From an uncultured Anaerolineales bacterium (GTDB lineage Bacteria > Chloroflexota > Anaerolineae > B4-G1 > SLSP01), in assembly GCA_964504195.1 (NCBI GenBank), contig CAZDDI010000010.1, forward strand, positions 22,956-86,955: DNA of 64,000 nt, given 5' to 3'. How positions within the stretch are numbered: the stretch's first letter is position 1; each line of letters starts with the position of its first letter. The notes beneath the pieces are model-generated. The model was not told where the DNA came from, ran no database searches, and was given only the letters and a program-made list of their open reading frames with translations. Shown here in pieces: positions 1 to 64,000 of the stretch. The position numbers and the translations under genes are program-made.

Positions 1-2446
1 CCGTCTCTTCGTGATCCAGGCGGGCGACGGATGCGACACGGTCGCTGCCTTTGAGATCCATCATGCGGACACCCTGCGTGTAGCGTCCCATCTTGGGGAT
101 GTCGGCGACGCGGGTGCGGAGCATGATGCCGCTCTCGGAGATCATCGTCACCTCGTCGCTATCCTGCACCACCCGCGCGGATGTGACCGGGCCGGTGCGT
201 TCTATGACTTTGTACGCGCGCATCCCCTTGCCGCCGCGTCCCTGCGTGCCGAACTCGGCCAGCTCGGTGCAGCGTCCATAGCCGCTCACGGTAGCGATGA
301 AGACATAGCTGGCCTCTTTCACCACTTCCATGCTGGTCACATGATCGCCGGCCCGGAGTTGAATCGCCCGCACGCCACCCGCGATGCGCCCGGTGGGCCG
401 CACCTGGCTCTCGTTGAAGCGGATGGCCTGCCCTTGCTCTGTAACGAGCAACAAATCATCCTGGCCCTGCGTCAGGCGCACCCAGTTCAGCGCGTCCCCC
501 TCATCCAACCGCAACGCGATCAGCCCGCTGGGACGCACCGCGTTGTACTCGCTGAGCGCCACGCGCTTGATCTGCCCGTTGCGGGTCGCCATCGTCAGAT
601 AGCGCGCATCGGCAAAATCTGGCACGGCCACCACCGCCGTCACCCGCTCGGAGGCATCCAGCGCCAGAATCCCGGCGATCAGCGAGCCTTTGGCCGTGCG
701 ATCGGCTTCGGGGATCTGGTAGACCTTTTCCTGGTACACCTTGCCGCTATCGGTGAAGAAGAGCAGTGTGTCGAGCGTGCTGGCGGAGAGCAGGTAGATG
801 ATTTCGTCCTCGTCGCGGGTCGCCATGCCGATGATACCCTTACCGCCGCGGCCCTGCGCGCGGTAGGTGGCCGCCGGCACGCGCTTGATGTAGCCGCGCT
901 GGGTGATGGTGATGAGCACCCGCTCCTGGTGAACGAAGTCCATTTCATTGAAATCGCCATTGGCCTGCGGGATGATTTGCGTGCGCCGCCGGTCGGCGTA
1001 CTTCTCGCGCAGCGCGGCCAGATCTTCGCGGATCACGCCGCGCTGGCGCACCGGCGAGGCGAGCAGATCTTCGAGATAGGCGATTTGCTTGAGCAGCGCT
1101 TCGTATTCATCCAGTAACTTCTGGCGCTCCAGCCCGGTGAGGCGCCGGAGCTGCATGTCCAAAATCGCCTGCGCCTGGAGCTCGGTTAGCCCGAAGCACT
1201 CCACGAGCCGCACGCGGGCGGTATCCACGTCCGGCGATTCGCGGATGGTTTTGATAACTGCGTCGAGGTGATCCAGAGCAATGAGCAGCCCTTCGACGAT
1301 GTGGGCGCGCTCGCGAGCCTTCATCAGCTCGTAGCGCGAGCGGCGCACGATGATATCAATGCGATGCTCCAGGAAGATCAGCAACAGCCGCTTGAGCGGC
1401 AACACACGCGGGACGCCCTCCACCAGCGAGAGCAATTGCACGCCGAAGGTGCCTTGCAGCGGGGTATGCTTGTAGAGCCGGTTGAGCGCCTTCTGCGGTT
1501 GCGCGCCGCGTTTGAGCTCCACGATGATGCTCATGCCACGCTTGTCGGACTCGTCACGCAAATCGCTGATCTCATCCAATTTGCCTGAACGCGCCAGTTC
1601 GGCAATGCGCTCCAGTAGGCTAGATTTGTTGACCTGATAGGGAATTTCGGTGATGACGATGCGGTGGCGACTGCCGCGCATCTCTTCGATATTGGCGACG
1701 GCGCGCACGGTGAGCTTGCCGCGCCCCGTAGCATACGCCTGAGCGATGCCTTCCTTGCCCAGAATCAACCCGCCAGTGGGGAAATCCGGCCCCTGGATGA
1801 ATTCCATCAGCCGATCCACGCCGATCTCTTCTTGCTGCTCCCAGTTGTCGAGCAGATAGAGCAGCGCATCGCTAATCTCGCCCAGATTATGCGGGGGGAT
1901 ATTAGTCGCCATCCCCACCGCAATGCCCGATGCGCCGTTGACGAGCAGGTTGGGCAGGCGGGCGGGCAGCACTTGTGGCTCTTGCAGCGAGCCATCGAAG
2001 TTGTCCACCCAATCTACGGTATCCTTCTCGATGTCCACGAGCATTTCCATGGCAATAGGCGAGAGGCGGGCCTCGGTGTACCGCATCGCCGCCGGGGAAT
2101 CGCCATCAATGGAGCCGAAGTTACCCTGCCCATCTACCAGCATATAGCGCACGGAGAAATCCTGCGCCAGCCGCGCCATCGCCTCGTACACAGCTGAATC
2201 GCCGTGCGGGTGGTACTTACCCAGCACCTCACCGACGATACGGGCGGATTTCTTGTAGGGCGTAGAGGCCCGAATGCCCATATCGTACATGGCGTAGAGG
2301 ATGCGGCGTTGCACGGGCTTGAGGCCATCGCGTGCATCGGGCAGCGCGCGCGCCACAATCACGCTCATGGCGTAATCGAGATACGCTGTGCGCATCTCGC
2401 GTTCGATGTCTACGGTTTGAATGTTGCCGATGTCGTTTTCCGTCAC
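1..2446 (-). CDS. gyrA: DNA gyrase subunit A, N-terminal about 815 aa; the C-terminal end runs off the window. GTG start at 2446.
   Basis: The minus-strand translation begins [53 protein letters not shown]...[23 protein letters not shown]. This carries the GyrA active-site region and the QRDR-like motif, followed by GyrA C-terminal beta-pinwheel repeats. The plus-strand ORFs 11..1117 and 1664..2197 are antisense artefacts. Confidence 0.93.
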
Positions 2447-2552
2447 TGTCTGTCACCTTCTTGACTGTGTAACGCGCGCGGCGTTACGGGATAGCTAGGG
2501 CGTAATTCTTGTTCTATACGTTCTTGCAATAACATTTTTATCAATAGAGCTT

Positions 2553-2700
2553 ATCAGGAATTTTCTACCGTACATTTCTCAGCCGCACGCACTTTTAGCC
2601 ACGAATTAACACGAATTCTACGAATTTTCTTATTGCTTTCGTGCTAATTCGAGTAAATTCGTGGCAAAATTCTGAAGTGTACGGTAGCAAAATCAGGAAT
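2553..2700. mobile_element. MITE-like element. The 9-bp direct repeat atcaggaat (2553-2561 and 2692-2700) flanks imperfect 13/14-bp terminal inverted repeats (tttctaccgtaca ... tgtacggtagcaaa). The AT-rich core holds three direct CACGAATT repeats and two inverted AATTCGTG repeats at about 10-bp phasing.
   Basis: Seen directly in the sequence between gyrA and the PLD gene. Confidence 0.55.
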
Positions 2701-2942
2701 AGCACTTGAAAGTAGCGGGAGAGTTTTTTACCACAGAGATCACGGAGTTTTTTTATTTTGGTAAATTCTCTGTGCCCTCCGTGATGAATCTGACATACTT
2801 TCCACAGCGGCGTTTTATTTCCGCTAATGTCTATTGGACACATTGAGCCACGTCGTATCTGCGACACGCTGCACCTTCGATAAAAAATACCCGGTAATGC
2901 ACGTTGCCAGCAGGCCACGCATAGCAGTGGCGGGGGCAATGA

Positions 2943-5900
2943 TTAGCGCGCACTATAGCGCAACACGACCGGCAAGTAAATGGAATACCCCGTGATGAAC
3001 TGCCGCGCCGGCGTCCAAATGTTTTGCAGCGCGGGGTCTGTAAATCCAACCCGCCAGTAGTAGCTCCCGATGTGCGGGACAGCGAATGGATATGCGTAAT
3101 CCGAGACCAGGGTATCCACCAACGGCGTGAGGAATTGTCCGTTAGCCGCTACTTGCACCCGGTAACTCGTGGGCGTCAACGGCTGGGTACTGCTGATGGG
3201 ATGTACCCACTGCCACTGTAAAGCCGGGGCGCGATTCACCGTGGCGCCCGCGGCCGGGGCTTGCAAAGCCACATAGCCCGTTGGCGCAAGCGGGTACGCG
3301 CGCCCTAGCGCACCGATATTGCTGCGGATCATCCCGTCGCCGTCATCATCCGTATCGTAAGGCGTGGTGGCGGCCGGGTCGCCAGCATCCAGCGCCGGGG
3401 AATCTGCGGCCAGAGTGTAGTCGCCGCTCGCGGCAGCGTGAAAGCGCGAATCGAGGTTGATAAGGTTGTGTGAAGCGGTGGGCGTGAACGGGGTCGCGCT
3501 GACCAACCAGTCTTCCGGGCATACGCCGCCAACAGCCCGGATGCATTGATCGAACAAGTTGTAAGTATACTGCACGCCGCCATCATCCGGCGTGTTGAGC
3601 CGCACCGGCGCTACGGTTTGCCCGGAGAACAGATTGTTGCGTATCAGCCGCGCCCCGCCAGCAGCCCCGCCGCCGCTCAAATCTATCCCGACCGTCCCGC
3701 CCACGAAAGTGTTGTTTTCCAGCGTATACGTTAGCGGCGTACCCGCAGCCACATTGATGTTGACCCCGCCCTGGGCATTATCGGCAAAGAGCACGCCGCC
3801 GATATAGAGATTATCCAAAGGCGTTCCCGAACCAGCGCCGATTTCTAGCGCGTAGCCCTGGCTGTTGGTCAGCGCCAGCCCCACGAGGGTGACATTCCCT
3901 GAAGTGATGCGCACAGCAGGGCCAGGCCCAGTCGCCGCCAGCGTGGTGCTCAAGCCGCTACCACCCACCAGCGTCAGGGGTTTATCTATGATGAGGGTGG
4001 CTGAGGTCGAGAACGCCGCGTCATCCAACCAGATAACGGCGCCCGGTGCCGCTTGGGCTACGGCGGCGGACAGATCAGCTCCCGCCAATAGCCAGGTAGG
4101 GGTGATAGTCCGTAGAGAAGTCCATTCTTGCTCGAAATAAGTCTGGTAGGACTGAATGGCGGGATGCGTTCCCATCAGGCCCCCATCCAGGCCCAGATTG
4201 TACTCAGCCAGATCAACCCCACCGCTGCCCCAGGCGGCATGATCCCAATTTTGGCTCCCCACAATCAAGAACTGTCCATCAATGGCGAGGGCCTTCGCGT
4301 GCGTATTGCCACTTGCGCCGGTGGCATACATCTGCACTTGAAACTTATCCGCAGCACTGCCGAGAGCTTTCCACAAACGCAAGGTGACCCGGCGATTGCC
4401 ATCTAGTGTCAACCTATGGATATCCTCACCCGATCCCATCAACAGCCGCACGGTGACGTTGCGATCACGGATGGCCGTTTCTAAAGCGGGTTCGAATGGC
4501 AATTTTGTTCCGAATACATCGCTGGTGAACGAGGTTTGTGTCAAATCAATGGTGGCGCTGGCGGCGTTCAAAGCCGCGAGGATGGCATTATCCGAAGTCT
4601 TGTCTCGGCGATCCCGGTAGAGGGAGAACACGGCGGTGCCGGTGGCGACCTGGTGGCTCCAGATTTGTGGCGCATGAGCAATCGCGTAGGGATAGGGCAG
4701 GTGCGGATCGAACGCCGGCCCTGGGACGGCAGACCGGATGCGAGCGTCCCGCCAGAGCGTGTCGAACGCCGTCAACGCCTCGAAACCGGCCATGCCGCGC
4801 ACCTGCAATCCCATATCTGGGCGTACCTCGTCCTCAATTTCAGTATAATAGTTATGAACATTGTAACCGCCGGCAATGACGGTACGCCCATCCACCACCA
4901 ACAGCTTCGCGTGGCTATACTGGAAAGACCAAAACTCATTCCGAAAAGTCGCCACTTCGATCTGCCAGGTGATGGTATCCGCCCCCGCCTGAAATTCTTG
5001 ATACACCGGAATCCCAACCGTGGTGCTGGATGCCGTATTGGTGATGGTGGACAGCGCTTGCAATACCTCGTTGTGTGTCTGGCCCAATATCATGCCCGTG
5101 CCGCCAATCAGGATGCGCACACGCATGCCTTCCAGGTACTGTTGGGGATTCTGTGCCACCCGCCGGTAGAGTTCCTTGAGGCCACTGTTGTAAGGGTCAG
5201 TTCCTTGCAAGATGATGTTGCCAGCATGTATATCTTTCTTATCAGATATATGCCAACTCAGCGTTGCCAGGTTCACCTCATACTGCGCATTGGCAATCGC
5301 CGCGGCCATCCTTGCAAAGGCAGCCTGCCCTGAGTTCATGTCCTGAATCATGGTCAAATCCTGATACTGGTTGCTGCAGAAGGCCGGGGTTTCCAGTGCG
5401 CCTAACACCGCCTGCCCAATCGGCGACAAATCACCTTCGAATGCGCTGCAATCCAGGTCTGCCCATAGCGGGCCGAAAACGGCCGTGGAACTATAAGTGA
5501 TGTAGCCGATTTTGCCCGAGGTAAACGCGGCATCCCGAATATCGAAGACCGGCGTGGCGGCCCCATCCAGATATACCCGGATCCGGGCGCCACGCAGCAC
5601 GATTTTGACATGATGGGTCTCGGTTGGATCATACCCGGAGACTGCCGCTAACACCTGGGGCATACCGAGCACACTGCGCCCGATGGCAAAGACCACCTGC
5701 CCATTGATCCGGGCAAACCCGACGCCATAGCCGTTGTTGGCATCTTGGTAGCGAAACACAATCCCGCCGGGCACGACCCCATTGATATCCGAGGTGAACC
5801 GCATACACCCGGCGATCACGCCATCGCCAATATCACGCGCGGTCTCATAGGCAATATTGCGCCCAACGTTGTTGCCTTGCTGATGCAACTCGCTTGCGGT

Positions 5901-6125
5901 AGAGATCAGCCAATCCCCACTGGTGATAGCCCAGGGATAGCGCGAATGGGGCAAAACGCGCGCCAGGCCCCACGGTTCAGCAAAAAGCCTCCCGGCGCCT
6001 TCTGGAATCTCACAATTGGGTGGGGGATCAACGCGCGCAGGGGACACCGCCCCCGGCTGCGCCAACACCGGCGTAGATGATAAAAACGAGCACAAGCACA
6101 AGATGAGTATGAATTTGTATAACAT
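2943..6125 (-). CDS. Secreted multidomain phospholipase D-family (HKD) protein. It has a signal peptide, a LamG/ConA-like domain, two HKD motifs, parallel beta-helix repeats and a C-terminal Ig-like region.
   Basis: N-terminal MLYKFILILCLCSFLSSTPVLAQP. Two HxKxxxxD motifs: HAKLLVVDGRTVIAGGYN and HAKALAIDGQFLIVGSQN. Gly/Asn-rich beta-helix-like repeats such as NNTFVGGTVGIDLSGGG. Confidence 0.8.
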   Translation of the reverse strand: MLYKFILILCLCSFLSSTPVLAQPGAVSPARVDPPPNCEIPEGAGRLFAEPWGLARVLPHSRYPWAITSGDWLISTASELHQQGNNVGRNIAYETARDIGDGVIAGCMRFTSDINGVVPGGIVFRYQDANNGYGVGFARINGQVVFAIGRSVLGMPQVLAAVSGYDPTETHHVKIVLRGARIRVYLDGAATPVFDIRDAAFTSGKIGYITYSSTAVFGPLWADLDCSAFEGDLSPIGQAVLGALETPAFCSNQYQDLTMIQDMNSGQAAFARMAAAIANAQYEVNLATLSWHISDKKDIHAGNIILQGTDPYNSGLKELYRRVAQNPQQYLEGMRVRILIGGTGMILGQTHNEVLQALSTITNTASSTTVGIPVYQEFQAGADTITWQIEVATFRNEFWSFQYSHAKLLVVDGRTVIAGGYNVHNYYTEIEDEVRPDMGLQVRGMAGFEALTAFDTLWRDARIRSAVPGPAFDPHLPYPYAIAHAPQIWSHQVATGTAVFSLYRDRRDKTSDNAILAALNAASATIDLTQTSFTSDVFGTKLPFEPALETAIRDRNVTVRLLMGSGEDIHRLTLDGNRRVTLRLWKALGSAADKFQVQMYATGASGNTHAKALAIDGQFLIVGSQNWDHAAWGSGGVDLAEYNLGLDGGLMGTHPAIQSYQTYFEQEWTSLRTITPTWLLAGADLSAAVAQAAPGAVIWLDDAAFSTSATLIIDKPLTLVGGSGLSTTLAATGPGPAVRITSGNVTLVGLALTNSQGYALEIGAGSGTPLDNLYIGGVLFADNAQGGVNINVAAGTPLTYTLENNTFVGGTVGIDLSGGGAAGGARLIRNNLFSGQTVAPVRLNTPDDGGVQYTYNLFDQCIRAVGGVCPEDWLVSATPFTPTASHNLINLDSRFHAAASGDYTLAADSPALDAGDPAATTPYDTDDDGDGMIRSNIGALGRAYPLAPTGYVALQAPAAGATVNRAPALQWQWVHPISSTQPLTPTSYRVQVAANGQFLTPLVDTLVSDYAYPFAVPHIGSYYWRVGFTDPALQNIWTPARQFITGYSIYLPVVLRYSAR

Positions 6126-6148
6126 GATTACCCTCTGTTGTTACTAAA

Positions 6149-6955
6149 CTACCGGTAGGTTTCCGGCAGGGTGAACTTCAGCACTGGTTGCGGCACCGGG
6201 TAGTTGGTTCCAGGCAAGTATTCACCATACTGCGAGAAAATTAACAATTCCAGCCCCCACACGCTACCAGGTACCAGGATCAGCCCTTGATTCTCTGGTA
6301 ACCATAGGCACGGCCTAAAGTAGTGGATAGAAGGTTGCGAATAGGGTAAATCATACCCTAAACCATAGTTTAACAACTTTTCGCCACTCATGGCATCATA
6401 AATACCATCGAATCGGGCAATCCGCCGCCCATCTGCCGAGAATAGTCCTTCTCTAAAATTGTAATCTCGCCCGCATTCTTCTAAGGTTACGCTGCCAGGA
6501 TGCGTAGTAATGACCTCTCGTGTGTCAAGGTCAATCCAAATCGTGATGCGCTGATTGTTTTCGTCCAGATTATACCGGGTAACATATTGCACATTGGGTG
6601 GGCGCGTTGATAGGATTTGTCCTGTAGCAATTTCGAGCCAGTAACCACTTCTTTCCTGATCATGATCTACGCGCAGATATGCTTTATCCGAAGTAAAGTA
6701 AGTGGGCCGATGCGATACTCGCACCAGATTCTCGCACGCGGGCACGAGGATTTCCACATTCGCCGGATAGAGCGTCTGCTCGAAGTCCGGCGGCGCATCG
6801 CAGAGCCAGAGATAGCGCGCCACCGGGTTATCGCGCCCCCACCAGCCCTGGTAATAACTCCACCGCGCGCCGTGGTAGAGCAACCAGCCCGCCAGCGCCA
6901 CCACGCCCACGGCCGCCACGGTGTAGGTCAAACAACTGCGTAATTTCGGGGACAT
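6149..6955 (-). CDS. Membrane-anchored hypothetical protein, paralog A of a tandem pair.
   Basis: N-terminal transmembrane segment. It shares long identical blocks with the downstream paralog, for example YNGARWSYYQGWWGRDNPVARYLWLCDAPPDFEQTLYPANVEILVPACENLVRVSHRPTYFTSDK, and an identical C-terminus GTNYPVPQPVLKFTLPE. Confidence 0.7.
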   Translation of the reverse strand: MSPKLRSCLTYTVAAVGVVALAGWLLYHGARWSYYQGWWGRDNPVARYLWLCDAPPDFEQTLYPANVEILVPACENLVRVSHRPTYFTSDKAYLRVDHDQERSGYWLEIATGQILSTRPPNVQYVTRYNLDENNQRITIWIDLDTREVITTHPGSVTLEECGRDYNFREGLFSADGRRIARFDGIYDAMSGEKLLNYGLGYDLPYSQPSIHYFRPCLWLPENQGLILVPGSVWGLELLIFSQYGEYLPGTNYPVPQPVLKFTLPETYR

Positions 6956-6971
6956 AGGTTTCTCCTTTCAA

Positions 6972-7006
6972 AATGGCGAATGGCGAATGGCGAATGGTGA
7001 ATGGCG
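6972..7006. repeat. Heptanucleotide tandem repeat (AATGGCG)x5 with one variant unit AATGGTG.
   Basis: aatggcgaatggcgaatggcgaatggtgaatggcg lies between the two paralogs. Confidence 0.9.
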
Positions 7007-7027
7007 CGCAACGTTCATGCGCTGCGC

Positions 7028-7816
7028 TTACCGGTAGGCTTCCGGCAGGGTGAACTTCAGCACTGGTTGCGGCACCGGGTAGTTGGTTCCAGGCAAGTAT
7101 TCACCATACTGCGAGAAAATTAACAATTCCAATCCCCACACGCTACCAGGCGTCAGGATTAGCCCTTGATTATCAGGCAACCAGGCGCAGGGATAAAAAC
7201 TGCTCAAGGTTTGACCCTGCCCCGGAACGTACCCCAGACCATAATCTAATAGATTTTCCCCACTCGCAGCATCGTAGATACCATCGAACCGGGCAATCCA
7301 CCGCCCATCTGGCGAGAATAGCCCCTCCCAAAAATCATAATCCATCCCACATTCAGCAAGCGTCACTACACTTCCAGGCGAAGTTGTAATGACTTCTCGG
7401 GAATCCAGATTGAACCACCAATCCACGCGCTCTCCGGATTCGCGTTGCCAACCCGTTGCATACTGCACATGAAGTGGTCGAGTTGTCGTGATCTTGCCTG
7501 TAGCGATCTCCAACCAATAGCCGCCTTCCAGATAATGATCTACATGTAAATACTGCTTATCCGAAGTAAAGTAAGTAGGCCGATGCGATACTCGCACCAG
7601 ATTCTCGCACGCGGGCACGAGGATTTCCACATTCGCCGGATAGAGCGTCTGCTCGAAGTCCGGCGGCGCATCGCAGAGCCAGAGATAGCGCGCCACCGGG
7701 TTATCGCGCCCCCACCAGCCCTGGTAATAACTCCACCGCGCGCCGTTATATATGACAATGACACCCACAATGAAAATAGCTAAGGCTATCAAACATCCGC
7801 TAAGTTTTTTAGGCAT
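7028..7816 (-). CDS. Membrane-anchored hypothetical protein, paralog B of the tandem pair. The likely start is the MPKKLS ATG at 7816; the ORF stays open up to 7906.
   Basis: Same architecture as 6149..6955. About 190 nt in the N-terminal region and about 130 nt at the 3' end are nearly identical to paralog A at the nucleotide level, while the middle has diverged. Confidence 0.7.
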   Translation of the reverse strand: MPKKLSGCLIALAIFIVGVIVIYNGARWSYYQGWWGRDNPVARYLWLCDAPPDFEQTLYPANVEILVPACENLVRVSHRPTYFTSDKQYLHVDHYLEGGYWLEIATGKITTTRPLHVQYATGWQRESGERVDWWFNLDSREVITTSPGSVVTLAECGMDYDFWEGLFSPDGRWIARFDGIYDAASGENLLDYGLGYVPGQGQTLSSFYPCAWLPDNQGLILTPGSVWGLELLIFSQYGEYLPGTNYPVPQPVLKFTLPEAYR

Positions 7817-7937
7817 ACCTATCTCTATTGCTTGGTTCAGGCGCAACGATCCATGAATAAGCGAGCTACATACTCGGTTGAGTCGTGCCTGGCCCAAAAC
7901 TCGCACTCCGCGTCTTCAGTTTCCAAAAAAAATATCC

Positions 7938-8832
7938 TTATTGAGCCAATGCTGAGTCAAGAAAAAGTAGTATCTTCCTTTTGTACTCTGCTTCGTTCCC
8001 CACAATAGGATTGATATGAGGCACCCCCTCCACAATCCAAAGTTCCTTTATGCCATTCGCTGCCGCATACATCTGTTGCGCATGATGATGTAGGGGAAAG
8101 ATATTATCATCCGCGCTATGAATAATGAAAACCGGGCGGGGGCAACATGGTGGCTAAATCGTAACACGAGCTAACTTGTCCTATTTCAAACCCGGTTCTG
8201 AGCTCCGCCAAAGAGACAATGAGCGGGGCAAACGGCCATTTGGGAAATATTGAAAAAACCTCAAAACTATCATCAATTGCTTGCGAGAGGCTGCTGTAAC
8301 TGCTTTGAATAACGATGGCTTTCACACGGTCATCTGTGGCAGCAGCCCGAACTGCCGCAGCTGCACCCAATGAATGTCCCACAACTGCTATTTGCTCTAC
8401 TTCCGGCAACACAAGAGCATAATCTATGGTCGCTGCTACATCTAAGGCCTCACTATATCCGTAAGTCATTAGGTTGCCTTCGCTGTTGCCGTGACCTCGC
8501 AAATCAATCAGCAATACATGGTATCCGGCCTCAGATAAAAGACGTGCTTGCGGCAATAAGTATGTCCGATTAGCATGAATTCCATGTACCAGGACAATTG
8601 CATCGGGGCGTGTTCCGGCGATGTACCACCCTGATATTTTGAGACCATCAGCCGTTGTTAAAGTGATATCCTGGTAGGAGAGTCCAACAGGTATGCCAAT
8701 GTTTTGATTTCTTACTGGCGTAGTCAGATAAACTGCTTGAATGTACGAAACGCCCAGGGTTAGCAAGATAACAATTGAGCAGATGGCAGATAAAACGTAC
8801 AAGACCAGTTTCAAATGAAAACGGCGTAACAT
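7938..8832 (-). pseudogene. Alpha/beta-hydrolase-fold protein, membrane-anchored, broken by a frameshift near 8115-8125.
   Basis: The 238-aa ORF (8116..8832) has a transmembrane N-terminus and a GHSLGAAAA nucleophile elbow, but lacks the Asp/His region. The adjacent frame continues RPVFIIHSADDNIFPLHHHAQQMYAAANGIKELWIVEGVPHINPIVGNEAEYKRKILLFLDSALAQ*, the expected Asp and His part, ending at 7938. The break sits at a G-run (ccgggcgggggc). Confidence 0.7.
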
Positions 8833-9064
8833 ACAAGCAATTGCTCGCTGGTGCTTAGGCAGTTCCAGGATTTAAATCGTCCCAAAATCACCGGAATTCG
8901 TAGGGGAACAAGCAGTTTTTGGGATGATTATTTTCCTGGAATCGCCTTATCTTCAGTGACACTTATTTTGCGCCGCCTAACGCCAAATTTCATCGGGCGA
9001 AAAAGGCGAGCGCAGCTGAACACGGGGGAAGAGCAAGCCATTGTTGGGCATAATTCTCGTGAGA

Positions 9065-9727
9065 TTATACCCGCACCAAACTACCGCTTACGGCCTTTTG
9101 AATATTCCCCAAATATTCTATGTGTTCACCATTGACAATGATCCCATCCCCATCCGGGCAACCGTAAATCACCCGCTGATAGTTCTGTGAATATTCTTCT
9201 AATACATTCGTCGCAGCCTCCACGTCATTAAGATGCGGTAAAAACGCAAAATCCACCAATCCCAATGCGCTGCTATCGGTCATCTCCTCGCCTGTCAGGG
9301 GCGCATCGCCACATAAACGAGCCGTGCCGATCTCCGGTGTCATCAAGATCGCACCGGCACTTGTTCCAATCAATGTTCCTCCATTCGCTACATACTCTTG
9401 TAACGGGACGATCAAGCCTCTGACTCGTAACCAATAGAGAAAATGATACGTATTTCCCCCTGAGAGATGAATCGCATCGCACCTCAATAACGAATGGAAC
9501 ATGCTTGGTTCATAGTTCACATCAATCTCAAAATACACCGACAAATTGAGTCCTAGTGTTTCATAATATACTTGTTTTTGCTTAAACCAGATTCGTTCGG
9601 GATCACTTGATGATGGTATATAGCCGATTATTGGATTTTGTTTGCCTATCAGAGAGGCTAATCGGCGGTCAATCTTTGCATTTTCTGGGATCACTTGATC
9701 ACTATAGAGTACGAGTTTACGTATCAT
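9065..9727 (-). CDS. Peptidase family S51 (dipeptidase E-like).
   Basis: HLSGGNTYHF and GTSAGAILM match the PepE GGNTF and SAGA serine-nucleophile motifs. Confidence 0.7.
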   Translation of the reverse strand: MIRKLVLYSDQVIPENAKIDRRLASLIGKQNPIIGYIPSSSDPERIWFKQKQVYYETLGLNLSVYFEIDVNYEPSMFHSLLRCDAIHLSGGNTYHFLYWLRVRGLIVPLQEYVANGGTLIGTSAGAILMTPEIGTARLCGDAPLTGEEMTDSSALGLVDFAFLPHLNDVEAATNVLEEYSQNYQRVIYGCPDGDGIIVNGEHIEYLGNIQKAVSGSLVRV

Positions 9728-10074
9728 TTCAGTTCTTTCTCTTGAGGCATCCTAACATCTCGAAATGTTGGTAACGAAGTCTCATCATCTCCTGTCCTGA
9801 TGGCATATCATGTTTTGGTATATTTGACCCACTGGGTTGATTCGGAGATATAAGACACAGATTTTACGGATAAAACGGATTTTTCCGGTTCTTATCCGTA
9901 AAATCCAAGCAAATCCATGTCTTATCAGCATTCTGACGAACCGGTAGCAACTTGGATTAAGCTAGCCGTTTTTGCCTGAACGGCAATGGTCTAGCGCCTC
10001 ATTATACCCCAAACAGAACAGAGGGCGAATCAGCGGGAGAACTTGCAGACAACGTAGTTTGTCCCCCACAAGCT

Positions 10075-12009
10075 TTATGGGCAGGGCATGATTTCAACGG
10101 TACTAATGCAGAATCTGTCTAAATCATCACATCCAGTCGGCGATAAAACGTTGAGGCGTGTGTTATCCACGGGATTATACACGCCTACATAGAGCCGGTA
10201 TTCTCCTGGGAGCGTGTCAAGCGGGATTAGCAACGCATGCCGCTGAAGCACCGACACAGAGGCGTCCCCGTCATTTGGGGCAAGATACAAAGTTATATCA
10301 GCGTCGCTCTGCGCAAGTGGCAGAGTGTCTGGACATCCCAGATGCACAAAGGCTTTGTAGGCGCGTTCGTGGGGCGCGCTGATATGCCAGCGCAAGTCCA
10401 GGCTGAGCACCTCGCCTGGTTGGAGCGAAGTAATAGGCGATACATAATCCAATGCAACCTGATCTTCGTAAACTGCGTGAGCCGACCAAACCAGGGGCAG
10501 CTCACGCGCGCGCACGAATAAGGCCAGTTGTGAATCGCCATACCAGGTATCAAATACAAACACCGCGTACCGATTGAGCCATTCATTAAAGGGATTGCCG
10601 GTGTCATGCACATCGGCAAAATAGTTGACTACCCAAAGCCGTTCATGTGAATCGAATATGTCGCCAAGTAGCTCAGAGACAGTTGCGGGGTCATAGGTGT
10701 TACGATAAAACACCACCGGCAGATGTGGCGCGTAGCTCGCAAAATAGCCATCTTGCCAGACGTAGGTCGCCAGCAGAGCGTCGTTGGGTTGAGCCAGTGC
10801 CTGGACTTCAGCAATGAGCGGGCGATAGTCCTCATCCGCATCAACCGGCCCATGATAAGAGCGGGCTATAGTATGCCCGGTGCTGGTGATGATCAAGAGC
10901 ACTGCGGCCAGGCCGGCCCAAGGCCATCTACGGAGGACATAAGAGGTCCCTAATGCCGTCAACAGTAGCCATAAGGGGACGCCCGGAAACGCGAGCTTGA
11001 TCCCGCGCATGAGGTCTTCATCAGGCGCATACTGCACAAGTGCGATGAGCAGCACCGCGCCTAGCGCGCCAAGTGCAAGCGCGACGGCGGCTGTATGATG
11101 GCGTTTGAACAGCGTCGCCCCACCTAAGAAAGCGAGCAGCGTCAACGCGAGTGTAGCTATTGGGGCGCTCGCATTGCCGCTCGCAGTCCCAATGACAATC
11201 TGCTGGAAAACGGGCAGCATATCTCCTAGAACTTGTAAATTGGGGAGTGGATTCACGCGCTCGGCTTGCAATGAGCGCAGTTGTGAACCGGCATAGAGCA
11301 GCCAGGGTGCCAGAAGCACACCTGCGAGCAGCATTGCAATCAGCCAGCGCTTCAAGATAGTGGATGACTGCCGGTAAGTTAGCAGCAAAGCCGCAGCGTG
11401 GGCCATAGGGAGCAACGCAAAAACGTACTGTGTACTCACCCCCAGGCTGATGCTGAGCAGGTACACCAGCCACCAGATACGCGCTGTCTGCAAATCCGTC
11501 AAGATACGCAGAAAGGCATAGGTGGCGAGCATTGCTAGCAGTATCCCCAAACTGTACATGCGAATCTCGCGGTCATAGTAGAACACAAATGGGGCCACGG
11601 CGCTCAATGTGGCGGCCAGCATCCCGGCGCGTTTGCCATCCAAACGTTGCGCAGTCACATAGAGCAAGGGGATCGTCAGCATACCCGTCAGGACAGAGAA
11701 GAAGCGTGTGCTAAACGGCGATGCGCCAGCCATTGCCATCCAACCATTGAGCAACACATAATACACGGGCGGGTGGACATCGGCAGCGGTGGCGCTTAAG
11801 AGATCGCCTAGCGGCAACTGCGCTACATAGATACTGAAACCCTCATCCCACCATAAGGGTTTTACATCGAGCCGGTAAGTGTAGAGTGTAAAAGCCAGCA
11901 GGCATAGCGCAACACACGCCCCATTGGCGGCCAATCTCCCGGGGGCGATTGCGAGTTGCGCAGCGCGCTTAAAGTTTCTATCCATCTTTTTTGTATGAGC
12001 CTGGATCAT
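10075..12009 (-). CDS. PMT/ArnT-family (GT-C fold) membrane glycosyltransferase.
   Basis: N-terminal region with more than ten transmembrane segments. PLWWDEGFSIYVAQ matches the ArnT/PMT family (a DE in the first loop). There is a soluble C-terminal domain. Confidence 0.65.
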   Translation of the reverse strand: MIQAHTKKMDRNFKRAAQLAIAPGRLAANGACVALCLLAFTLYTYRLDVKPLWWDEGFSIYVAQLPLGDLLSATAADVHPPVYYVLLNGWMAMAGASPFSTRFFSVLTGMLTIPLLYVTAQRLDGKRAGMLAATLSAVAPFVFYYDREIRMYSLGILLAMLATYAFLRILTDLQTARIWWLVYLLSISLGVSTQYVFALLPMAHAAALLLTYRQSSTILKRWLIAMLLAGVLLAPWLLYAGSQLRSLQAERVNPLPNLQVLGDMLPVFQQIVIGTASGNASAPIATLALTLLAFLGGATLFKRHHTAAVALALGALGAVLLIALVQYAPDEDLMRGIKLAFPGVPLWLLLTALGTSYVLRRWPWAGLAAVLLIITSTGHTIARSYHGPVDADEDYRPLIAEVQALAQPNDALLATYVWQDGYFASYAPHLPVVFYRNTYDPATVSELLGDIFDSHERLWVVNYFADVHDTGNPFNEWLNRYAVFVFDTWYGDSQLALFVRARELPLVWSAHAVYEDQVALDYVSPITSLQPGEVLSLDLRWHISAPHERAYKAFVHLGCPDTLPLAQSDADITLYLAPNDGDASVSVLQRHALLIPLDTLPGEYRLYVGVYNPVDNTRLNVLSPTGCDDLDRFCISTVEIMPCP

Positions 12010-12039
12010 GTTAGATGATGGCCCACGCAGCTCCGTAAA

Positions 12040-13662
12040 TCAATCCACGTGGAAGGCGTCGAGGGTCACGTCGCCATGCTGCGCAGTGAGGGTGAGGTGC
12101 TGCGCGCCCGGCAAGAGCGCGCGCGCCACGACGACCGGGCGGCCATCCAGGGCGATGGTGCGCGGTGCGCCATCCGCCACAGTTACCGCAATTGTACCGG
12201 CACCAGGGCCAGGATGCAATGTGAGCGCGCGACCCTCCCAGCGCAGGGCCACGCTCGCGCCCGGCTGGAGCGCGCGACGATAGCTGCCCAGCTCGGCGAC
12301 GGGATCGGCGACCGTATCCCAAGCGCCTGTATACGCTAGCTGCCAGGCTGTCGCCTGATGCGCGCCGGGGTAGAGCGTCGGCTCAAGCGTGGTGAGGTAA
12401 TCGTGCAGCGCAGTATACAGCGGCAGGGGCGTGAAATCCGGCTCCACCATGCGGAAGTAGTACATCGGCTGGTCAAGCTCGGCATCGGTGGCGCGCTTGA
12501 AGAACCAGACCGTCGTCACGCCCGCCCAGGGCCACTCCCGCTGGATGCGCTCGTAGGCCAGCACGGCATAGCGCGCCTGCTGCTCCAGCGTCACCCGCCC
12601 GTAGGTGTCGGGCAGCCCATCAGGAACGGCGTTGCTGTTCATCTCACTGATCCATACAGGCTTGGTGGCGTCACCATTGGCGACCATCACATCGCGCACC
12701 CAGACGGGGCGGGCAAAGTTGATGAGGTCAGGGCGCATCCGCCGGTCGGTTGGACCGGAGCGCAGCATATAGGCGTTGACCGCGAGGATGTCGAAGCAGT
12801 CGCCCGCGCCCGCGTCATACATACGTTGGAGGAAGACCGTGTCCATGAGATTGTTGCCCTCGTAGGCGGGGTTCCACGAACCGAGCTCGGCGGTGGGGGC
12901 CAGCGCGCCGGTGATGATGACCGCGTCGGGGTCAGCGGCCTTGATGCGGCGGTAAGCCAGGCAGAGCATCTCGGTATAGGCGACCGGATCCACCGGCTGG
13001 TTGCCCCACTCAGGGTAGATGTTCGGTTCGTTCCAGATTTGGTAGAAGCGGATGCGACCCCGATAGCGAGCCGCCACCGCCGCGACATAATCGCCGTAGT
13101 CGGTGAGATCATCGGGGGGCGCGAACGCGCCGCGCGCTGTGCCATCGGCACGAGTCCAGGCGGGCGGGGCTTCCAGCCGCGCGATGATGCCCAGCTCGTA
13201 CTGCTCAGCCAGAGCGACAATGGTATCGTATTTGTCCCACGCGGAACGGTAAGGTTCCCAGCGGCGATCCTCATAATCATCCTTGCCATGGATTTCCAGA
13301 TCGTACCAGGGGAACGATTGGCGAATCCACGCGAACCCGGCATCCGCAATCATCTGGACGGTCTGTTCGCGCTTGACGAGTTCGACCTCTTGCTCCAGAA
13401 AGGTGTTGACGCCAAAGGGGGACAGATCAGCATAGGCGATGGGAACAGCATCCGCTGTGTTGGGCAGCGGGCGGAGGGGATTTAGGAGCCATTGGCCGAA
13501 GCCGCGCACTTGAGAAGGGAGCGCCTCCTCGCCGGTAAGCGCAAAGATGCGCGCGCGCGGAGCAGGCCAGAACCAGGCGGCAATCAGCAACAGCGCGAAT
13601 AAGCCAGCGCCCAACAGCACCCACAGCCAGGGGCGACGGCGAGACCGCAACGAGGGTATCAT
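12040..13662 (-). CDS. Membrane-anchored clan GH-A (TIM-barrel; GH5/GH39-like) glycoside hydrolase.
   Basis: N-terminal transmembrane segment. YQIWNEPN is an acid/base NEP motif and WISEMN is a nucleophile-Glu motif. Confidence 0.6.
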   Translation of the reverse strand: MIPSLRSRRRPWLWVLLGAGLFALLLIAAWFWPAPRARIFALTGEEALPSQVRGFGQWLLNPLRPLPNTADAVPIAYADLSPFGVNTFLEQEVELVKREQTVQMIADAGFAWIRQSFPWYDLEIHGKDDYEDRRWEPYRSAWDKYDTIVALAEQYELGIIARLEAPPAWTRADGTARGAFAPPDDLTDYGDYVAAVAARYRGRIRFYQIWNEPNIYPEWGNQPVDPVAYTEMLCLAYRRIKAADPDAVIITGALAPTAELGSWNPAYEGNNLMDTVFLQRMYDAGAGDCFDILAVNAYMLRSGPTDRRMRPDLINFARPVWVRDVMVANGDATKPVWISEMNSNAVPDGLPDTYGRVTLEQQARYAVLAYERIQREWPWAGVTTVWFFKRATDAELDQPMYYFRMVEPDFTPLPLYTALHDYLTTLEPTLYPGAHQATAWQLAYTGAWDTVADPVAELGSYRRALQPGASVALRWEGRALTLHPGPGAGTIAVTVADGAPRTIALDGRPVVVARALLPGAQHLTLTAQHGDVTLDAFHVD

Positions 13663-13673
13663 ATCACGCGCGC

Positions 13674-14051
13674 CTAGCGCGTAGGGGATTTTTCCAGCTT
13701 TTCATTGAGCATCTTTTGCAGCGGGAAAGGTTTCGCGCGGTCGTTAATATGCTCATTGACTTCGGCAAGAGCCTTGTTATAGACCTCATACAGCTCATCA
13801 TCATCGCCCTTAAAACCGGTGATGGTGCGGCGAGCGCAAGTACAGCAGCCCAGCGAGGCACGGTAGCTGTCCAGGTCACACGTGAGGCAGCTGCCGAGCT
13901 TGATCATCATCAAACCAAACGCTAACACTTCCGGGTGATTGTGCGGCAAAAACGAGGCTCGATCCACCACCCGCTGCCATTTAGAACCGCGCAAATCACG
14001 TAACTGAGGGATGCAACGCGGTGGAAAGAGAATCTCACTATCAGGATACAT
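13674..14051 (-). CDS. Small Cys-rich hypothetical protein.
   Basis: 125 aa. Cys cluster GSCLTCDL...LGCCTCARRT. No family recognised. Confidence 0.4.
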   Translation of the reverse strand: MYPDSEILFPPRCIPQLRDLRGSKWQRVVDRASFLPHNHPEVLAFGLMMIKLGSCLTCDLDSYRASLGCCTCARRTITGFKGDDDELYEVYNKALAEVNEHINDRAKPFPLQKMLNEKLEKSPTR

Positions 14052-14090
14052 TAGGGCCTTCTATAAATAAGTTAGATAAACACGGTGCAA

Positions 14091-14229
14091 TCATAACACA
14101 TTTAAGGCCGTTTTTCAAGGGTATTTTCGGAAAATTTCGGGGAATTCTTGGGTTAGTTACAACAACTGAACAAATAGACACGAAACCCAATTTGTGCGAA
14201 ACCTGCCAGGTCTTAACTTAATGACATTG
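14091..14229 (+). mobile_element. Degenerate copy of the roughly 133-bp MITE-like element (family with TIR caatgtcatta). The right arm gcgaaacctgccaggtcttaacttaatgacattg is intact; the left end (caatcataaca) has decayed.
   Basis: Its right half is nearly identical to copies at 42515-42548 and 57778-57818. The internal segment cccaatttgtgcgaaacc is also shared. Confidence 0.55.
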
Positions 14230-14962
14230 GATGGTTACGACTTGCCACTCTCTGGGGTCGCCCAATCCAAAACACGCACCAGAGACATGCGGCAAGGGTC
14301 AACGACAGCAACGTATCAACGCGATAGGCCCCCCAGAGTGGAACAGGATCGGCGCGCAAAGTAGTCAACGCCGCCTCGCCTACCCAGTAAAGCGCGAGGG
14401 CTGCACCACCGCAACGGCCCAAGGCGACCGCCGCGCCAACCATGAGCAAGGCCCAACCCATGCCCAAGGTCGCCGTCGCATAGCGCGAAGCGAGCAGGCC
14501 ATAGAGATCGCGCGTCTCTGCGATCAGCCAGACGGGCGTTACCGCATCCTGCCCCCAGGCGCACCCCGCCGCAGCACAGCCCCACCAGGCTCCAGCAGCT
14601 GTCAGCAAGACCGCCGGGGTAAGCCAGGTCAGCAAACGGGCCAGGGGTAAGTGAACGCGGCGCACGAACCACATCGCCGCGAGCAAGCCACCCACGAAGG
14701 CGCTGCCTCCGTACAAACCGCCCACGCGCCCCAGCGCCAGAATCGCACCAGGATTCTGAGAGAAGTAGAGAGGATTGCCCAACACATAGCCCAGGCGACC
14801 CAAGAGGAGTGTGCTCGCAAGAAGCATCCATAGCAACGCCGGGATAGCGGCTCGTGAGACGCCCCAGCGCGGCGCGCGCCATATCAACCATGCTGCCCCC
14901 AGCAACACACCGAGGCTCAAACGCAGCGTATAAGGGTGAATCCAAAGTGAACCTATCCGCAT
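14213..14962 (-). CDS. lgt: Prolipoprotein diacylglyceryl transferase-like membrane protein.
   Basis: Polytopic membrane protein. GRLGYVLGNP and LGRVGGLYGGSAFVGGLL match the Lgt ARLGY and GGxxxHGG motifs. The last 10 codons, ASRNHPMSLS, are encoded by the MITE-like element. Confidence 0.5.
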   Translation of the reverse strand: MRIGSLWIHPYTLRLSLGVLLGAAWLIWRAPRWGVSRAAIPALLWMLLASTLLLGRLGYVLGNPLYFSQNPGAILALGRVGGLYGGSAFVGGLLAAMWFVRRVHLPLARLLTWLTPAVLLTAAGAWWGCAAAGCAWGQDAVTPVWLIAETRDLYGLLASRYATATLGMGWALLMVGAAVALGRCGGAALALYWVGEAALTTLRADPVPLWGAYRVDTLLSLTLAACLWCVFWIGRPQRVASRNHPMSLS

Positions 14963-15013
14963 GATGCGTTGAGTATAACATGGCAGCGCATAAGCGCAAT
15001 GGCGTGAAGGGCA

Positions 15014-15874
15014 TTAGTCTACCGCGATGGGTGTGGCTAGTCCCGTCAAAGTTGTGATTGGACGGCACTGCAAGAGATAGAGCTGCCGCCGCTGATAGGC
15101 GCATTCCAGATCCACGGGCCAGCCCTCACCTACTTCTAACGAGCGGGCCAACCGTGCCAGCGCCACAATCTGCGCGTCCTCCAGCGCAGGCTGAGCGCGC
15201 AATAGACGCGGGATGGCAACCTCGCGCGTGCCGGCGGAATATGCAACCGTCATCACCGTTTTCTCAGATACCTGCCGTGCGATGATCCTCAAGTCACGCT
15301 TGCTCACAATGTACAGATCAGGCGTGACAGTACCGCCTACCAGGCTCTCACCCAACCCCCAGGTGGCGTTGATGACGATGTGCTCGCGCTCGCCCGTGCG
15401 TGGATCAACGCTGAAGACGACGGCGGAGGCATCGGCCAGCACCAGCTGTTGCACCAGTACGGCAATCTCGGTGCGCTCGCTCAGGCCATGCGTATGCCGG
15501 TAAACCCGCGCACGATCGCTCCGCGCTGAGGCCAGGCAATGCTCAACCGCGTGTGCCACCGCCTCCGCACCGACCACGTTGAGATAGCTCTCATGTTGTC
15601 CGGCGAACGAGGCCAGCTGGCCGTCTTCATCCACCGCTGAAGAGCGCACTGCCACGCGTGGAGCGGGATGTCCGCAGCGCTCGCCGAGTTGATTGTACGC
15701 CGCACCTAAGCGCCGGGCCAGCACAGGCGGGATACGCTCAGCGGCTTGCGTCGCGGTAAGGCAAAAGCCCGGTGGCACCGGATGGGTTGCCGCGAGCCGT
15801 CCGAGGTTAGCAGCCTTCCCGCCCACCAGTTGGGGATTGCGACAAATGGGATTATCCAGCCAGTAGATGTCCAT
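15014..15874 (-). CDS. PEP-utilising enzyme, PPDK_N (ATP-grasp nucleotide-binding)-like domain protein.
   Basis: LVGGKAANLGRL and the downstream pattern match the PEP synthase / pyruvate phosphate dikinase N-terminal domain. Confidence 0.6.
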   Translation of the reverse strand: MDIYWLDNPICRNPQLVGGKAANLGRLAATHPVPPGFCLTATQAAERIPPVLARRLGAAYNQLGERCGHPAPRVAVRSSAVDEDGQLASFAGQHESYLNVVGAEAVAHAVEHCLASARSDRARVYRHTHGLSERTEIAVLVQQLVLADASAVVFSVDPRTGEREHIVINATWGLGESLVGGTVTPDLYIVSKRDLRIIARQVSEKTVMTVAYSAGTREVAIPRLLRAQPALEDAQIVALARLARSLEVGEGWPVDLECAYQRRQLYLLQCRPITTLTGLATPIAVD

Positions 15875-15959
15875 CGTACACCTCCAAAAGAATCAGCGAA
15901 TCGCAAATCACAAATCGTAAGCGTATGTTTGAGTGAAACGCGAGGGTGCATTCTCTCCC

Positions 15960-17663
15960 TCACGCCTCACGCAACAACCGCACTACGCCCTGATTGCCGT
16001 CCACTTCCAGCCATTGACCATCGCGGATGATTTCGGTGGCGCTGCGTGTGCCCACAACGGCGGGGATGCGATACTCACGAGCCACTACCGCACCATGCGA
16101 GAGCAGCCCCCCCATATCGGTCACGACAGCAGCGGCGGTGAGGAACAACGGCGTCCAGGGGGGCGAGGTCGTCGTGGTCACGAGAATTTCGCCGGGTTGC
16201 AAGCGATGCGCATCGTTCAACGAGAGGATGACACGGGCAGGCCCGCGCACCTTGCCCGCTGCGCCGGCCTGCCCCACCAATGTGTCCGGCTCGGCCTGGG
16301 GAAGGTCCATCTCGGCAACATGGCCGCCCACATAGCGCAGCATCCGCCGCGCGTCCGGTGAGTAAAGGTAAAGCGGCTCAGCAGGACGAAGGCCCAGTTC
16401 GCCCGGTTCATCGTAAGCAGCCCAACGCTTAACTTCGGCCAGACGCTCAGCGGCGCGCTCACGATATTCCAGAGTCGTATCGGTCGCCAACGCGCGGAGC
16501 TCGTTGAGCAGCAGATAGAACACATCGTCAGGCTGGTGCAGTTGCCCGGCAGCGGCAAAGCGGTTGCCGAATTCCCGCACGATGCGATGAATCCACCCAA
16601 AGCCGTTAAAGTCAATGTAATAAGTATGATTCTCAGTCAACACCAGTGCCAGCTGCGCCGAACGGAGCAATTGCTCGAAGTGCTCCACCACTGGCGTGGG
16701 ATAGGTCACCAGAGCACGGCGTGCCTCAACGATGGCGGCTTCCCGTTCAGCCGCTGCCTCTGCCAGTTCCGCCTGCAAATCCCGATCAGGCTGCGCCAGA
16801 TACGCCTTAAGATTATTGAAGACTGGCATGGGATCATCTTGCCAACTGGGATAGCCCCAATCCCACAGATCGCTGCGCCCGCCGTAGGCCGCCAGAAAAG
16901 CGCGTACCTCGTCCAAAAACGCCCGCCCCGTTGCGAAACTATCCAGAATGGCCCACAGCATCTTCGTCGGCAATACATTAATCGCCAAGGCTACATCTGG
17001 CGTCTGGAGCGCCAAATCACGCAGATGCCACAACGCTCGCCCAATCTCCAGCGTCTTGTTATCGAAGCCCTGGAGCAAGCGGTGCGCGTCCAGTTTGGTT
17101 TGATCGGGAAACAAATCGCAGTAGAGCGTTTCGAACTCGTCAATGGCGAACCACATGGGCGACCCCATCAGGTAGTGGATTTCGTACAGTTGCGAGCCAC
17201 GCAAAACGCTCTCATTTAGATGTGCCAGCAAGGCTTCCCGCGATGCGCCCCGCACATCGAACGCGTGCCAAAAATCCCAGTGCGCTTCGAGTCGGGGTAG
17301 CCATTCCTCACGCCACACCTGTTCCAGACGCAAACTGATGGTGCTGAGCTTCTCGCGATTGCGTTGAGCGCGAGCGGCGAGCGCTTCCGGCGGGCCAGCG
17401 TAGGGCGTGATGTGCGTGTAGATGTAGTTGTTGATGAGAATATCACGGCGTTGCGCTACAGCCTCATCATAAGTTTCAGTGACACGATTGCGACTCTCGA
17501 CTCCCATCTCCCCGGCGGTACTGAAGAACATCGGCGTCAGCGGGTCGGGCATGTGTTCGCGATCGCGCGTCCAATGCCCCATAGCGAATGCGGGATCAGG
17601 CCAAACAACCGGGAAATCATCCGGCGCTGTTAGCGGGGTTCCTACTAAAGTCTGGGTATCCAT
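15960..17663 (-). CDS. Protein with a C-terminal PEP-utilising-enzyme mobile (phosphohistidine) domain and a large N-terminal region of unknown function.
   Basis: The C-terminus TTTSPPWTPLFLTAAAVVTDMGGLLSHGAVVAREYRIPAVVG is the classic mobile domain, with the catalytic His in GGLLSHGA. Confidence 0.6.
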   Translation of the reverse strand: MDTQTLVGTPLTAPDDFPVVWPDPAFAMGHWTRDREHMPDPLTPMFFSTAGEMGVESRNRVTETYDEAVAQRRDILINNYIYTHITPYAGPPEALAARAQRNREKLSTISLRLEQVWREEWLPRLEAHWDFWHAFDVRGASREALLAHLNESVLRGSQLYEIHYLMGSPMWFAIDEFETLYCDLFPDQTKLDAHRLLQGFDNKTLEIGRALWHLRDLALQTPDVALAINVLPTKMLWAILDSFATGRAFLDEVRAFLAAYGGRSDLWDWGYPSWQDDPMPVFNNLKAYLAQPDRDLQAELAEAAAEREAAIVEARRALVTYPTPVVEHFEQLLRSAQLALVLTENHTYYIDFNGFGWIHRIVREFGNRFAAAGQLHQPDDVFYLLLNELRALATDTTLEYRERAAERLAEVKRWAAYDEPGELGLRPAEPLYLYSPDARRMLRYVGGHVAEMDLPQAEPDTLVGQAGAAGKVRGPARVILSLNDAHRLQPGEILVTTTTSPPWTPLFLTAAAVVTDMGGLLSHGAVVAREYRIPAVVGTRSATEIIRDGQWLEVDGNQGVVRLLREA

Positions 17664-17786
17664 TACATGCCTCCTTATATATGAATCGAGTATGAATTCG
17701 AACGGGCGATTGCCCTGTGTCTACTTTCAGTATACTCTTTTCTAACCGCTGAGGCTATGACCCGTATCACACACCCTGAAACAAAC

Positions 17787-17819
17787 AAAACGCCCCTTCC
17801 CGGATGGGGAAGGGGCGTT
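17787..17819 (-). terminator. Rho-independent terminator downstream of rplL.
   Basis: Minus-strand cgccccttccccatccgggaaggggcg hairpin followed by a T-run. Confidence 0.7.
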
Positions 17820-17843
17820 GCTCAAAAACGCTATATCTGAGAG

Positions 17844-18224
17844 CTACTTGAGCTCTACGACCGCGCCGACTTCCTCGAGCTTGGCCTTCGCCTCAGCAGC
17901 GATTTCCTTACCAACAGCCTGCATCACAGGCTGCGGAGCGCCTTCGACCATATCCTTGGCCTCTTTCAAGCCCAGGCTGGTAAGCTGGCGCACAACCTTA
18001 ATGACATCAATCTTCTTCGGGCCAAAGTCCTTGAGAATGACGTCGAACTCAGTCTTTTCCTCTTCTTCCTCAACCTGAGCAGCGGCGGTGGGCATTGCGC
18101 CCATCATCGCCACCGGAGCCGCTGCGCTCACACCCAGCTTCTCCTCCAGTTTCTTAACCAGATCGGCCGCTTCCATCAAAGAAAGTGCGCTGATTTCCTC
18201 TACCAGTTTTTCCAGGTCTGCCAT
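17844..18224 (-). CDS. rplL: 50S ribosomal protein L7/L12.
   Basis: [32 protein letters not shown]...[12 protein letters not shown]. Confidence 0.95.
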
Positions 18225-18281
18225 TTTAAATTCTTCTCCTTGAACTTTGAGTTATGTTTGATTTAGAAACAAGCGCGCGGG

Positions 18282-18836
18282 TCAGGCCGCGGCCTCAGCG
18301 GTTTGATTACCGCCTTCGAGCTTATCTACATACGCCTGCAACACATTCATGACCTGCCGAATACCGCTGGCAACCACCCCGACCGTCTGCGTCGCGGGCG
18401 CATTGATGGTACCTAACAGTTTCGCAAACATGACTTCGCGCGGCGGCATATCTGCCAACGTTGCTACATCTGCTGCCCCATAGAAATGCCCTTCCACCAG
18501 CGCCCCACGCACCATGAAACGTGTATCATTTTCTTTAGCGTAGTCGCGGAAAAGTTTGGCAACAGGGGGAGCATCCTTATAGCAGAAAGCCACCAGCGTT
18601 GGCCCGCTGAACAAATCAACGGGAGGGGTCAGCGAATGCTCCTGCAAGACACGCTCCAAAAGTGTATTTTTGATAACAAAAACTTCACTGTCTTGCTCGC
18701 GCGCACGCCGACGCAAATCTTGCATCTGCGCCACGCTGAGGCTGCTGTAATGAGCCAGGATCGCGCCCTGGCTTCGCTCTAATTGTTGAGCATAGACCTC
18801 TACCAGATCTTCTTTACGAGCGCGTGATATAGCCAA
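18282..18836 (-). CDS. rplJ: 50S ribosomal protein L10.
   Basis: Position between rplA and rplL. The L10-like sequence ends in an Ala-rich C-terminal tail. Confidence 0.9.
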   Translation of the reverse strand: MAISRARKEDLVEVYAQQLERSQGAILAHYSSLSVAQMQDLRRRAREQDSEVFVIKNTLLERVLQEHSLTPPVDLFSGPTLVAFCYKDAPPVAKLFRDYAKENDTRFMVRGALVEGHFYGAADVATLADMPPREVMFAKLLGTINAPATQTVGVVASGIRQVMNVLQAYVDKLEGGNQTAEAAA

Positions 18837-19047
18837 CTATCTCACCTCCTTATGTAATTAACAACCAGCCTGAATTCAGGCTTACAACAGCAAAACGGGC
18901 CTTACTTCGACTACCGAAGTAAGGCCCGGCTCTTTACAGAGGTGCTTTGCCAACAAAGCCCGGTCTTACCTCGGCAGGACATTAAGCGCTGGGGGCGCAC
19001 CTGCTGTCTTCGGCAGACAGACTCAAACCCAATGGGTTAAGATCTAC
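18837..19047 (-). promoter_or_regulatory. Probable L10 (rplJ) leader, a structured autoregulatory 5' UTR.
   Basis: A 210-nt untranslated gap between rplA and rplJ. It holds stable hairpins: ggccttacttcgactaccgaagtaaggccc and ctgtcttcggcagacag with a ttcg tetraloop. Confidence 0.5.
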
Positions 19048-19767
19048 TTATAATGAGCTCTCCAGAGCTAACGCTTGCGCAGTATCCACTTTAATGCCCG
19101 GCCCCATGGTAGCAGCAACAGTGACCCGCTTGACATAGATACCTTTGGCCGCAGGAGGCTTGACCCGGCGGATAGTCTCCATAATGGCAGCTAAATTTTC
19201 AACCAGCTGCTCAACAGGGAAACTCACCTTGCCAAGTGCGCAGTGAATATTACCAGTACGATCCAGACGGTACTCGACACGCCCGGCCTTCGCTTCGCTA
19301 ACCGCCCGCTTGAGGTCTTCAGCAGCTACAACCGTGCCGGTCTTGGGATTGGGCATAAGCCCCCGCCGCCCCAACACACGTCCTAACCGCCCGACTTTAG
19401 GCATCATCTCCGGCACAGCAATAGCAACATCAAACTCTGTCCAGCCGTCGGAAATTTTCTTAATGCCCTCATCGTCGTTGATAATGAAATCAGCTCCTGC
19501 CTCACGAGCTGCCGCTTCGGCCTCGGCTGCGGCGAAGACCAACACCCGTACCGTCTTGCCCAAGCCATGCGGCAACCGCACCACCCCACGAATCTGCTGA
19601 TCCGCGCGCCGGGGGTCCAGGTTCATGTTCAGGTGAAGTTCCACCGTGCCGTCAAAATTGGTGTAGCTGGTCTTCTTGGTAAGTTCTAGCGCCACTTGCG
19701 GACTATAGGACTTCTCCAGATCTACCTGTTCCACCGCTTGAATATATCGTTTTCCTCGTCTAGCCAT
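19048..19767 (-). CDS. rplA: 50S ribosomal protein L1.
   Basis: MARRGKRYIQAVEQVDLEKSYSPQVALELTKK... Confidence 0.95.
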   Translation of the reverse strand: MARRGKRYIQAVEQVDLEKSYSPQVALELTKKTSYTNFDGTVELHLNMNLDPRRADQQIRGVVRLPHGLGKTVRVLVFAAAEAEAAAREAGADFIINDDEGIKKISDGWTEFDVAIAVPEMMPKVGRLGRVLGRRGLMPNPKTGTVVAAEDLKRAVSEAKAGRVEYRLDRTGNIHCALGKVSFPVEQLVENLAAIMETIRRVKPPAAKGIYVKRVTVAATMGPGIKVDTAQALALESSL

Positions 19768-19819
19768 GCTAATCCTCCTTGTGGTTCTGCGGGATTTCCC
19801 CTCCCACGTAGGGCAGGAC

Positions 19820-20248
19820 TTAGTCCACTACCTGGATGCCCATACTGCGGGCAGTACCGGCAATCATCCGCTCAGCAGCTTCGATATCGTTCGCGTTGAG
19901 ATCTTTCATCTTTGTCTCAGCGATCTCGCGCAGCTGCTTGCTGGTGATCCGGCCCACCTTATCGCGGTTAGGCTCAGCAGATCCTCGCGGCACACCGGCA
20001 GCTTTACGCAGCAAATCCGGCGTGGGCGAGGTCTTTAGTAAAAAAGTGAACGATGAATCCTGATAAATGGTGATTTCCGCAGGGATAATGTTTCCCGCCA
20101 AGTGTGCTGTACGAGCATTGTACTCTTTACAGAAGCCCATCAGGTTGATACCATGCTGAGCCAATGCTGGACCAATCGGCGGTGCGGGATTTGCCTTCCC
20201 TGCCGGAATCTGCAACGTCACAATCGCTTTAATCTTCTTTTTTGCCAT
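19820..20248 (-). CDS. rplK: 50S ribosomal protein L11.
   Basis: [44 protein letters not shown]. Confidence 0.95.
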
Positions 20249-20292
20249 CTTCCAACTCCCTCTGTGGGTTCGCCCCCCAGGCGCTAACTCCG

Positions 20293-21144
20293 CTAAGCTT
20301 TTTCTACCTGTAAGAAATCCAACTCCACAGGCGTTTCCCGACCGAAGAAGGATACCAATGCACGCAGCTTGGTGCGTTCTTCGTCAATACTATCCACAAC
20401 ACCGATAAAATCGGCAAACGGGCCTTCAATGATGCGTACTTTTTGCCCTGGCTTGAATGTCGCCCGCACTTGCGGCGCAGCGGCTTCCATGCGCCGGAGA
20501 ATACCTTGCACCTGTTCCTGGCGCAAGGGAATGGGCTTATTTCCCATACCCACAAAACCAGTCACACCGGGAGTGTTGCGTACAACATACCAGGAATCAT
20601 CAGAGAGCAACATTTGCACCATAATATACCCAGGGAACAGACATCGTTCTACAGTGCGCCGCTTGCCTTCTTTGATTTCGATTTCTTCAACTGTAGGGAC
20701 GACTACTTGATAGATGTAGTCTTGCATATCCATAGATTCAATGCGCTGCTCCAGGTTAGACTTGACTTTGTACTCGTAACCAGAGTAGCAGTGAATGACA
20801 AACCAAGCGCGCTCATCGGCGACAGGTTTCTCTTCTTGCTGCGGCGGCATACTGGCGAGACGCGCCCACCGTTCAGCAGCAGTTTCACCCTCAATAGTTT
20901 CGGGCAACGACACGCCATCTGTATCAGGCAGCAGGTCTTCATCTTCAGCCGCTACTGTTGGTTCTGGTTCGGCAACCGGCTCGGCGGTCGGCTCATCCTC
21001 AGGCACGGCAGAGTCATCCAAATCGAAGCGACTCAGCAGTCCTTCAGCCGTGAGCAAGCTATCGAAAACCGCCGTCGACTCCGAAAGGTCTTCGGGGTCG
21101 AGCAGCGGCAATGACAGCCCGTCAACAGAATGATCTTGAGTCAT
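20293..21144 (-). CDS. nusG: Transcription antitermination factor NusG with an N-terminal acidic/Pro-rich extension of about 100 aa.
   Basis: An NGN domain ([14 protein letters not shown]) and a C-terminal KOW domain ([16 protein letters not shown]). The preceding 100 aa are D/E/P-rich. Confidence 0.85.
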
Positions 21145-21150
21145 GCGCGA

Positions 21151-21450
21151 TTAGACCTCGCGACCCGATTGGGCAATCCAATAAGCAGCGCCCGAAAGCC
21201 CCAGAATAACAATAACACCCAACCCGTAGTAAAGGGGTTGGGCGCGCAGCACGCCGCTGAGCAACTGGCGGAACACAAAGTCCAGGACTCCCAGGAACAC
21301 CGCCATCGCCAACGTGACCACCAACACCACACGGGTCAACATCCAGGTTTCTTCGCGGCTAGGCCAACGCACCTTGCGCAGTTCCGCCATAGTTTCTCGG
21401 AAATAGCGAACCAGGGAGTTTTCCTTACCTTTTTTCTCTTCGGCGGCCAT
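21151..21450 (-). CDS. secE: Preprotein translocase subunit SecE.
   Basis: MAAEEKKGKENSLVRYFRETMAELRKVRWPSREETWMLTRVVLVVTLAMAVFLGVLDF. Conserved position just upstream of nusG. Confidence 0.9.
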   Translation of the reverse strand: MAAEEKKGKENSLVRYFRETMAELRKVRWPSREETWMLTRVVLVVTLAMAVFLGVLDFVFRQLLSGVLRAQPLYYGLGVIVILGLSGAAYWIAQSGREV

Positions 21451-21523
21451 CAGGCCCTCCTCACTTTGGACTTACACTTGAAGACACCGTCCATTATGGC
21501 GACGGTGTCTTGCAGTTAGCAGG

Positions 21524-21596
21524 CAGGCGAGGCAGGAATCGAACCCGCAACCTACGGTTTTGGAGACCGTTGCTCTGCCAGTTGAGCTACTCGCCT
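21524..21596 (-). tRNA. tRNA-Trp (anticodon CCA).
   Basis: The minus-strand sequence AGGCGAGTAGCTCAACTGGCAGAGCAACGGTCTCCAAAACCGTAGGTTGCGGGTTCGATTCCTGCCTCGCCTG folds as a cloverleaf with anticodon loop CTCCAAA. Confidence 0.85.
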
Positions 21597-21605
21597 GCGT
21601 TATCC

Positions 21606-21773
21606 TTATTTGGTTTCCCGGTGCATCGTGTGCTTACGACAGCGCGGACAATACTTATTTAATTCCATGCGCGAGGGATCGTTACGCCGATTTTTCTCGC
21701 TCGTGTAACTCTGCTCTTTACAGTCGGTGCAGGCCAGGGTAATGGTTAACCGAATCGCCTTTTTCTTTGCCAT
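21606..21773 (-). CDS. rpmG: 50S ribosomal protein L33 (55 aa). It is below the ORF-track length cutoff.
   Basis: Minus-strand translation [55 protein letters not shown], an L33 zinc-ribbon (CxxC...CxxC) signature. Confidence 0.85.
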
Positions 21774-21825
21774 TGGATTGCCTCTTATTTCTTTATCACA
21801 AATTACGAAGGGTGAGCCTTCCTCA

Positions 21826-21898
21826 AGCCCATGCTCGGATTCGAACCGAGGACCCCTTTCTTACCAAGAAAGTGCTCTACCTACTGAGCTACATGGGC
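21826..21898 (-). tRNA. tRNA-Thr (anticodon GGT).
   Basis: GCCCATGTAGCTCAGTAGGTAGAGCACTTTCTTGGTAAGAAAGGGGTCCTCGGTTCGAATCCGAGCATGGGCT. The anticodon loop is TTGGTAA. Confidence 0.85.
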
Positions 21899-21925
21899 GC
21901 ACATCTCACGCTTACATAAAAAAGG

Positions 21926-22007
21926 TGGGCAGAGGCGGATTCGAACCACCGAAGGCTTAGCCAGCTGATTTACAGTCAGCCCCCTTTGGCCGCTTGGGTA
22001 TCTGCCC
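21926..22007 (-). tRNA. tRNA-Tyr (anticodon GTA) with a long variable arm.
   Basis: GGGCAGATACCCAAGCGGCCAAAGGGGGCTGACTGTAAATCAGCTGGCTAAGCCTTCGGTGGTTCGAATCCGCCTCTGCCCA. The anticodon loop is CTGTAAA. The D-arm is similar to E. coli tRNA-Tyr. Confidence 0.8.
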
Positions 22008-22011
22008 AGAA

Positions 22012-22084
22012 AGCCGACGGTGGGAATTGAACCCACAACCCTCCGCTTACAAGGCGGATGCTCCGCCGTTTGAGCTACGTCGGC
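22012..22084 (-). tRNA. tRNA-Thr (anticodon TGT).
   Basis: GCCGACGTAGCTCAAACGGCGGAGCATCCGCCTTGTAAGCGGAGGGTTGTGGGTTCAATTCCCACCGTCGGCT. The anticodon loop is CTTGTAA. Confidence 0.85.
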
Positions 22085-22364
22085 GTCCGGCTATTATAGC
22101 ACAGGGTCGCTGAGGGTCAAGGGTTCATTCCCCCCAAAGGCAGGTTGCAGTATACACAACTCGCAAGATTTGTCAACCGATACCGCCGTATACAAGTTGC
22201 ATTAATCCCTGCCGCGCCTTTGATAGCTGCAATTGCCCTCAAGGAGCAGCGATGCGATGTTTACCAGCATAATTGCCCGAACAACGCCATGAAAAAGCAA
22301 CCTTGACCCGCTCGAAATCGTGGTACAATAACTTGTGGAAAAATTACCGATAAAGGTGCGTAGA

Positions 22365-23087
22365 ATGAAAACTACGGTGATTGTACCGACGTATAACGAG
22401 AAGGAAAACCTGGAGGCGCTAATCACGCTGCTCCTAGAGTTACCGGTGACAGTTGAAGTTATCGTTGTGGATGATAATTCTCCTGATGGCACTGGCGCGA
22501 TTGCAGATACGTTGGCGGGACAACATCCAGAACGCCTCCATGTCATCCACCGGGCGGGTAAGTTGGGGCTGGGAACCGCCTACATTGCGGGCTTCCAGTA
22601 TGCATTGGCAGAGAGGAGCGATTTAGTCATTACGATGGATGCAGATTTCTCACATCACCCACGTTATATCCCGGCGATGGTAGATAAAATTAGTGTAGGC
22701 TATGATCTAGTCATCGGCAGTCGCTATGTGCGTGGTGGCGGGACGGTGGAGTGTACGTTTCTCCGCAAGTTGCTCAGCTGGGGAGCGAACACTGTGGCTC
22801 GCACGCTCCTGGGGCTACATGCGTACGATGCAACAGCTGGCTTCCGTTGCTATCGCCGTCAGGTATTAGAATCCATTGCCCTCGAACAGATTTTCTCTAA
22901 CGGGTATTCGTTTTTGATTGAGATGTTATATAAGGTACAACGCCGCAAATGGCGTGTGGGTGAGGTGCCGATTGTTTTTCAGAATCGCCAGCAAGGCACC
23001 TCTAAAATCTCCAATAACGAAGTACGTCGGGCGCTCTACACAGTGCTGCGTTTGTTTTGGGAACGCTTACGCGGAGAGCCGGTATGA
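22365..23087 (+). CDS. GT2-family polyprenol-phosphate mannosyltransferase (Dpm1/Ppm1-like). The ORF is open from a GTG at 22335.
   Basis: MKTTVIVPTYNEKENLEALI...VIVVDDNSPDGTGAIAD...ITMDADFSHHP are the GT2 DXD-region motifs typical of dolichol-phosphate mannose synthase. An RBS aaaggtg precedes the ATG at 22365. Confidence 0.8.
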   Translation: MKTTVIVPTYNEKENLEALITLLLELPVTVEVIVVDDNSPDGTGAIADTLAGQHPERLHVIHRAGKLGLGTAYIAGFQYALAERSDLVITMDADFSHHPRYIPAMVDKISVGYDLVIGSRYVRGGGTVECTFLRKLLSWGANTVARTLLGLHAYDATAGFRCYRRQVLESIALEQIFSNGYSFLIEMLYKVQRRKWRVGEVPIVFQNRQQGTSKISNNEVRRALYTVLRLFWERLRGEPV

Positions 23088-24022
23088 CCCACTCGCCACT
23101 CGACGCCAGCGACTGCGAACGCGTATGCTGCAATTTATGCGGAGCAGATGACGCTTTTGTCCGTTTCCCATCCACCCTACCCAACGGCGAACACGACGAC
23201 TGGCGCGCTTATGCCTGCACAAGCAATGGATATGGGCGGCACGGGCCAATTGCACAGTGTCGCCGTTGTGGCCTGGTTTATGCTGTACCTCGCCCTTCCA
23301 CACAGGCAGTGCTAGAAACATACACCGCCGTAGAAGACCCGCTCTACCAGGAAGAGCGAGAGGGACGTGTATTAACATTTGAACATCACCTGCGCCCATT
23401 GGAGCGATTTACCGGGCCGCCAGCGCAACGCCGATTGCTAGACGTGGGGGCCTACACTGGCGTCTTTGTGGAAATCGCTACACGCCACGGTTGGAATGCC
23501 TGGGGCGTAGAGCCAAGCGCATGGGCCGTGGAGCAATCCCGCCAACGGGGGCTGAACATGGTATCGGGCACGCTAGAGACTGCGGGGCTGGATGACAACA
23601 GCTTTGATGTGATTACACTTTGGGACGTAATCGAGCATCTGACAGATCCACAGAGTACGTTACAAGAGGCCTGGCGCATTCTTACACCAGGCGGCGCTTT
23701 GATTGTTCATACGATTGATATGGACAGTGCATTCGCACGAGCGCTAGGGCCACGATGGCCCTGGCTGATGGAAATGCATCTCTACTATTTCTCCCGCCGT
23801 ACATTGCGCGCCATGCTGGAGCAAACTAGCTTTGAGGTAGCCTGGATGGGCGCACAGGGACGTTATCTGCGCGCTGGCTACCTGGCTAATCGGTTAGCAG
23901 CATTGTTTGCGCCATTGGGCCGACCTGTGGAATGGCTCGTCACCACGCTACAGGCACGGCAAATCCCTTTACATGTGAATCTAGGTGATTTGTTTACAGT
24001 GTATGCACGCAAACCGCACTAA
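23084..24022 (+). CDS. Class I SAM-dependent methyltransferase with an N-terminal Cys4 zinc ribbon.
   Basis: CNLCGADD...CRRCGLVYAVP is followed by the SAM motif LDVGAYTGVFVE. Its start overlaps the upstream stop (ATGA), which suggests translational coupling with the GT2 gene. Confidence 0.75.
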   Translation: MTHSPLDASDCERVCCNLCGADDAFVRFPSTLPNGEHDDWRAYACTSNGYGRHGPIAQCRRCGLVYAVPRPSTQAVLETYTAVEDPLYQEEREGRVLTFEHHLRPLERFTGPPAQRRLLDVGAYTGVFVEIATRHGWNAWGVEPSAWAVEQSRQRGLNMVSGTLETAGLDDNSFDVITLWDVIEHLTDPQSTLQEAWRILTPGGALIVHTIDMDSAFARALGPRWPWLMEMHLYYFSRRTLRAMLEQTSFEVAWMGAQGRYLRAGYLANRLAALFAPLGRPVEWLVTTLQARQIPLHVNLGDLFTVYARKPH

Positions 24023-24289
24023 GGGTCTGTAAAAGTATAGTTTCCCGCTACAACCGCCCCCGGGACGGGGGCGGAGAGCAAAAAAGCCCCCCGTGCTACC
24101 GGCTACTGAAACATACACTCGCCTGCCCATCCTTGGCGGCATTCCCTTGACCCGGTACCCTCTTCGTCGTTCTCAGTCTGCGGAAAAATGATACGCCCCA
24201 TACACGCCTCTTCTGTTGACCTTAACCCAGTTGCATACTATAATGGACTTATCAGTCCTTTGATAGTAATATGATTGTGAGGTCATACC

Positions 24290-27200
24290 ATGATCCAAAT
24301 AAGCGCTTACTCAAAAAAATTCCCCATTATTATACTCGCCTTGATTTTGGGAGCTTTCTTACTGGCCTTGCCGCTACTTCTGATACAACCAGCCCAAAGT
24401 GCCGCGCCCATTGATACGTTACCCCATCCTGAATCCCAGAGCACCTGGCTAATCCTTGATAAAACAGGGCCAGACACCACTTACGCCGGAGATCCGGTGC
24501 GTTACACAATCCGATTGACCAACACTTCAGACAGTGAGTTGACCAACGTGGTGTTGACCGATACCTGGACAACCCGTATCCCGTCGGCACAGGATAGGGA
24601 AGCGACGTGGTTACGGGGTATTCTAGCGCTCTATAACGGTGATTACACGGTCAATCCACCTGACGCAGTGAACTATCACACCTATGGTTCCTATGTAAAC
24701 TTGCGTAAGGGAGAAGCTTACTGGCATCTCAACCCAATTCCTGCCGGGCAATCCGTGGAAATTGTGTTGACAATGACTACCCCAATCACACTTCAACCAG
24801 CTTTGAACGGGCATCTCCCGTGGGGGCGTGTAGGGCCGTCGAATGTGGAAAATTCCATCGTAGCGGGAGCACCAGGCCGTGGGAATGTTGAAGGTCCGGT
24901 TGTTACTTCATTGGTGGTAGGGCCATTACTGCAACTGACCAAAACCGCCGTAGGCGAAGCAGCACCGACCGGGCAAACCCGGGTTGGCCGGCTCGTGACC
25001 TATACTATCCAGATCCAAAATGTCACGGCTGAAGGTAGTTTTCAACGCCCTGATGCCGTAGCAGCTCAAAACCTCGTGGTTTGGGATGAAATCCCTATTC
25101 AGCTGCAGGGAACAACTTACCTAACCTATAGCGCCAGTCAGCCGGGCGTGGTAATACATTATAATACAACCGGATACACGCTGACCTGGACTTTCCCGGA
25201 GAGTTTCGCGCTGCAACCAGGAGAAAACACCCATGTGTATTTCACCGCTCGCGTGCCGGCAGGTACAGCTTATAATCCCACCACCAATTTGATTAATGCT
25301 AAAAACAAATTGTTAGCAATTGCTGATACCATGCTAAAATCAGCTAACTTGGCATCCGATTTGAGATCGCGGGTACTTAGTCCCTTTGATAAGACAGTGG
25401 CTGCGTCCACGCCACCCGCACAAGCGAATTACACCTATCCCAACCGCATCGTCACCTACACGGTCACTATCTATAACCCTCTGCAAATTGACATCCATGA
25501 TATGGTGTTTACAGATACGCTCAATATTGTCTCTGGAGCAACCTACGCAAGTATGGTACAAGGCCCAGCCCCAGTCTCTGGTGGCAGTAGCCCGCGGTGG
25601 GAGGGTTTATCGTTACCGGCCAATGGAGCAATCACTTTGATCTTTCGAGCTTTCATCCCACCGGATGTACCACTAGGGCCGCTCGGAACCACTTGTCGTA
25701 ATGCGAGTTATTTCAATGGCGTAATGGCCGCACATCCGGCTTTCCCGGTCGTCTACGTTGGGCATGATAATAACGCCTTAGCACGTTTATATGTCGTACC
25801 GCAATTGCAAATGTCCAAAACAGTTACCCCGACTACACAAATCCCCGGTGAATCGGTGGTTTACACCATTCAGTTACAAAATGTGGGCGATACTGACATT
25901 CCAACGCCCCTTATCATCACCGACACCCTGCCCCTATTTTTCACCTATGAACACATGGTCTCAACAGCTCCACCTGGCGAACCTGCTGTAAACGATAATG
26001 TCCTAACCTGGAATGATGTGCCGGGGATTCCGGCGGGACAATCTATCTCTTTCTCATTTAGTGCCATAACTGGAGGCCTCTCCGGGGTTGGTTATAAGAA
26101 TGTTGTTTCCGGCTACAATGCAGAAACCTCAGTGTGTACTATTTCTAGCGCCGAAGTCAAACTGGAAATACCCATCACCAAGGTCGTTTCTCCAACCACG
26201 GTTATCCAGGGAGAGATTGTGCAATATCAAGCCATGCTCCAAAACGCTTCGACGCAGGATTATGTAGTTACAGATTTCAAAGACATCTTGCCAACTGGTT
26301 TTGTGGCTGCCAGTAACCTGAACGATGTTTACGAAATCACCTACGATCCGCCGTTTACATTACCATCCAATCAAACCCTAACGGAACAATTTGATGTATT
26401 GGTGCGCGGCTCTGGTGTTGGCACTACATGGTGTAATGCTTCTTATCCCTCACGAGAAGTCTGGCAAGATAAAGGCAAGTTCGGATTCAACATACAGGAC
26501 ACGGGATGGGCCTATAACACCGTCAAACAAGCCATGGTTGAGGTTATTCCTCAAGGGTATCTGCTCCAAACGAGCCACCCACAGCCGGTGGCAGTGAATG
26601 ACACTCTCGTATTGACCCTGACTTTACAGGACAATCGGATTGATCCGGTTACTCCTTTGGCTGGCATTCACTTGAAATGGACCGTGCCTAGCTACGGCTC
26701 CGGCGATGCGCAAGAAATATTCACGCTTCTCGCCAGTTCCCTGCCCCCCGCTGAGTCATCCGCCCCACCTATCTATTACTGGGAGGGCCTTGAAATACCG
26801 CTTGCCGGCCAGCTACACATTATTTTGGAATTACGCGCACCACAACCCAACAACGATGATTGGGCACGCGACTACACCAGTACAGCTGAAGTGCTCACGC
26901 TTAATGATATGAATATCTGCATCCCCCGCTCTTCTTATAAAATCAAAGTCGTCCGCGGCATCGAAATTATCAAGACACCTTCACCCTCTCAAGTTGGGCC
27001 TTATGGCATTGTGCAATACACCTTGCGCGCCAACAATCTTACCGGCGCGCCGGTATCGAATGTCGTACTTACCGATGTATTGCCCCCGGGCTGGGAATTT
27101 ATAGCACTGGTGAGTGGGCCACCTCCTACTGCCACAACCCCTTTGGTCTGGCACTTGGATACTATTCCCGCCCTAAGCGAGATCGCCATCAAATTCACCG

Positions 27201-29002
27201 CACGCGCCTATACATCGGTAGGGGGAGAGATTAATAAAGTAGCAGGCCTTGCGCCCATCAATCTAGGGTATCATAAAAATTACACTAATACGGTGCGAGT
27301 ACAAGTGGTTTCAGGGGTAGGATTTTTCAAAACGGCCAACCCGAATGCGGTCAATGCGGGAGATTTAGTTAATTACACTATTACGCTTTACAATGGTGTT
27401 CCTAACAGTGAAAAGATGAGCAACATCATCATCACCGATACACTGCCGGCATATTTTACCTTTGTAAGAATGCTGGAAGGGCCGGCACCCAAACTACTGG
27501 CGGGGAATGAACTACGCTGGGACACGCTGACTACATTAAACAATGGGCAACGTCAGATATTACGCTTTGAAGTGCGGGTTGCCGAGGATGCGCGCACGGG
27601 CAACTATTACAATCAAATTATTGGCGAAGCGCGCAGTAGTAGCGGCGTCCCCCTCACGATTCCACCCTCTGGCCCAACTGCCCCTGTCTACGTTTCAGGA
27701 TTGCCTTCTATTCAGGTGAACAAACAAGTATCTCCTAATGCTGTACGTGCCGGTAATTCAGTGACCTATACCCTGACGCTCTACAATGAAGCAGAGGGAT
27801 CTTACGCCGTAGTAGTGACCGATACGTTACCCTACTCGCTCACCTTTGAAACAGCTTTAGGCTCCCCCCAGCCTACCGTCATTCCCGGGCCACGCGAGCG
27901 CGTGGTCTGGTCTGGCTTCGACTTGGCACCTGGTGAAACGCGGACGTTGACCTTCCGTGCCAGCGTAGACCGGCGAACCCCCAATGATGTTTACTGTAAC
28001 GATGTGCAGGTCAAAATGGGCGAATGGATTCTGCCGCCACACCTGGGATTGGCCTGTTTGAACGTTTCAGCTATCCCACGGGTGGATGCACAAATCAGTA
28101 AAGATGATGGGGTCACGCAGGTGGCAGCCGGGGATAGACTGACCTATACCATCCGCTATACCAACAGTATAGACTCCGAAGCTGCACTTTATAACGTAGT
28201 CCTCACCGAGACCATTGCCCCGCTTGCTTATCTCACTGTTTTGGAACACCCGAACTGGTTGCCGCTGGGGGAAGGGCGTTACCGCCTGGAAGTGAGCGAG
28301 CCGCTGTCACCTGGAGTTTCCGGAGAAGTGCTATTTGTGGTAGATCTACAACAAAGCGTCCCGCTGACCGAGGTACTGTCAGTGCATAATCGTGTTGAAA
28401 TCGGTTATACGACGCTAGAAGAGACAGTAGAGGCCACTCCGGATGACAACATTGCCGAAGACATCAATCTCTGGCAAGGGCCGGATATCATCATTACCAA
28501 CTTATGGTTTGAGCCAGCTAATCCCCTAATCGGAGAGCCATTGGCAGTTCACATTGAATTGACCAATCAGGGTACTTCGAATATAGACCGTCGTTATGAT
28601 GGAAGCACCGACCCCGGCTGGTGGCTCTTCGTCACAGAGCTGTACTTGAAGAACACTTCTTTTGTCCCGGCTGGCCCGCCGACAGGGGTCTTTGATCATA
28701 TCGGGGGGTATTGTCCCGATGCAGCTTGTTCCGCAACTCGAGGTGAATACCTGGTATGGCCTAACACCCTCGCGGCTGGTGAATCGCGCCAGTTCACATT
28801 CAACATTACTGCCCCAAACGCAGGAGTTTATAGCGTATACGTTCAAGCCGATGTTACTTGGCTTAATTGGCGAGGCGGAAAGGACTATGGGTTAATCCTA
28901 GAAGCCATCGAGGACAATAATATTTACAGGGGATCTGACTTGGTCATTTCAGGATCTGTTATAGGGCGTAAGGTTTACTTACCACTCATTTTACGCCATT
29001 GA
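24290..29002 (+). CDS. Giant (1570 aa) secreted/cell-surface protein with many DUF11 (conserved repeat domain) repeats.
   Basis: Signal peptide or transmembrane N-terminus. Recurrent DUF11 hallmarks include VVLTDTWTTRIP, FTDTLNIV, IITDTLPLFFTYEHM, VLTDVLPPGWEF, IITDTLPAYFTFVRM and VVTDTLPYSLTFE. GC content is lower than in flanking DNA. Confidence 0.8.
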   Translation: MIQISAYSKKFPIIILALILGAFLLALPLLLIQPAQSAAPIDTLPHPESQSTWLILDKTGPDTTYAGDPVRYTIRLTNTSDSELTNVVLTDTWTTRIPSAQDREATWLRGILALYNGDYTVNPPDAVNYHTYGSYVNLRKGEAYWHLNPIPAGQSVEIVLTMTTPITLQPALNGHLPWGRVGPSNVENSIVAGAPGRGNVEGPVVTSLVVGPLLQLTKTAVGEAAPTGQTRVGRLVTYTIQIQNVTAEGSFQRPDAVAAQNLVVWDEIPIQLQGTTYLTYSASQPGVVIHYNTTGYTLTWTFPESFALQPGENTHVYFTARVPAGTAYNPTTNLINAKNKLLAIADTMLKSANLASDLRSRVLSPFDKTVAASTPPAQANYTYPNRIVTYTVTIYNPLQIDIHDMVFTDTLNIVSGATYASMVQGPAPVSGGSSPRWEGLSLPANGAITLIFRAFIPPDVPLGPLGTTCRNASYFNGVMAAHPAFPVVYVGHDNNALARLYVVPQLQMSKTVTPTTQIPGESVVYTIQLQNVGDTDIPTPLIITDTLPLFFTYEHMVSTAPPGEPAVNDNVLTWNDVPGIPAGQSISFSFSAITGGLSGVGYKNVVSGYNAETSVCTISSAEVKLEIPITKVVSPTTVIQGEIVQYQAMLQNASTQDYVVTDFKDILPTGFVAASNLNDVYEITYDPPFTLPSNQTLTEQFDVLVRGSGVGTTWCNASYPSREVWQDKGKFGFNIQDTGWAYNTVKQAMVEVIPQGYLLQTSHPQPVAVNDTLVLTLTLQDNRIDPVTPLAGIHLKWTVPSYGSGDAQEIFTLLASSLPPAESSAPPIYYWEGLEIPLAGQLHIILELRAPQPNNDDWARDYTSTAEVLTLNDMNICIPRSSYKIKVVRGIEIIKTPSPSQVGPYGIVQYTLRANNLTGAPVSNVVLTDVLPPGWEFIALVSGPPPTATTPLVWHLDTIPALSEIAIKFTARAYTSVGGEINKVAGLAPINLGYHKNYTNTVRVQVVSGVGFFKTANPNAVNAGDLVNYTITLYNGVPNSEKMSNIIITDTLPAYFTFVRMLEGPAPKLLAGNELRWDTLTTLNNGQRQILRFEVRVAEDARTGNYYNQIIGEARSSSGVPLTIPPSGPTAPVYVSGLPSIQVNKQVSPNAVRAGNSVTYTLTLYNEAEGSYAVVVTDTLPYSLTFETALGSPQPTVIPGPRERVVWSGFDLAPGETRTLTFRASVDRRTPNDVYCNDVQVKMGEWILPPHLGLACLNVSAIPRVDAQISKDDGVTQVAAGDRLTYTIRYTNSIDSEAALYNVVLTETIAPLAYLTVLEHPNWLPLGEGRYRLEVSEPLSPGVSGEVLFVVDLQQSVPLTEVLSVHNRVEIGYTTLEETVEATPDDNIAEDINLWQGPDIIITNLWFEPANPLIGEPLAVHIELTNQGTSNIDRRYDGSTDPGWWLFVTELYLKNTSFVPAGPPTGVFDHIGGYCPDAACSATRGEYLVWPNTLAAGESRQFTFNITAPNAGVYSVYVQADVTWLNWRGGKDYGLILEAIEDNNIYRGSDLVISGSVIGRKVYLPLILRH

Positions 29003-29027
29003 AAGTCACAGCAAAAAGGAAACCATC

Positions 29028-29573
29028 ATGAGTACAAAATTTAGGTTTTGCAGTTTAATATGCATTATATTAGCCGTAACCTTAATAATACTTACTACAC
29101 CCAGTGTTAGTAGCGTTATGGCACAAGACCCGCCAACAGATCCACCACCACCAACGGCCATACTGCCAACAGCCATACCACCAACAACCGTGCCGCCGAC
29201 AGAACCGCCCACACCGGTGCCGCCAACAGCCATACCACCGACAGCTGTGCCGCCAACAGCCGTGCCGCCAACAGCCGTACCGCCGACAGCCGTACCGCCG
29301 ACAGCCGTGCCACCGACAGCCGTGCCACCGACAGCCGTGCCACCGACAGCCGTGCCACCAACAGCCGTGCCGACCACGCCAACCGAATCACCACCACCAC
29401 CACCAGCGCCCGCTGAGCCTACTGCGCCGGCAATTGCCCCGCAAGCAGCCGAGAATCATCGCTTACCTCAAACCGGCCTGCTTGAGGGATTCACGGTGAT
29501 TGGATTGGGACTGGCAATTATCATGCTGGCATTTGCGACCATGCGTCGGCATCGCACAAACAGCGAACAGTAA
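29028..29573 (+). CDS. LPXTG-motif cell-wall-anchored Pro/Thr-rich repeat protein, a likely sortase substrate.
   Basis: Signal peptide, a (PTAVP)n linker, then LPQTG followed by a hydrophobic segment and the basic tail RRHRTNSEQ. Confidence 0.8.
   Translation: MSTKFRFCSLICIILAVTLIILTTPSVSSVMAQDPPTDPPPPTAILPTAIPPTTVPPTEPPTPVPPTAIPPTAVPPTAVPPTAVPPTAVPPTAVPPTAVPPTAVPPTAVPPTAVPTTPTESPPPPPAPAEPTAPAIAPQAAENHRLPQTGLLEGFTVIGLGLAIIMLAFATMRRHRTNSEQ
29150..29390. repeat. 15-bp tandem repeat array of about 12 units encoding (PTAVP)n within the LPXTG protein gene.
   Basis: Units such as ccgccgacagccgtg / ccaccgacagccgtg repeat. The protein segment is PTAIPPTAVPPTAVPPTAVPPTAV... Confidence 0.85.
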
Positions 29574-29745
29574 ATCCTTCAGTTTACAGCAGGGGGCAGC
29601 GCAACTGCCCCCTGCTGTGTTATTGCACACCGTCCACCATCCGACTTCCCTTTTTTGCGATTTTGTGCTACAGTGAGTAGGAAGAATTTGTGAACGGCAG
29701 AGACTAAACGCCGACACGCTACAGGATTCCACGGGAGAAGCGAAC

Positions 29746-31290
29746 ATGACTACCTTCTTACGATTCTTGTTTTTGATAGGTTACGCCATCGGCGTATATT
29801 TTATCCACCGCTACCTGCGCGCCCACCCGCCCAAGTTCGATGGGGAATTTGTATTTCCAGAGTCACGCCCCTTCAAGGCGTCCTGGTATATGGGACTCCC
29901 CCTGCTCTGGCCGCTCCTGGCGCTATTCTGGCTAAATCAGCCCCCCACTTCCCCAGGACTGTTGATCTATTTATTTATCATCGTACCGCCGCTGGTCATC
30001 TTTTTGCCCTGGCTCTGGTATTGGGGCGTACGCCCGCCATTCGTTGTTTTGCTGTTTACCGCCCTGCTCCTGTTAGTGCTACCCTTATTGATAACTGCCA
30101 CCCTCTTTTTGATAGACGGTGTGCGCATCACTATCGGCGTGCTGCCGATGCTCTTCTTCATGCTCGCGCCGCCAGCCTTTATGCTGCTCTTGGTATACCT
30201 GTGGGGCCCGCAAATTCTACCGCTCAGCCCGGAAGAGCAGCGCGCGCACCGGGGCGATATCGCCAAACTTTTCGCGGCCTTCTGGACAACCTTCGCCAAG
30301 CCCTCTATCGTTGTTGTCAATGCGGAGGCTCAAACACGCGTCGCTGGCAACCCGTTCCTAGGTATCGCACCGGGGCTACTAGTAACGGAACCGGAAAACG
30401 CCGTGATTCTACGCGATGGCTCTAAAATCGCCGCAATCATGGATCCGGGCGTTCATTTTGTCGGCTACACCTCCGCGAATCTCGTGCATGAGGTACTAGA
30501 CCTGTTCAAACAATTCCGCTCGGAGCCGAAGGTGGAAGCCATCACCAAAGACGGTATCCATATTCACGTTCCTATCTCCTCAATTTTTTCTATTGGAGGT
30601 GTCCGTCCGCCAGAAAAGCCAGGCGAATCCTGGCGCTATCACAAGAGCGCCGCGTTCAAAGCCTTTATGGCGCAAGAAGTCAACCCTACCGGGCGCACCC
30701 CTCTCGACGCACATCAGGTACGCTCATGGAAGGACATTCCCTTGCAAACTGTGATCCCCTATCTAAAACAACGGATTGCCGGATATACGCTAGATGAATT
30801 ATACGGTGCCAAAGAACCTTCATCACCGAAACTATTGCGCATAGTATTGGGGCAGGAAATGCAGACCTACACAAAAGCTCAAACCACACGCAGCGGCATT
30901 GAGGTGAGCGGCGGTGGCATGGGTAACAAGGTCAGCCCAGTGGATCATAAGGTCGTCGAACAGCGCATGGACGCCTGGAAAGCCCGGAAGACACATGAGA
31001 GCCTCGTGCGGAAAGGACAAATAGAAGCCACCTATCTCACGCAGCTGGGACGCGTGCGCAGCAAAATGCTTGAGGAAATCCTACAACAAATCAAGAGACA
31101 TGCGCAAGAATTGGAAAATGTACCTACCGAAAAACGCGACAGTATGCTCAAGATGATGAGTGCCGTACGTTTAATAGAAACGCTTGACGCGATCGCTCGT
31201 GACCCAGCTGTAGAACCACTCTTACCAGAAACAGTAGCCCAACGGATGCTGGCCTTACGTAAACAACGCGAAGAAGGGGGTAAAGCATGA
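29746..31290 (+). CDS. SPFH/band-7 (flotillin-like) membrane protein, paralog 1.
   Basis: Polytopic N-terminus, then an SPFH-like core: AVILRDGSKIAAIMDPGVHFVGY...EAITKDGIHIHVPISSIF. The C-terminal region is helical. Confidence 0.6.
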   Translation: MTTFLRFLFLIGYAIGVYFIHRYLRAHPPKFDGEFVFPESRPFKASWYMGLPLLWPLLALFWLNQPPTSPGLLIYLFIIVPPLVIFLPWLWYWGVRPPFVVLLFTALLLLVLPLLITATLFLIDGVRITIGVLPMLFFMLAPPAFMLLLVYLWGPQILPLSPEEQRAHRGDIAKLFAAFWTTFAKPSIVVVNAEAQTRVAGNPFLGIAPGLLVTEPENAVILRDGSKIAAIMDPGVHFVGYTSANLVHEVLDLFKQFRSEPKVEAITKDGIHIHVPISSIFSIGGVRPPEKPGESWRYHKSAAFKAFMAQEVNPTGRTPLDAHQVRSWKDIPLQTVIPYLKQRIAGYTLDELYGAKEPSSPKLLRIVLGQEMQTYTKAQTTRSGIEVSGGGMGNKVSPVDHKVVEQRMDAWKARKTHESLVRKGQIEATYLTQLGRVRSKMLEEILQQIKRHAQELENVPTEKRDSMLKMMSAVRLIETLDAIARDPAVEPLLPETVAQRMLALRKQREEGGKA

Positions 31291-32714
31291 CCCGCACCAC
31301 TGACCGCCTTGACAATTTAACCCTCCCTTTGTTGATAGTAATAGTTGCCACATTAGTGTTTTCCGTGCTATATATTGTGGCGATGCCCGAATCACTAGAC
31401 GGTGTAAAACTAGCCCTAAGCCGCTATGGCGAAACACGCAACCCTATCACTTTGCTGATCACGCTAGGAATGGCCTTTTTGAACAGCAGAGCCTTCGCAT
31501 TTATGCTGGTTATGATCCTCGCCTGGTTCTCAGCGCATCTGTTACTAGGCCAATATCTGCAACAGCTTTATGCACTCACCTGGGAGGATACCTTGGGCGT
31601 GACCGAGGCAGCCGACAGAAACGCTGACTCACCAACGCGAGCGTCTGGCCTATTGTTTCGCATTCTCTACGGGCTGCCAGAGGAACCACCTTTTGCGCCA
31701 ATCCTTGGCGCACGCGAAGGGCAAGTAGACCCGGACGGGCCAGAAATTATGCGCAAGGTGGGCGGGCCAGGCTTCCTCAGCATAGGCCACGATACCGCCG
31801 TCGTCATCGCGCGCGGGGGTACAATTATTAACGTGCTAGGCCCTGGTTGGCATCGCGTCGGCCCCTTCGAGCGGATATGGGATGTAGTAGACTTACGCCC
31901 ACAACGCCGCAATCTACATGTAGAAACGCACTCGCGTGACGGCATCCCCATCTATTGCGATGCCGAAATTCTTTTCCGGCTCGACAACGGCGAAGAACCG
32001 CCCGAAGAAACAGAAACTTTCGACTATCCGTACCCCTTCACCGAGAAGGCTGCCGATAATGTGTTGAAAGTAACCGCCGGAAAAGTCGTGCTCAAACCGG
32101 GGGGCAAACGCTTCACCGATTGGAGCACACGCATGCCCAACGGCATCCTTGACGGGGTCATCCGCAACACCATTGAACAGTACCGACTGGATGAGTACCT
32201 CACCCCCGCCGATAACGGCGAACCGCTTTTTGCCAAGTTGGAAAGAGACATCGAAAAGCAAGTGCGCGAGGATGGCCTCAAGGCAGGGGCACGGGTATTA
32301 CGTGTCACGCTTGGGCCAATCCTCCCGATGGAAGAAGCGATCTCGCAACAATGGGTGGAATCCTGGCGTTCCGAGTGGGATATGGCTACGCACGAACTAG
32401 AAGCTGAAGCCAAAGCTCTGGGCACAGAGGCCATCAAGAAAGCCCGCGTTCTCGCACAAGCAGACCTGGTTACTACAATCATGGAAGGGTTGCGCGATTT
32501 CGATACGGTTGACCCCAACCTGCAAGAGACAATCATTATGATGCGCTTTATGGACGCAATGCGGTCGCTGGCAGAAACGGATCCGCTCGTGCGGGGGCTG
32601 ATGTTCAAAGAGGCTGAAGGCCTACAGCGCATCATCAAGACCATGACAGAGATTACGCAGCAGCCATCGCCCCCACCACAGCTGCAGCTGCCACCCACAA
32701 ATCCTGATCTGTAA
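31287..32714 (+). CDS. SPFH/band-7 (flotillin-like) membrane protein, paralog 2.
   Basis: AVVIARGGTIINVLGPGWHRVGPFERIWDVVDLRPQRRNLHVETHSRDGIPIYCDAEILFRL is an SPFH core. There is a flotillin-like EA-rich coiled coil, ELEAEAKALGTEAIKKARVLAQADL. A 4-nt overlap (ATGA) joins it to paralog 1. Confidence 0.65.
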   Translation: MTRTTDRLDNLTLPLLIVIVATLVFSVLYIVAMPESLDGVKLALSRYGETRNPITLLITLGMAFLNSRAFAFMLVMILAWFSAHLLLGQYLQQLYALTWEDTLGVTEAADRNADSPTRASGLLFRILYGLPEEPPFAPILGAREGQVDPDGPEIMRKVGGPGFLSIGHDTAVVIARGGTIINVLGPGWHRVGPFERIWDVVDLRPQRRNLHVETHSRDGIPIYCDAEILFRLDNGEEPPEETETFDYPYPFTEKAADNVLKVTAGKVVLKPGGKRFTDWSTRMPNGILDGVIRNTIEQYRLDEYLTPADNGEPLFAKLERDIEKQVREDGLKAGARVLRVTLGPILPMEEAISQQWVESWRSEWDMATHELEAEAKALGTEAIKKARVLAQADLVTTIMEGLRDFDTVDPNLQETIIMMRFMDAMRSLAETDPLVRGLMFKEAEGLQRIIKTMTEITQQPSPPPQLQLPPTNPDL

Positions 32715-32764
32715 AATTTATCGGCAAGTGCATTGCACCACAGGGACTCACATGGAGGGTCAAT

Positions 32765-33631
32765 ATGAGCCGTATCTTCATCCCGGAAGAGCTCACGCTA
32801 TTGCATCTAGTCGCCTTTCCTGACGCAGTAACTCTTCCCTTCCGCACTCTGCACGAAGCGCTACACATAGAGATGCTGCGCGGCGATAGCCGAGAGGCTA
32901 AAAAGGCCGCTGAAAACCTGGAACGCATCGCCAGCAGCGCAGGGGAAACGTACATCGCGGCCCTGGCACACCTCTATCTCGCCGATGTCACGCGCCACCA
33001 ACATACCACTGCGCTTAGAACGCTCACCCGCGCCGTGACCAGCCTTCACAATGAAAGCCGTGCCATCGCCCGCTATAATGAAGCCCTGGGCTACTACCTG
33101 CAAGGTATCATTCATTGCGCCAGAGACAAAGACGCTGAGGTAAGCCAGTCTTTTGGACGTGCCACGCAATTGCTGGAACAAGCACGTCACCGAGAATCCT
33201 TTTTTGGCGCCCACCCGCGTAGCCCCGATATTGAAAAACTTATCCGCTGGATGACCGAGCTATTGATGCTAGGCATCAATACGCGCAATTTGAACATCGC
33301 GCCACTCTACGAACCAGCCGAGAATGGCACATTGCAATTCTGCGGCGCCACCGCCATTGACACCGGCGAAATCGAGCTACCTCGCTCCACCCTTCCCCCA
33401 CTTGAGGAAACCTACTTTGTGATCGAGTTGCCCCCCGCGCCCGCCAGTTCCAGCTTGGAAATCGCCGCTCCCAAACGGCGCTATTTAATCAAGCCTGTCT
33501 GGGGTGAAGACCCCCAAAGCGTCCCCAAACTGGATCAGTATGGGCGTTTCCGCCCTGGCGAACGCCGTAGCTTTGAGTTCGAGACTGATGACAGAATCAC
33601 GCTAGGAGACTTCGCCGGCATGATTCTGTAA
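32765..33631 (+). CDS. Hypothetical protein; helical N-terminal half and beta-rich C-terminal half.
   Basis: No motif recognised. The ORF has high coding potential and sits in the operon-like array. Confidence 0.5.
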   Translation: MSRIFIPEELTLLHLVAFPDAVTLPFRTLHEALHIEMLRGDSREAKKAAENLERIASSAGETYIAALAHLYLADVTRHQHTTALRTLTRAVTSLHNESRAIARYNEALGYYLQGIIHCARDKDAEVSQSFGRATQLLEQARHRESFFGAHPRSPDIEKLIRWMTELLMLGINTRNLNIAPLYEPAENGTLQFCGATAIDTGEIELPRSTLPPLEETYFVIELPPAPASSSLEIAAPKRRYLIKPVWGEDPQSVPKLDQYGRFRPGERRSFEFETDDRITLGDFAGMIL

Positions 33632-33638
33632 CGGAGGT

Positions 33639-34580
33639 ATGCAGATGAGCAAAAGCGAGCATCACGCCATCGTTATCGGCGCGGCAGGCTTTGATATCAA
33701 GGTCTGGCCGCAAACGCTGGCCGTCGAGCCGGGGCAATCCAACCCGGCGCACATCCAGTGGAGCGCCGGCGGTGTGGCCCGCAACATCGCTGAAAACCTC
33801 ACGCGGCTGGATACCGAAGTGCATCTCATCACCGCTGTGGGCAACGACCGCGCCGGTGAAGATTTGCTGGCCGAACTCGAGCAGTTGGATATTGACACGT
33901 CCGCCTCAGCAATCTGTGAAGACCAGCACACAGCGGCTTATGTAGCGCTCTACCAGGCCGACGGGCAGTTGCGCCTGGCCTTCGATGACATGGTGGTAGC
34001 CCGCGCCATCACGCCCAAGCATCTCATACGCAAGCGCAGCCTCTTCAAACAGGCTGACATCATCTGCATTGATGCCAACCTGACCGCCCGCGCGCTGGAG
34101 ACGATCTTCCGGCTGGCCCGCGAGTATCACGTCCCCGTGTGCGCCGATCCTACGGCGGCGCTACTCGCGCCGCGCCTGCACCCCTACATCAATGAGCTCG
34201 CCGCGCTCACGCCCAACCGGCTCGAGGCCGAAGCATTGTTGGGCGAGGCGCTACTCGATGAAGAAAGCCTGATGCGCGGCGCGCGCCGCCTGGTGCAGTT
34301 GGGCGCACAGCTGGCCGTCATCAACCTGGGGGCGCAAGGCTTGTGCTACGCCACCAGCGAGGAGAACGGACGTTTACCCGCGTTCAAAGTCGAGACGATA
34401 GACACCAGCGGCACCGGCGATGCGCTTACCGCTGCCATCGCCTACAGTCTCATGGAAGACCTCCAGCCAGCCGAAGCCGTGCGCCTGGGCCTCGCCGCCG
34501 CCGCCATGACCGTCTCTTGCAGCGGCAACGTTTGCCCCACGCTCAGCGTGGATGGCCTGTACGATTGGTTGATTGTGTAA
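33639..34580 (+). CDS. PfkB-family carbohydrate/nucleoside kinase (ribokinase / pseudouridine-kinase-like).
   Basis: N-terminal IGAAGFD and C-terminal DTSGTGDALTAAIA match the PfkB DTxGAGD signature. Confidence 0.75.
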   Translation: MQMSKSEHHAIVIGAAGFDIKVWPQTLAVEPGQSNPAHIQWSAGGVARNIAENLTRLDTEVHLITAVGNDRAGEDLLAELEQLDIDTSASAICEDQHTAAYVALYQADGQLRLAFDDMVVARAITPKHLIRKRSLFKQADIICIDANLTARALETIFRLAREYHVPVCADPTAALLAPRLHPYINELAALTPNRLEAEALLGEALLDEESLMRGARRLVQLGAQLAVINLGAQGLCYATSEENGRLPAFKVETIDTSGTGDALTAAIAYSLMEDLQPAEAVRLGLAAAAMTVSCSGNVCPTLSVDGLYDWLIV

Positions 34581-34658
34581 AAGCAACCAATCATACAGGC
34601 TACAAGCCTCAGCCAATGGAGGCTGTACGCATCCATACCTTGTTGCCCCATAACTTTT

Positions 34659-37600
34659 ATGTTCCAACACCTGACCTTCCGCCATCCCTTCCGCAAATAC
34701 CAGCGCCTCATCCTCGCCCAGGTTGAATCGGGCCAGGGCGATCAGCGCTACCACCTCGTCGCGCCGCCCGGCGCCGGCAAAACCATCGTGGGGCTGGAGC
34801 TCATCCGCTACTTCAACGCGCCCGCGGTGATTTTCGCGCCCACCACCACGATTCAGGAGCAGTGGCGCGACAAGCTCGCGTTGTTTCTCCCCGCCGACGC
34901 GCCTCTGGAAGACCTGCACACGCTCGTCAGCCTCGATCCGGCCCGCACGGCCCCCATCAACATCTTCACCTACCAGCTCATCTCCACGCCCGGCGAATCG
35001 CAAACGCACGTTGAAGCGATGGCGCGGCAGCGGTGGATCGAAGACCTGCTCCACGAGGGCAAGGCGCGCGAGCCTGCCGACGCCGAGGCGCGGCTGCTCA
35101 CGCTGGCGCAGAACAACCCGGCAGAATACCGGCGCGAGCTCGCCCGCCGCTACCAGCGCATCAAGCGCGAGCTGCTCCGCAGCGGCGAGGCCGAAATCCT
35201 GCCGTTCCTCCATCCCAACGCCCGCCAGCTCATTGAGACGCTGGTGGAGTACGGCGTGCGCACCATCGTGCTGGATGAGTGCCATCACCTGCTCGATTAT
35301 TGGGCCATCGTGCTGCGCTACTTCATCGCCCGCATCGCCGACCCGCGCATCATCGGCCTCACCGCCACGCTCCCCAGCCCCGAAGACGACATCGCTTATG
35401 AGAACTACACGGAGCTGCTGGGGGAGGTGGATTTTGAGATTCCCACGCCCGCAGTGGTCAAAGAGGGCGATCTGGCCCCCTACCGCGATTTGGTGTATTT
35501 TGTCGAACCCAGCCCGCGCGAGATGGCGTACCTCAAGAACATCCAGCAGGCATTCGAGGCCGCCATCAGCGGGCTAACGCGCAGCGCTGCCTTTCGCGGC
35601 TGGGTGATCCAGGCCGTGTTGCAGCCCACCACCGCCACCGGGACGCCGCTCACTTGGGAGCAGTTCGTGCGCCAGCACCCGCTTTTCTCGCTGGCCGGGC
35701 TGCGCTTCCTGCTGCACATTGCCTATCCCCTGCCGCCGGACTTGCCCCTGCCCGTCGAGGCCGAGCAGCGCATCACGCTCGACGATTGGGCCATCCTGCT
35801 GGAGCGCTACGGACTGGACGTGCTCGCGCTCAGCCCGGAGCCGCAGGATCACGTTTTGCTCAAGCGGCTGCGGCAAATCCTGTTCCCGTTCGGCTTCACC
35901 CTCACCGAGCGCGGCCTGCGCCAGAGCCGCTCCCCCGGTGACCTCATCCTCACCTTCTCCGAATCCAAAGACGAAGCGGTGGCGCACATCCTCAGCCTGG
36001 AGGCCGAGGCGCTCGGCCAGCAGTTGCGGGCCGTCGTTGTGAGCGATTTTGAGCAGATGAGCAGCAGCGTCCGCCGCGCCGGGGACGTGCTGGATCGGGA
36101 TGCGGGCAGTGCGGTGCGCGTCTTCTACCACCTGGTACGCCACCCACAGACGGGCAGGCTCGAGCCGCTGCTGGTGACGGGGCGCACGTTTTTAATGGAT
36201 GCCGACATCGGGGCCGAAGTCATTGCGCGGTGCAACGCCGCATTAGAAGCGGAGGGGGCGCGGGCGACGTGCCGCGCAGTCCCCACCGCCATGCAGGGCG
36301 TGCTGGAAGTGGTGGGCGAAGGCCCTGATTGGGGATCGCGCACCTATGTGCGCCTGGCGACCCGGCTCTTCGAGGACGGCCTCACGCGCTGCCTGGTGGG
36401 CACGCGCGGCATCTTCGGCGAGGGGTGGGACTCGCTGAGCCTCAACACGCTCATTGACCTGACCAGCGTGACCACGAGCACCTCGGTGCAACAGTTGCGC
36501 GGGCGCAGCATCCGGCTCGATCCGCGCTGCCCGCGCAAGGTGGCGCACAACTGGGACGTGATTTGCGTCGCCAAGCACTTCGAGCGCGGCGATCTCGATC
36601 TGCGGCGGTTGGATACACGCCACGGGCGCTATTGGGGCATCGTGCCGCTTTCCCGCCGCGAGGCGCTGGTGCGCGACGCGCAGAGCGTCATCGCTGGCGA
36701 CCTGCTGGCGGGCGAACTGCGCGGGCAGATCGTCAAAGGCCTCAATCACCTCAGCCCGGAGTTGGCTTACCAGCTGGCGACGCGCGGCTTTAAGCACGCA
36801 GACTACCCCGGCATCACCCGCCAGATGCTCGGCCAGATCAAGCAGCGCGATAAGATGTACGACTTGTGGGACATCGGCGGGGAGTACAGCAACTTCGCCT
36901 ACAAAGCCACCCGGCTCGACGCCACCGATCTCAAAATCCGCACGGTGTTTACCGTGCAGCACACGCTCAAGCGGATGCTGCGCGCGTTCCTCGCCTCGCT
37001 GGTATCAGGCTTGCTGATGACACTCTGGCTCGCCGCGTATATCTTCCTGCAAGGCTTCACCTCCGGCGATGAGGAATTCCTGGGGGTGATGTGCGGCTGC
37101 TCCGGCGGCATCCTGGCGCTGGGCCTGCTGTTGACCCTGGCATTCAACACGCTCTCGGCCTACCGGCTGGGCAAAACCTTGCTGGTGGAGCAGCCCACCG
37201 ATGGCATCCTTCTGGACATGGGGCGCGCGCTGCTCGCCACGCTCAAGGAGCTGGGACTGGTGAGCCGCCACCTCCAGCCGGACTACATCCGCGTGGTGGA
37301 GCATCCCGATAACAGCTACGATGTCCTGCTGGATTACGCCTCGCCAGAAGAGGCCGCGCTGTTCATCGAGACCTATCAGGAACTCTTCGAGCCGGTACGC
37401 GACCAGCGGTATCTCATCTACCGCGACGACACGCGGCTGCCGAGCCTGCCATTGCGCCCGCTGTGGTACTTCCTGCGGCGGTTGCTCCACGATGAGGGCC
37501 TCTACAAGCCCGCTTACCATCCCGTCCCCAAGCTGCTCGCCAGCCGCAAAGACCGCGCCGAAGCCTTCGCCCACGCCTGGCAGAAATACGTCGGCGGCGG

Positions 37601-37706
37601 TTATCTCATCTACACCCGTAGCGACGCAGGCCGCCGCATCCTCCTCGAAGCCCGCGCCCAGCAACGCCCCAAAGTTAAGGGCCTGGCGTTTGAGCTGTGG
37701 CGGTGA
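34659..37706 (+). CDS. SF2 (DEAD/DEAH, ResIII-like) helicase-family protein, 1015 aa, with C-terminal transmembrane segments.
   Basis: Walker A LVAPPGAGKTIVG. DExH box VLDECHHLL. Motif VI-like QQLRGRSIRL. Two hydrophobic helices near residues 775-830, LLMTLWLAAYIFL and ILALGLLLTLAF. Long antisense ORFs in this 70%-GC stretch are artefacts. Confidence 0.75.
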   Translation: MFQHLTFRHPFRKYQRLILAQVESGQGDQRYHLVAPPGAGKTIVGLELIRYFNAPAVIFAPTTTIQEQWRDKLALFLPADAPLEDLHTLVSLDPARTAPINIFTYQLISTPGESQTHVEAMARQRWIEDLLHEGKAREPADAEARLLTLAQNNPAEYRRELARRYQRIKRELLRSGEAEILPFLHPNARQLIETLVEYGVRTIVLDECHHLLDYWAIVLRYFIARIADPRIIGLTATLPSPEDDIAYENYTELLGEVDFEIPTPAVVKEGDLAPYRDLVYFVEPSPREMAYLKNIQQAFEAAISGLTRSAAFRGWVIQAVLQPTTATGTPLTWEQFVRQHPLFSLAGLRFLLHIAYPLPPDLPLPVEAEQRITLDDWAILLERYGLDVLALSPEPQDHVLLKRLRQILFPFGFTLTERGLRQSRSPGDLILTFSESKDEAVAHILSLEAEALGQQLRAVVVSDFEQMSSSVRRAGDVLDRDAGSAVRVFYHLVRHPQTGRLEPLLVTGRTFLMDADIGAEVIARCNAALEAEGARATCRAVPTAMQGVLEVVGEGPDWGSRTYVRLATRLFEDGLTRCLVGTRGIFGEGWDSLSLNTLIDLTSVTTSTSVQQLRGRSIRLDPRCPRKVAHNWDVICVAKHFERGDLDLRRLDTRHGRYWGIVPLSRREALVRDAQSVIAGDLLAGELRGQIVKGLNHLSPELAYQLATRGFKHADYPGITRQMLGQIKQRDKMYDLWDIGGEYSNFAYKATRLDATDLKIRTVFTVQHTLKRMLRAFLASLVSGLLMTLWLAAYIFLQGFTSGDEEFLGVMCGCSGGILALGLLLTLAFNTLSAYRLGKTLLVEQPTDGILLDMGRALLATLKELGLVSRHLQPDYIRVVEHPDNSYDVLLDYASPEEAALFIETYQELFEPVRDQRYLIYRDDTRLPSLPLRPLWYFLRRLLHDEGLYKPAYHPVPKLLASRKDRAEAFAHAWQKYVGGGYLIYTRSDAGRRILLEARAQQRPKVKGLAFELWR

Positions 37707-37996
37707 GGTGTCGGGCATGTTTGCCCACGCGCAATGAGCCACGCACGATGAAAATCTGACCCGCTTATAATCCGTACTGCGTAAAGCGTAATGCGTAAAG
37801 AAGAATTCTCTCCGTTGGAACATAAGAACGCTTTCAAAGTATACTTCCTGAACGCGAAATAATTTCGCGGCTACATGCCAAACTACCTGCGGTTTGACAC
37901 ACACCCTCACCTGTGTTACCATAATCGCATTCAACAGCTGTCCCTTACAAAGGCTCAAAAACCTTCGCAAGGGTAACGTTTCACGAAAGGCTCATA

Positions 37997-39658
37997 ATGG
38001 AAAAACTAAATATCATTCCCCTGGGTGGCCTGGGCGAAGTGGGCAAGAATATGATGGCCCTGGAATATGGTCGCAACATCCTCATCATTGATGTAGGCAT
38101 CATGTTCCCCGAAAGCGATATGCCGGGTGTGGATTATGTCATCCCCGATTACGCCTACTTGCGCGGCAAGGAAGACCGGATTCGCGGCATTGTCATCACG
38201 CACGGGCACGAAGATCACATCGGCGGGCTACCGCACTTTTTGCGCGAGTTCAACGCGCCCATTTACGCCACCAAACTCACGCGCGGCCTCATTGAAGTCA
38301 AACTGCGCCCAGCGGAGCACTTCAAGCAGGTCAAAATCAACACTTTTGCGCCGGGTGATGTGGTCAACGTTGGCCCGTTCATCGTGGAACCCTACCATGT
38401 ATGCCATAGCATCCCCGACGCGGTAGGGTTGGGAATTACCTCCCCAGTAGGGTTGGTAGTCCACAGCGGCGATTTCAAGCTCGACCAGACCCCGGTAGAC
38501 GGCTGGCCTACTGACATCGCCAAACTAGCCGAGTTCAACCGGCGCGGCGTGTTGGCGCTACTGTCCGACAGCACCAATTCCGACCACGCCGCTACCACGC
38601 CTTCCGAGCGCACACTTACGGTTGGGCTGGAGGCCGCATTCCGCAACGCCAAAGGGCGCATCATCGTGGCAACCTTCGCCTCGTTGATTTCGCGCATCCA
38701 GCAGGTGATGGACGTGGCACAGCAGTTCGGGCGCAAGGTAGCTGTGACCGGCACCACCATGCTCGACAATACCAAGATGGCGCGACGGTTAGGCTACCTC
38801 AACGTACCGGACGATCTACTGCTTTCATTACAAGATATCAACAAGCTGCCGCCGCATCAGGTCGCCATCATCAGCACAGGCGCGCAAGGTGAGCCGACTT
38901 CAATCATGGGGCGGCTAGCGATGGGTAGACATCCCTCGCTACGCATTACCCCCGGCGATACGGTGGTGCTTTCGTCGCACACCATTCCCGGCAACGAAGA
39001 GACCGTGCATCGCGTCATCAACCGGCTCTTCCAGAAGGGTGCGCATGTCTTGTACCATCCGCTTGCGCCAGTGCATGTCTCCGGTCATGCCGGGCAAGAA
39101 GAGCAGAAGATGCTAATGGGCATGTTACGCCCCAAGTTCTTCATCCCCATCCATGGCGAACTGCGTCACCTGCACCACCATGCACAACTGGCACAACAGG
39201 TAGGGATTCCCCATGAGAACATCGCGGTCGTGGAAAACGGCTACATCTTGCGCCTGTCGCAGGAAAAATTGGAGATTGGTGAACGCATCCCCGGGGGCTA
39301 TGTCTTTGTAGATGGGGCCTGGGTGGGCGATGCCGTCAGCCAAGAGGTCATCAGTGAGCGCGAATCATTGGCGAGCGCGGGCGTTTGCATGGTGACGCTA
39401 CGCTACGATCCGGCGCGCTCCGCGCTGGTAGGGCGGGTGCGCATAGCCTCGCATGGCTTCGCATCGTCGGATGTGACCGCCGCGTTACTGGAAAAAGCGC
39501 AGCCGCTCATCCGCCGCGCAGTTCACGCGATGCCACATAACACACCGGCTACCGATGTAGAAACCACTGTCAAGAAAAATCTTTCCGATTTCTTCTATCA
39601 ACAGGCAAAAAATCGCCCTGAAATTTTCGTGATAGCACTTCCCGAAAACCCAATGTAA
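37997..39658 (+). CDS. rnj: Ribonuclease J (metallo-beta-lactamase / beta-CASP).
   Basis: VITHGHEDHIGGLP matches the HxHxDH motif. Length and C-terminal domain match RNase J. Confidence 0.9.
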   Translation: MEKLNIIPLGGLGEVGKNMMALEYGRNILIIDVGIMFPESDMPGVDYVIPDYAYLRGKEDRIRGIVITHGHEDHIGGLPHFLREFNAPIYATKLTRGLIEVKLRPAEHFKQVKINTFAPGDVVNVGPFIVEPYHVCHSIPDAVGLGITSPVGLVVHSGDFKLDQTPVDGWPTDIAKLAEFNRRGVLALLSDSTNSDHAATTPSERTLTVGLEAAFRNAKGRIIVATFASLISRIQQVMDVAQQFGRKVAVTGTTMLDNTKMARRLGYLNVPDDLLLSLQDINKLPPHQVAIISTGAQGEPTSIMGRLAMGRHPSLRITPGDTVVLSSHTIPGNEETVHRVINRLFQKGAHVLYHPLAPVHVSGHAGQEEQKMLMGMLRPKFFIPIHGELRHLHHHAQLAQQVGIPHENIAVVENGYILRLSQEKLEIGERIPGGYVFVDGAWVGDAVSQEVISERESLASAGVCMVTLRYDPARSALVGRVRIASHGFASSDVTAALLEKAQPLIRRAVHAMPHNTPATDVETTVKKNLSDFFYQQAKNRPEIFVIALPENPM

Positions 39659-39664
39659 CCACGC

Positions 39665-40822
39665 ATGACCCATATTCTCATCGTGTATAAACAATTCCCT
39701 GGCCCTACGGTGAGTCACGCGGGGGGGGAATCCGTCTACAGGCTGATGCAGGCCCTCCACGCGCGCGGGCATACACTAACGCTGGTGGCACGCATCCACG
39801 AGACAGAACGCCCACAGTTACCAGCAGTCCAGACGCTTTGCGACCGCATCGTGACCGTGCCGCATCACCGCTCGCTGTCCGGCCCACGTCCGCTAGAGAT
39901 GGCGCGTAGCTATTGGCTACTGCGCCAGGCCACACGGCGAACGTTGCTTGAAACCCGACCCGATCTGCTCTATGTGGAATTTGCCCAAACCGGAGCCGTG
40001 CTACTGGGACTCAAAGGCGTCCCTACCGCCATCCGCGCGCATGACATCAACTGGTTCCTGATGGAGCAAGAAATCGCGCAGCACAGCGGCCTGGCACGCT
40101 GGCGTAGTCGGCTGTTGCGCACATTGTTCCTGTGGCTCGAACCCTGGCTCTACCGACAGTTCGATCTAGTCGCAGCTATCTCTGAAGGCGATCGCCGCCT
40201 GCTCGCGAAACGCTGTGCGCCTAAGCCCATCCTTCTGCTCCCCCTGGCACCGGCTTTTCAGCCTACCCCCGACATGGCCCCGGCTGTCGCCTCCGGCCCC
40301 AACGTACTCTTCGTAGGCGCGATGTCCCGTGCCTACAACGTCCAAGCCGTGACCTGGTTCCTTGATGACGTATGGCCCACGGTACTGGCGCAAGTTCCTG
40401 CCGCGCGTTGTTACATTGTCGGCGCGCAACCGCCGCCCAGCATCCAGTCCCGGCACGATGGCGCGCGGGTGTTCGTCACCGGTTTTGTGGACGACCTCGC
40501 CCCCTGGTACCAGGCCGCTGCTGTATGTGTGGCCCCCTTGTTGGTAGCGGGCGGATTGCTGCAAAAAGTGATTGATGCGCTAGGCATGGGCGTTCCGGTT
40601 GTAGCGACCAGTGCAAGCAATCACGGCGTCGGGGCGACGCCCGACGAGCACTTGTTGATCGCTGATGACCCGGCGACGTTTGCCGCAGCCGTAACGCGCC
40701 TGCTCAAAGACACGACGGCGCGGGAACAATTAGGCCGCGCCGGGCGTCTCTTTGTGGAAACACGCTATAATTTCGGCCCGGCAGTGGCGCGGTGGGAAGA
40801 AACCGTCAAGAATCTGGTATAA
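39665..40822 (+). CDS. GT4/GT1-family (GT-B fold) glycosyltransferase.
   Basis: The C-terminal domain pattern VTGFVDDLAPWYQAAAVCVAPLLVAGGLLQKVIDALGMGVPVVAT fits the EX7E-like region of GT4 enzymes. Confidence 0.7.
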   Translation: MTHILIVYKQFPGPTVSHAGGESVYRLMQALHARGHTLTLVARIHETERPQLPAVQTLCDRIVTVPHHRSLSGPRPLEMARSYWLLRQATRRTLLETRPDLLYVEFAQTGAVLLGLKGVPTAIRAHDINWFLMEQEIAQHSGLARWRSRLLRTLFLWLEPWLYRQFDLVAAISEGDRRLLAKRCAPKPILLLPLAPAFQPTPDMAPAVASGPNVLFVGAMSRAYNVQAVTWFLDDVWPTVLAQVPAARCYIVGAQPPPSIQSRHDGARVFVTGFVDDLAPWYQAAAVCVAPLLVAGGLLQKVIDALGMGVPVVATSASNHGVGATPDEHLLIADDPATFAAAVTRLLKDTTAREQLGRAGRLFVETRYNFGPAVARWEETVKNLV

Positions 40823-40856
40823 TGGAAGTAAAACACAATGCTATTAAATTTTGGAC

Positions 40857-40906
40857 GTAGACTTGGCAGGTTTCAAGACCTTGAGTTTAAAAAACGTCGT
40901 TATTCA
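40857..40906 (+). repeat. Fragment (left arm only) of the MITE-like element family, in the leader of LCP gene 1.
   Basis: gtagacttggcaggtttcaagaccttgagtttaaaaaacgtcgttattca matches 42433-42485 of the full copy. Confidence 0.55.
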
Positions 40907-40940
40907 TTTGATTAAGTAAAAGCTCTGAGGATGTGTAGCT

Positions 40941-42305
40941 ATGACATCAGTAAAACTAAGAGGCGCTCAGCGCAAGAATATCGTTCCGATGTTGTTAACG
41001 CTGGCCCTCCTGCTACTGCTTGTGGTGATTGCTGTGATGGCCGGATTACTCCTGCTCTCGCAGGTACGCGCTGCGCTTTTCGGCGACAGCTCCTTCCCCG
41101 GTCTGCCGGGCGGCACAGTCAGCCAAAACGTGGAGTACCGCTTCGGCAATCCGCTGCCGGTGTGGACAAGTGAAGATACGGTGACGGTATTGCTGCTCGG
41201 CATTGATCAGCGCCGTGATGAACCCGGCCCTTGGCGCACCGATACGATGATGCTCCTCACACTTGATCCTAAGACAATGCGCGCTGGCGTGCTCTCTATC
41301 CCCCGCGACCTCTGGGTCCCTATTCCGGGCTACGGCGACGGGCGCATCAACACGGCCCATGTACAGGGCGAACTCTATAACCACCCCGGCGGGGGCCCCG
41401 CCCTGGCCCGTGAAACAGTCGAGTACAATCTGGGCATCCCGATAAATTACCATGTGCGGGTCAATTTTGATGCTTTCGAGAAGCTGGTGGATATGATCGG
41501 CGGCATTGATATTTACGTTGAAGAAACTATCAATGATCCACTCTACCCGGATCACCACTACGGTTACGATCCGCTGTATATCGAAGCCGGCTGGCAACAC
41601 TTCAACGGGGAACTAGCGTTGAAATATGCGCGCACCCGTCACGGCAATAGCGACTTTGATCGCGCCCGCCGCCAGCAACAGGTGCTCCTCGCTGTGCTGG
41701 AGAGAGTGACTAGCTTGCAACTATTACCACAAATCGCAGGACGCTCCAGCGAAATCTACCAGATGTTCCAGGATTCAGTGGAGACCAATCTGGCGATGGA
41801 TCAGATTCTCGCCCTGGCAGGCGTCGCCATCAAGGTAGAGCGTCCCAACATCCGCTTCGCGGTCATTGATCGCCAGGCAACCCAAAACTGGGTGACGCCG
41901 CAGGGCGCACAGGTGTTGATCCCACTCCGCGAGGAAATTCGGCGGCTGCGCGATTACATTCTCTGGACCGACGGCGTCATTGCAGATGTACCACTCCAAC
42001 AGGCTCCGCCAGAAGCGGCCACGATAGCTGTGCTTAACGGCACATCGCGCGCGGGGCTGGCCGGTTCTACCGCCGCCTATCTACAAGGGCTGGATATTCC
42101 CGTGTCTGCTTATGCCAACGCCGACCGTGACTCTTACGGAGCATCGCAAATCATCCTCAACCGCGATACGCCTGTGCGTGCAGCCCAATTGCTCAATGTG
42201 CTGGGTTTACCGCCGACTGCGTTACTGCGCGGCAGCGAAGCCAACGCCGCTTATGATATCGTTATCATTCTGGGTGCGGATTACATCGGCCCGCCCGCGC
42301 CGTAG
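40941..42305 (+). CDS. LytR-CpsA-Psr (LCP) family cell-envelope phosphotransferase with a LytR_C-like C-terminal domain, paralog 1.
   Basis: N-terminal transmembrane segment. LLLGIDQRRDEPGPWRTDTMMLLTLDP...LSIPRDLWVPIPGYGDGRINTAH are LCP core motifs. Confidence 0.85.
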   Translation: MTSVKLRGAQRKNIVPMLLTLALLLLLVVIAVMAGLLLLSQVRAALFGDSSFPGLPGGTVSQNVEYRFGNPLPVWTSEDTVTVLLLGIDQRRDEPGPWRTDTMMLLTLDPKTMRAGVLSIPRDLWVPIPGYGDGRINTAHVQGELYNHPGGGPALARETVEYNLGIPINYHVRVNFDAFEKLVDMIGGIDIYVEETINDPLYPDHHYGYDPLYIEAGWQHFNGELALKYARTRHGNSDFDRARRQQQVLLAVLERVTSLQLLPQIAGRSSEIYQMFQDSVETNLAMDQILALAGVAIKVERPNIRFAVIDRQATQNWVTPQGAQVLIPLREEIRRLRDYILWTDGVIADVPLQQAPPEAATIAVLNGTSRAGLAGSTAAYLQGLDIPVSAYANADRDSYGASQIILNRDTPVRAAQLLNVLGLPPTALLRGSEANAAYDIVIILGADYIGPPAP

Positions 42306-42414
42306 CAACTGCTACACCGGTGGACTTTTCCACCGCAGAGAATGCAAAAGAAAGAAGCCGCTGTGATTTTTGCACCCTTCGTAGTGAAAAGTCTCCTTGT
42401 GGTATAATCCTATT

Positions 42415-42548
42415 CAATGTCATTACGTTTAGGACATAGACTTGGCAGGTTTCAAAGCCTTGAGTTTACAAGAAATCGTTATTCACCGGTAAAATCCCAC
42501 CCAATCCAATTTGGGCGAAACCTGCCAGGTCTTAACTTAATGACATTG
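42415..42548 (+). mobile_element. Complete MITE-like element of 134 bp. The TIR pair is caatgtcatta / taatgacattg. It is flanked by the 9-bp direct repeat aatcctatt (42406-42414 and 42550-42558). Internally a 16-bp arm pair can form a long hairpin: agacttggcaggtttc ... gaaacctgccaggtct.
   Basis: Seen directly. It sits 25 bp upstream of the LCP paralog 2 start codon. Confidence 0.7.
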
Positions 42549-42572
42549 CAATCCTATTGAGTGTAATCAGCT

Positions 42573-43910
42573 ATGACGAATAGAGCAACTGCCAATAAAT
42601 TGATCCGCTTCGGTATGATACTAATTTACTTGATCAGCACCGTAAGCGCCAGCACACTGGTATTTTTCCAAGTGCGCGAACTCGTATCTGCCTCGGAAAT
42701 TCTACCGGACATCACGCTCGGCAACGAAGCTATAGAAAGCCCAAACATCGTTTACGAAGAAGGCCAACCCTTGCCTATCTGGACCGGCACCGAGCGCCTC
42801 ACGGTGTTAGTATTGGGCATAGATCAACGTGAGACAGAGGAAGGCCCTTGGCGTACAGACACGATGATGTTGCTCACCCTCGACCCGGTCACGTTGCAGG
42901 CGGGGGTGCTCTCGATTCCGCGCGACCTTTGGGTACGCATCCCCGGCTACACCGAGAACCGCATCAATACCGCGCACTTTATCGGCGATGCCTACAACCA
43001 TCCCGGCAGCGGCACGGCGCTCGCTATCGAGACGGTCGAATACAATCTTGGCATCTCCATTGATTACTATGTGCGCTTCAATTTCAATGGGTTTGTGAAT
43101 GTCATTAACGAAATTGGCGGCATTGAAATCTATGTCGAAGAACGCGTTGATGATACCAAATATCCTACACCTGATCTTGGCACAGAGCATCTCATCATCG
43201 AGCCGGGCTGGCACCATTTCGATGGCGAAATGGCCCTCAAGTATGCGCGCACGCGCTATTCCAGCCGGGGCGACTTCGACCGCGCACGGCGACAACAGCA
43301 AGTAATGTCTGCTGTGCTGGAGCAAGTGACCAAGCCCGGCAACCTGCCACGTCTGGCGAGCCGCGCGCCCACGCTCTATGCCACGCTCTCCGATGCAGTG
43401 CAGGTAGGGCCTGCTCTGCGGATGGATCAGATGATCGCTTTGGCTGCGCTGGCCGTTAAAGTGGATCGTTCACAGATTCGCTTTGGCGTCATTGACGAGA
43501 ACTGCACCTTACCACGCGAGACACCCGATCATCAGCAGATTCTGGTGCCCTTGCGCGATGAAATCCGCGCCGTACGTGATTATGTCTTTGGGGTGAATGG
43601 GCCTGAGACCGAGGAAGGCACAACGATCACGCTCTCTGTGCTGAACGGGACAGGCCGCGCGGGATTGGCTGGCACAACCCGCGATTATCTGGTGGCGCAG
43701 GGCTTTTATGTAGGTACGCACAGCAACGCCGACCGGCAAGATTATGAGAATTCGCTCATCATTCTGAACCGCCCGCATCCCACTGTGGCGCTACGCCTAT
43801 TGGAACTGCTAGGATTACCACAATCGGCGGTAGTCAACGGTGATAACCGCAGTGCGGTATACGACATCGTCATCATTCTGGGCGCAGATTACACCGGCCC
43901 GCCGGAATAG
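42573..43910 (+). CDS. LCP family protein, paralog 2.
   Basis: LVLGIDQRETEEGPWRTDTMMLLTLDP...LSIPRDLWVRIPGYTENRINTAH. About 55% identical to paralog 1. Confidence 0.85.
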   Translation: MTNRATANKLIRFGMILIYLISTVSASTLVFFQVRELVSASEILPDITLGNEAIESPNIVYEEGQPLPIWTGTERLTVLVLGIDQRETEEGPWRTDTMMLLTLDPVTLQAGVLSIPRDLWVRIPGYTENRINTAHFIGDAYNHPGSGTALAIETVEYNLGISIDYYVRFNFNGFVNVINEIGGIEIYVEERVDDTKYPTPDLGTEHLIIEPGWHHFDGEMALKYARTRYSSRGDFDRARRQQQVMSAVLEQVTKPGNLPRLASRAPTLYATLSDAVQVGPALRMDQMIALAALAVKVDRSQIRFGVIDENCTLPRETPDHQQILVPLRDEIRAVRDYVFGVNGPETEEGTTITLSVLNGTGRAGLAGTTRDYLVAQGFYVGTHSNADRQDYENSLIILNRPHPTVALRLLELLGLPQSAVVNGDNRSAVYDIVIILGADYTGPPE

Positions 43911-43997
43911 ACCGTATATTCGAGTTAGCTCAACCCAAAGCGCGCCTGATTGCATACCGCATCAGGCGCGCTTTTTTCGTACATCATGCTTCACACT

Positions 43998-45806
43998 TCA
44001 TTCGCGCAACGGTTGCATGATGATATAGTTGAATCCGTTCATAGGGATATGTTCCACAATCCCGTAATGCTGCCCGATGGTCGCCAGCACCGGCCAGGGG
44101 TAGAATTGCGCGCGCATGATGACCAAATCAAATGCCTGCTCGCGGAGCACGCCTTCGATTTCGGTAGTATCCAGCAGGCCGTTGTTGTAAAGGTTGAGCA
44201 GCTGCGTGGGATTGGTGACGACGGGCTTGCCCGCCAGCAGGGTGAACATGGCCTCTTCGCTGAAGACCGGCCCTTCGGCGGCGCGGACGTAGGCCATGAT
44301 GCGCTCCCCGGCCTCGTAATCGGCAGGCGACATCAGATGCCCCACTTGCGTGTAGCCTACCGCGTCATAGTAAGGGTAGTTGGCGTAGGATGATAGCCCC
44401 TGCACGCCCAACGCCCGCGCGACCGGCCCCCACACCGGGCCGTCGGTGGGTAGGTGGAGCATCCGTGTGGATTGCCACATCAACAGCAACGGCACCAGCG
44501 CGGCCAGCGCGAGCGCCCGGCGCGGCGGCTGCTCCGCCGCCCACAGCCGCAGTTTGCCCAGCGCGAATCCCATCAGAATCAGCGCCGCTGCAACGGAGGT
44601 GTTCCAGTACGCCTCGCCCGCACCCCATTTGCCGGACATCAGGCCCGTGCCGATGGCAAAGGCAAACCACAGCGAGTACACGGAAATTTTAGCGAAGTAG
44701 ACTTCGTAAGCTACATATCCGGTCGCCAAGAGCAGGATGACGGTGTGGATTTTGAACCAGGAGCGGGTGAGCGCGATGAGCTGCTGCATATCGTAGGCGT
44801 TGACGTTGGCCGCGATGATATTGGTCCACCAGTGGCCGTTAGTGATGAGGTTGATAGCGCCAAACGAGAGCAGGAACACCGCCGCAAAGCCCAGTCCCAA
44901 CATAATGGCACGTTTGGGGTGGCAGAGGAAAAGGTAGGTGAAAATTGCCAGCGCGGTGAAGATCGCCAGCTGTTTAGTGTAGGCGGCGATGAGCAGCAGC
45001 GCCAGGCCGATGAGAGCGTTACGCCAACCCTTGCGTGTTTCCAGCGCGCCTGCCCCGGCGATACACAGCACCGCGAGCGTCTCGAACAGCACCATCGTCA
45101 TGTGTTGCCGGCTCAGTGGGCCGACGTGGTAGACGAAATTGGAGGCCAGGAAGCCCAGGCCGCTCATCAGCGGGATGTAGCGCCCGCCCACGCGCCGCCG
45201 CACCGCCCAGGCGATAGCAGCGGCGTTGACCAGCGTCGCTATGAACGAAAGGACGCGCCCGGCCAGCAAAGTCTGCCCGAAGATGGGGAACAGTGGGATC
45301 ATCAGCCAGTGAAAGAAGGGCATATAATTGGAGGAGTAAAAGGGGTAGGCGGCGTTATCGAGATACGGCCATTCGCCCCGCGCGAAGAGGATGGCGGCAT
45401 AGAGCTCGAAGCCCTCACCCTGATCATAATCGTAGGGCCAGCGGAAGAGGTCTACGGCGTAGGTGACATAGACGGCAACATAAGCCAGGAACGCCACGAG
45501 CGCGAACGCGGCCAGCACCAGCCCGGCAATGCGTAAGGCGCGTTCCAGCGTATCACGGGGCGTGGGGAGCGCGGATTGCACGCCGGGTGGTAGCGGCGTT
45601 GTCTCCATCGCGGGCCGGTCGCCGCCCCACAGCACCAGCGGAACGCCCGCCAGTGCTACGAGCAGCCCCGCCACGAGCGCGGTCAGCTCCACCGGTCCGA
45701 TGCCACTCCACGCGCCTGCGCCCAGGCGGCCAGCGATGAGAATCAGCGCATCCCCACCCAGACCGAGAATAAGTAAAACCATACCGAGATGTCGTTTGGA
45801 AATCAT
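43998..45806 (-). CDS. Large polytopic membrane protein, possibly a GT-C-like glycosyltransferase or DUF2079-like.
   Basis: More than twelve predicted transmembrane helices. An acidic YDYDQGEGF loop follows the first helices. Confidence 0.45.
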   Translation of the reverse strand: MISKRHLGMVLLILGLGGDALILIAGRLGAGAWSGIGPVELTALVAGLLVALAGVPLVLWGGDRPAMETTPLPPGVQSALPTPRDTLERALRIAGLVLAAFALVAFLAYVAVYVTYAVDLFRWPYDYDQGEGFELYAAILFARGEWPYLDNAAYPFYSSNYMPFFHWLMIPLFPIFGQTLLAGRVLSFIATLVNAAAIAWAVRRRVGGRYIPLMSGLGFLASNFVYHVGPLSRQHMTMVLFETLAVLCIAGAGALETRKGWRNALIGLALLLIAAYTKQLAIFTALAIFTYLFLCHPKRAIMLGLGFAAVFLLSFGAINLITNGHWWTNIIAANVNAYDMQQLIALTRSWFKIHTVILLLATGYVAYEVYFAKISVYSLWFAFAIGTGLMSGKWGAGEAYWNTSVAAALILMGFALGKLRLWAAEQPPRRALALAALVPLLLMWQSTRMLHLPTDGPVWGPVARALGVQGLSSYANYPYYDAVGYTQVGHLMSPADYEAGERIMAYVRAAEGPVFSEEAMFTLLAGKPVVTNPTQLLNLYNNGLLDTTEIEGVLREQAFDLVIMRAQFYPWPVLATIGQHYGIVEHIPMNGFNYIIMQPLRE

Positions 45807-45888
45807 GATTTACCTGTTTATGTTATTTGTACAATAGCAACGCTTCGTCCTACAAGGCGTGAAACGTGAAGAAATTTCTGGTCACGTC

Positions 45889-46716
45889 TCACGTCAGCAT
45901 CACCAGCACGCCGAAGCGCCCGGTGCGGCCCTGCTCGGCGCGATGGGAGTACCATTCATCGGTACGGGCGGCGGTGTTGATGCCGGAAGCTACGATGTGG
46001 GCGACGCCTGCTGCGGCCAGCTGCGCCGCCGCCGCGCCCGGCAAATCGAGCTGCCACGCACCGTTGGTCTGCTGCGCAACCTGCGCGCCTTGTGGCAGGG
46101 TCGCCAGCACCGCCTGTACTACGTCCACGCCGACTTCGTAATGCTCCGGGCCGATCGCCGGACCGATGCCCGCCCACAAATCTTCCGGGCGCGAGCCGAA
46201 TGCCTCGCCCAACGCCTGCACGGTCGCCGGTACGATGCCCGCCGCCACCCCACGCCAGCCCGCATGCGCCAGGGCCGCGACGTGCCGCGCCCGGTCGTAG
46301 AACAACACCGGTACACAATCGGCGAAGCGCAGGAGCAAGGCTACGCCCGGCTCATCCGTCATCAGTGCATCGCTCTCCGGGATGATCTGCCCGCCATCGG
46401 CACGGGTCACGTGGGTCACGCGCTGCCCATGCACCTGATGCGGGCTGACCACCTGCTCCGGCGTGAGATTCCACAACGCCCGCACCCGGCGCAGGTTCTC
46501 CTGCACCGCTGCGGGCGCATCCCCAACCGTGCCGCCCAAATTGAGCGACGCAAACGGTAATTCGCTCACGCCGCCCAACCGGGTCAACACTACATGCCGG
46601 AACTCCGGTGGGGGTGACGCAAAAGCGTACCCCACCAGAGTCCCGGCTTGAAATCGGTGAATCACTTCTTCCCGAATAGCGCCTTCAGCACCAGCGCGAA
46701 GCAGCCGGCAATCCAC
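45889..46716 (-). CDS. pgeF: YfiH/PgeF-family (DUF152, Cu-oxidase_4) purine nucleoside phosphorylase / polyphenol-oxidase-like protein.
   Basis: HQVHGQRVTHV, ADALMTDEPGVALLLRFADCVPVLFYD and HAGWRGVAAGI match the family's conserved His/Cys/His triad regions. Confidence 0.8.
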   Translation of the reverse strand: MDCRLLRAGAEGAIREEVIHRFQAGTLVGYAFASPPPEFRHVVLTRLGGVSELPFASLNLGGTVGDAPAAVQENLRRVRALWNLTPEQVVSPHQVHGQRVTHVTRADGGQIIPESDALMTDEPGVALLLRFADCVPVLFYDRARHVAALAHAGWRGVAAGIVPATVQALGEAFGSRPEDLWAGIGPAIGPEHYEVGVDVVQAVLATLPQGAQVAQQTNGAWQLDLPGAAAAQLAAAGVAHIVASGINTAARTDEWYSHRAEQGRTGRFGVLVMLT

Positions 46717-47159
46717 GCGGACAGGAAGATACCCGCCAACGCGATCTTCTGCTCGTCCATAATGGGACGCACGGTAGCGCCTTCGGCAGTGACTTCAATG
46801 AAGGCAATCGGACGGGCCATTCCACCGCCGCCACCACCACCGCCCATGACGGGCGCGTCATCATAATCTTCGCAGTCGCAGTCACAATCACAGTCGCATG
46901 CATCCTCGAAGCCTTCGGTATGACAATCGCATTCGCAGTCATCGTCGCAAGTCTCGTCACAATCACAGAAATCGTCGTAATCACAGTCGCAACCGCCCTC
47001 TGCCCCGCTACCAAACCCGACCCCGAACCCATAAGCGATCTCAGCAACCGGGATAATCATGCGGCCTTCGAACATCTGTGGCTCACCGAAGACGTTATCC
47101 ACGTTGAACATTTCGCTCAAATCCGCGAACTCATCTAACATCACCATTACTTCTTCCAT
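46662..47159 (-). CDS. YtfJ/GerW-family (PF09579-like) protein with an inserted Cys/Asp-rich low-complexity segment and a C-terminal transmembrane helix.
   Basis: FGEPQMFEGRMIIPVAEIAYGFGVGFGSGAEGG ... GGGGGGGGMARPIAFIEVTAEGATVRPI resembles YtfJ. The intervening block is CDCDYDDFCDCDETCDDDCECDCHTEGFEDACDCDCDCDCEDYDD. Confidence 0.55.
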   Translation of the reverse strand: MEEVMVMLDEFADLSEMFNVDNVFGEPQMFEGRMIIPVAEIAYGFGVGFGSGAEGGCDCDYDDFCDCDETCDDDCECDCHTEGFEDACDCDCDCDCEDYDDAPVMGGGGGGGGMARPIAFIEVTAEGATVRPIMDEQKIALAGIFLSAWIAGCFALVLKALFGKK

Positions 47160-47202
47160 CTTAGTTCCTCCTTGGGGAAATCGGTAAATCTAAAAATCTC
47201 GT

Positions 47203-47502
47203 TTATCTGCGCGCCAGACGCGCCAGTACGATGACAACAAACGTAGCCGCAGCGACGATGGCGCCCACTGCGGCCATCTGGCTCAGCGCTGCCTGTGTGG
47301 CATCGGGGAGGGCGTGCCAGCGCGCGCCCTCTGGCCCTTGCGCTACTACTGAAACCGGGCGCATTCGCACCTGGCTAAAGTAACCCGTGTCGGGCATTCC
47401 ACCCTGCTGAGACATGACCAACACTGCAGGCAATAACCGAAATTTACCCGCCTCAATCGGTGTGGCGGATACAATGCGGGTACGTTGATCAGATTTGTGC
47501 AT
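47203..47502 (-). CDS. Small (99 aa) hypothetical protein with a C-terminal transmembrane helix. Starts at MHKSDQ; a longer 126-aa ORF is also possible.
   Basis: An RBS CCAGGAGG lies 6 nt upstream of the ATG at 47502. Its leader shares the motif agatttaccgatttc with the leader of the downstream YtfJ-like gene. Confidence 0.5.
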   Translation of the reverse strand: MHKSDQRTRIVSATPIEAGKFRLLPAVLVMSQQGGMPDTGYFSQVRMRPVSVVAQGPEGARWHALPDATQAALSQMAAVGAIVAAATFVVIVLARLARR

Positions 47503-47680
47503 GTGATACCTCCTGGAAAATCGGTAAATCTCAAAACTTATGTAGCCGCGCGTAACCTTGGGCGCGCTAACAAATCTTTTCACTTTGTGTACTTTATTGT
47601 GAAGCCAATCTTAGTAGCCCTTATTATAGACGGCCTGGCTTTAAGAGCAAGCCGCATTTGGATAGCCCCGGCTGGTTTTC

Positions 47681-47735
47681 TGAAACCTGCCAGGGCTTCA
47701 GGTTTCAACTGACTTGCCAGCAAACCCACCTTGCA
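47681..47735. repeat. Palindromic fragment related to the MITE family arms.
   Basis: tgaaacctgccagggcttcaggtttca is a perfect hairpin. The adjacent gacttgccagc resembles the MITE left arm. It sits in a divergent intergenic region. Confidence 0.4.
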
Positions 47736-47781
47736 GTATCATTGAATTGAAGCTCCGGCCATACCGGATAGTTGAAGAGGA

Positions 47782-49734
47782 ATGATGCAACATAACCGCG
47801 ATGTATATCTACAAGAAATGCCTTTGGAAGATGCTTGGGCGCGATTGCGCGTGGCGCTGGCTGAGGCCGGACGCGATGCACCGCTGGCGGGGGAGGAAGT
47901 ACTACTGGCTGAGGCGCTCGGTCGCGTGACCGCCGCCCCGGTGTGGGCGTTGCTCTCATCGCCGCACTATCACGCCTGCGCAATGGACGGTTACGCCGTG
48001 CGCGCTGAAGACACGCACGGGGCGAGCGATGCACATCCCGCACGGTTGGCGCTGGAGTCGCAGGCTGCGCCGGTGGATACGGGCGACCCGCTGCCGTCCT
48101 GGGCTGATGCGGTGTTGATGGTGGAGCACGTTCAACAAGCCGGCGAGCACATCCTGCTGCGCGCGCCGGCGGCGCGCTGGCAGCACGTCCGCGCGGTAGG
48201 CGAAGATATCGTCGCAACGGAGCTGCTGTTGCCCGCCAATCACCTGCTGCGCCCGGTGGATTTGGGCGCGGCGGCGGGCGCGGGTCACGCGCAGCTGCTG
48301 GTACGCCGCAAGCCCCGCGTCGCCATCATCCCCACCGGCGACGAGCTCATCCCCCCCGGTCAACCGCCCCAGCCGGGCGAGATTGTGGAGTACAACAGCC
48401 TGATCCTCTCCGCGCAGGTGCGGGCGTGGGGCGGCGAACCGCTCTGCTGGCCCATCGTGCGCGATGACCTGGAAGCGCTGGTGGCAGCGGTAGCCGAAGC
48501 TGCGACCCAAGCCGATCTGGTGCTGGTGAATGCCGGCTCCTCTGCCGGACGCGGCGATTTCACCTCGCGCATCGTCGAGCAGTTGGGGGAGTTGCTCGTG
48601 CATGGCATTAATGTGCGCCCCGGCCACCCGGTCGTCATCGGGATGATAGGGACAGAGCGTGTGCCGCTCATCGGCGTACCGGGCTATCCGGTCTCCGCCA
48701 CGCTCACCGCCGAGCTGTTCGTCGAGCCGCTGCTGCGCCACTGGTTGGGGCTGCCCGCGCCGCAACGGCCCACGCTCGAAGCACACATCACCCGCAAACT
48801 ACTCTCGCCCGCTGGCGATGAGGAGCTGGTGCGTGTGGTGGTGGGGCGGGTAGGCGAACGCACAATTGCCGCGCCGCTCTCGCGGGGCGCGGGCACGCTC
48901 ACCTCGCTGGTGCGCGCCGATGGGCTGGTGCGTATCCCGCGCTTCTTGGAGGGCGTCAACGCAGGCGAACGGGTGACGGTTCACCTGTACCGTGCGCCGT
49001 ATGAGATCGAGCACACGCTGCTAGCTATCGGCAGCCACGATTTGCTGCTCGATCTGCTGGCGCAGACGTTGGCGGAGGGCGCAGATCCGCGCCGCCTGGT
49101 GAGCGCGCACGCGGGCAGCCTGGGCGGACTCACGGCCCTGGCGCGCGGCGAGGCGCATCTGGCCGGTTCGCATTTGCTCGATCCGGAAACCGGCGAGTAT
49201 AACCTATCTTACATCCGCCGGTATCTGCCGGAGACGCCGGTGCGCGTGGTGACGCTCACCCGCCGGGAGCAAGGGTTCATCGTGGCGCCCGGCAACCCGC
49301 AGAGGATTACTGGCCTCGCAGATTTGACCCGCCCGGACGTGGTCTACGTCAACCGGCAACGTGGCGCAGGCACGCGCGTGCTGCTCGATTACGGGCTGGC
49401 GCAAGCTGGCATCACGGCAGAACAGGTGCAAGGCTACACCCGTGAAGAAGTGACGCATCTGGCGGTGGCAGCGGCGGTGGCGACCGGCCTGGCCGATTGT
49501 GGGCTAGGCATTCGCGGCGCGGCGGCGGCGTTAGGGCTGGATTTCGTGCCCTATACCTGGGAGCGTTACGATTTAATTATCCCGCGCGCGTATTGGGAGA
49601 GCAAGCTGCTCGCGCCATTGCGTGATGTACTACATTCGCCGGGCTTCCGGCAGGCGGCTGCGGCGCTGCCCGGCTACGATCCAACGGACATGGGCGACGA
49701 GATTGTTCCGAGACTCAGCAGATCACATATTTAA
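47782..49734 (+). CDS. moeA: Molybdopterin molybdotransferase MoeA fused to a C-terminal periplasmic-binding-protein-like (molybdate/tungstate-binding-type) domain.
   Basis: MoeA N-terminal and MoCF-binding domains (LVLVNAGSSAGRGDFT). About 220 extra C-terminal residues have a PBP-like pattern (LAIGSHDLLLDLL...VVYVNRQRGAGTR...). Confidence 0.7.
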   Translation: MMQHNRDVYLQEMPLEDAWARLRVALAEAGRDAPLAGEEVLLAEALGRVTAAPVWALLSSPHYHACAMDGYAVRAEDTHGASDAHPARLALESQAAPVDTGDPLPSWADAVLMVEHVQQAGEHILLRAPAARWQHVRAVGEDIVATELLLPANHLLRPVDLGAAAGAGHAQLLVRRKPRVAIIPTGDELIPPGQPPQPGEIVEYNSLILSAQVRAWGGEPLCWPIVRDDLEALVAAVAEAATQADLVLVNAGSSAGRGDFTSRIVEQLGELLVHGINVRPGHPVVIGMIGTERVPLIGVPGYPVSATLTAELFVEPLLRHWLGLPAPQRPTLEAHITRKLLSPAGDEELVRVVVGRVGERTIAAPLSRGAGTLTSLVRADGLVRIPRFLEGVNAGERVTVHLYRAPYEIEHTLLAIGSHDLLLDLLAQTLAEGADPRRLVSAHAGSLGGLTALARGEAHLAGSHLLDPETGEYNLSYIRRYLPETPVRVVTLTRREQGFIVAPGNPQRITGLADLTRPDVVYVNRQRGAGTRVLLDYGLAQAGITAEQVQGYTREEVTHLAVAAAVATGLADCGLGIRGAAAALGLDFVPYTWERYDLIIPRAYWESKLLAPLRDVLHSPGFRQAAAALPGYDPTDMGDEIVPRLSRSHI

Positions 49735-49960
49735 GCTCGCAGTATATTTTTGGCATACCAGAAGCACGATAAATCGTGCTCTACAAGCAAATTCTACTAA
49801 GCCTGTAAGCATTCCGCTCTTTGTGAAACATGCTGTGTTTCACGGATCACGCATTTAGTACCTGTTCCAAACTTCCGCTGTCAATCGCGTCTTTCAAGAT
49901 CCGATGCTGGTTTGGATAGGTTCAACTAGATTTTTAGTATCATAACGAAAGGCTGTTATT

Positions 49961-50803
49961 GTGAAGCGCAAGCATAAGCTCATCCTGATAATTTTTGGAG
50001 CGGTGAATTTACTGTTCTTCTGTGGACTCGGCGGCGCCGCATGGTGGCTAACCCGTTCCCCCACGCCGGCTGTAACGCTGATCGCTATGCAGCCGCTTTC
50101 ATCGGCTACGCCGACCCTCATCTTCCAATGGACGGCGACGCCCACGCTCACACCCTTACCGGAAATCGAAGGCCGGCCCACGCGTACCCCCACACCCACG
50201 CGCACACCGTTTCCTACCCGGATCCCCAATACGGCGACGCCTACACCAACCGTGGTCTCCGAACCTATCCTATTACAGAACGCCAATTTCGATGTACTGA
50301 TGCTTAACAATATTCCTGGCTGGGAATGGGACGCCACAATCAATTACATCCCTGGTCGAGAATATGATCCGGTCACATCTTACGCCGAACCCATGTTTAT
50401 GCCGGCGGACGACCCGATGCGCCGCATTCAAGGGAGCACATTAAAAATCGAGACTGTGCGTTGGCTCAAGTTCCAGACCTGGATCCACCAAACCATCACC
50501 GTGCCTACGGGCAGCCTGGTCACTTTCCAGATCAAGGCGGGTGCTTTTTCCTCCATAGATTCCATCATGGTCAAGGCCGGAGTTGATCCTAACGGCAACG
50601 GGAACTGTGAACGCGCACGCTGGGGGGAGGAGCTATCTATCAATCAGGATAGCGGTGTGGTCACGCTAAGTTCGCCGCGCCTAACAGTAGGGGCAGAAGG
50701 ACGCATCACGGTCTGTTTTTTTGCCGAACCACGCTATCCTGACGTGAACAATGCGGCGTTTTTCGATGTAGCTGAACTGAAAGTTATTCTACCACCGCCC
50801 TGA
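49961..50803 (+). CDS. Membrane-anchored/secreted hypothetical protein with a Pro/Thr-rich linker and a C-terminal beta-sandwich-like domain.
   Basis: N-terminal transmembrane segment, then a TPTPTRTPFPTRIPNTATPTPT linker. Confidence 0.5.
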   Translation: MKRKHKLILIIFGAVNLLFFCGLGGAAWWLTRSPTPAVTLIAMQPLSSATPTLIFQWTATPTLTPLPEIEGRPTRTPTPTRTPFPTRIPNTATPTPTVVSEPILLQNANFDVLMLNNIPGWEWDATINYIPGREYDPVTSYAEPMFMPADDPMRRIQGSTLKIETVRWLKFQTWIHQTITVPTGSLVTFQIKAGAFSSIDSIMVKAGVDPNGNGNCERARWGEELSINQDSGVVTLSSPRLTVGAEGRITVCFFAEPRYPDVNNAAFFDVAELKVILPPP

Positions 50804-50826
50804 TGGCGGCAAACAAAGGAGCTACT

Positions 50827-51900
50827 ATGCACACCAAGAGTATACCTGTTGCGTGCGATGTGGTCGTCGTAGGAGCCGGGCTTGCCGGAGCGCTGATAGC
50901 ACGCCGGCTGGCAGAAGAAAATGTGAGCGTCGCGGTACTGGAAGCAGATACGCCGGCCAGGGGGGCCACTGCGCGCGGGCTGGGACTGGCCCTCTTAGGC
51001 ACACCAGAACCCTATGCCCGGCTCGTCGAGCGGCTGGGCGCAACGGCAGCCCGCGACTTATGGGCATTGACGCGCGAGAATCTCAACCTGCTCACTGCAA
51101 CCGCCGAGCGCCTGGAGCAACCAGTCGCAACAGTGGGCAGTCTGCGTATCACAGATAGCAGTGCTGAGGCGACGCTGGTGCAGCAAAGTGCTATGCTGCT
51201 GGCTGAGGCTGGATTCGATGCTACACTGGAAGACGCCACCGACCTGGGGTTTTTAATCGGCGTACAAACGGCAGGCGATCTGGCCTTCGATCCGCCCGCG
51301 CTCACCCACGCGCTGCTCAATCATCCGGGGGTGGTAGTGCAATCCCACACTACCGTGCAACAAATCATCCCCCGTGAAGACGATTTGGAGATTTGGGCGC
51401 GCAAACACTTCATTCGCACCAAAGCGGTCGTGCTGACGGCAGGAGCACATGTAGTGCATCTCAATCCGGGACTGAGCGCGCAGCTCGTGCCGCTGATGGT
51501 GCATAGTGCGGCTATGCCGGCGGCGGAAAACCTGGCTACACCGTTGGTATTGCACGATGGACAGGTCATCGCTTACGCACAGAATGCAACGTGGCAGTTG
51601 AACGCCTGGACGCCCGCCCCTGACGTAGAAGCCTGGACGCTGCTCAGTGAGACGGCACAACAGCTTGCCCCAGATGCGCAGCTACACCGCCGGGATACTA
51701 CATGGGTGGCGTATAGCCGCGATGGATTGCCCATTGTGGGCGAGCTACCCAGATTACCGCGCGTCTACACGCTCAGCGGATTAGGGCCATGGGGCTGGAG
51801 CTGGATCTTCACAGCGGCGGAACACCTGCTAGCGCTCATGCTACACGATACCCCACCCACATCCTACTTCGCGCCGAAGCGGTTCACCGAAGGGAAATAA
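50827..51900 (+). CDS. FAD-dependent oxidoreductase (DAO family).
   Basis: DVVVVGAGLAGALIARRLAEENVSVAVLEAD is a Rossmann GxGxxG with a beta-alpha-beta fold. RBS aaaggag precedes the ATG at 50827. Confidence 0.75.
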   Translation: MHTKSIPVACDVVVVGAGLAGALIARRLAEENVSVAVLEADTPARGATARGLGLALLGTPEPYARLVERLGATAARDLWALTRENLNLLTATAERLEQPVATVGSLRITDSSAEATLVQQSAMLLAEAGFDATLEDATDLGFLIGVQTAGDLAFDPPALTHALLNHPGVVVQSHTTVQQIIPREDDLEIWARKHFIRTKAVVLTAGAHVVHLNPGLSAQLVPLMVHSAAMPAAENLATPLVLHDGQVIAYAQNATWQLNAWTPAPDVEAWTLLSETAQQLAPDAQLHRRDTTWVAYSRDGLPIVGELPRLPRVYTLSGLGPWGWSWIFTAAEHLLALMLHDTPPTSYFAPKRFTEGK

Positions 51901-52034
51901 CTTTGTACCTCCGGGGGATTTGTGCTATACTAAAGATGGTATTGCAAAATTCGCAGTACAATAGCAAAAGCATTCCCGACATACCATCCTGATCCGCGCT
52001 CCGAGCGCACCAAACTATGCAGAAGGAGTGAAGC

Positions 52035-52742
52035 GTGTCAACCGAACCAGCCAGCATCCCGCAAATAATTCGAGTCGTCATTGTAGACGATCACCCATTC
52101 TTCCGGCAGGGATTGCGCGACGTGTTGAGCGCCGAACCCGATATTGATGTCATTGGCGAAGCCGAAAATGGCGATGATGCGGCCATCCTGCTACCTAAAT
52201 TAAATCCGCACGTCACGTTAATGGATGTGAACCTGCCCGGCAGCAACGGTCTTCAGGTAACGCAGAAAGTCAAGTCCCGTTGCCCCCATATTAACTTCAT
52301 CATCCTCACAGCCTACGATGACGAAGAGCAAATCTATCACGCGGTACGCATCGGAGCTTCGGCCTATTTTGCCAAAGACGTGTCCCCAGAACAACTTATC
52401 GAGACGATCCGTACAGTGGCCGCCGGTTATTATGTGATTGCCGGGCATCGAATGGCACAGGAGGAAGCGGAGCAATGGCTGCTAGACGGCTACCGGCGCT
52501 ACGGCGTGAAACCCGAAGACATCGCCTTTTCGCCGCTTAGCACGCGCGAGATGGAGATTTTGGAGCTCATCATTGAAGGGTTGAGCAATAAAGAAATCGC
52601 CTTCAAGCTAGGCATCAGCCAGCAAACTGTCAAAAATCATGTTACTTCGATTCTCTCCAAACTAAATCTATCCGATCGCACGCAGGCTGCCATCTACGCC
52701 CTCCGGCGCGGCTGGGTGCGATTGCCTACTGCGCACGAATAA
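52035..52742 (+). CDS. NarL/FixJ-family response regulator (REC + LuxR HTH).
   Basis: VVIVDDHPFFRQGL...LSTREMEILELIIEGLSNKEIAFKLGISQQTVKNHV. Confidence 0.9.
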   Translation: MSTEPASIPQIIRVVIVDDHPFFRQGLRDVLSAEPDIDVIGEAENGDDAAILLPKLNPHVTLMDVNLPGSNGLQVTQKVKSRCPHINFIILTAYDDEEQIYHAVRIGASAYFAKDVSPEQLIETIRTVAAGYYVIAGHRMAQEEAEQWLLDGYRRYGVKPEDIAFSPLSTREMEILELIIEGLSNKEIAFKLGISQQTVKNHVTSILSKLNLSDRTQAAIYALRRGWVRLPTAHE

Positions 52743-52788
52743 ACCCGTCCGAATTCGAATTCAACTCTATGTCTAAGAGGAGCTAACC

Positions 52789-53841
52789 ATGACCGACACC
52801 GCCTGGCAAGAATTCATCGAAACGACTCGGAAAAACTATGAGCAAGTCCAACGCGAACTCAAAGAGGTAGATATGTTGATCCAACAAACCACCTCGGAAG
52901 TGGATCGGTTGACACAACAAAACGCCAAATCCGTCGCTCGCGTGCGCCAAATGGAAGCGCAATTTGACACACTACCCCGCGAGGACATCAAAGGCGCGTA
53001 TGTCTCAATGATCGAGAACCAACAGCGCTTGTTCACAATGCGGGGGCAGCTGGAAAAGTTGCAGAGTGACCAGAGAAATCTCACCCGCCTATCCGAAACC
53101 CATCAAGTTTTACTGAATTCCTTCGCCCCACAAGAAGCTGATCTCGTTGAAGAAGGGTACGAGCCACCATCACAGCAAGCCTTGGTCATCAACATTATTG
53201 AGGCCCAAGAGCGCGAACGGTTAAGACTCTCGCGCCAGATGCACGATGGGCCAGCGCAGGCACTTACCAATCTGGTCATCCAGGCAGAAATTTGCGAGCG
53301 CCTTTTTGACCGGGACCCGACCCGCGCCAAAGTGGAACTGGCCGAACTCAAAGACAACGTCTCCAGCACCTTCCACAAGGTCAAAGGGTTCATTTTTGAG
53401 CTTCGCCCCATGATGTTGGATGATTTAGGGCTAGTGCCCACAATGAAGCGCTATGTGGATGGGCTTTCGGAAAGCGGATTCAGCGGCGTGATGCTCACCG
53501 TCACCGGCAAAGAGCAGCGTTTGGCGCGACACAAAGAAGTGACCTTGTTCCGCGTGACACAAGAGCTAATCCATCTGGCGCGTGAGTACAGCCACGCTTC
53601 CAATATCAAAATTATGCTGGATATGGGCGAAGAACAAGTACGTGTGATACTGGAAGACAACGGCAATGGTTTCGACCTGGATCCAGAACTCTCCTCGCCT
53701 GAGGCGACGCGGCTAGGGTTGAATACGCTACGTGAGCGGCTGGAAATGCTAAAGGGCACCTTCATCTGCGAGACTTCACTGGGCCAAGGATTGCGCATCA
53801 CCTTCACCCTGCCTGCCGATGAGGAAATCGAAATCCAGTAG
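52789..53841 (+). CDS. Cytoplasmic sensor histidine kinase (HisKA_3 + HATPase_c) with an N-terminal coiled coil.
   Basis: H-box ERERLRLSRQMHDGPAQALTNL. C-terminal ATPase G-boxes. No transmembrane segment. Confidence 0.85.
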   Translation: MTDTAWQEFIETTRKNYEQVQRELKEVDMLIQQTTSEVDRLTQQNAKSVARVRQMEAQFDTLPREDIKGAYVSMIENQQRLFTMRGQLEKLQSDQRNLTRLSETHQVLLNSFAPQEADLVEEGYEPPSQQALVINIIEAQERERLRLSRQMHDGPAQALTNLVIQAEICERLFDRDPTRAKVELAELKDNVSSTFHKVKGFIFELRPMMLDDLGLVPTMKRYVDGLSESGFSGVMLTVTGKEQRLARHKEVTLFRVTQELIHLAREYSHASNIKIMLDMGEEQVRVILEDNGNGFDLDPELSSPEATRLGLNTLRERLEMLKGTFICETSLGQGLRITFTLPADEEIEIQ

Positions 53842-53845
53842 TGGC

Positions 53846-53874
53846 TTGACAAGCTTTCTAAAAACGCATACAAT
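53846..53874 (+). promoter_or_regulatory. Near-consensus sigma70-type promoter: TTGACA, 17-bp spacer, TACAAT.
   Basis: ttgacaagctttctaaaaacgcatacaat. It lies about 285 nt upstream of the eRF1-like gene. Confidence 0.55.
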
Positions 53875-54156
53875 GAAAGTGTAACCTTACGGAGATAGCG
53901 TACACGGTAACTTCGTGAGCAAATATGTAACAACTTGGGGTGCAGGTACAGCGTATGCGAAACAACACCTTTCATGTTACCAACTATCAGACAACTGCGG
54001 GTCAATTTTGTGACCCGCAGTTGTGTATCTAACCACATTTCACATCCCGCCAGGGAGAAAGGAGGCTTATCCCAAACATTGACCGTACATCTTCCGTTAC
54101 ACTTGAGCTTTTTGTATGGAGCTCACCATCAAATCCATTGGGAGAAAGGATGAACT

Positions 54157-55260
54157 ATGTTCGATCAAAAAGTGCTGCGAGAACTGGCTACCACTGTTAC
54201 CGCCGGGCCTATCCTAAGCATTTACCTCAATGTTGACCCCCTGCAACGCAATGCTGATGAGTACCGACTCACCTTACGCGAAATGCTCAAGCAAGTGGAG
54301 GGCGAAGCCGATTCCGCAGACATCGAAGCGGTTAAGCGGTATTTGGATTTGGAATATGATTGGGCGGGACGCGGACTCGTGCTCTTTTCTCGCCAGGCTG
54401 AACGACTATGGCACGCTTTCGCGCTCTCAGTTCCCGTGCGTTCCGGCATCACTGTAGCCAAGAAACCCTACATTTCACCGCTGGTTGAACTAGAAGGACT
54501 GTACGGGCGCTATGGCGTCATTCAGGTGGATCAACAGGGGGCACGTTTCTTCTTATTCCACCTGGGTGAATTGATCGCTCAAGAAGGGGTTATGGGTGAA
54601 GGCGTCCGGCGGACGCGCAAGGGACGCGGTTCTTCAATGGTGGGGATGCGCGGCGGGGCACCGGCTTCTGGGCGCAAGGAAGCCGAACTGGTACAGCGCA
54701 ATCAACGGGAAATCGCCGAAGCCGTCACCGGCTTTGTCCAACAACATCGCCCCCGCCGGTTGTTATTGGCCGGAGCCGAGCATACACTAGCGCAATTTCA
54801 GGAAGCGTTGCCCGCAACATTGCGCGAGAGCGTCGTTGCCACGTTCAGCGCAGATATGGATGCTAACGAAAACGAAATTCGTGATCACTCGCTGGCTCTG
54901 TTGCAACAGCTGGAAGAACAGCGCAAACAGACCCTGGTGGAGGCCGTCATCACGGCGGCGGCGAAGGGACTGAATGGGGTAATTCGCCTGGACGATACGT
55001 TGACCGCCGCCTACGAGGGGCGTATCCAGGTGCTAGTGGTGGAGCGCGACTTTCACCAGCCAGGCTATCAATGCAGCGGGTGTGGGGCCCTCACTACACA
55101 AGCTTTGCCAATGTGTCACTTCTGTGGCAAGTCTTTCACTGAAATCCCCGACGCGGCTGAAGCCGTGGTCGCGCAAGTGGTGGAGAAAGGCGGCACAGTA
55201 GAAGTGGTGGATAACAATATAATGGGTGAGGCTCACATCGGAGCCTTGCTACGCTACTAA
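54157..55260 (+). CDS. eRF1/Pelota-superfamily-like protein (bacterial baeRF1 / host-attachment-like) with a C-terminal Cys4 zinc ribbon.
   Basis: A C-terminal VLVVERDFHQPGYQCSGCGALTTQALPMCHFCG motif. The overall three-domain layout resembles release-factor-like proteins. Family assignment is tentative. Confidence 0.4.
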   Translation: MFDQKVLRELATTVTAGPILSIYLNVDPLQRNADEYRLTLREMLKQVEGEADSADIEAVKRYLDLEYDWAGRGLVLFSRQAERLWHAFALSVPVRSGITVAKKPYISPLVELEGLYGRYGVIQVDQQGARFFLFHLGELIAQEGVMGEGVRRTRKGRGSSMVGMRGGAPASGRKEAELVQRNQREIAEAVTGFVQQHRPRRLLLAGAEHTLAQFQEALPATLRESVVATFSADMDANENEIRDHSLALLQQLEEQRKQTLVEAVITAAAKGLNGVIRLDDTLTAAYEGRIQVLVVERDFHQPGYQCSGCGALTTQALPMCHFCGKSFTEIPDAAEAVVAQVVEKGGTVEVVDNNIMGEAHIGALLRY

Positions 55261-55272
55261 ACGACTATTCAC

Positions 55273-55307
55273 AAAAAGCGGGGAGACTCATCAGCTCCCC
55301 GCTTTTT
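55273..55307. terminator. Bidirectional rho-independent terminator between convergent genes.
   Basis: The hairpin aaaaagcggggagactcatcagctccccgcttttt has A/T runs on both sides. Confidence 0.75.
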
Positions 55308-55337
55308 GCTTCCGGTTCATCCTCTTAAAAAGCCGTC

Positions 55338-57755
55338 TTATTCCTGTTTGGTGGAACGCAAGGGCAACAAAACATGGAACGTGCTGCCTGGACAGGTAGC
55401 CTCATCATAGCCGGGGCTTTCTACCCACAGATGCCCGCCATGCGCCTCGGTGATGCCTTTGGCTATTGCCAGCCCCAACCCAGGCCCGCCGCCTTTGAAT
55501 TTAGTCTTGCCGGATGAGTGCAGGGCCACCTCGCCCGTCTGGTAAAATTTGGTGAAGATAAGTTCCTGAAAATCGGGATCAATGCCGATACCGGTATCCC
55601 GCACCACAATCTCTACGCCCTCCGCCGCAAGACGCTCTTCCCCGACAGGCACAGCCCGCCCGGTCACGGTAATGCTGCCACCATCCGGCGTGTACTTGAT
55701 CGCGTTAATCAGCAATTGCTGGAAAACCTTCTTGAGCTCATTGCTGTCGGCTTCGAGCGTAGGAAGCGCGGGTAAATCAAACACGAGTGTAAGGTCGCGA
55801 TCAGCCAACGTGTCTTTGAAGCCCTCATGGACATGCTGCAATACAGTCGCAAGTTTAACAGTCTGCATGTGCAGCTGCAAGGCGCGACTGTCAATCTTCG
55901 CCATATCAAGCATGGTATTGATGATTTCATGCAAGCGCACCGCCCCGTCATAGATGCCACTGACCATCTGCTGGTGCATAGGGCTGGCCTCGATGATGGC
56001 ATCCTTGAGAAGGATTTGGCTGTAACCGCGTAGCGTAGTAAGTGGGGTGCGCAGCTCGTGCGCGGCGACATTGATGAAATCACTCTTGGTGCGGTCGAGG
56101 CGTTCAAGCTGGGCATAGGCACGGGTAACATTGGCGTAGAGGCGGGCATTTTCCAACGCGGCCGCGGTTTGTCCGGCAAAAGCCGTCGTCAGCTCGGCCT
56201 CAGCCGGGATATAAGGGTCCGGCGACTCACGGGTAAGGGAAAGCATCCCGATCACCTCTTCCTGATGTAGCAACGGCACGCCCAACCACGAACGCGCACG
56301 CGGCAGATTATCCACATAAATCCAGCTCGCCCACGCTTCTACATCGGCAATGAGCAAGGGCTGGCGCGTGCGATAGATCTGCCAAAAGAGATCGTTGTCA
56401 TCGTCAATGGCGATGCGAATTGTTTGGAAGTTTGCCCCAGGGGGAAAACCGCGCGCGGCGACAATTTCCAAGTCTTCGTCGGAACGCAACATGACCGAGC
56501 CGCGATCAAAGGGAACAAGCGAATGCAAGTAATCGAGCAGTAGATCGAGGATTTTAGCCAAGTCGAGGGTTTGGGAAAGAGCCTGGCCGACCTCAGAAAG
56601 CGTCTCTGCCAGTACACGCCGCGAGCGTTCACTTTCGTAAGCGGAGGCATTCTGGATGGCGATAGCCACTTGCGAGGCCAATGATTGAAAAACGACCATA
56701 TCCTGCTCGCTAAAGACGCCCGTCTGCGTACTTTGAATGTCCAGCACCCCCAATAACGTTCCGGTCGCTTCGAGTGGTAACACCAGCTCAGACTGAGTGT
56801 CCGGAATGATGTCTACTTTGACATAACGTTGATCACGGGCGATGTTATTGACGAGAGCGGGCCGGCGATACTGGGCAACCCAGCCGATCAGCCCCTCTTC
56901 GCCTACCTTCATGCTGAACCCGCGCTGACAAAGCGCACGGCCCACCTCGCCGGTGCCAGCGCGGGACACAACGGCCTCGCCGGTCTCGTCGAGCAGAAAA
57001 ATACCAACGTAGTAATAACCATACTGCTTCTTGATCAACTCGACCACCTGGTTAAGCAGCACATCGAGGTTCAAAATCGAAGAAATACTCTGCCCCACAC
57101 CAATGGTAGTTTCGAGAGCGCGACGCGCACCTTGTGTAGATTGCAACGTAGTAACGAGCTCCTGCTGGCGCAGGTCATCGCTTAGGCGTAACCGCACCTG
57201 TTGACGCATCGCGCGCACACGGTTGAGATGTACAACAATACTTAAGGCAAAACCAAAAGCCAATGCAAAACCAAAGTGTATCCAGGCCGGATCAGCTGGG
57301 GAATTGTATGCAACGATGAACCACAATACAACAGAGGCTAGCAACACTGGTAATAACCATTGTGTAGAGAGGAAAAACAGGCTCAGGCCAATAATAAATA
57401 AAATAAAGTTAGTGGTCTGAAGTGGGTTCTGGTCAAAATAGATATGAAGGAAGATATTGACTAAAACCAAACCGGAAGCGCCGAGCGCAGTGGGGTAGAC
57501 TCTGGAAAGTGACACTTTACCCTTACGGATGCGGGTATAAATCAAGAACAACCCCAGCGCAGCAAGAATAGCAGCGACGAACATCACATTTCTGATGACG
57601 CCTTCGAGTAAGACAATATGCGCAAAGGCCAGCAGGGCCATGACCACACCCAGGCCCAGCGTGGCGGAGCGCATATCCTCGCGCATCATTACTGTCAGCG
57701 CCTCACGGAGAGCACGCTCACTAATGTGCGTAATTTTGGAATAGTCGTCGCTCAT
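55338..57755 (-). CDS. Membrane sensor histidine kinase with tandem GAF domains.
   Basis: Six to seven N-terminal transmembrane helices, then two GAF-like domains, HisKA (AAHELRTPLTTL) and HATPase_c (GGPGLGLAIAKGITEAHGG). Confidence 0.85.
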   Translation of the reverse strand: MSDDYSKITHISERALREALTVMMREDMRSATLGLGVVMALLAFAHIVLLEGVIRNVMFVAAILAALGLFLIYTRIRKGKVSLSRVYPTALGASGLVLVNIFLHIYFDQNPLQTTNFILFIIGLSLFFLSTQWLLPVLLASVVLWFIVAYNSPADPAWIHFGFALAFGFALSIVVHLNRVRAMRQQVRLRLSDDLRQQELVTTLQSTQGARRALETTIGVGQSISSILNLDVLLNQVVELIKKQYGYYYVGIFLLDETGEAVVSRAGTGEVGRALCQRGFSMKVGEEGLIGWVAQYRRPALVNNIARDQRYVKVDIIPDTQSELVLPLEATGTLLGVLDIQSTQTGVFSEQDMVVFQSLASQVAIAIQNASAYESERSRRVLAETLSEVGQALSQTLDLAKILDLLLDYLHSLVPFDRGSVMLRSDEDLEIVAARGFPPGANFQTIRIAIDDDNDLFWQIYRTRQPLLIADVEAWASWIYVDNLPRARSWLGVPLLHQEEVIGMLSLTRESPDPYIPAEAELTTAFAGQTAAALENARLYANVTRAYAQLERLDRTKSDFINVAAHELRTPLTTLRGYSQILLKDAIIEASPMHQQMVSGIYDGAVRLHEIINTMLDMAKIDSRALQLHMQTVKLATVLQHVHEGFKDTLADRDLTLVFDLPALPTLEADSNELKKVFQQLLINAIKYTPDGGSITVTGRAVPVGEERLAAEGVEIVVRDTGIGIDPDFQELIFTKFYQTGEVALHSSGKTKFKGGGPGLGLAIAKGITEAHGGHLWVESPGYDEATCPGSTFHVLLPLRSTKQE

Positions 57756-57776
57756 CGTAGTGACCTACCTGAACAC

Positions 57777-57910
57777 GCAATGTCATTAAGTTAAGACCTG
57801 GTAGGTTTCGCTAAAATTGTGTTTGACCATATTTTCCAGGTGAACAGGGATGGTTATAGCGTTAAGCCCCTCAACCCTGCCAGTTCTATGTGCTAAACTA
57901 AATGCCATTG
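57777..57910 (-). mobile_element. Complete MITE-like element, same family as 42415..42548 but in the opposite orientation. It is flanked by the perfect 9-bp direct repeat cctgaacac (57768-57776 and 57911-57919).
   Basis: The TIR caatgtcatta is at 57778-57788. The other end is aaatgccattg at 57900-57910. The internal arm is gcgaaacctaccaggtcttaacttaatgacattg in reverse complement. It sits 22 bp upstream of the GAF kinase start. Confidence 0.7.
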
Positions 57911-58052
57911 CCTGAACACTTGGATAATCCGGATTCAAGAACCTGTCGAAACCAGCACCGGGTCTCAACAGACTCGTGGTGTAGCGAAACAGCTTCTATA
58001 GCATAGCACAAGAATGGCGTTGAGCAAGTATATTCGCGCCCAAGCGCCCTTT

Positions 58053-58850
58053 TTACGCTTCCGCGCAAAGCAGCGTACCTATGACTTTCTCCGGTTCCAG
58101 CAACGCCTGCCGCAGATTGCCCGGCGCGCGCCCGCTCAAAATCCACACCCGCAGGCCCGGCGTTGCTTGCGCCAGCTTAAGCATCCGGCTGACCTTGTCT
58201 GCCATGCCGCCGGTCACATCCACCCCGCCGGAGCCGCCCAAGAACTGCGCCACGGCGGGATAGCTCGCCGGCGTGATGCGCGCAATCACCTGCCGTGCAT
58301 CATCGAGCACTCCCGGCGCATTGCCCACCAGCAGAATCTGCTCCGGGTGCAGTTCGCCGGTTAAGTACACAAAGAGATCTTCCGTCGAAAAAATTGTGCC
58401 GCCCCAAGCCGTATCGAACGCCACATCACCGTAGATGAGCGGGATCAGCCGCTGCGCCAACGCCTGGCGCAGCGGCTCGAGCGCGAGCGTCGTAAGGGTA
58501 CCCCCTTCGCCCTGTGCTGAAGCCGAAGGTTGCAGCGATAGCACCGGCAGCCCAGCTTCCAGGAAGGTATCGGTCACGATGCGATTGAGGCGCGCGGCGG
58601 CGGCGCTTACTTTGGCGAAGCCCTGCCACTGCGCCGGGGTGTGCGCCCCCTGGCGCGTCCCGTGATGGCTGGCCTCCCAATGTCCAAACGAGCCAGAGCC
58701 ATGCCCCAAGACAACCTGCAATGCCGGGTTGATCTCGCGTGCCTCGCGCAACTCGTGCGCCAACCGGCGGAGCACCCCAAAGCGCACGGTAGCCTCACGA
58801 CGCTTATCCGTAATCAGCGAGCCACCAAGTTTGACGAAGATCAGGGACAT
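58053..58850 (-). CDS. Amino-acid-kinase-fold protein, most like isopentenyl phosphate kinase.
   Basis: LIFVKLGGSLITDK glycine-rich loop and VLGHGSGSFGH. An IPK-type His-containing motif. Confidence 0.5.
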   Translation of the reverse strand: MSLIFVKLGGSLITDKRREATVRFGVLRRLAHELREAREINPALQVVLGHGSGSFGHWEASHHGTRQGAHTPAQWQGFAKVSAAAARLNRIVTDTFLEAGLPVLSLQPSASAQGEGGTLTTLALEPLRQALAQRLIPLIYGDVAFDTAWGGTIFSTEDLFVYLTGELHPEQILLVGNAPGVLDDARQVIARITPASYPAVAQFLGGSGGVDVTGGMADKVSRMLKLAQATPGLRVWILSGRAPGNLRQALLEPEKVIGTLLCAEA

Positions 58851-59191
58851 GAGGGGGCCTCTTTCACAGCAGCTTCCAGCCAGGCGAGATACGCCGCGCT
58901 ACCCACCGTAACCGGCACAGCCAGGATTTCCGGCACAGCGTAAGGATGTATGGCAATGATTGCCACCTCCACCGCCGCATACCGCGCTTGCTCGGTCTTG
59001 ATCAGGCACAGCCACTCGCGAGCGGTCTCCACGGCGTCCTCCCAGCGGTAAGTGCTGGTAATCGGCCCGATGACCTGGACACACGCGGCCAGATTCTGCT
59101 CTACTAACGCCTGCGCAATCTGCGCCGCGCTGGCTTCGCTATCCGTCGTTGTGAATACCTGAATCGCGCTCATAACCTCCTCGATTTTCAA
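58841..59191 (-). CDS. cutA: Divalent-cation tolerance protein CutA.
   Basis: 116 aa with the CutA1 fold signature ...LAACVQVIGPITSTYRWEDAVETAREWLCLIKT. Confidence 0.8.
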   Translation of the reverse strand: MKIEEVMSAIQVFTTTDSEASAAQIAQALVEQNLAACVQVIGPITSTYRWEDAVETAREWLCLIKTEQARYAAVEVAIIAIHPYAVPEILAVPVTVGSAAYLAWLEAAVKEAPSCP

Positions 59192-59230
59192 AGCGTGGTG
59201 CGCTCCAAAAATACGCTACACTTGATATAG

Positions 59231-60301
59231 CTACACAAACAGCACCGCCACTGCCGCCAGGCTGACCAATGCCCACACGACGCGATTCCAATCCCAAATC
59301 CGCCGCCCGTTGAAACTGATCAACGGGAAGAACACGATGAGCGTTTCCAGCAGCGTCAACATTCTGCCGATGGCAAACAGCATCTCCCAAAACGAGAGCA
59401 GCCCTGACGCTACTTGCCAATGCAACGCGGCCCAGCTGCCCCAGGTCAATAGTAGCGAAGCCAACGTGCCCGCCAGCGCCATCGGGCCGATCTTGGGGAG
59501 CAGCTCGCGGTAACGCCAGCGGTCGCCTACGGGATAAAAGCTGCCGGGGAAGGGGAAGAAGCTACCAAAGGCCAATGCAATACCCAACACCAACGTGGTG
59601 CTCGATTCCCACGCACGGAAGCGCACCGCAAGACCTTGCGCCTTTGCTGCGCTCAGCATCGCCAGAGAACGCAGGCCGAAAAGCAGCAAAAATACCAGGG
59701 GAATCGTCCACAATGCGTTGGGATTCAGCGCCCCCTGCCGCCACACGGCCAGCCAGAGCAGCAACGTGTTGATGAGCCATGTCCCTAGCCATTGCAGCAC
59801 GGGACTATCGGGCTGCTCTGCACCGGGCTTGACCCACAGGAAATGCCCTACATCTATGAAGTGAAAGGAATGCCACCAATAGGGGAGGATGCCCAGGCCG
59901 TAGCGGCGCAGTTGCTCGCCCAGCGAAAGGATCTCGAAACCGCGCGTGGAGAAGACCTTGCTGGAGCTGGTATTGTAGCCCTCCACGCAAGCGGAAAGTT
60001 CCGTGCAACCTTGCGCATCGAAAAATTCCAGCGCGCCTTCAACCAATGCCTGCCCCACGCCCAAGCCGCGCGCGTCAGGATCGGTGAAGAGCCAGGAAAC
60101 GAATCCGACTTTGCGCTCTTTGATGGTGAAAATCTTGAGGACCACGCCACCTACGATGTGGCCGGCGTGCTCGGCTACCAGCACATCTTTGCCCCACGAG
60201 AAAAACAGCCAGGTGGGGGGCGAAAACGCCCGGCGCATGACGCGCTGTACCGCAGCTTTTTCACCATCTTGAATGGGGCGGATAATGACACTGTTGTCCA
60301 T
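59231..60301 (-). CDS. GNAT N-acetyltransferase fused to a polytopic membrane domain. Start at MDNSV; the ORF is open to 60472.
   Basis: The N-terminal acetyl-CoA-binding pattern is ...VLVAEHAGHIVGGVVL...ARGLGVGQALVEGAL. About 200 aa with six hydrophobic helices follow. Confidence 0.6.
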   Translation of the reverse strand: MDNSVIIRPIQDGEKAAVQRVMRRAFSPPTWLFFSWGKDVLVAEHAGHIVGGVVLKIFTIKERKVGFVSWLFTDPDARGLGVGQALVEGALEFFDAQGCTELSACVEGYNTSSSKVFSTRGFEILSLGEQLRRYGLGILPYWWHSFHFIDVGHFLWVKPGAEQPDSPVLQWLGTWLINTLLLWLAVWRQGALNPNALWTIPLVFLLLFGLRSLAMLSAAKAQGLAVRFRAWESSTTLVLGIALAFGSFFPFPGSFYPVGDRWRYRELLPKIGPMALAGTLASLLLTWGSWAALHWQVASGLLSFWEMLFAIGRMLTLLETLIVFFPLISFNGRRIWDWNRVVWALVSLAAVAVLFV

Positions 60302-60387
60302 GTTGTTTCCCCCTATTAGAAAAGTAGGGCGAGGCATACCTCGTCCTACTTTTCGATTGTACTCTACAAGCCCAATTTTACCATCTT

Positions 60388-61905
60388 CTACGTGGCTTCC
60401 GCGCGCTTGATCAGCGATTTCTCCCCAAAGATGAAAAAGACCATCCCGGCCAGACAGAGCCACCCGAACCAATCGCCCAGGCGCACGGCGATGCTGTCGC
60501 CGCTGCCCAGTGGTACATCGGCTACCAGCGTGGCCTCGCCACCTTCCGGGAACATCGCCAGCGCAATGACGCGCCCATAAGGATCAATAATGGCGGAATC
60601 GAAGCCGCTATCGCTCTTCACCATCGCCACACGGTTCTCCACCGCGCGGAAGACAACGTGTGTATAGTGCTTGTCAGCGATGCCGGCCCAGTCATTGGAG
60701 GGCACGGCGATGAGCTGCGCGCCCTGCCGCGCCAGCTTCCGTGCCGTATCGGTGAAGTCGAGATCGTAGCAGATGATGGTCCCCAGCACGCCCAGTGGCG
60801 TCTCGTAGACCGGGTAGGTCCCCCGCGTGATGCTGGTCTCGCCGGCGAACGTCACCGGATGATCTTTGCCGAAGACGCCCAGGAATTCCCCCGCCGGGCT
60901 GATGAGGGTGGCTTCGTTGCGCAGACCCTCGTCCGTGTTGATCATGTACCCGATCACCAGATAGGCTCCCGTTTCGCGCGCCAACGCGGGCAGCCCCAGC
61001 GGATCATCCACTTGCGGATCGTATTGCAGCGCGCCCTCCGGCCAGACGATGACCTGTGCACCCTGCGCCGCGGCCTCACGGGTCTGCTCCACCGCGCGCG
61101 CATGGAGCAGCGCCAAACGCTCATATTCCCCTGTAAACCCCAAAATGCCCAGTGAGGTTTCCGGCTGAATGGCAGCCACGCGCAGGATCGGGCCGGCAGG
61201 GGCGGGAAACAGCGCCAAACTCAGCCCCACCCACACAACCAGCGTGACACCCGCTGCGATCAGCCAGCGGCGCGTCAGCGGCGACGCCGCCACAGGCGCA
61301 TCAGCATCAAGCGTCCAGCGCGTATCGAAGGCCCTGATCGCGGCCAGTCCCAGCGCGTAGTTGATCAAGAGGATCAGCGTGCTCACGCCAAAGATACCGA
61401 AGATGCTGGCGGGTTGGATGAGCCAGGGCTGGGTGTGCAGTGTGTACGCCACAAAGCCCCACGTCCCGGCGAGGGGAATGAAGATGCGGACGAACTCGAA
61501 GCCCATCCAGGCGGCCACGCCCTGCCACACGAACCAGCGGTAGCCCGTTTTCTCGTGGAAGCGGCGCAGCGTGCCATCGGTCAGCAAAGAAAAGACCACT
61601 CCAAAGACAGGCAAATACTCCATAAAGAGGCCGGAGCCACCGAAGACCGGGCCGATATAGCCCCATAGAAACAACCCATTAAACGCCGCGGATGCAAACA
61701 TGGAGAATTTTGCGGGCATGATCCGATATTGTGCTAGAATAGCCGGCACAAAGCTGAACCAGACCAGGAACCACAGATTGTACGGGGGGAAAGCCAGTAC
61801 CAGCAATCCCGCGCCGATGGCCGCAAGCGCCAGTCCCAGCACGATGCGCCCGACAGTGGATGTAGATAGTGTTTTCATTGTCATGCTCCTGTAAAAAATC
61901 TGCAA
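60388..61905 (-). CDS. lnt: Apolipoprotein N-acyltransferase.
   Basis: Polytopic N-terminus plus a C-terminal CN-hydrolase domain with VIVWPEGAL (Glu), a Lys region and TIICYDLDF (Cys). Confidence 0.8.
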   Translation of the reverse strand: MQIFYRSMTMKTLSTSTVGRIVLGLALAAIGAGLLVLAFPPYNLWFLVWFSFVPAILAQYRIMPAKFSMFASAAFNGLFLWGYIGPVFGGSGLFMEYLPVFGVVFSLLTDGTLRRFHEKTGYRWFVWQGVAAWMGFEFVRIFIPLAGTWGFVAYTLHTQPWLIQPASIFGIFGVSTLILLINYALGLAAIRAFDTRWTLDADAPVAASPLTRRWLIAAGVTLVVWVGLSLALFPAPAGPILRVAAIQPETSLGILGFTGEYERLALLHARAVEQTREAAAQGAQVIVWPEGALQYDPQVDDPLGLPALARETGAYLVIGYMINTDEGLRNEATLISPAGEFLGVFGKDHPVTFAGETSITRGTYPVYETPLGVLGTIICYDLDFTDTARKLARQGAQLIAVPSNDWAGIADKHYTHVVFRAVENRVAMVKSDSGFDSAIIDPYGRVIALAMFPEGGEATLVADVPLGSGDSIAVRLGDWFGWLCLAGMVFFIFGEKSLIKRAEAT

Positions 61906-61953
61906 ATCTCAAATCAAAAAATCTTTTACGTGGGGCGAGCAACCAGTAACCAG

Positions 61954-62475
61954 TTACTCCTGCAACCCCTTGCGCCAGAGCAGCAGATAGAGGCCGACTG
62001 CGATGAGCACGATGGGCCAGCCCTGGCCGAAGTATTCCAGCATCGCCAGGCCCGCTTCGCCGCTGAGCAGCGCGCCACCGATGAAGGCCATGACGCCGCC
62101 AGGAATCAGGGGCCACCACGCCGCCCTGCGGATGAACAGCGCCGAGGTCAGCGTAATGAGCGCCCACCCGCCCGCGAAACTGACCAGAAAGAGTCCATCG
62201 CTGGCCGGATATTCCAATCCACTGAACGGCCCATTGAGCAACAACCCACCCACGCCGATACCGGTAAGGATGCCGCCGGGAATCACATACCCCAAACGCC
62301 GCGCGAGGCTGCCCCACACGAGGAAGAGCAGTCCCAGCGCCAGGGGGAAGGCCGCGCCGAGATTCCACTTGAAGATATTGCTCGCCAACAGCCATAAGCC
62401 GAGGCCCAGCAATACCACGCCCCAGGCGAGCTGGTCGCGCTTTTCTGTGTTCTGAGCCGAAATGTTGTTATTCAT
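61954..62475 (-). CDS. Hypothetical membrane protein with four to five transmembrane helices. Starts at MNNNIS.
   Basis: A strong RBS aggagg precedes the ATG at 62475. The hydrophobic, Gly-rich helices are reminiscent of LiaF/DUF-type stress proteins. Confidence 0.55.
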   Translation of the reverse strand: MNNNISAQNTEKRDQLAWGVVLLGLGLWLLASNIFKWNLGAAFPLALGLLFLVWGSLARRLGYVIPGGILTGIGVGGLLLNGPFSGLEYPASDGLFLVSFAGGWALITLTSALFIRRAAWWPLIPGGVMAFIGGALLSGEAGLAMLEYFGQGWPIVLIAVGLYLLLWRKGLQE

Positions 62476-62669
62476 CGTAATCCTCCTGCGAAAACAAGCG
62501 TAACGCGGAGCGTCTGCTCCGCACACGAACGGCGCATTATGAATTTTAAGAAATCAATCTGTAAATAAGGTTTTGTGTGAAATCGGTCGCTCTAAAAATA
62601 AAATGATCCCCCCTTTCCCCCTGCCCCCTTTCCCCCGCAAGCGAGGGAAAGGGGGGATTTTTTTGTGGG

Positions 62670-62704
62670 TTTTTTGGGCGGCGGCTTTGCCGCCGCCCAA
62701 AAAA
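62670..62704. terminator. Bidirectional rho-independent terminator.
   Basis: ttttttgggcggcggctttgccgccgcccaaaaaa. Two more GC hairpins flank it (62600-62660 and 62720-62760). Confidence 0.75.
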
Positions 62705-62935
62705 CCCGTTGTTTTCTCCCCCTCCCCGCACCGCACAGCGGCGTGGGGAGGGGGCCAGGGGGTGGGGTAAAATTCTCAATTCGTAAATTTTTTCATCCAC
62801 ACTGGCTTTGAACGATGAAGATACTATACCATGCCGGGAAGCAAACGGGATGGCCCAGAGGTCACGGTTGCAGTCACATTGAAGGGTATGACCCGCAGGC
62901 TTGCCGCTTGTGACTTGCGGCTTTAGGCTTGAGGC

Positions 62936-63586
62936 TTACAACAGCCCGAGCTCGCGCGCGCGGAGGGCCGCCTGGGTGCGGTCGCGCACATCGAGCTTGG
63001 TGAGGATATTGGTGAGGTGATTCTTTGCCGTGCCTTCGGCGATGAAGAGGGCGGCGGCAATTTCCTTGTTGCTCGCGCCCTGGGCTACCAGCCGTAACAC
63101 ATCCAGCTCGCGGTCGGAAAGCGCCTCGACGGGCGCGGCAGCGCGGGGGGCGTGTTCTGCCAGCCGCGCGAACTCGGCTACCACCTTCGCCGCCACCGAG
63201 GGTTGCAGGAAGGATTCGCCACGCGCGGCGGCCCGCACCGCCTCGAAGAGCTTGGCAGAGCTGGCATCCTTGAGCAGATAGCCCAATGCGCCTGCTCGCA
63301 GCCCCTCGAAGATGTCTTCATCATCATCGAAGGTGGTGAGGACGATGACGCGCGCTTCGGGATGGGCAGCACGCAGGCGGCGGGTCGCCGCCACGCCATC
63401 GAGCACGGGCATCCGCAAATCCATCAGCACCACATCCGGGCGAACAACAGGGCAAAGGCGCAGCGCTTCCTCGCCATGCGCCGCCTCGCCCACCACCTCG
63501 AAATCGGGATGGGTGGCGAGCAGCGTGCGCAGCCCCTCGCGGAACATGGCTTGATCATCTACCAGCAGAATGCGAATTCGGCCCAT
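62936..63586 (-). CDS. NarL/FixJ-family response regulator.
   Basis: ILLVDDQAMFREGL...LSDRELDVLRLVAQGASNKEIAAALFIAEGTAKNHL. Confidence 0.9.
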   Translation of the reverse strand: MGRIRILLVDDQAMFREGLRTLLATHPDFEVVGEAAHGEEALRLCPVVRPDVVLMDLRMPVLDGVAATRRLRAAHPEARVIVLTTFDDDEDIFEGLRAGALGYLLKDASSAKLFEAVRAAARGESFLQPSVAAKVVAEFARLAEHAPRAAAPVEALSDRELDVLRLVAQGASNKEIAAALFIAEGTAKNHLTNILTKLDVRDRTQAALRARELGLL

Positions 63587-63588
63587 GG

Positions 63589-64000
63589 TTAGCTCTCCCG
63601 CAGTGTGATGTCTAGCACAAAGCCAGCGCCCAGCGTGGAGGTGATCTCCAACTCGCCGCCGAGCAACTGCACCCGTTCCCGCAACCCCACGAGACCGAAG
63701 CCGCCCGCGTGCTCCGCGCTGCCGATGCCATCATCTTCCACGCGCAGATGGACGCTTTCGGCGGCGTAGGTCAGCGTCACCGAGACATGTTGGGCCTGAG
63801 CGTGCTTGCGCACGTTGGTCAGCGCCTCTTGCACAGCACGGTAGAGGGCCAGCTCGAACATCGGCGACAAGGGGCGCAGCGTGCCGGCAATCGTGCAGGC
63901 GGTCTCGATTCCGGAAGCGCGACAGCCCTCCGCCAGGGTCTCGATCAACAACGGTAGGGGTTTATCCGCCAGCGGCGAGGTGCGCAGCGCGGCGACCGAG
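63589..64000 (-). CDS. Sensor histidine kinase, C-terminal HATPase_c part; the 5' end lies beyond the window.
   Basis: VEDDGIGS...GGFGLVGLRERVQLLGGELEITSTLGAGFVLDITL. Confidence 0.85.
   Translation of the reverse strand, partial: SVAALRTSPLADKPLPLLIETLAEGCRASGIETACTIAGTLRPLSPMFELALYRAVQEALTNVRKHAQAQHVSVTLTYAAESVHLRVEDDGIGSAEHAGGFGLVGLRERVQLLGGELEITSTLGAGFVLDITLRES

Follow-up and report, generated by a model that had tools for sequence, protein, structure and literature searches.

GerW/YtfJ proteins (COG3874) are widespread and have no known function even in Bacillus, where GerW is a soluble intracellular protein that is not needed for germination (PMC4366231). In the YtfJ proteins of sporulating Bacilli a variable region has already been noted (PMC9425974). 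PgeF (YfiH) is a cytoplasmic protein (PMC8844914). Natural phytochelatins are γ-linked peptides made enzymatically from glutathione by phytochelatin synthase (PMC4292183), and the same paper, citing Bae et al. 2000, reports that α-linked (Glu-Cys)nGly 'synthetic phytochelatins' bind cadmium when displayed on cells. Here, we analyzed a stretch of 64,000 nucleotides (the window, in its full length) from an uncultured Chloroflexota bacterium of the Anaerolineae type, as placed by the distribution of homologues, in which a GerW-family gene lies between a small, previously unrecognized paralogue and pgeF, and in which the GerW-like product carries a Cys/Asp/Glu-rich loop at the tip of a predicted long β-hairpin (Table 1).

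Table 1. Features of the operon, with their positions in the window.
Feature	Position	Strand	Remarks
pgeF/yfiH, third operon gene	45889..46665	−	Cu-oxidase_4 (PF02578), Pfam E = 1e-76
GerW/YtfJ-like 165-aa protein	46662..47159	−	Pfam PF09579; acidic, pI 4.05
Predicted C-terminal TM (tail-anchor) helix, ∼aa 139–161, then tail GKK	46677..46745	−	AF2 helix 136–163
Poly-Gly run, aa 106–113, closing the loop	46821..46844	−	conserved family-wide
Cys/Asp/Glu-rich loop CDCDYDDFCDCDETCDDDCECDCHTEGFEDACDCDCDCDCEDYDD, aa 57–101	46857..46991	−	tip of predicted long β-hairpin
Leader repeat copy 2 TTTTTAGATTTACCGATTTCCC	47175..47196	−	within the 43 nt that separate the small and GerW-like genes, before AAGGAGG
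99-aa basic protein, mini-GerW paralogue, putatively tail-anchored	47203..47502	−	pI 11.5; without Pfam family
Leader repeat copy 1 TTTTGAGATTTACCGATTTTCC	47515..47536	−	directly before the AGGAGG Shine-Dalgarno of the small gene
Putative promoter TTGCTC-16 nt-TATAAT, upstream of the small gene	47623..47650	−	read from the sequence; TATAAT at 47623–47628

The original prediction had recognized a YtfJ-family signature in the 165-aa protein, and the profile search that it proposed bore this out. In a Pfam scan, the open reading frame matched PF09579 (Spore_YtfJ) with E = 8.4e-8; its 32.8 bits exceed the gathering score of 25, and the alignment covered profile positions 5–67 of 81 and spanned the insert. 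The conserved motifs are FGEP (residues 24–27), IIPVAE (35–40), GFGVGFG (44–50), the G8 run (106–113) and RPIAFIEV (116–123). With TIGR02874, the NCBIfam equivalog model, the score was 31.5 bits, and since this is far under the cutoff of 116.3 the protein is a relative of the family and not the Bacillus sporulation equivalog. PF09579 was present in all 47 homologues that we found; homologues come from Anaerolineae, Thermoflexales and related MAGs. The 165-aa protein is thus a member of the GerW family. In the AF2 model, helices at residues 2–17 and 20–24 and a strand at 28–30 are followed by a long hairpin (strands 33–52 and 104–124), a strand at 127–132 and a helix at 136–163; the model is of moderate quality (pLDDT 73.7, pTM 0.40). 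Foldseek against the PDB returned no structural relative with E < 0.001, and sequence searches of the PDB gave no match. A GerW-family protein with a C-terminal anchor had been considered unusual outside sporulators, a view that does not hold: the same architecture was found in ∼70 Chloroflexota genomes and in Streptomyces and Microtetraspora.

The upstream 99-aa protein is best started at the ATG at position 47502, in line with the original prediction, and exactly this protein has been called in public assemblies. It had been described as a membrane protein, which agrees with its predicted C-terminal anchor; its kinship with GerW was absent from that description and emerged from profile comparisons and modeling. 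No direct Pfam match was obtained with the 99-aa protein. When the two families were aligned with hhalign, the probability was 93–94% (E 2–4e-7), and after removal of the TM helix it was 83.5% (E = 8e-6). Reciprocal HMM searches between the small and the GerW-like families gave cross-matches of 1e-4 to 4e-7, and a distant member of the small family (P0195) matched PF09579 at E = 0.001, under the gathering score. The AF2 model of the 99-aa protein (pLDDT 92) has the same topology and strand/helix order as the 165-aa protein, with its helix at residues 68–98 and a tight turn where the larger protein has the loop. We show that the 99-aa partner is a divergent, cryptic GerW paralogue without the loop. 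A word-index search with its sequence alone returned only itself, and a profile built from the aligned sequences of the loci was needed to recover the family, with 148 relatives that are all from Anaerolineae and all annotated as 'hypothetical'. At 50% identity, the family has 66 representatives in a set of 1.84 billion.

The GTG start codon of pgeF overlaps the stop codon of the GerW-like gene (GTGA). This translationally coupled third gene was absent from the original prediction. The GTGA junction is identical in the related locus L005, where the N-terminus of PgeF reads VIHRWQQG..LVGYAF (VIHRFQAG..LVGYAF in the window), and ATGA/GTGA overlaps are also present in L005, L006 and L008. The small gene neighbors the GerW-like gene in 58 distinct loci, ∼50 of which have pgeF downstream, and ∼50 species-level genomes keep the three genes in this order; the operon is conserved in Anaerolineae and Thermoflexales. 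No terminator was found between the operon genes in the window. Among the seven distinct loci with listed genes, a divergent MoeA-PBP gene adjoins the operon in three (the window, L005 and L011), and no metal-homeostasis gene is consistently adjacent. The GerW pair may be functionally linked to PgeF.

A nearly identical leader ahead of the two small genes had been taken to suggest co-regulation or a duplicated expression signal. The repeat is indeed present twice in the window. The 17-mer AGATTTACCGATTTYCC occurs exactly twice in the 64 kb (47175–47191 and 47515–47531, both on the minus strand; chance expectation 0.16), the shared core agrees at 20 of 22 positions (TTTTNAGATTTACCGATTTYCC) immediately ahead of AGGAGG, and copy 1 consists of tandem 8-nt units of the GATTTNCC type. 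It is not, however, a regulatory motif conserved elsewhere. The motif is absent from the leaders of relatives, most of which have no shared leader at all, and those that do have one carry a different, lineage-specific tandem repeat of 7–8 nt. A pattern scan of metagenome contigs for the motif plus Shine-Dalgarno returned nothing, the bare 17-mer gave scattered single matches in these contigs (a collection apparently without the window's own contig), and a scan of viral contigs for the motif was negative. The 5′ UTR showed no significant RNA structure (z = 0.31 vs. shuffles) and the region no Rfam match. A conserved regulatory element or structured RNA was therefore rejected, and co-regulation is more simply explained because the genes lie in one operon. 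A third motif-like copy, GATTCACCGATTTC at ∼46650–46663, was discarded as a leader: it is coding sequence for the N-terminus of PgeF (VIHRF) and is conserved in L005. The consensus promoter scan was silent on the putative TTGCTC/TATAAT pair because the −35 hexamer fits at only 3 of 6 positions; a −10-like box, GGnTATAATA, lies upstream of the small gene in L005, L006, L008 and L011.

Between the two GerW halves, the original prediction had placed a 46-aa insert made almost entirely of Cys, Asp and Glu. The insert and its composition stand, and its length is corrected to 45 residues: 13 are Cys, 18 Asp and 5 Glu (80% together), and 2 Tyr and 2 Phe are also present. Cys is the rarest residue in the 37 long open reading frames of the window (0.78%), and the enrichment in the loop has a binomial P of ∼2e-17. 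The acid-Cys runs are CDCDCDCDCE (n = 5), CECDCH and CDCD(E), with the poly-Gly within ∼10 residues downstream. AF2 predicted residues 63–93 to be disordered (pLDDT < 50). One continuous frame runs through the loop, and both flanks fit the GerW profile in that frame. The codons are synonymously mixed (TGC 7/TGT 6; GAC 9/GAT 9), and TRF detected no more than a weak 6-nt period (a 6-mer in 4.8 copies, 82% match). The weak periodicity and the mixed Cys and Asp codons rule out a recent microsatellite expansion. Because the codons are synonymously scrambled, the repeats appear to be old and maintained at the peptide level.

The insertion had been regarded as an oddity of one gene. Instead, it is a hypervariable acidic loop common to the Anaerolineae clade, half of it Cys-rich: the proposed search for homologues with or without the Cys insert returned both kinds, and in 97 distinct homologous loops (Anaerolineae/Thermoflexales) all 97 are acidic and 50 contain 4–16 Cys. 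Among these 50, CxC was found in 48, CC in 45, CxCxCH in 22 and CxxC in 15, with CxCxCH often at the same relative position ahead of the poly-Gly. Cys accounts for 22% of the residues in the Cys-rich loops vs. 0.3% in the remainder of the family proteins, where it is again the rarest residue. At least three branches show this enrichment, all in a common CxC/CC/CxCxCH grammar together with a His, and the L005 loop has ECECECEC shortly before the poly-Gly. Within the Chloroflexota clade, the loops range from 21 to 75 aa and their sequences are barely alignable, and in many sister lineages the loop is Cys-free but acidic. Cys-rich clades are interspersed with Cys-free ones, and the Cys content changes quickly; two proteins that are 94% identical outside the loop contain 4 and 1 Cys. 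Since Cys is labile among relatives, it is dispensable for the core function. The loop is real and recurrent. Its mixed codons and weak periodicity, the confinement of Cys to the loops and the recurrent motifs point to protein-level selection rather than to recent slippage.

The reading that we favor, and hold tentatively, is that the two small proteins are a tail-anchored pair of GerW fold, and that a metallothionein/phytochelatin-like loop of the large subunit binds metal at the membrane. The three-gene operon of Anaerolineae and Thermoflexales (mini-GerW of 99 aa, GerW-like protein of 165 aa and pgeF) would provide two proteins with a common predicted fold: a short strand, a very long β-hairpin, a short strand and a C-terminal hydrophobic helix. 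The 99-aa and 165-aa proteins probably form a hetero-oligomer, because they are always-adjacent paralogues of opposite charge (pI 11.5 vs. 4.05). The hairpin tip of the large subunit would display the disordered, strongly acidic loop closed by poly-Gly. In chemical terms, this loop is an (Asp/Glu-Cys)n peptide of ribosomal origin, an α-linked analogue of phytochelatin or a metallothionein-like module, and it would most likely sequester or buffer thiophilic metals (Zn2+, Cu+, Cd2+ or similar) in thiolate/carboxylate clusters at the membrane surface. The Cys-free acidic loops of sister lineages may bind hard cations only or serve as an acidic spacer.

Metal binding by the loop is chemically plausible by analogy. 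The window loop has the composition of a metallothionein (high Cys, 13 of 45 residues; CxC, CC or CxxC motifs; few aromatics) and, as in phytochelatin-like peptides, acidic residues alternate with Cys and are followed by Gly. It differs from natural phytochelatins, with their γ linkage and enzymatic origin, in being encoded in-frame and made by the ribosome. No match to a metallothionein family in Pfam was obtained, at E up to 10, with the 165-aa protein or with three isolated loops. A broader proposal, which we consider rather doubtful as a whole, is that Anaerolineae possess an unrecognized, membrane-tethered and genetically encoded analogue of phytochelatin/metallothionein, in which a hypervariable, metal-binding (Asp/Glu-Cys)n loop, with a Cys load tuned by lineage to the metal regime, would be displayed on a two-subunit GerW scaffold that works with PgeF.

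It is unlikely, in our judgment, that the loop is a neutral, fast-evolving, disordered acidic spacer in which Cys reflects lineage-specific drift of (GAY/GAR-TGY)n codons. Such drift would fit the variable region known at this site of the GerW fold in Bacilli (PMC9425974), the wide length range and poor alignability of the loops, their predicted disorder, the Cys-free sister loops and the gain or loss of Cys between near-identical proteins. It fits poorly with a Cys content of 22–29% in loops, yet 0.78% in the window and 0.3% elsewhere in the family, with one Cys grammar, including His, in at least three branches, and with synonymous codons scrambled as expected of old repeats kept at the peptide level. 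Moreover, 13 free thiols would be a liability.

Where the loop would act depends on the orientation of the anchor. The C-terminal transmembrane helix claimed for the 165-aa protein is upheld by the AF2 helix at 136–163 and by family-wide hydrophobicity, with a mean Kyte-Doolittle value of 2.1 for the most hydrophobic 19-residue window across the family. In both families, the most hydrophobic 19-mer ends 6–9 residues before the C-terminus. Both proteins lack a signal peptide and have one TM helix at the extreme C-terminus, as tail-anchored proteins do. The C-terminal tails contain ∼2.3–2.5 Lys/Arg and almost no Asp or Glu, and in both families the stretch of 15 residues ahead of the helix carries a net negative charge. 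Most likely, both small proteins are tail-anchored in the cytoplasmic membrane with the β-domain in the cytoplasm, because in the absence of a signal peptide, and with the TM helix made last, the large N-terminal domain would hardly be exportable.

The positive-inside rule favors the opposite topology, with the loop outside, because the tails are basic and the residues before the helix acidic. In that case, which we find improbable, the loop would be exposed at the surface and would capture metals or minerals, or form disulfides, in the extracytoplasmic space; engineered surface-displayed (Glu-Cys)n peptides would then have a natural counterpart in it. With ∼4 basic vs. >35 acidic residues, the N-domain of the large protein has a composition that favors pmf-driven N-tail export, the route of acidic N-tails such as that of ProW. 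Surface-displayed EC8–EC20 peptides are reported to bind Cd (PMC4292183). Against an outside orientation, there is no signal peptide, and the N-domain of the small paralogue is basic (8 Lys/Arg in 75 aa), which disfavors export. With the TM helix synthesized last, a folded β-domain of 75–135 aa would have to cross the membrane post-translationally, and we know of no bacterial pathway that moves a folded N-domain in this way. Bacillus GerW is intracellular and soluble (PMC4366231), and the coupled third product, PgeF, is cytoplasmic (PMC8844914).

We regard as very improbable a redox or sulfur function in which the loop, as an Fe-S cluster site, a carrier of persulfide/polysulfide or a thiol-based buffer or sensor, would modulate the GerW pair or PgeF. 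The high Cys density and the conserved His would be compatible with such a role, and many Anaerolineae are anaerobes of sulfidic or digester habitats. Catalysis by E. coli PgeF needs Cys107, and the C107A variant is inactive (PMC8844914). The CxC/CC motifs with flanking carboxylates are, however, metallothionein-like rather than those of a canonical Fe-S site (CxxC in 15 of 50 loops), the variable Cys number (4–16) and its rapid loss are unlike a defined cofactor site, and the neighbors in the seven distinct loci do not consistently include genes for Fe-S assembly or sulfur transfer. To an artefact in the form of a misassembled or frameshifted stretch of low complexity we give practically no credence. 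Low-complexity DNA is error-prone, and one public homologue (P0043) has evidently been fused with pgeF by a frameshift, but such an origin, which the original prediction had itself raised, is excluded: a single frame joins both matching GerW halves, four independent assemblies (Logan, two JGI and ENA) agree at every base of the 1.2-kb region, and analogous loops stand in frame in dozens of homologues from other species.

A RiPP/radical-SAM precursor (ranthipeptide/SCIFF-like) was also considered and rejected: none of the neighboring genes in the seven distinct loci is of a maturase type, and the repeats lie inside a folded protein.

In Chloroflexota, the GerW family would thus appear as a membrane-anchored paralogue pair fixed beside PgeF, an editor of cell-wall precursors, and the operon offers a testable genetic context for a family of no known function. 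If the two-subunit metal-loop reading is true, the GerW/YtfJ fold would gain its first biochemical role outside spores. The Cys/acid loops are natural versions of the engineered (Glu-Cys)n peptides for metal capture. If metal is bound, the loops would represent a new type of bacterial metallothionein and a source of compact, scaffold-displayed binding modules, and they might serve as a genomic marker for abundant Anaerolineae of wastewater and sediment that are exposed to metal or sulfide. If it is not, an extreme and recurrent Cys enrichment in a disordered loop would still need explaining.

Among the closest described systems, Bacillus GerW has both halves in common with the 165-aa protein (FGEP, IPVAE, GFGxGxG, poly-Gly and RPIAxIEV). 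In contrast to the soluble and forespore-specific Bacillus protein (PMC4366231), the 165-aa protein has a C-terminal hydrophobic helix, predicted to be a membrane anchor. It also differs in its 45-aa Cys/Asp loop, in coming from a lineage not known to sporulate, and in its mini-paralogue and pgeF context, which is not described for Bacillus. Bacterial C-tail-anchored membrane proteins are exemplified by the ElaB/YqjD type. Like these, both proteins have no signal peptide, one hydrophobic helix in the last 30 residues and a short basic tail; there is no sequence relationship, and the topology here is a predicted one. With (Glu-Cys)nGly and EC8–EC20, the loops of the window and L005 share ribosomal, α-linked acid-Cys runs followed by Gly, although the window runs are short, with n of at most 5, contain interruptions and prefer Asp over Glu (18 vs. 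5), and their metal binding is a prediction. With metallothioneins (SmtA/BmtA, MymT), the window loop shares a Cys content of 29%, the dominance of CxC/CC, accompanying His, few hydrophobic residues and no predicted fold without metal. It has no sequence match to their families or solved structures, it is far more acidic than the classical metallothioneins, and the number and order of its Cys are not conserved; and instead of standing alone as a small protein, it is grafted into a scaffold that is predicted to be membrane-anchored.

The 165-aa GerW-like protein reads as FGEP, IIPVAE, GFGVGFG, an eight-Gly run and RPIAFIEV. As the original prediction proposed, a Pfam profile search placed it in PF09579 (Spore_YtfJ) above the gathering score (32.8 bits vs. 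25; E = 8.4e-8), and the alignment spanned the insert as one piece. The score against TIGR02874, the NCBIfam equivalog for the sporulation protein, was far lower than required (31.5 bits vs. a cutoff of 116.3), which makes the protein a relative within the family but no orthologue of GerW from Bacillus. By its sequence, it belongs to the GerW/YtfJ Pfam family and not to the sporulation-protein equivalog.

A search of 5.8 billion protein sequences returned 47 homologues, all with PF09579; named members appear as 'GerW family protein [Anaerolineae bacterium]'. Their N-terminal half is well conserved (MDELKxLLEKIG...VFGKPE...IPVAEIAYGFGxGxG) and is followed by an acidic segment that varies, by poly-Gly, by the conserved C-terminal half (RPIAYIEVGPEGxxVxPIMDEQKIALAG) and by a terminal hydrophobic helix. 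When one genome per species was scanned, 75 GerW-like loci were found, the closest with 48% identity to the window protein. About 70 were from Chloroflexota MAGs (Anaerolineae, Thermoflexales, Thermoflexia, Caldilineaceae and Dehalococcoidia), and a few lay outside this phylum (Streptomyces, Microtetraspora). In actinobacterial and other distant members the loop is short (∼20 residues) with 0 Cys, and the C-terminal hydrophobic helix, followed by a basic tail, is kept. A membrane anchor is thus a common feature beyond Firmicutes and no peculiarity of the window protein, although it was first considered part of what made this protein unusual.

The Cys/Asp-rich insertion itself was borne out. 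The 45-residue loop contains 13 Cys, 18 Asp and 5 Glu, a Cys enrichment with a binomial P = 2e-17 over the 0.78% background that 37 long window ORFs give. A frameshifted low-complexity repeat was rejected as its source: four independent public assemblies agree at every base of the 1.2-kb region, and the single Pfam alignment runs across the insert. The loop DNA is not a clean repeat (TRF, only 4.8 hexamer copies with 82% match), and synonymous codons are fully mixed (TGC 7/TGT 6; GAC 9/GAT 9).

The insertion, too, was first considered unusual, but it is not confined to this gene. All sequences were pooled and the segment between two conserved anchors was excised, giving 97 distinct loops, 50 of which contain 4 to 16 Cys. 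CxC occurs in 48, CC in 45 and CxCxCH in 22 of these 50 Cys-rich loops. Their composition includes 22% Cys, 26% Glu, 11% Asp and 4% His; in the rest of the family proteins, Cys makes up 0.3%. The Cys-poor loops are still Glu-rich, and the sole oddity of the window loop is its preference for Asp over Glu. In a neighbour-joining tree of the conserved parts, Cys-rich loops were spread over three or more branches with Cys-free ones in between, and two homologues (P0035 and P0042) with 94% identity outside the loop have 4 vs. 1 Cys. These data show that (i) an acidic, often Cys-rich loop is a trait of the family and not of the window gene alone; and (ii) the Cys load is recurrent but labile.

The 99-aa product of the upstream gene matched nothing in Pfam or NCBIfam, and a single-sequence search returned only itself. 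A ∼100-aa gene occupies the same position in the loci of relatives, and the products align well. A profile built from them collected 148 proteins, all 'hypothetical', from Anaerolineae and without a Pfam domain; an exhaustive HMM search over 1.84 billion cluster representatives gave only 66 at E ≤ 0.001. When profiles of the small and GerW-like families were compared, they aligned over their full length (93-94% probability, E 2-4e-7) with the gap precisely at the loop site. The C-terminal strand regions still aligned (83.5% probability, E 8e-6) when the transmembrane helix was left out. The two HMMs cross-hit reciprocally in many loci (1e-4 to 4e-7), and a distant small-family member (P0195) weakly matched PF09579 (E = 0.001).

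In the AlphaFold2 models of both proteins the elements come in the same order. The small protein (pLDDT 92) has two strands (5-12, 16-18), a long hairpin (21-36/40-56), a further strand (59-64) and the helix (68-98). The large one (pLDDT 73.7; < 50 at residues 63-93) has an additional helix at its N-terminus, then a strand (28-30), a long hairpin (33-52/104-124), a further strand (127-132) and the helix (136-163). The loop is at the hairpin tip, where the small protein has a tight turn, so in these models the Cys/acid loop replaces the turn of a long hairpin. No solved structure resembled either model. Profile comparison, HMM cross-hits and AlphaFold2 show that the small family is related to the GerW-like family, i.e., is a hidden paralogue (mini-GerW). 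The two window proteins are oppositely charged (pI 11.5 for the small vs. 4.05 for the large). Directly N-terminal of the transmembrane helix, the mini-GerW family has a nearly invariant IPNxT; the window protein has LPDAT at residues 65-69, with Asp instead of Asn. The corresponding residues of the GerW-like family are IMDEQK.

When all fetched loci were scanned locally with HMMs, 58 distinct ones had the small gene directly upstream of its GerW-like neighbour, and ∼50 of those had pgeF (Cu-oxidase_4, PF02578) directly downstream; a deeper subgroup keeps the pair and has no pgeF. In three related loci (L005, L006 and L008) pgeF begins within the stop codon of the GerW-like gene, so that the two genes overlap. 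Read from the upstream GTG, the window PgeF N-terminus (VIHRFQAG..LVGYAF) matches the L005 orthologue; public gene calls start 25 codons downstream (233 aa), probably too far, yielding too short a product. No terminator-like sites were found between the operon genes.

Coordinates of features in the window and in related loci
Feature	Position	Strand	Basis or remark
GerW-like ORF, 165 aa	46662-47159	-	ORF list
Cys/acid loop, residues 57-101 of the 165-aa protein	46857-46991	-	sequence reading
mini-GerW ORF, 99 aa	start ATG 47502	-	upstream of GerW-like gene
pgeF from in-frame GTG 46665, GTGA overlap, 258 aa	45889-46665	-	N-terminus comparison with L005
TATAAT box	47623-47628	-	resembles 'GGnTATAATA' box upstream of relatives' small gene
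7-8 nt tandem repeats, window	6972-7006, 29267-29307, 37779-37800, 62609-62636, 62897-62937
7-8 nt tandem repeats, related loci	L006 3820-3934; L023 2926-2989; L065 1399-1438, 1495-1527
L10 ribosomal-protein leader, Rfam RF00557, 54 bits	18881-19031	-	ordinary feature, unrelated to finding
Four-gene tRNA cluster	21524-22084	-	ordinary feature, unrelated to finding

A homologue from an ENA contig (P0043, 205 aa) does not end after the anchor helix but goes on into what looks like the N-terminus of PgeF (…LVWYAFTGPGSAFRHACFTRLGGAS), most likely by a frameshift or read-through where stop and start codons overlap; this is independent confirmation that the GerW-like gene and pgeF are neighbours. 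Directly downstream of pgeF, on the same strand, is a 602-aa multi-pass membrane protein (43998-45806, -) with no Pfam match; relatives do not conserve it at this site and have a convergent DnaJ/DUF4352 gene there. Divergent from the operon, 47782-49734 (+) encodes a 650-aa fusion of MoeA, a molybdopterin molybdenumtransferase (MoeA_N, MoCF_biosynth and MoeA_C in Pfam), with a C-terminal PBP_like solute-binding domain. This neighbour is also present in L005 and L011 and absent beside the L006, L008 and L009 loci. The ORF list also contains a 280-aa ORF (49961-50803, +) that has a hydrophobic N-terminal segment and a linker rich in Pro and Thr (…TPTRTPTPTRTPFPTRIPNTATPTPT…).

The original prediction of a near-identical leader at both genes stood for the window: AGATTTACCGATTTYCC is present in 2 copies in 64 kb vs. 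0.16 expected, with a core matching at 20/22 positions immediately before AGGAGG. It is not conserved elsewhere. The two leaders of a locus show no mutual similarity in most relatives. A few lineages have matching leaders of other sequence: L006, L041 and L043 carry AACTCTT/AACTCGC units, L065 has heptamers and L034 an 11-mer, and each is absent from the remainder of its own 3-8-kb locus. The leader units belong to short tandem repeats (7-8 nt), and repeats of this type also fill other intergenic regions of these genomes and of the window. Such repeats (3-16 copies, the unit differing by site) occur in many intergenic regions of the window and related Anaerolineae, and in several lineages both GerW-type genes have the same unit ahead of their Shine-Dalgarno sequence. 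These repeats are similar to the heptameric STRR repeats of cyanobacteria. The window UTR gave no significant fold and no Rfam match. In our reading, the shared leader is a repeat element specific to the lineage and placed where translation of each gene begins; it may aid matched translation of the two subunits.

The evidence on membrane topology is mixed. A tail-anchored, N-in arrangement is favoured, since the hydrophobic helix is the last element synthesised, a signal peptide is absent, the N-domain of the small paralogue is basic, Bacillus GerW is intracellular (PMC4366231) and PgeF is cytoplasmic (PMC8844914). An N-terminal domain outside the cell, to which the positive-inside rule points through the basic short C-terminal tails and acidic pre-helix flank, is clearly the less probable arrangement, though with an appreciable probability.

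The anatomy and evolution of the locus are well supported, and its function we infer. A variable region at the loop site was already noted for Bacilli (PMC9425974); no description of Cys-rich loops, the mini-paralogue or pgeF linkage was found in the literature. Counting against a specific metal role, the protein matched no metallothionein family in Pfam, close relatives can dispense with the Cys, and metal-homeostasis genes are not consistently adjacent. In composition, alternating acidic-Cys runs that lead into Gly match (Glu-Cys)nGly 'synthetic phytochelatins', alpha-linked and ribosomally made peptides with reported Cd binding (PMC4292183), and the CxC/CC/His grammar of the loops is like that of metallothioneins. 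From these likenesses, binding of thiophilic metals at the membrane would be the most likely role. Membrane anchor, loop and operon set the window protein apart from the Bacillus GerW sporulation protein; the loop belongs to no described metallothionein family, and on compositional grounds would work like a metallothionein or phytochelatin analogue.
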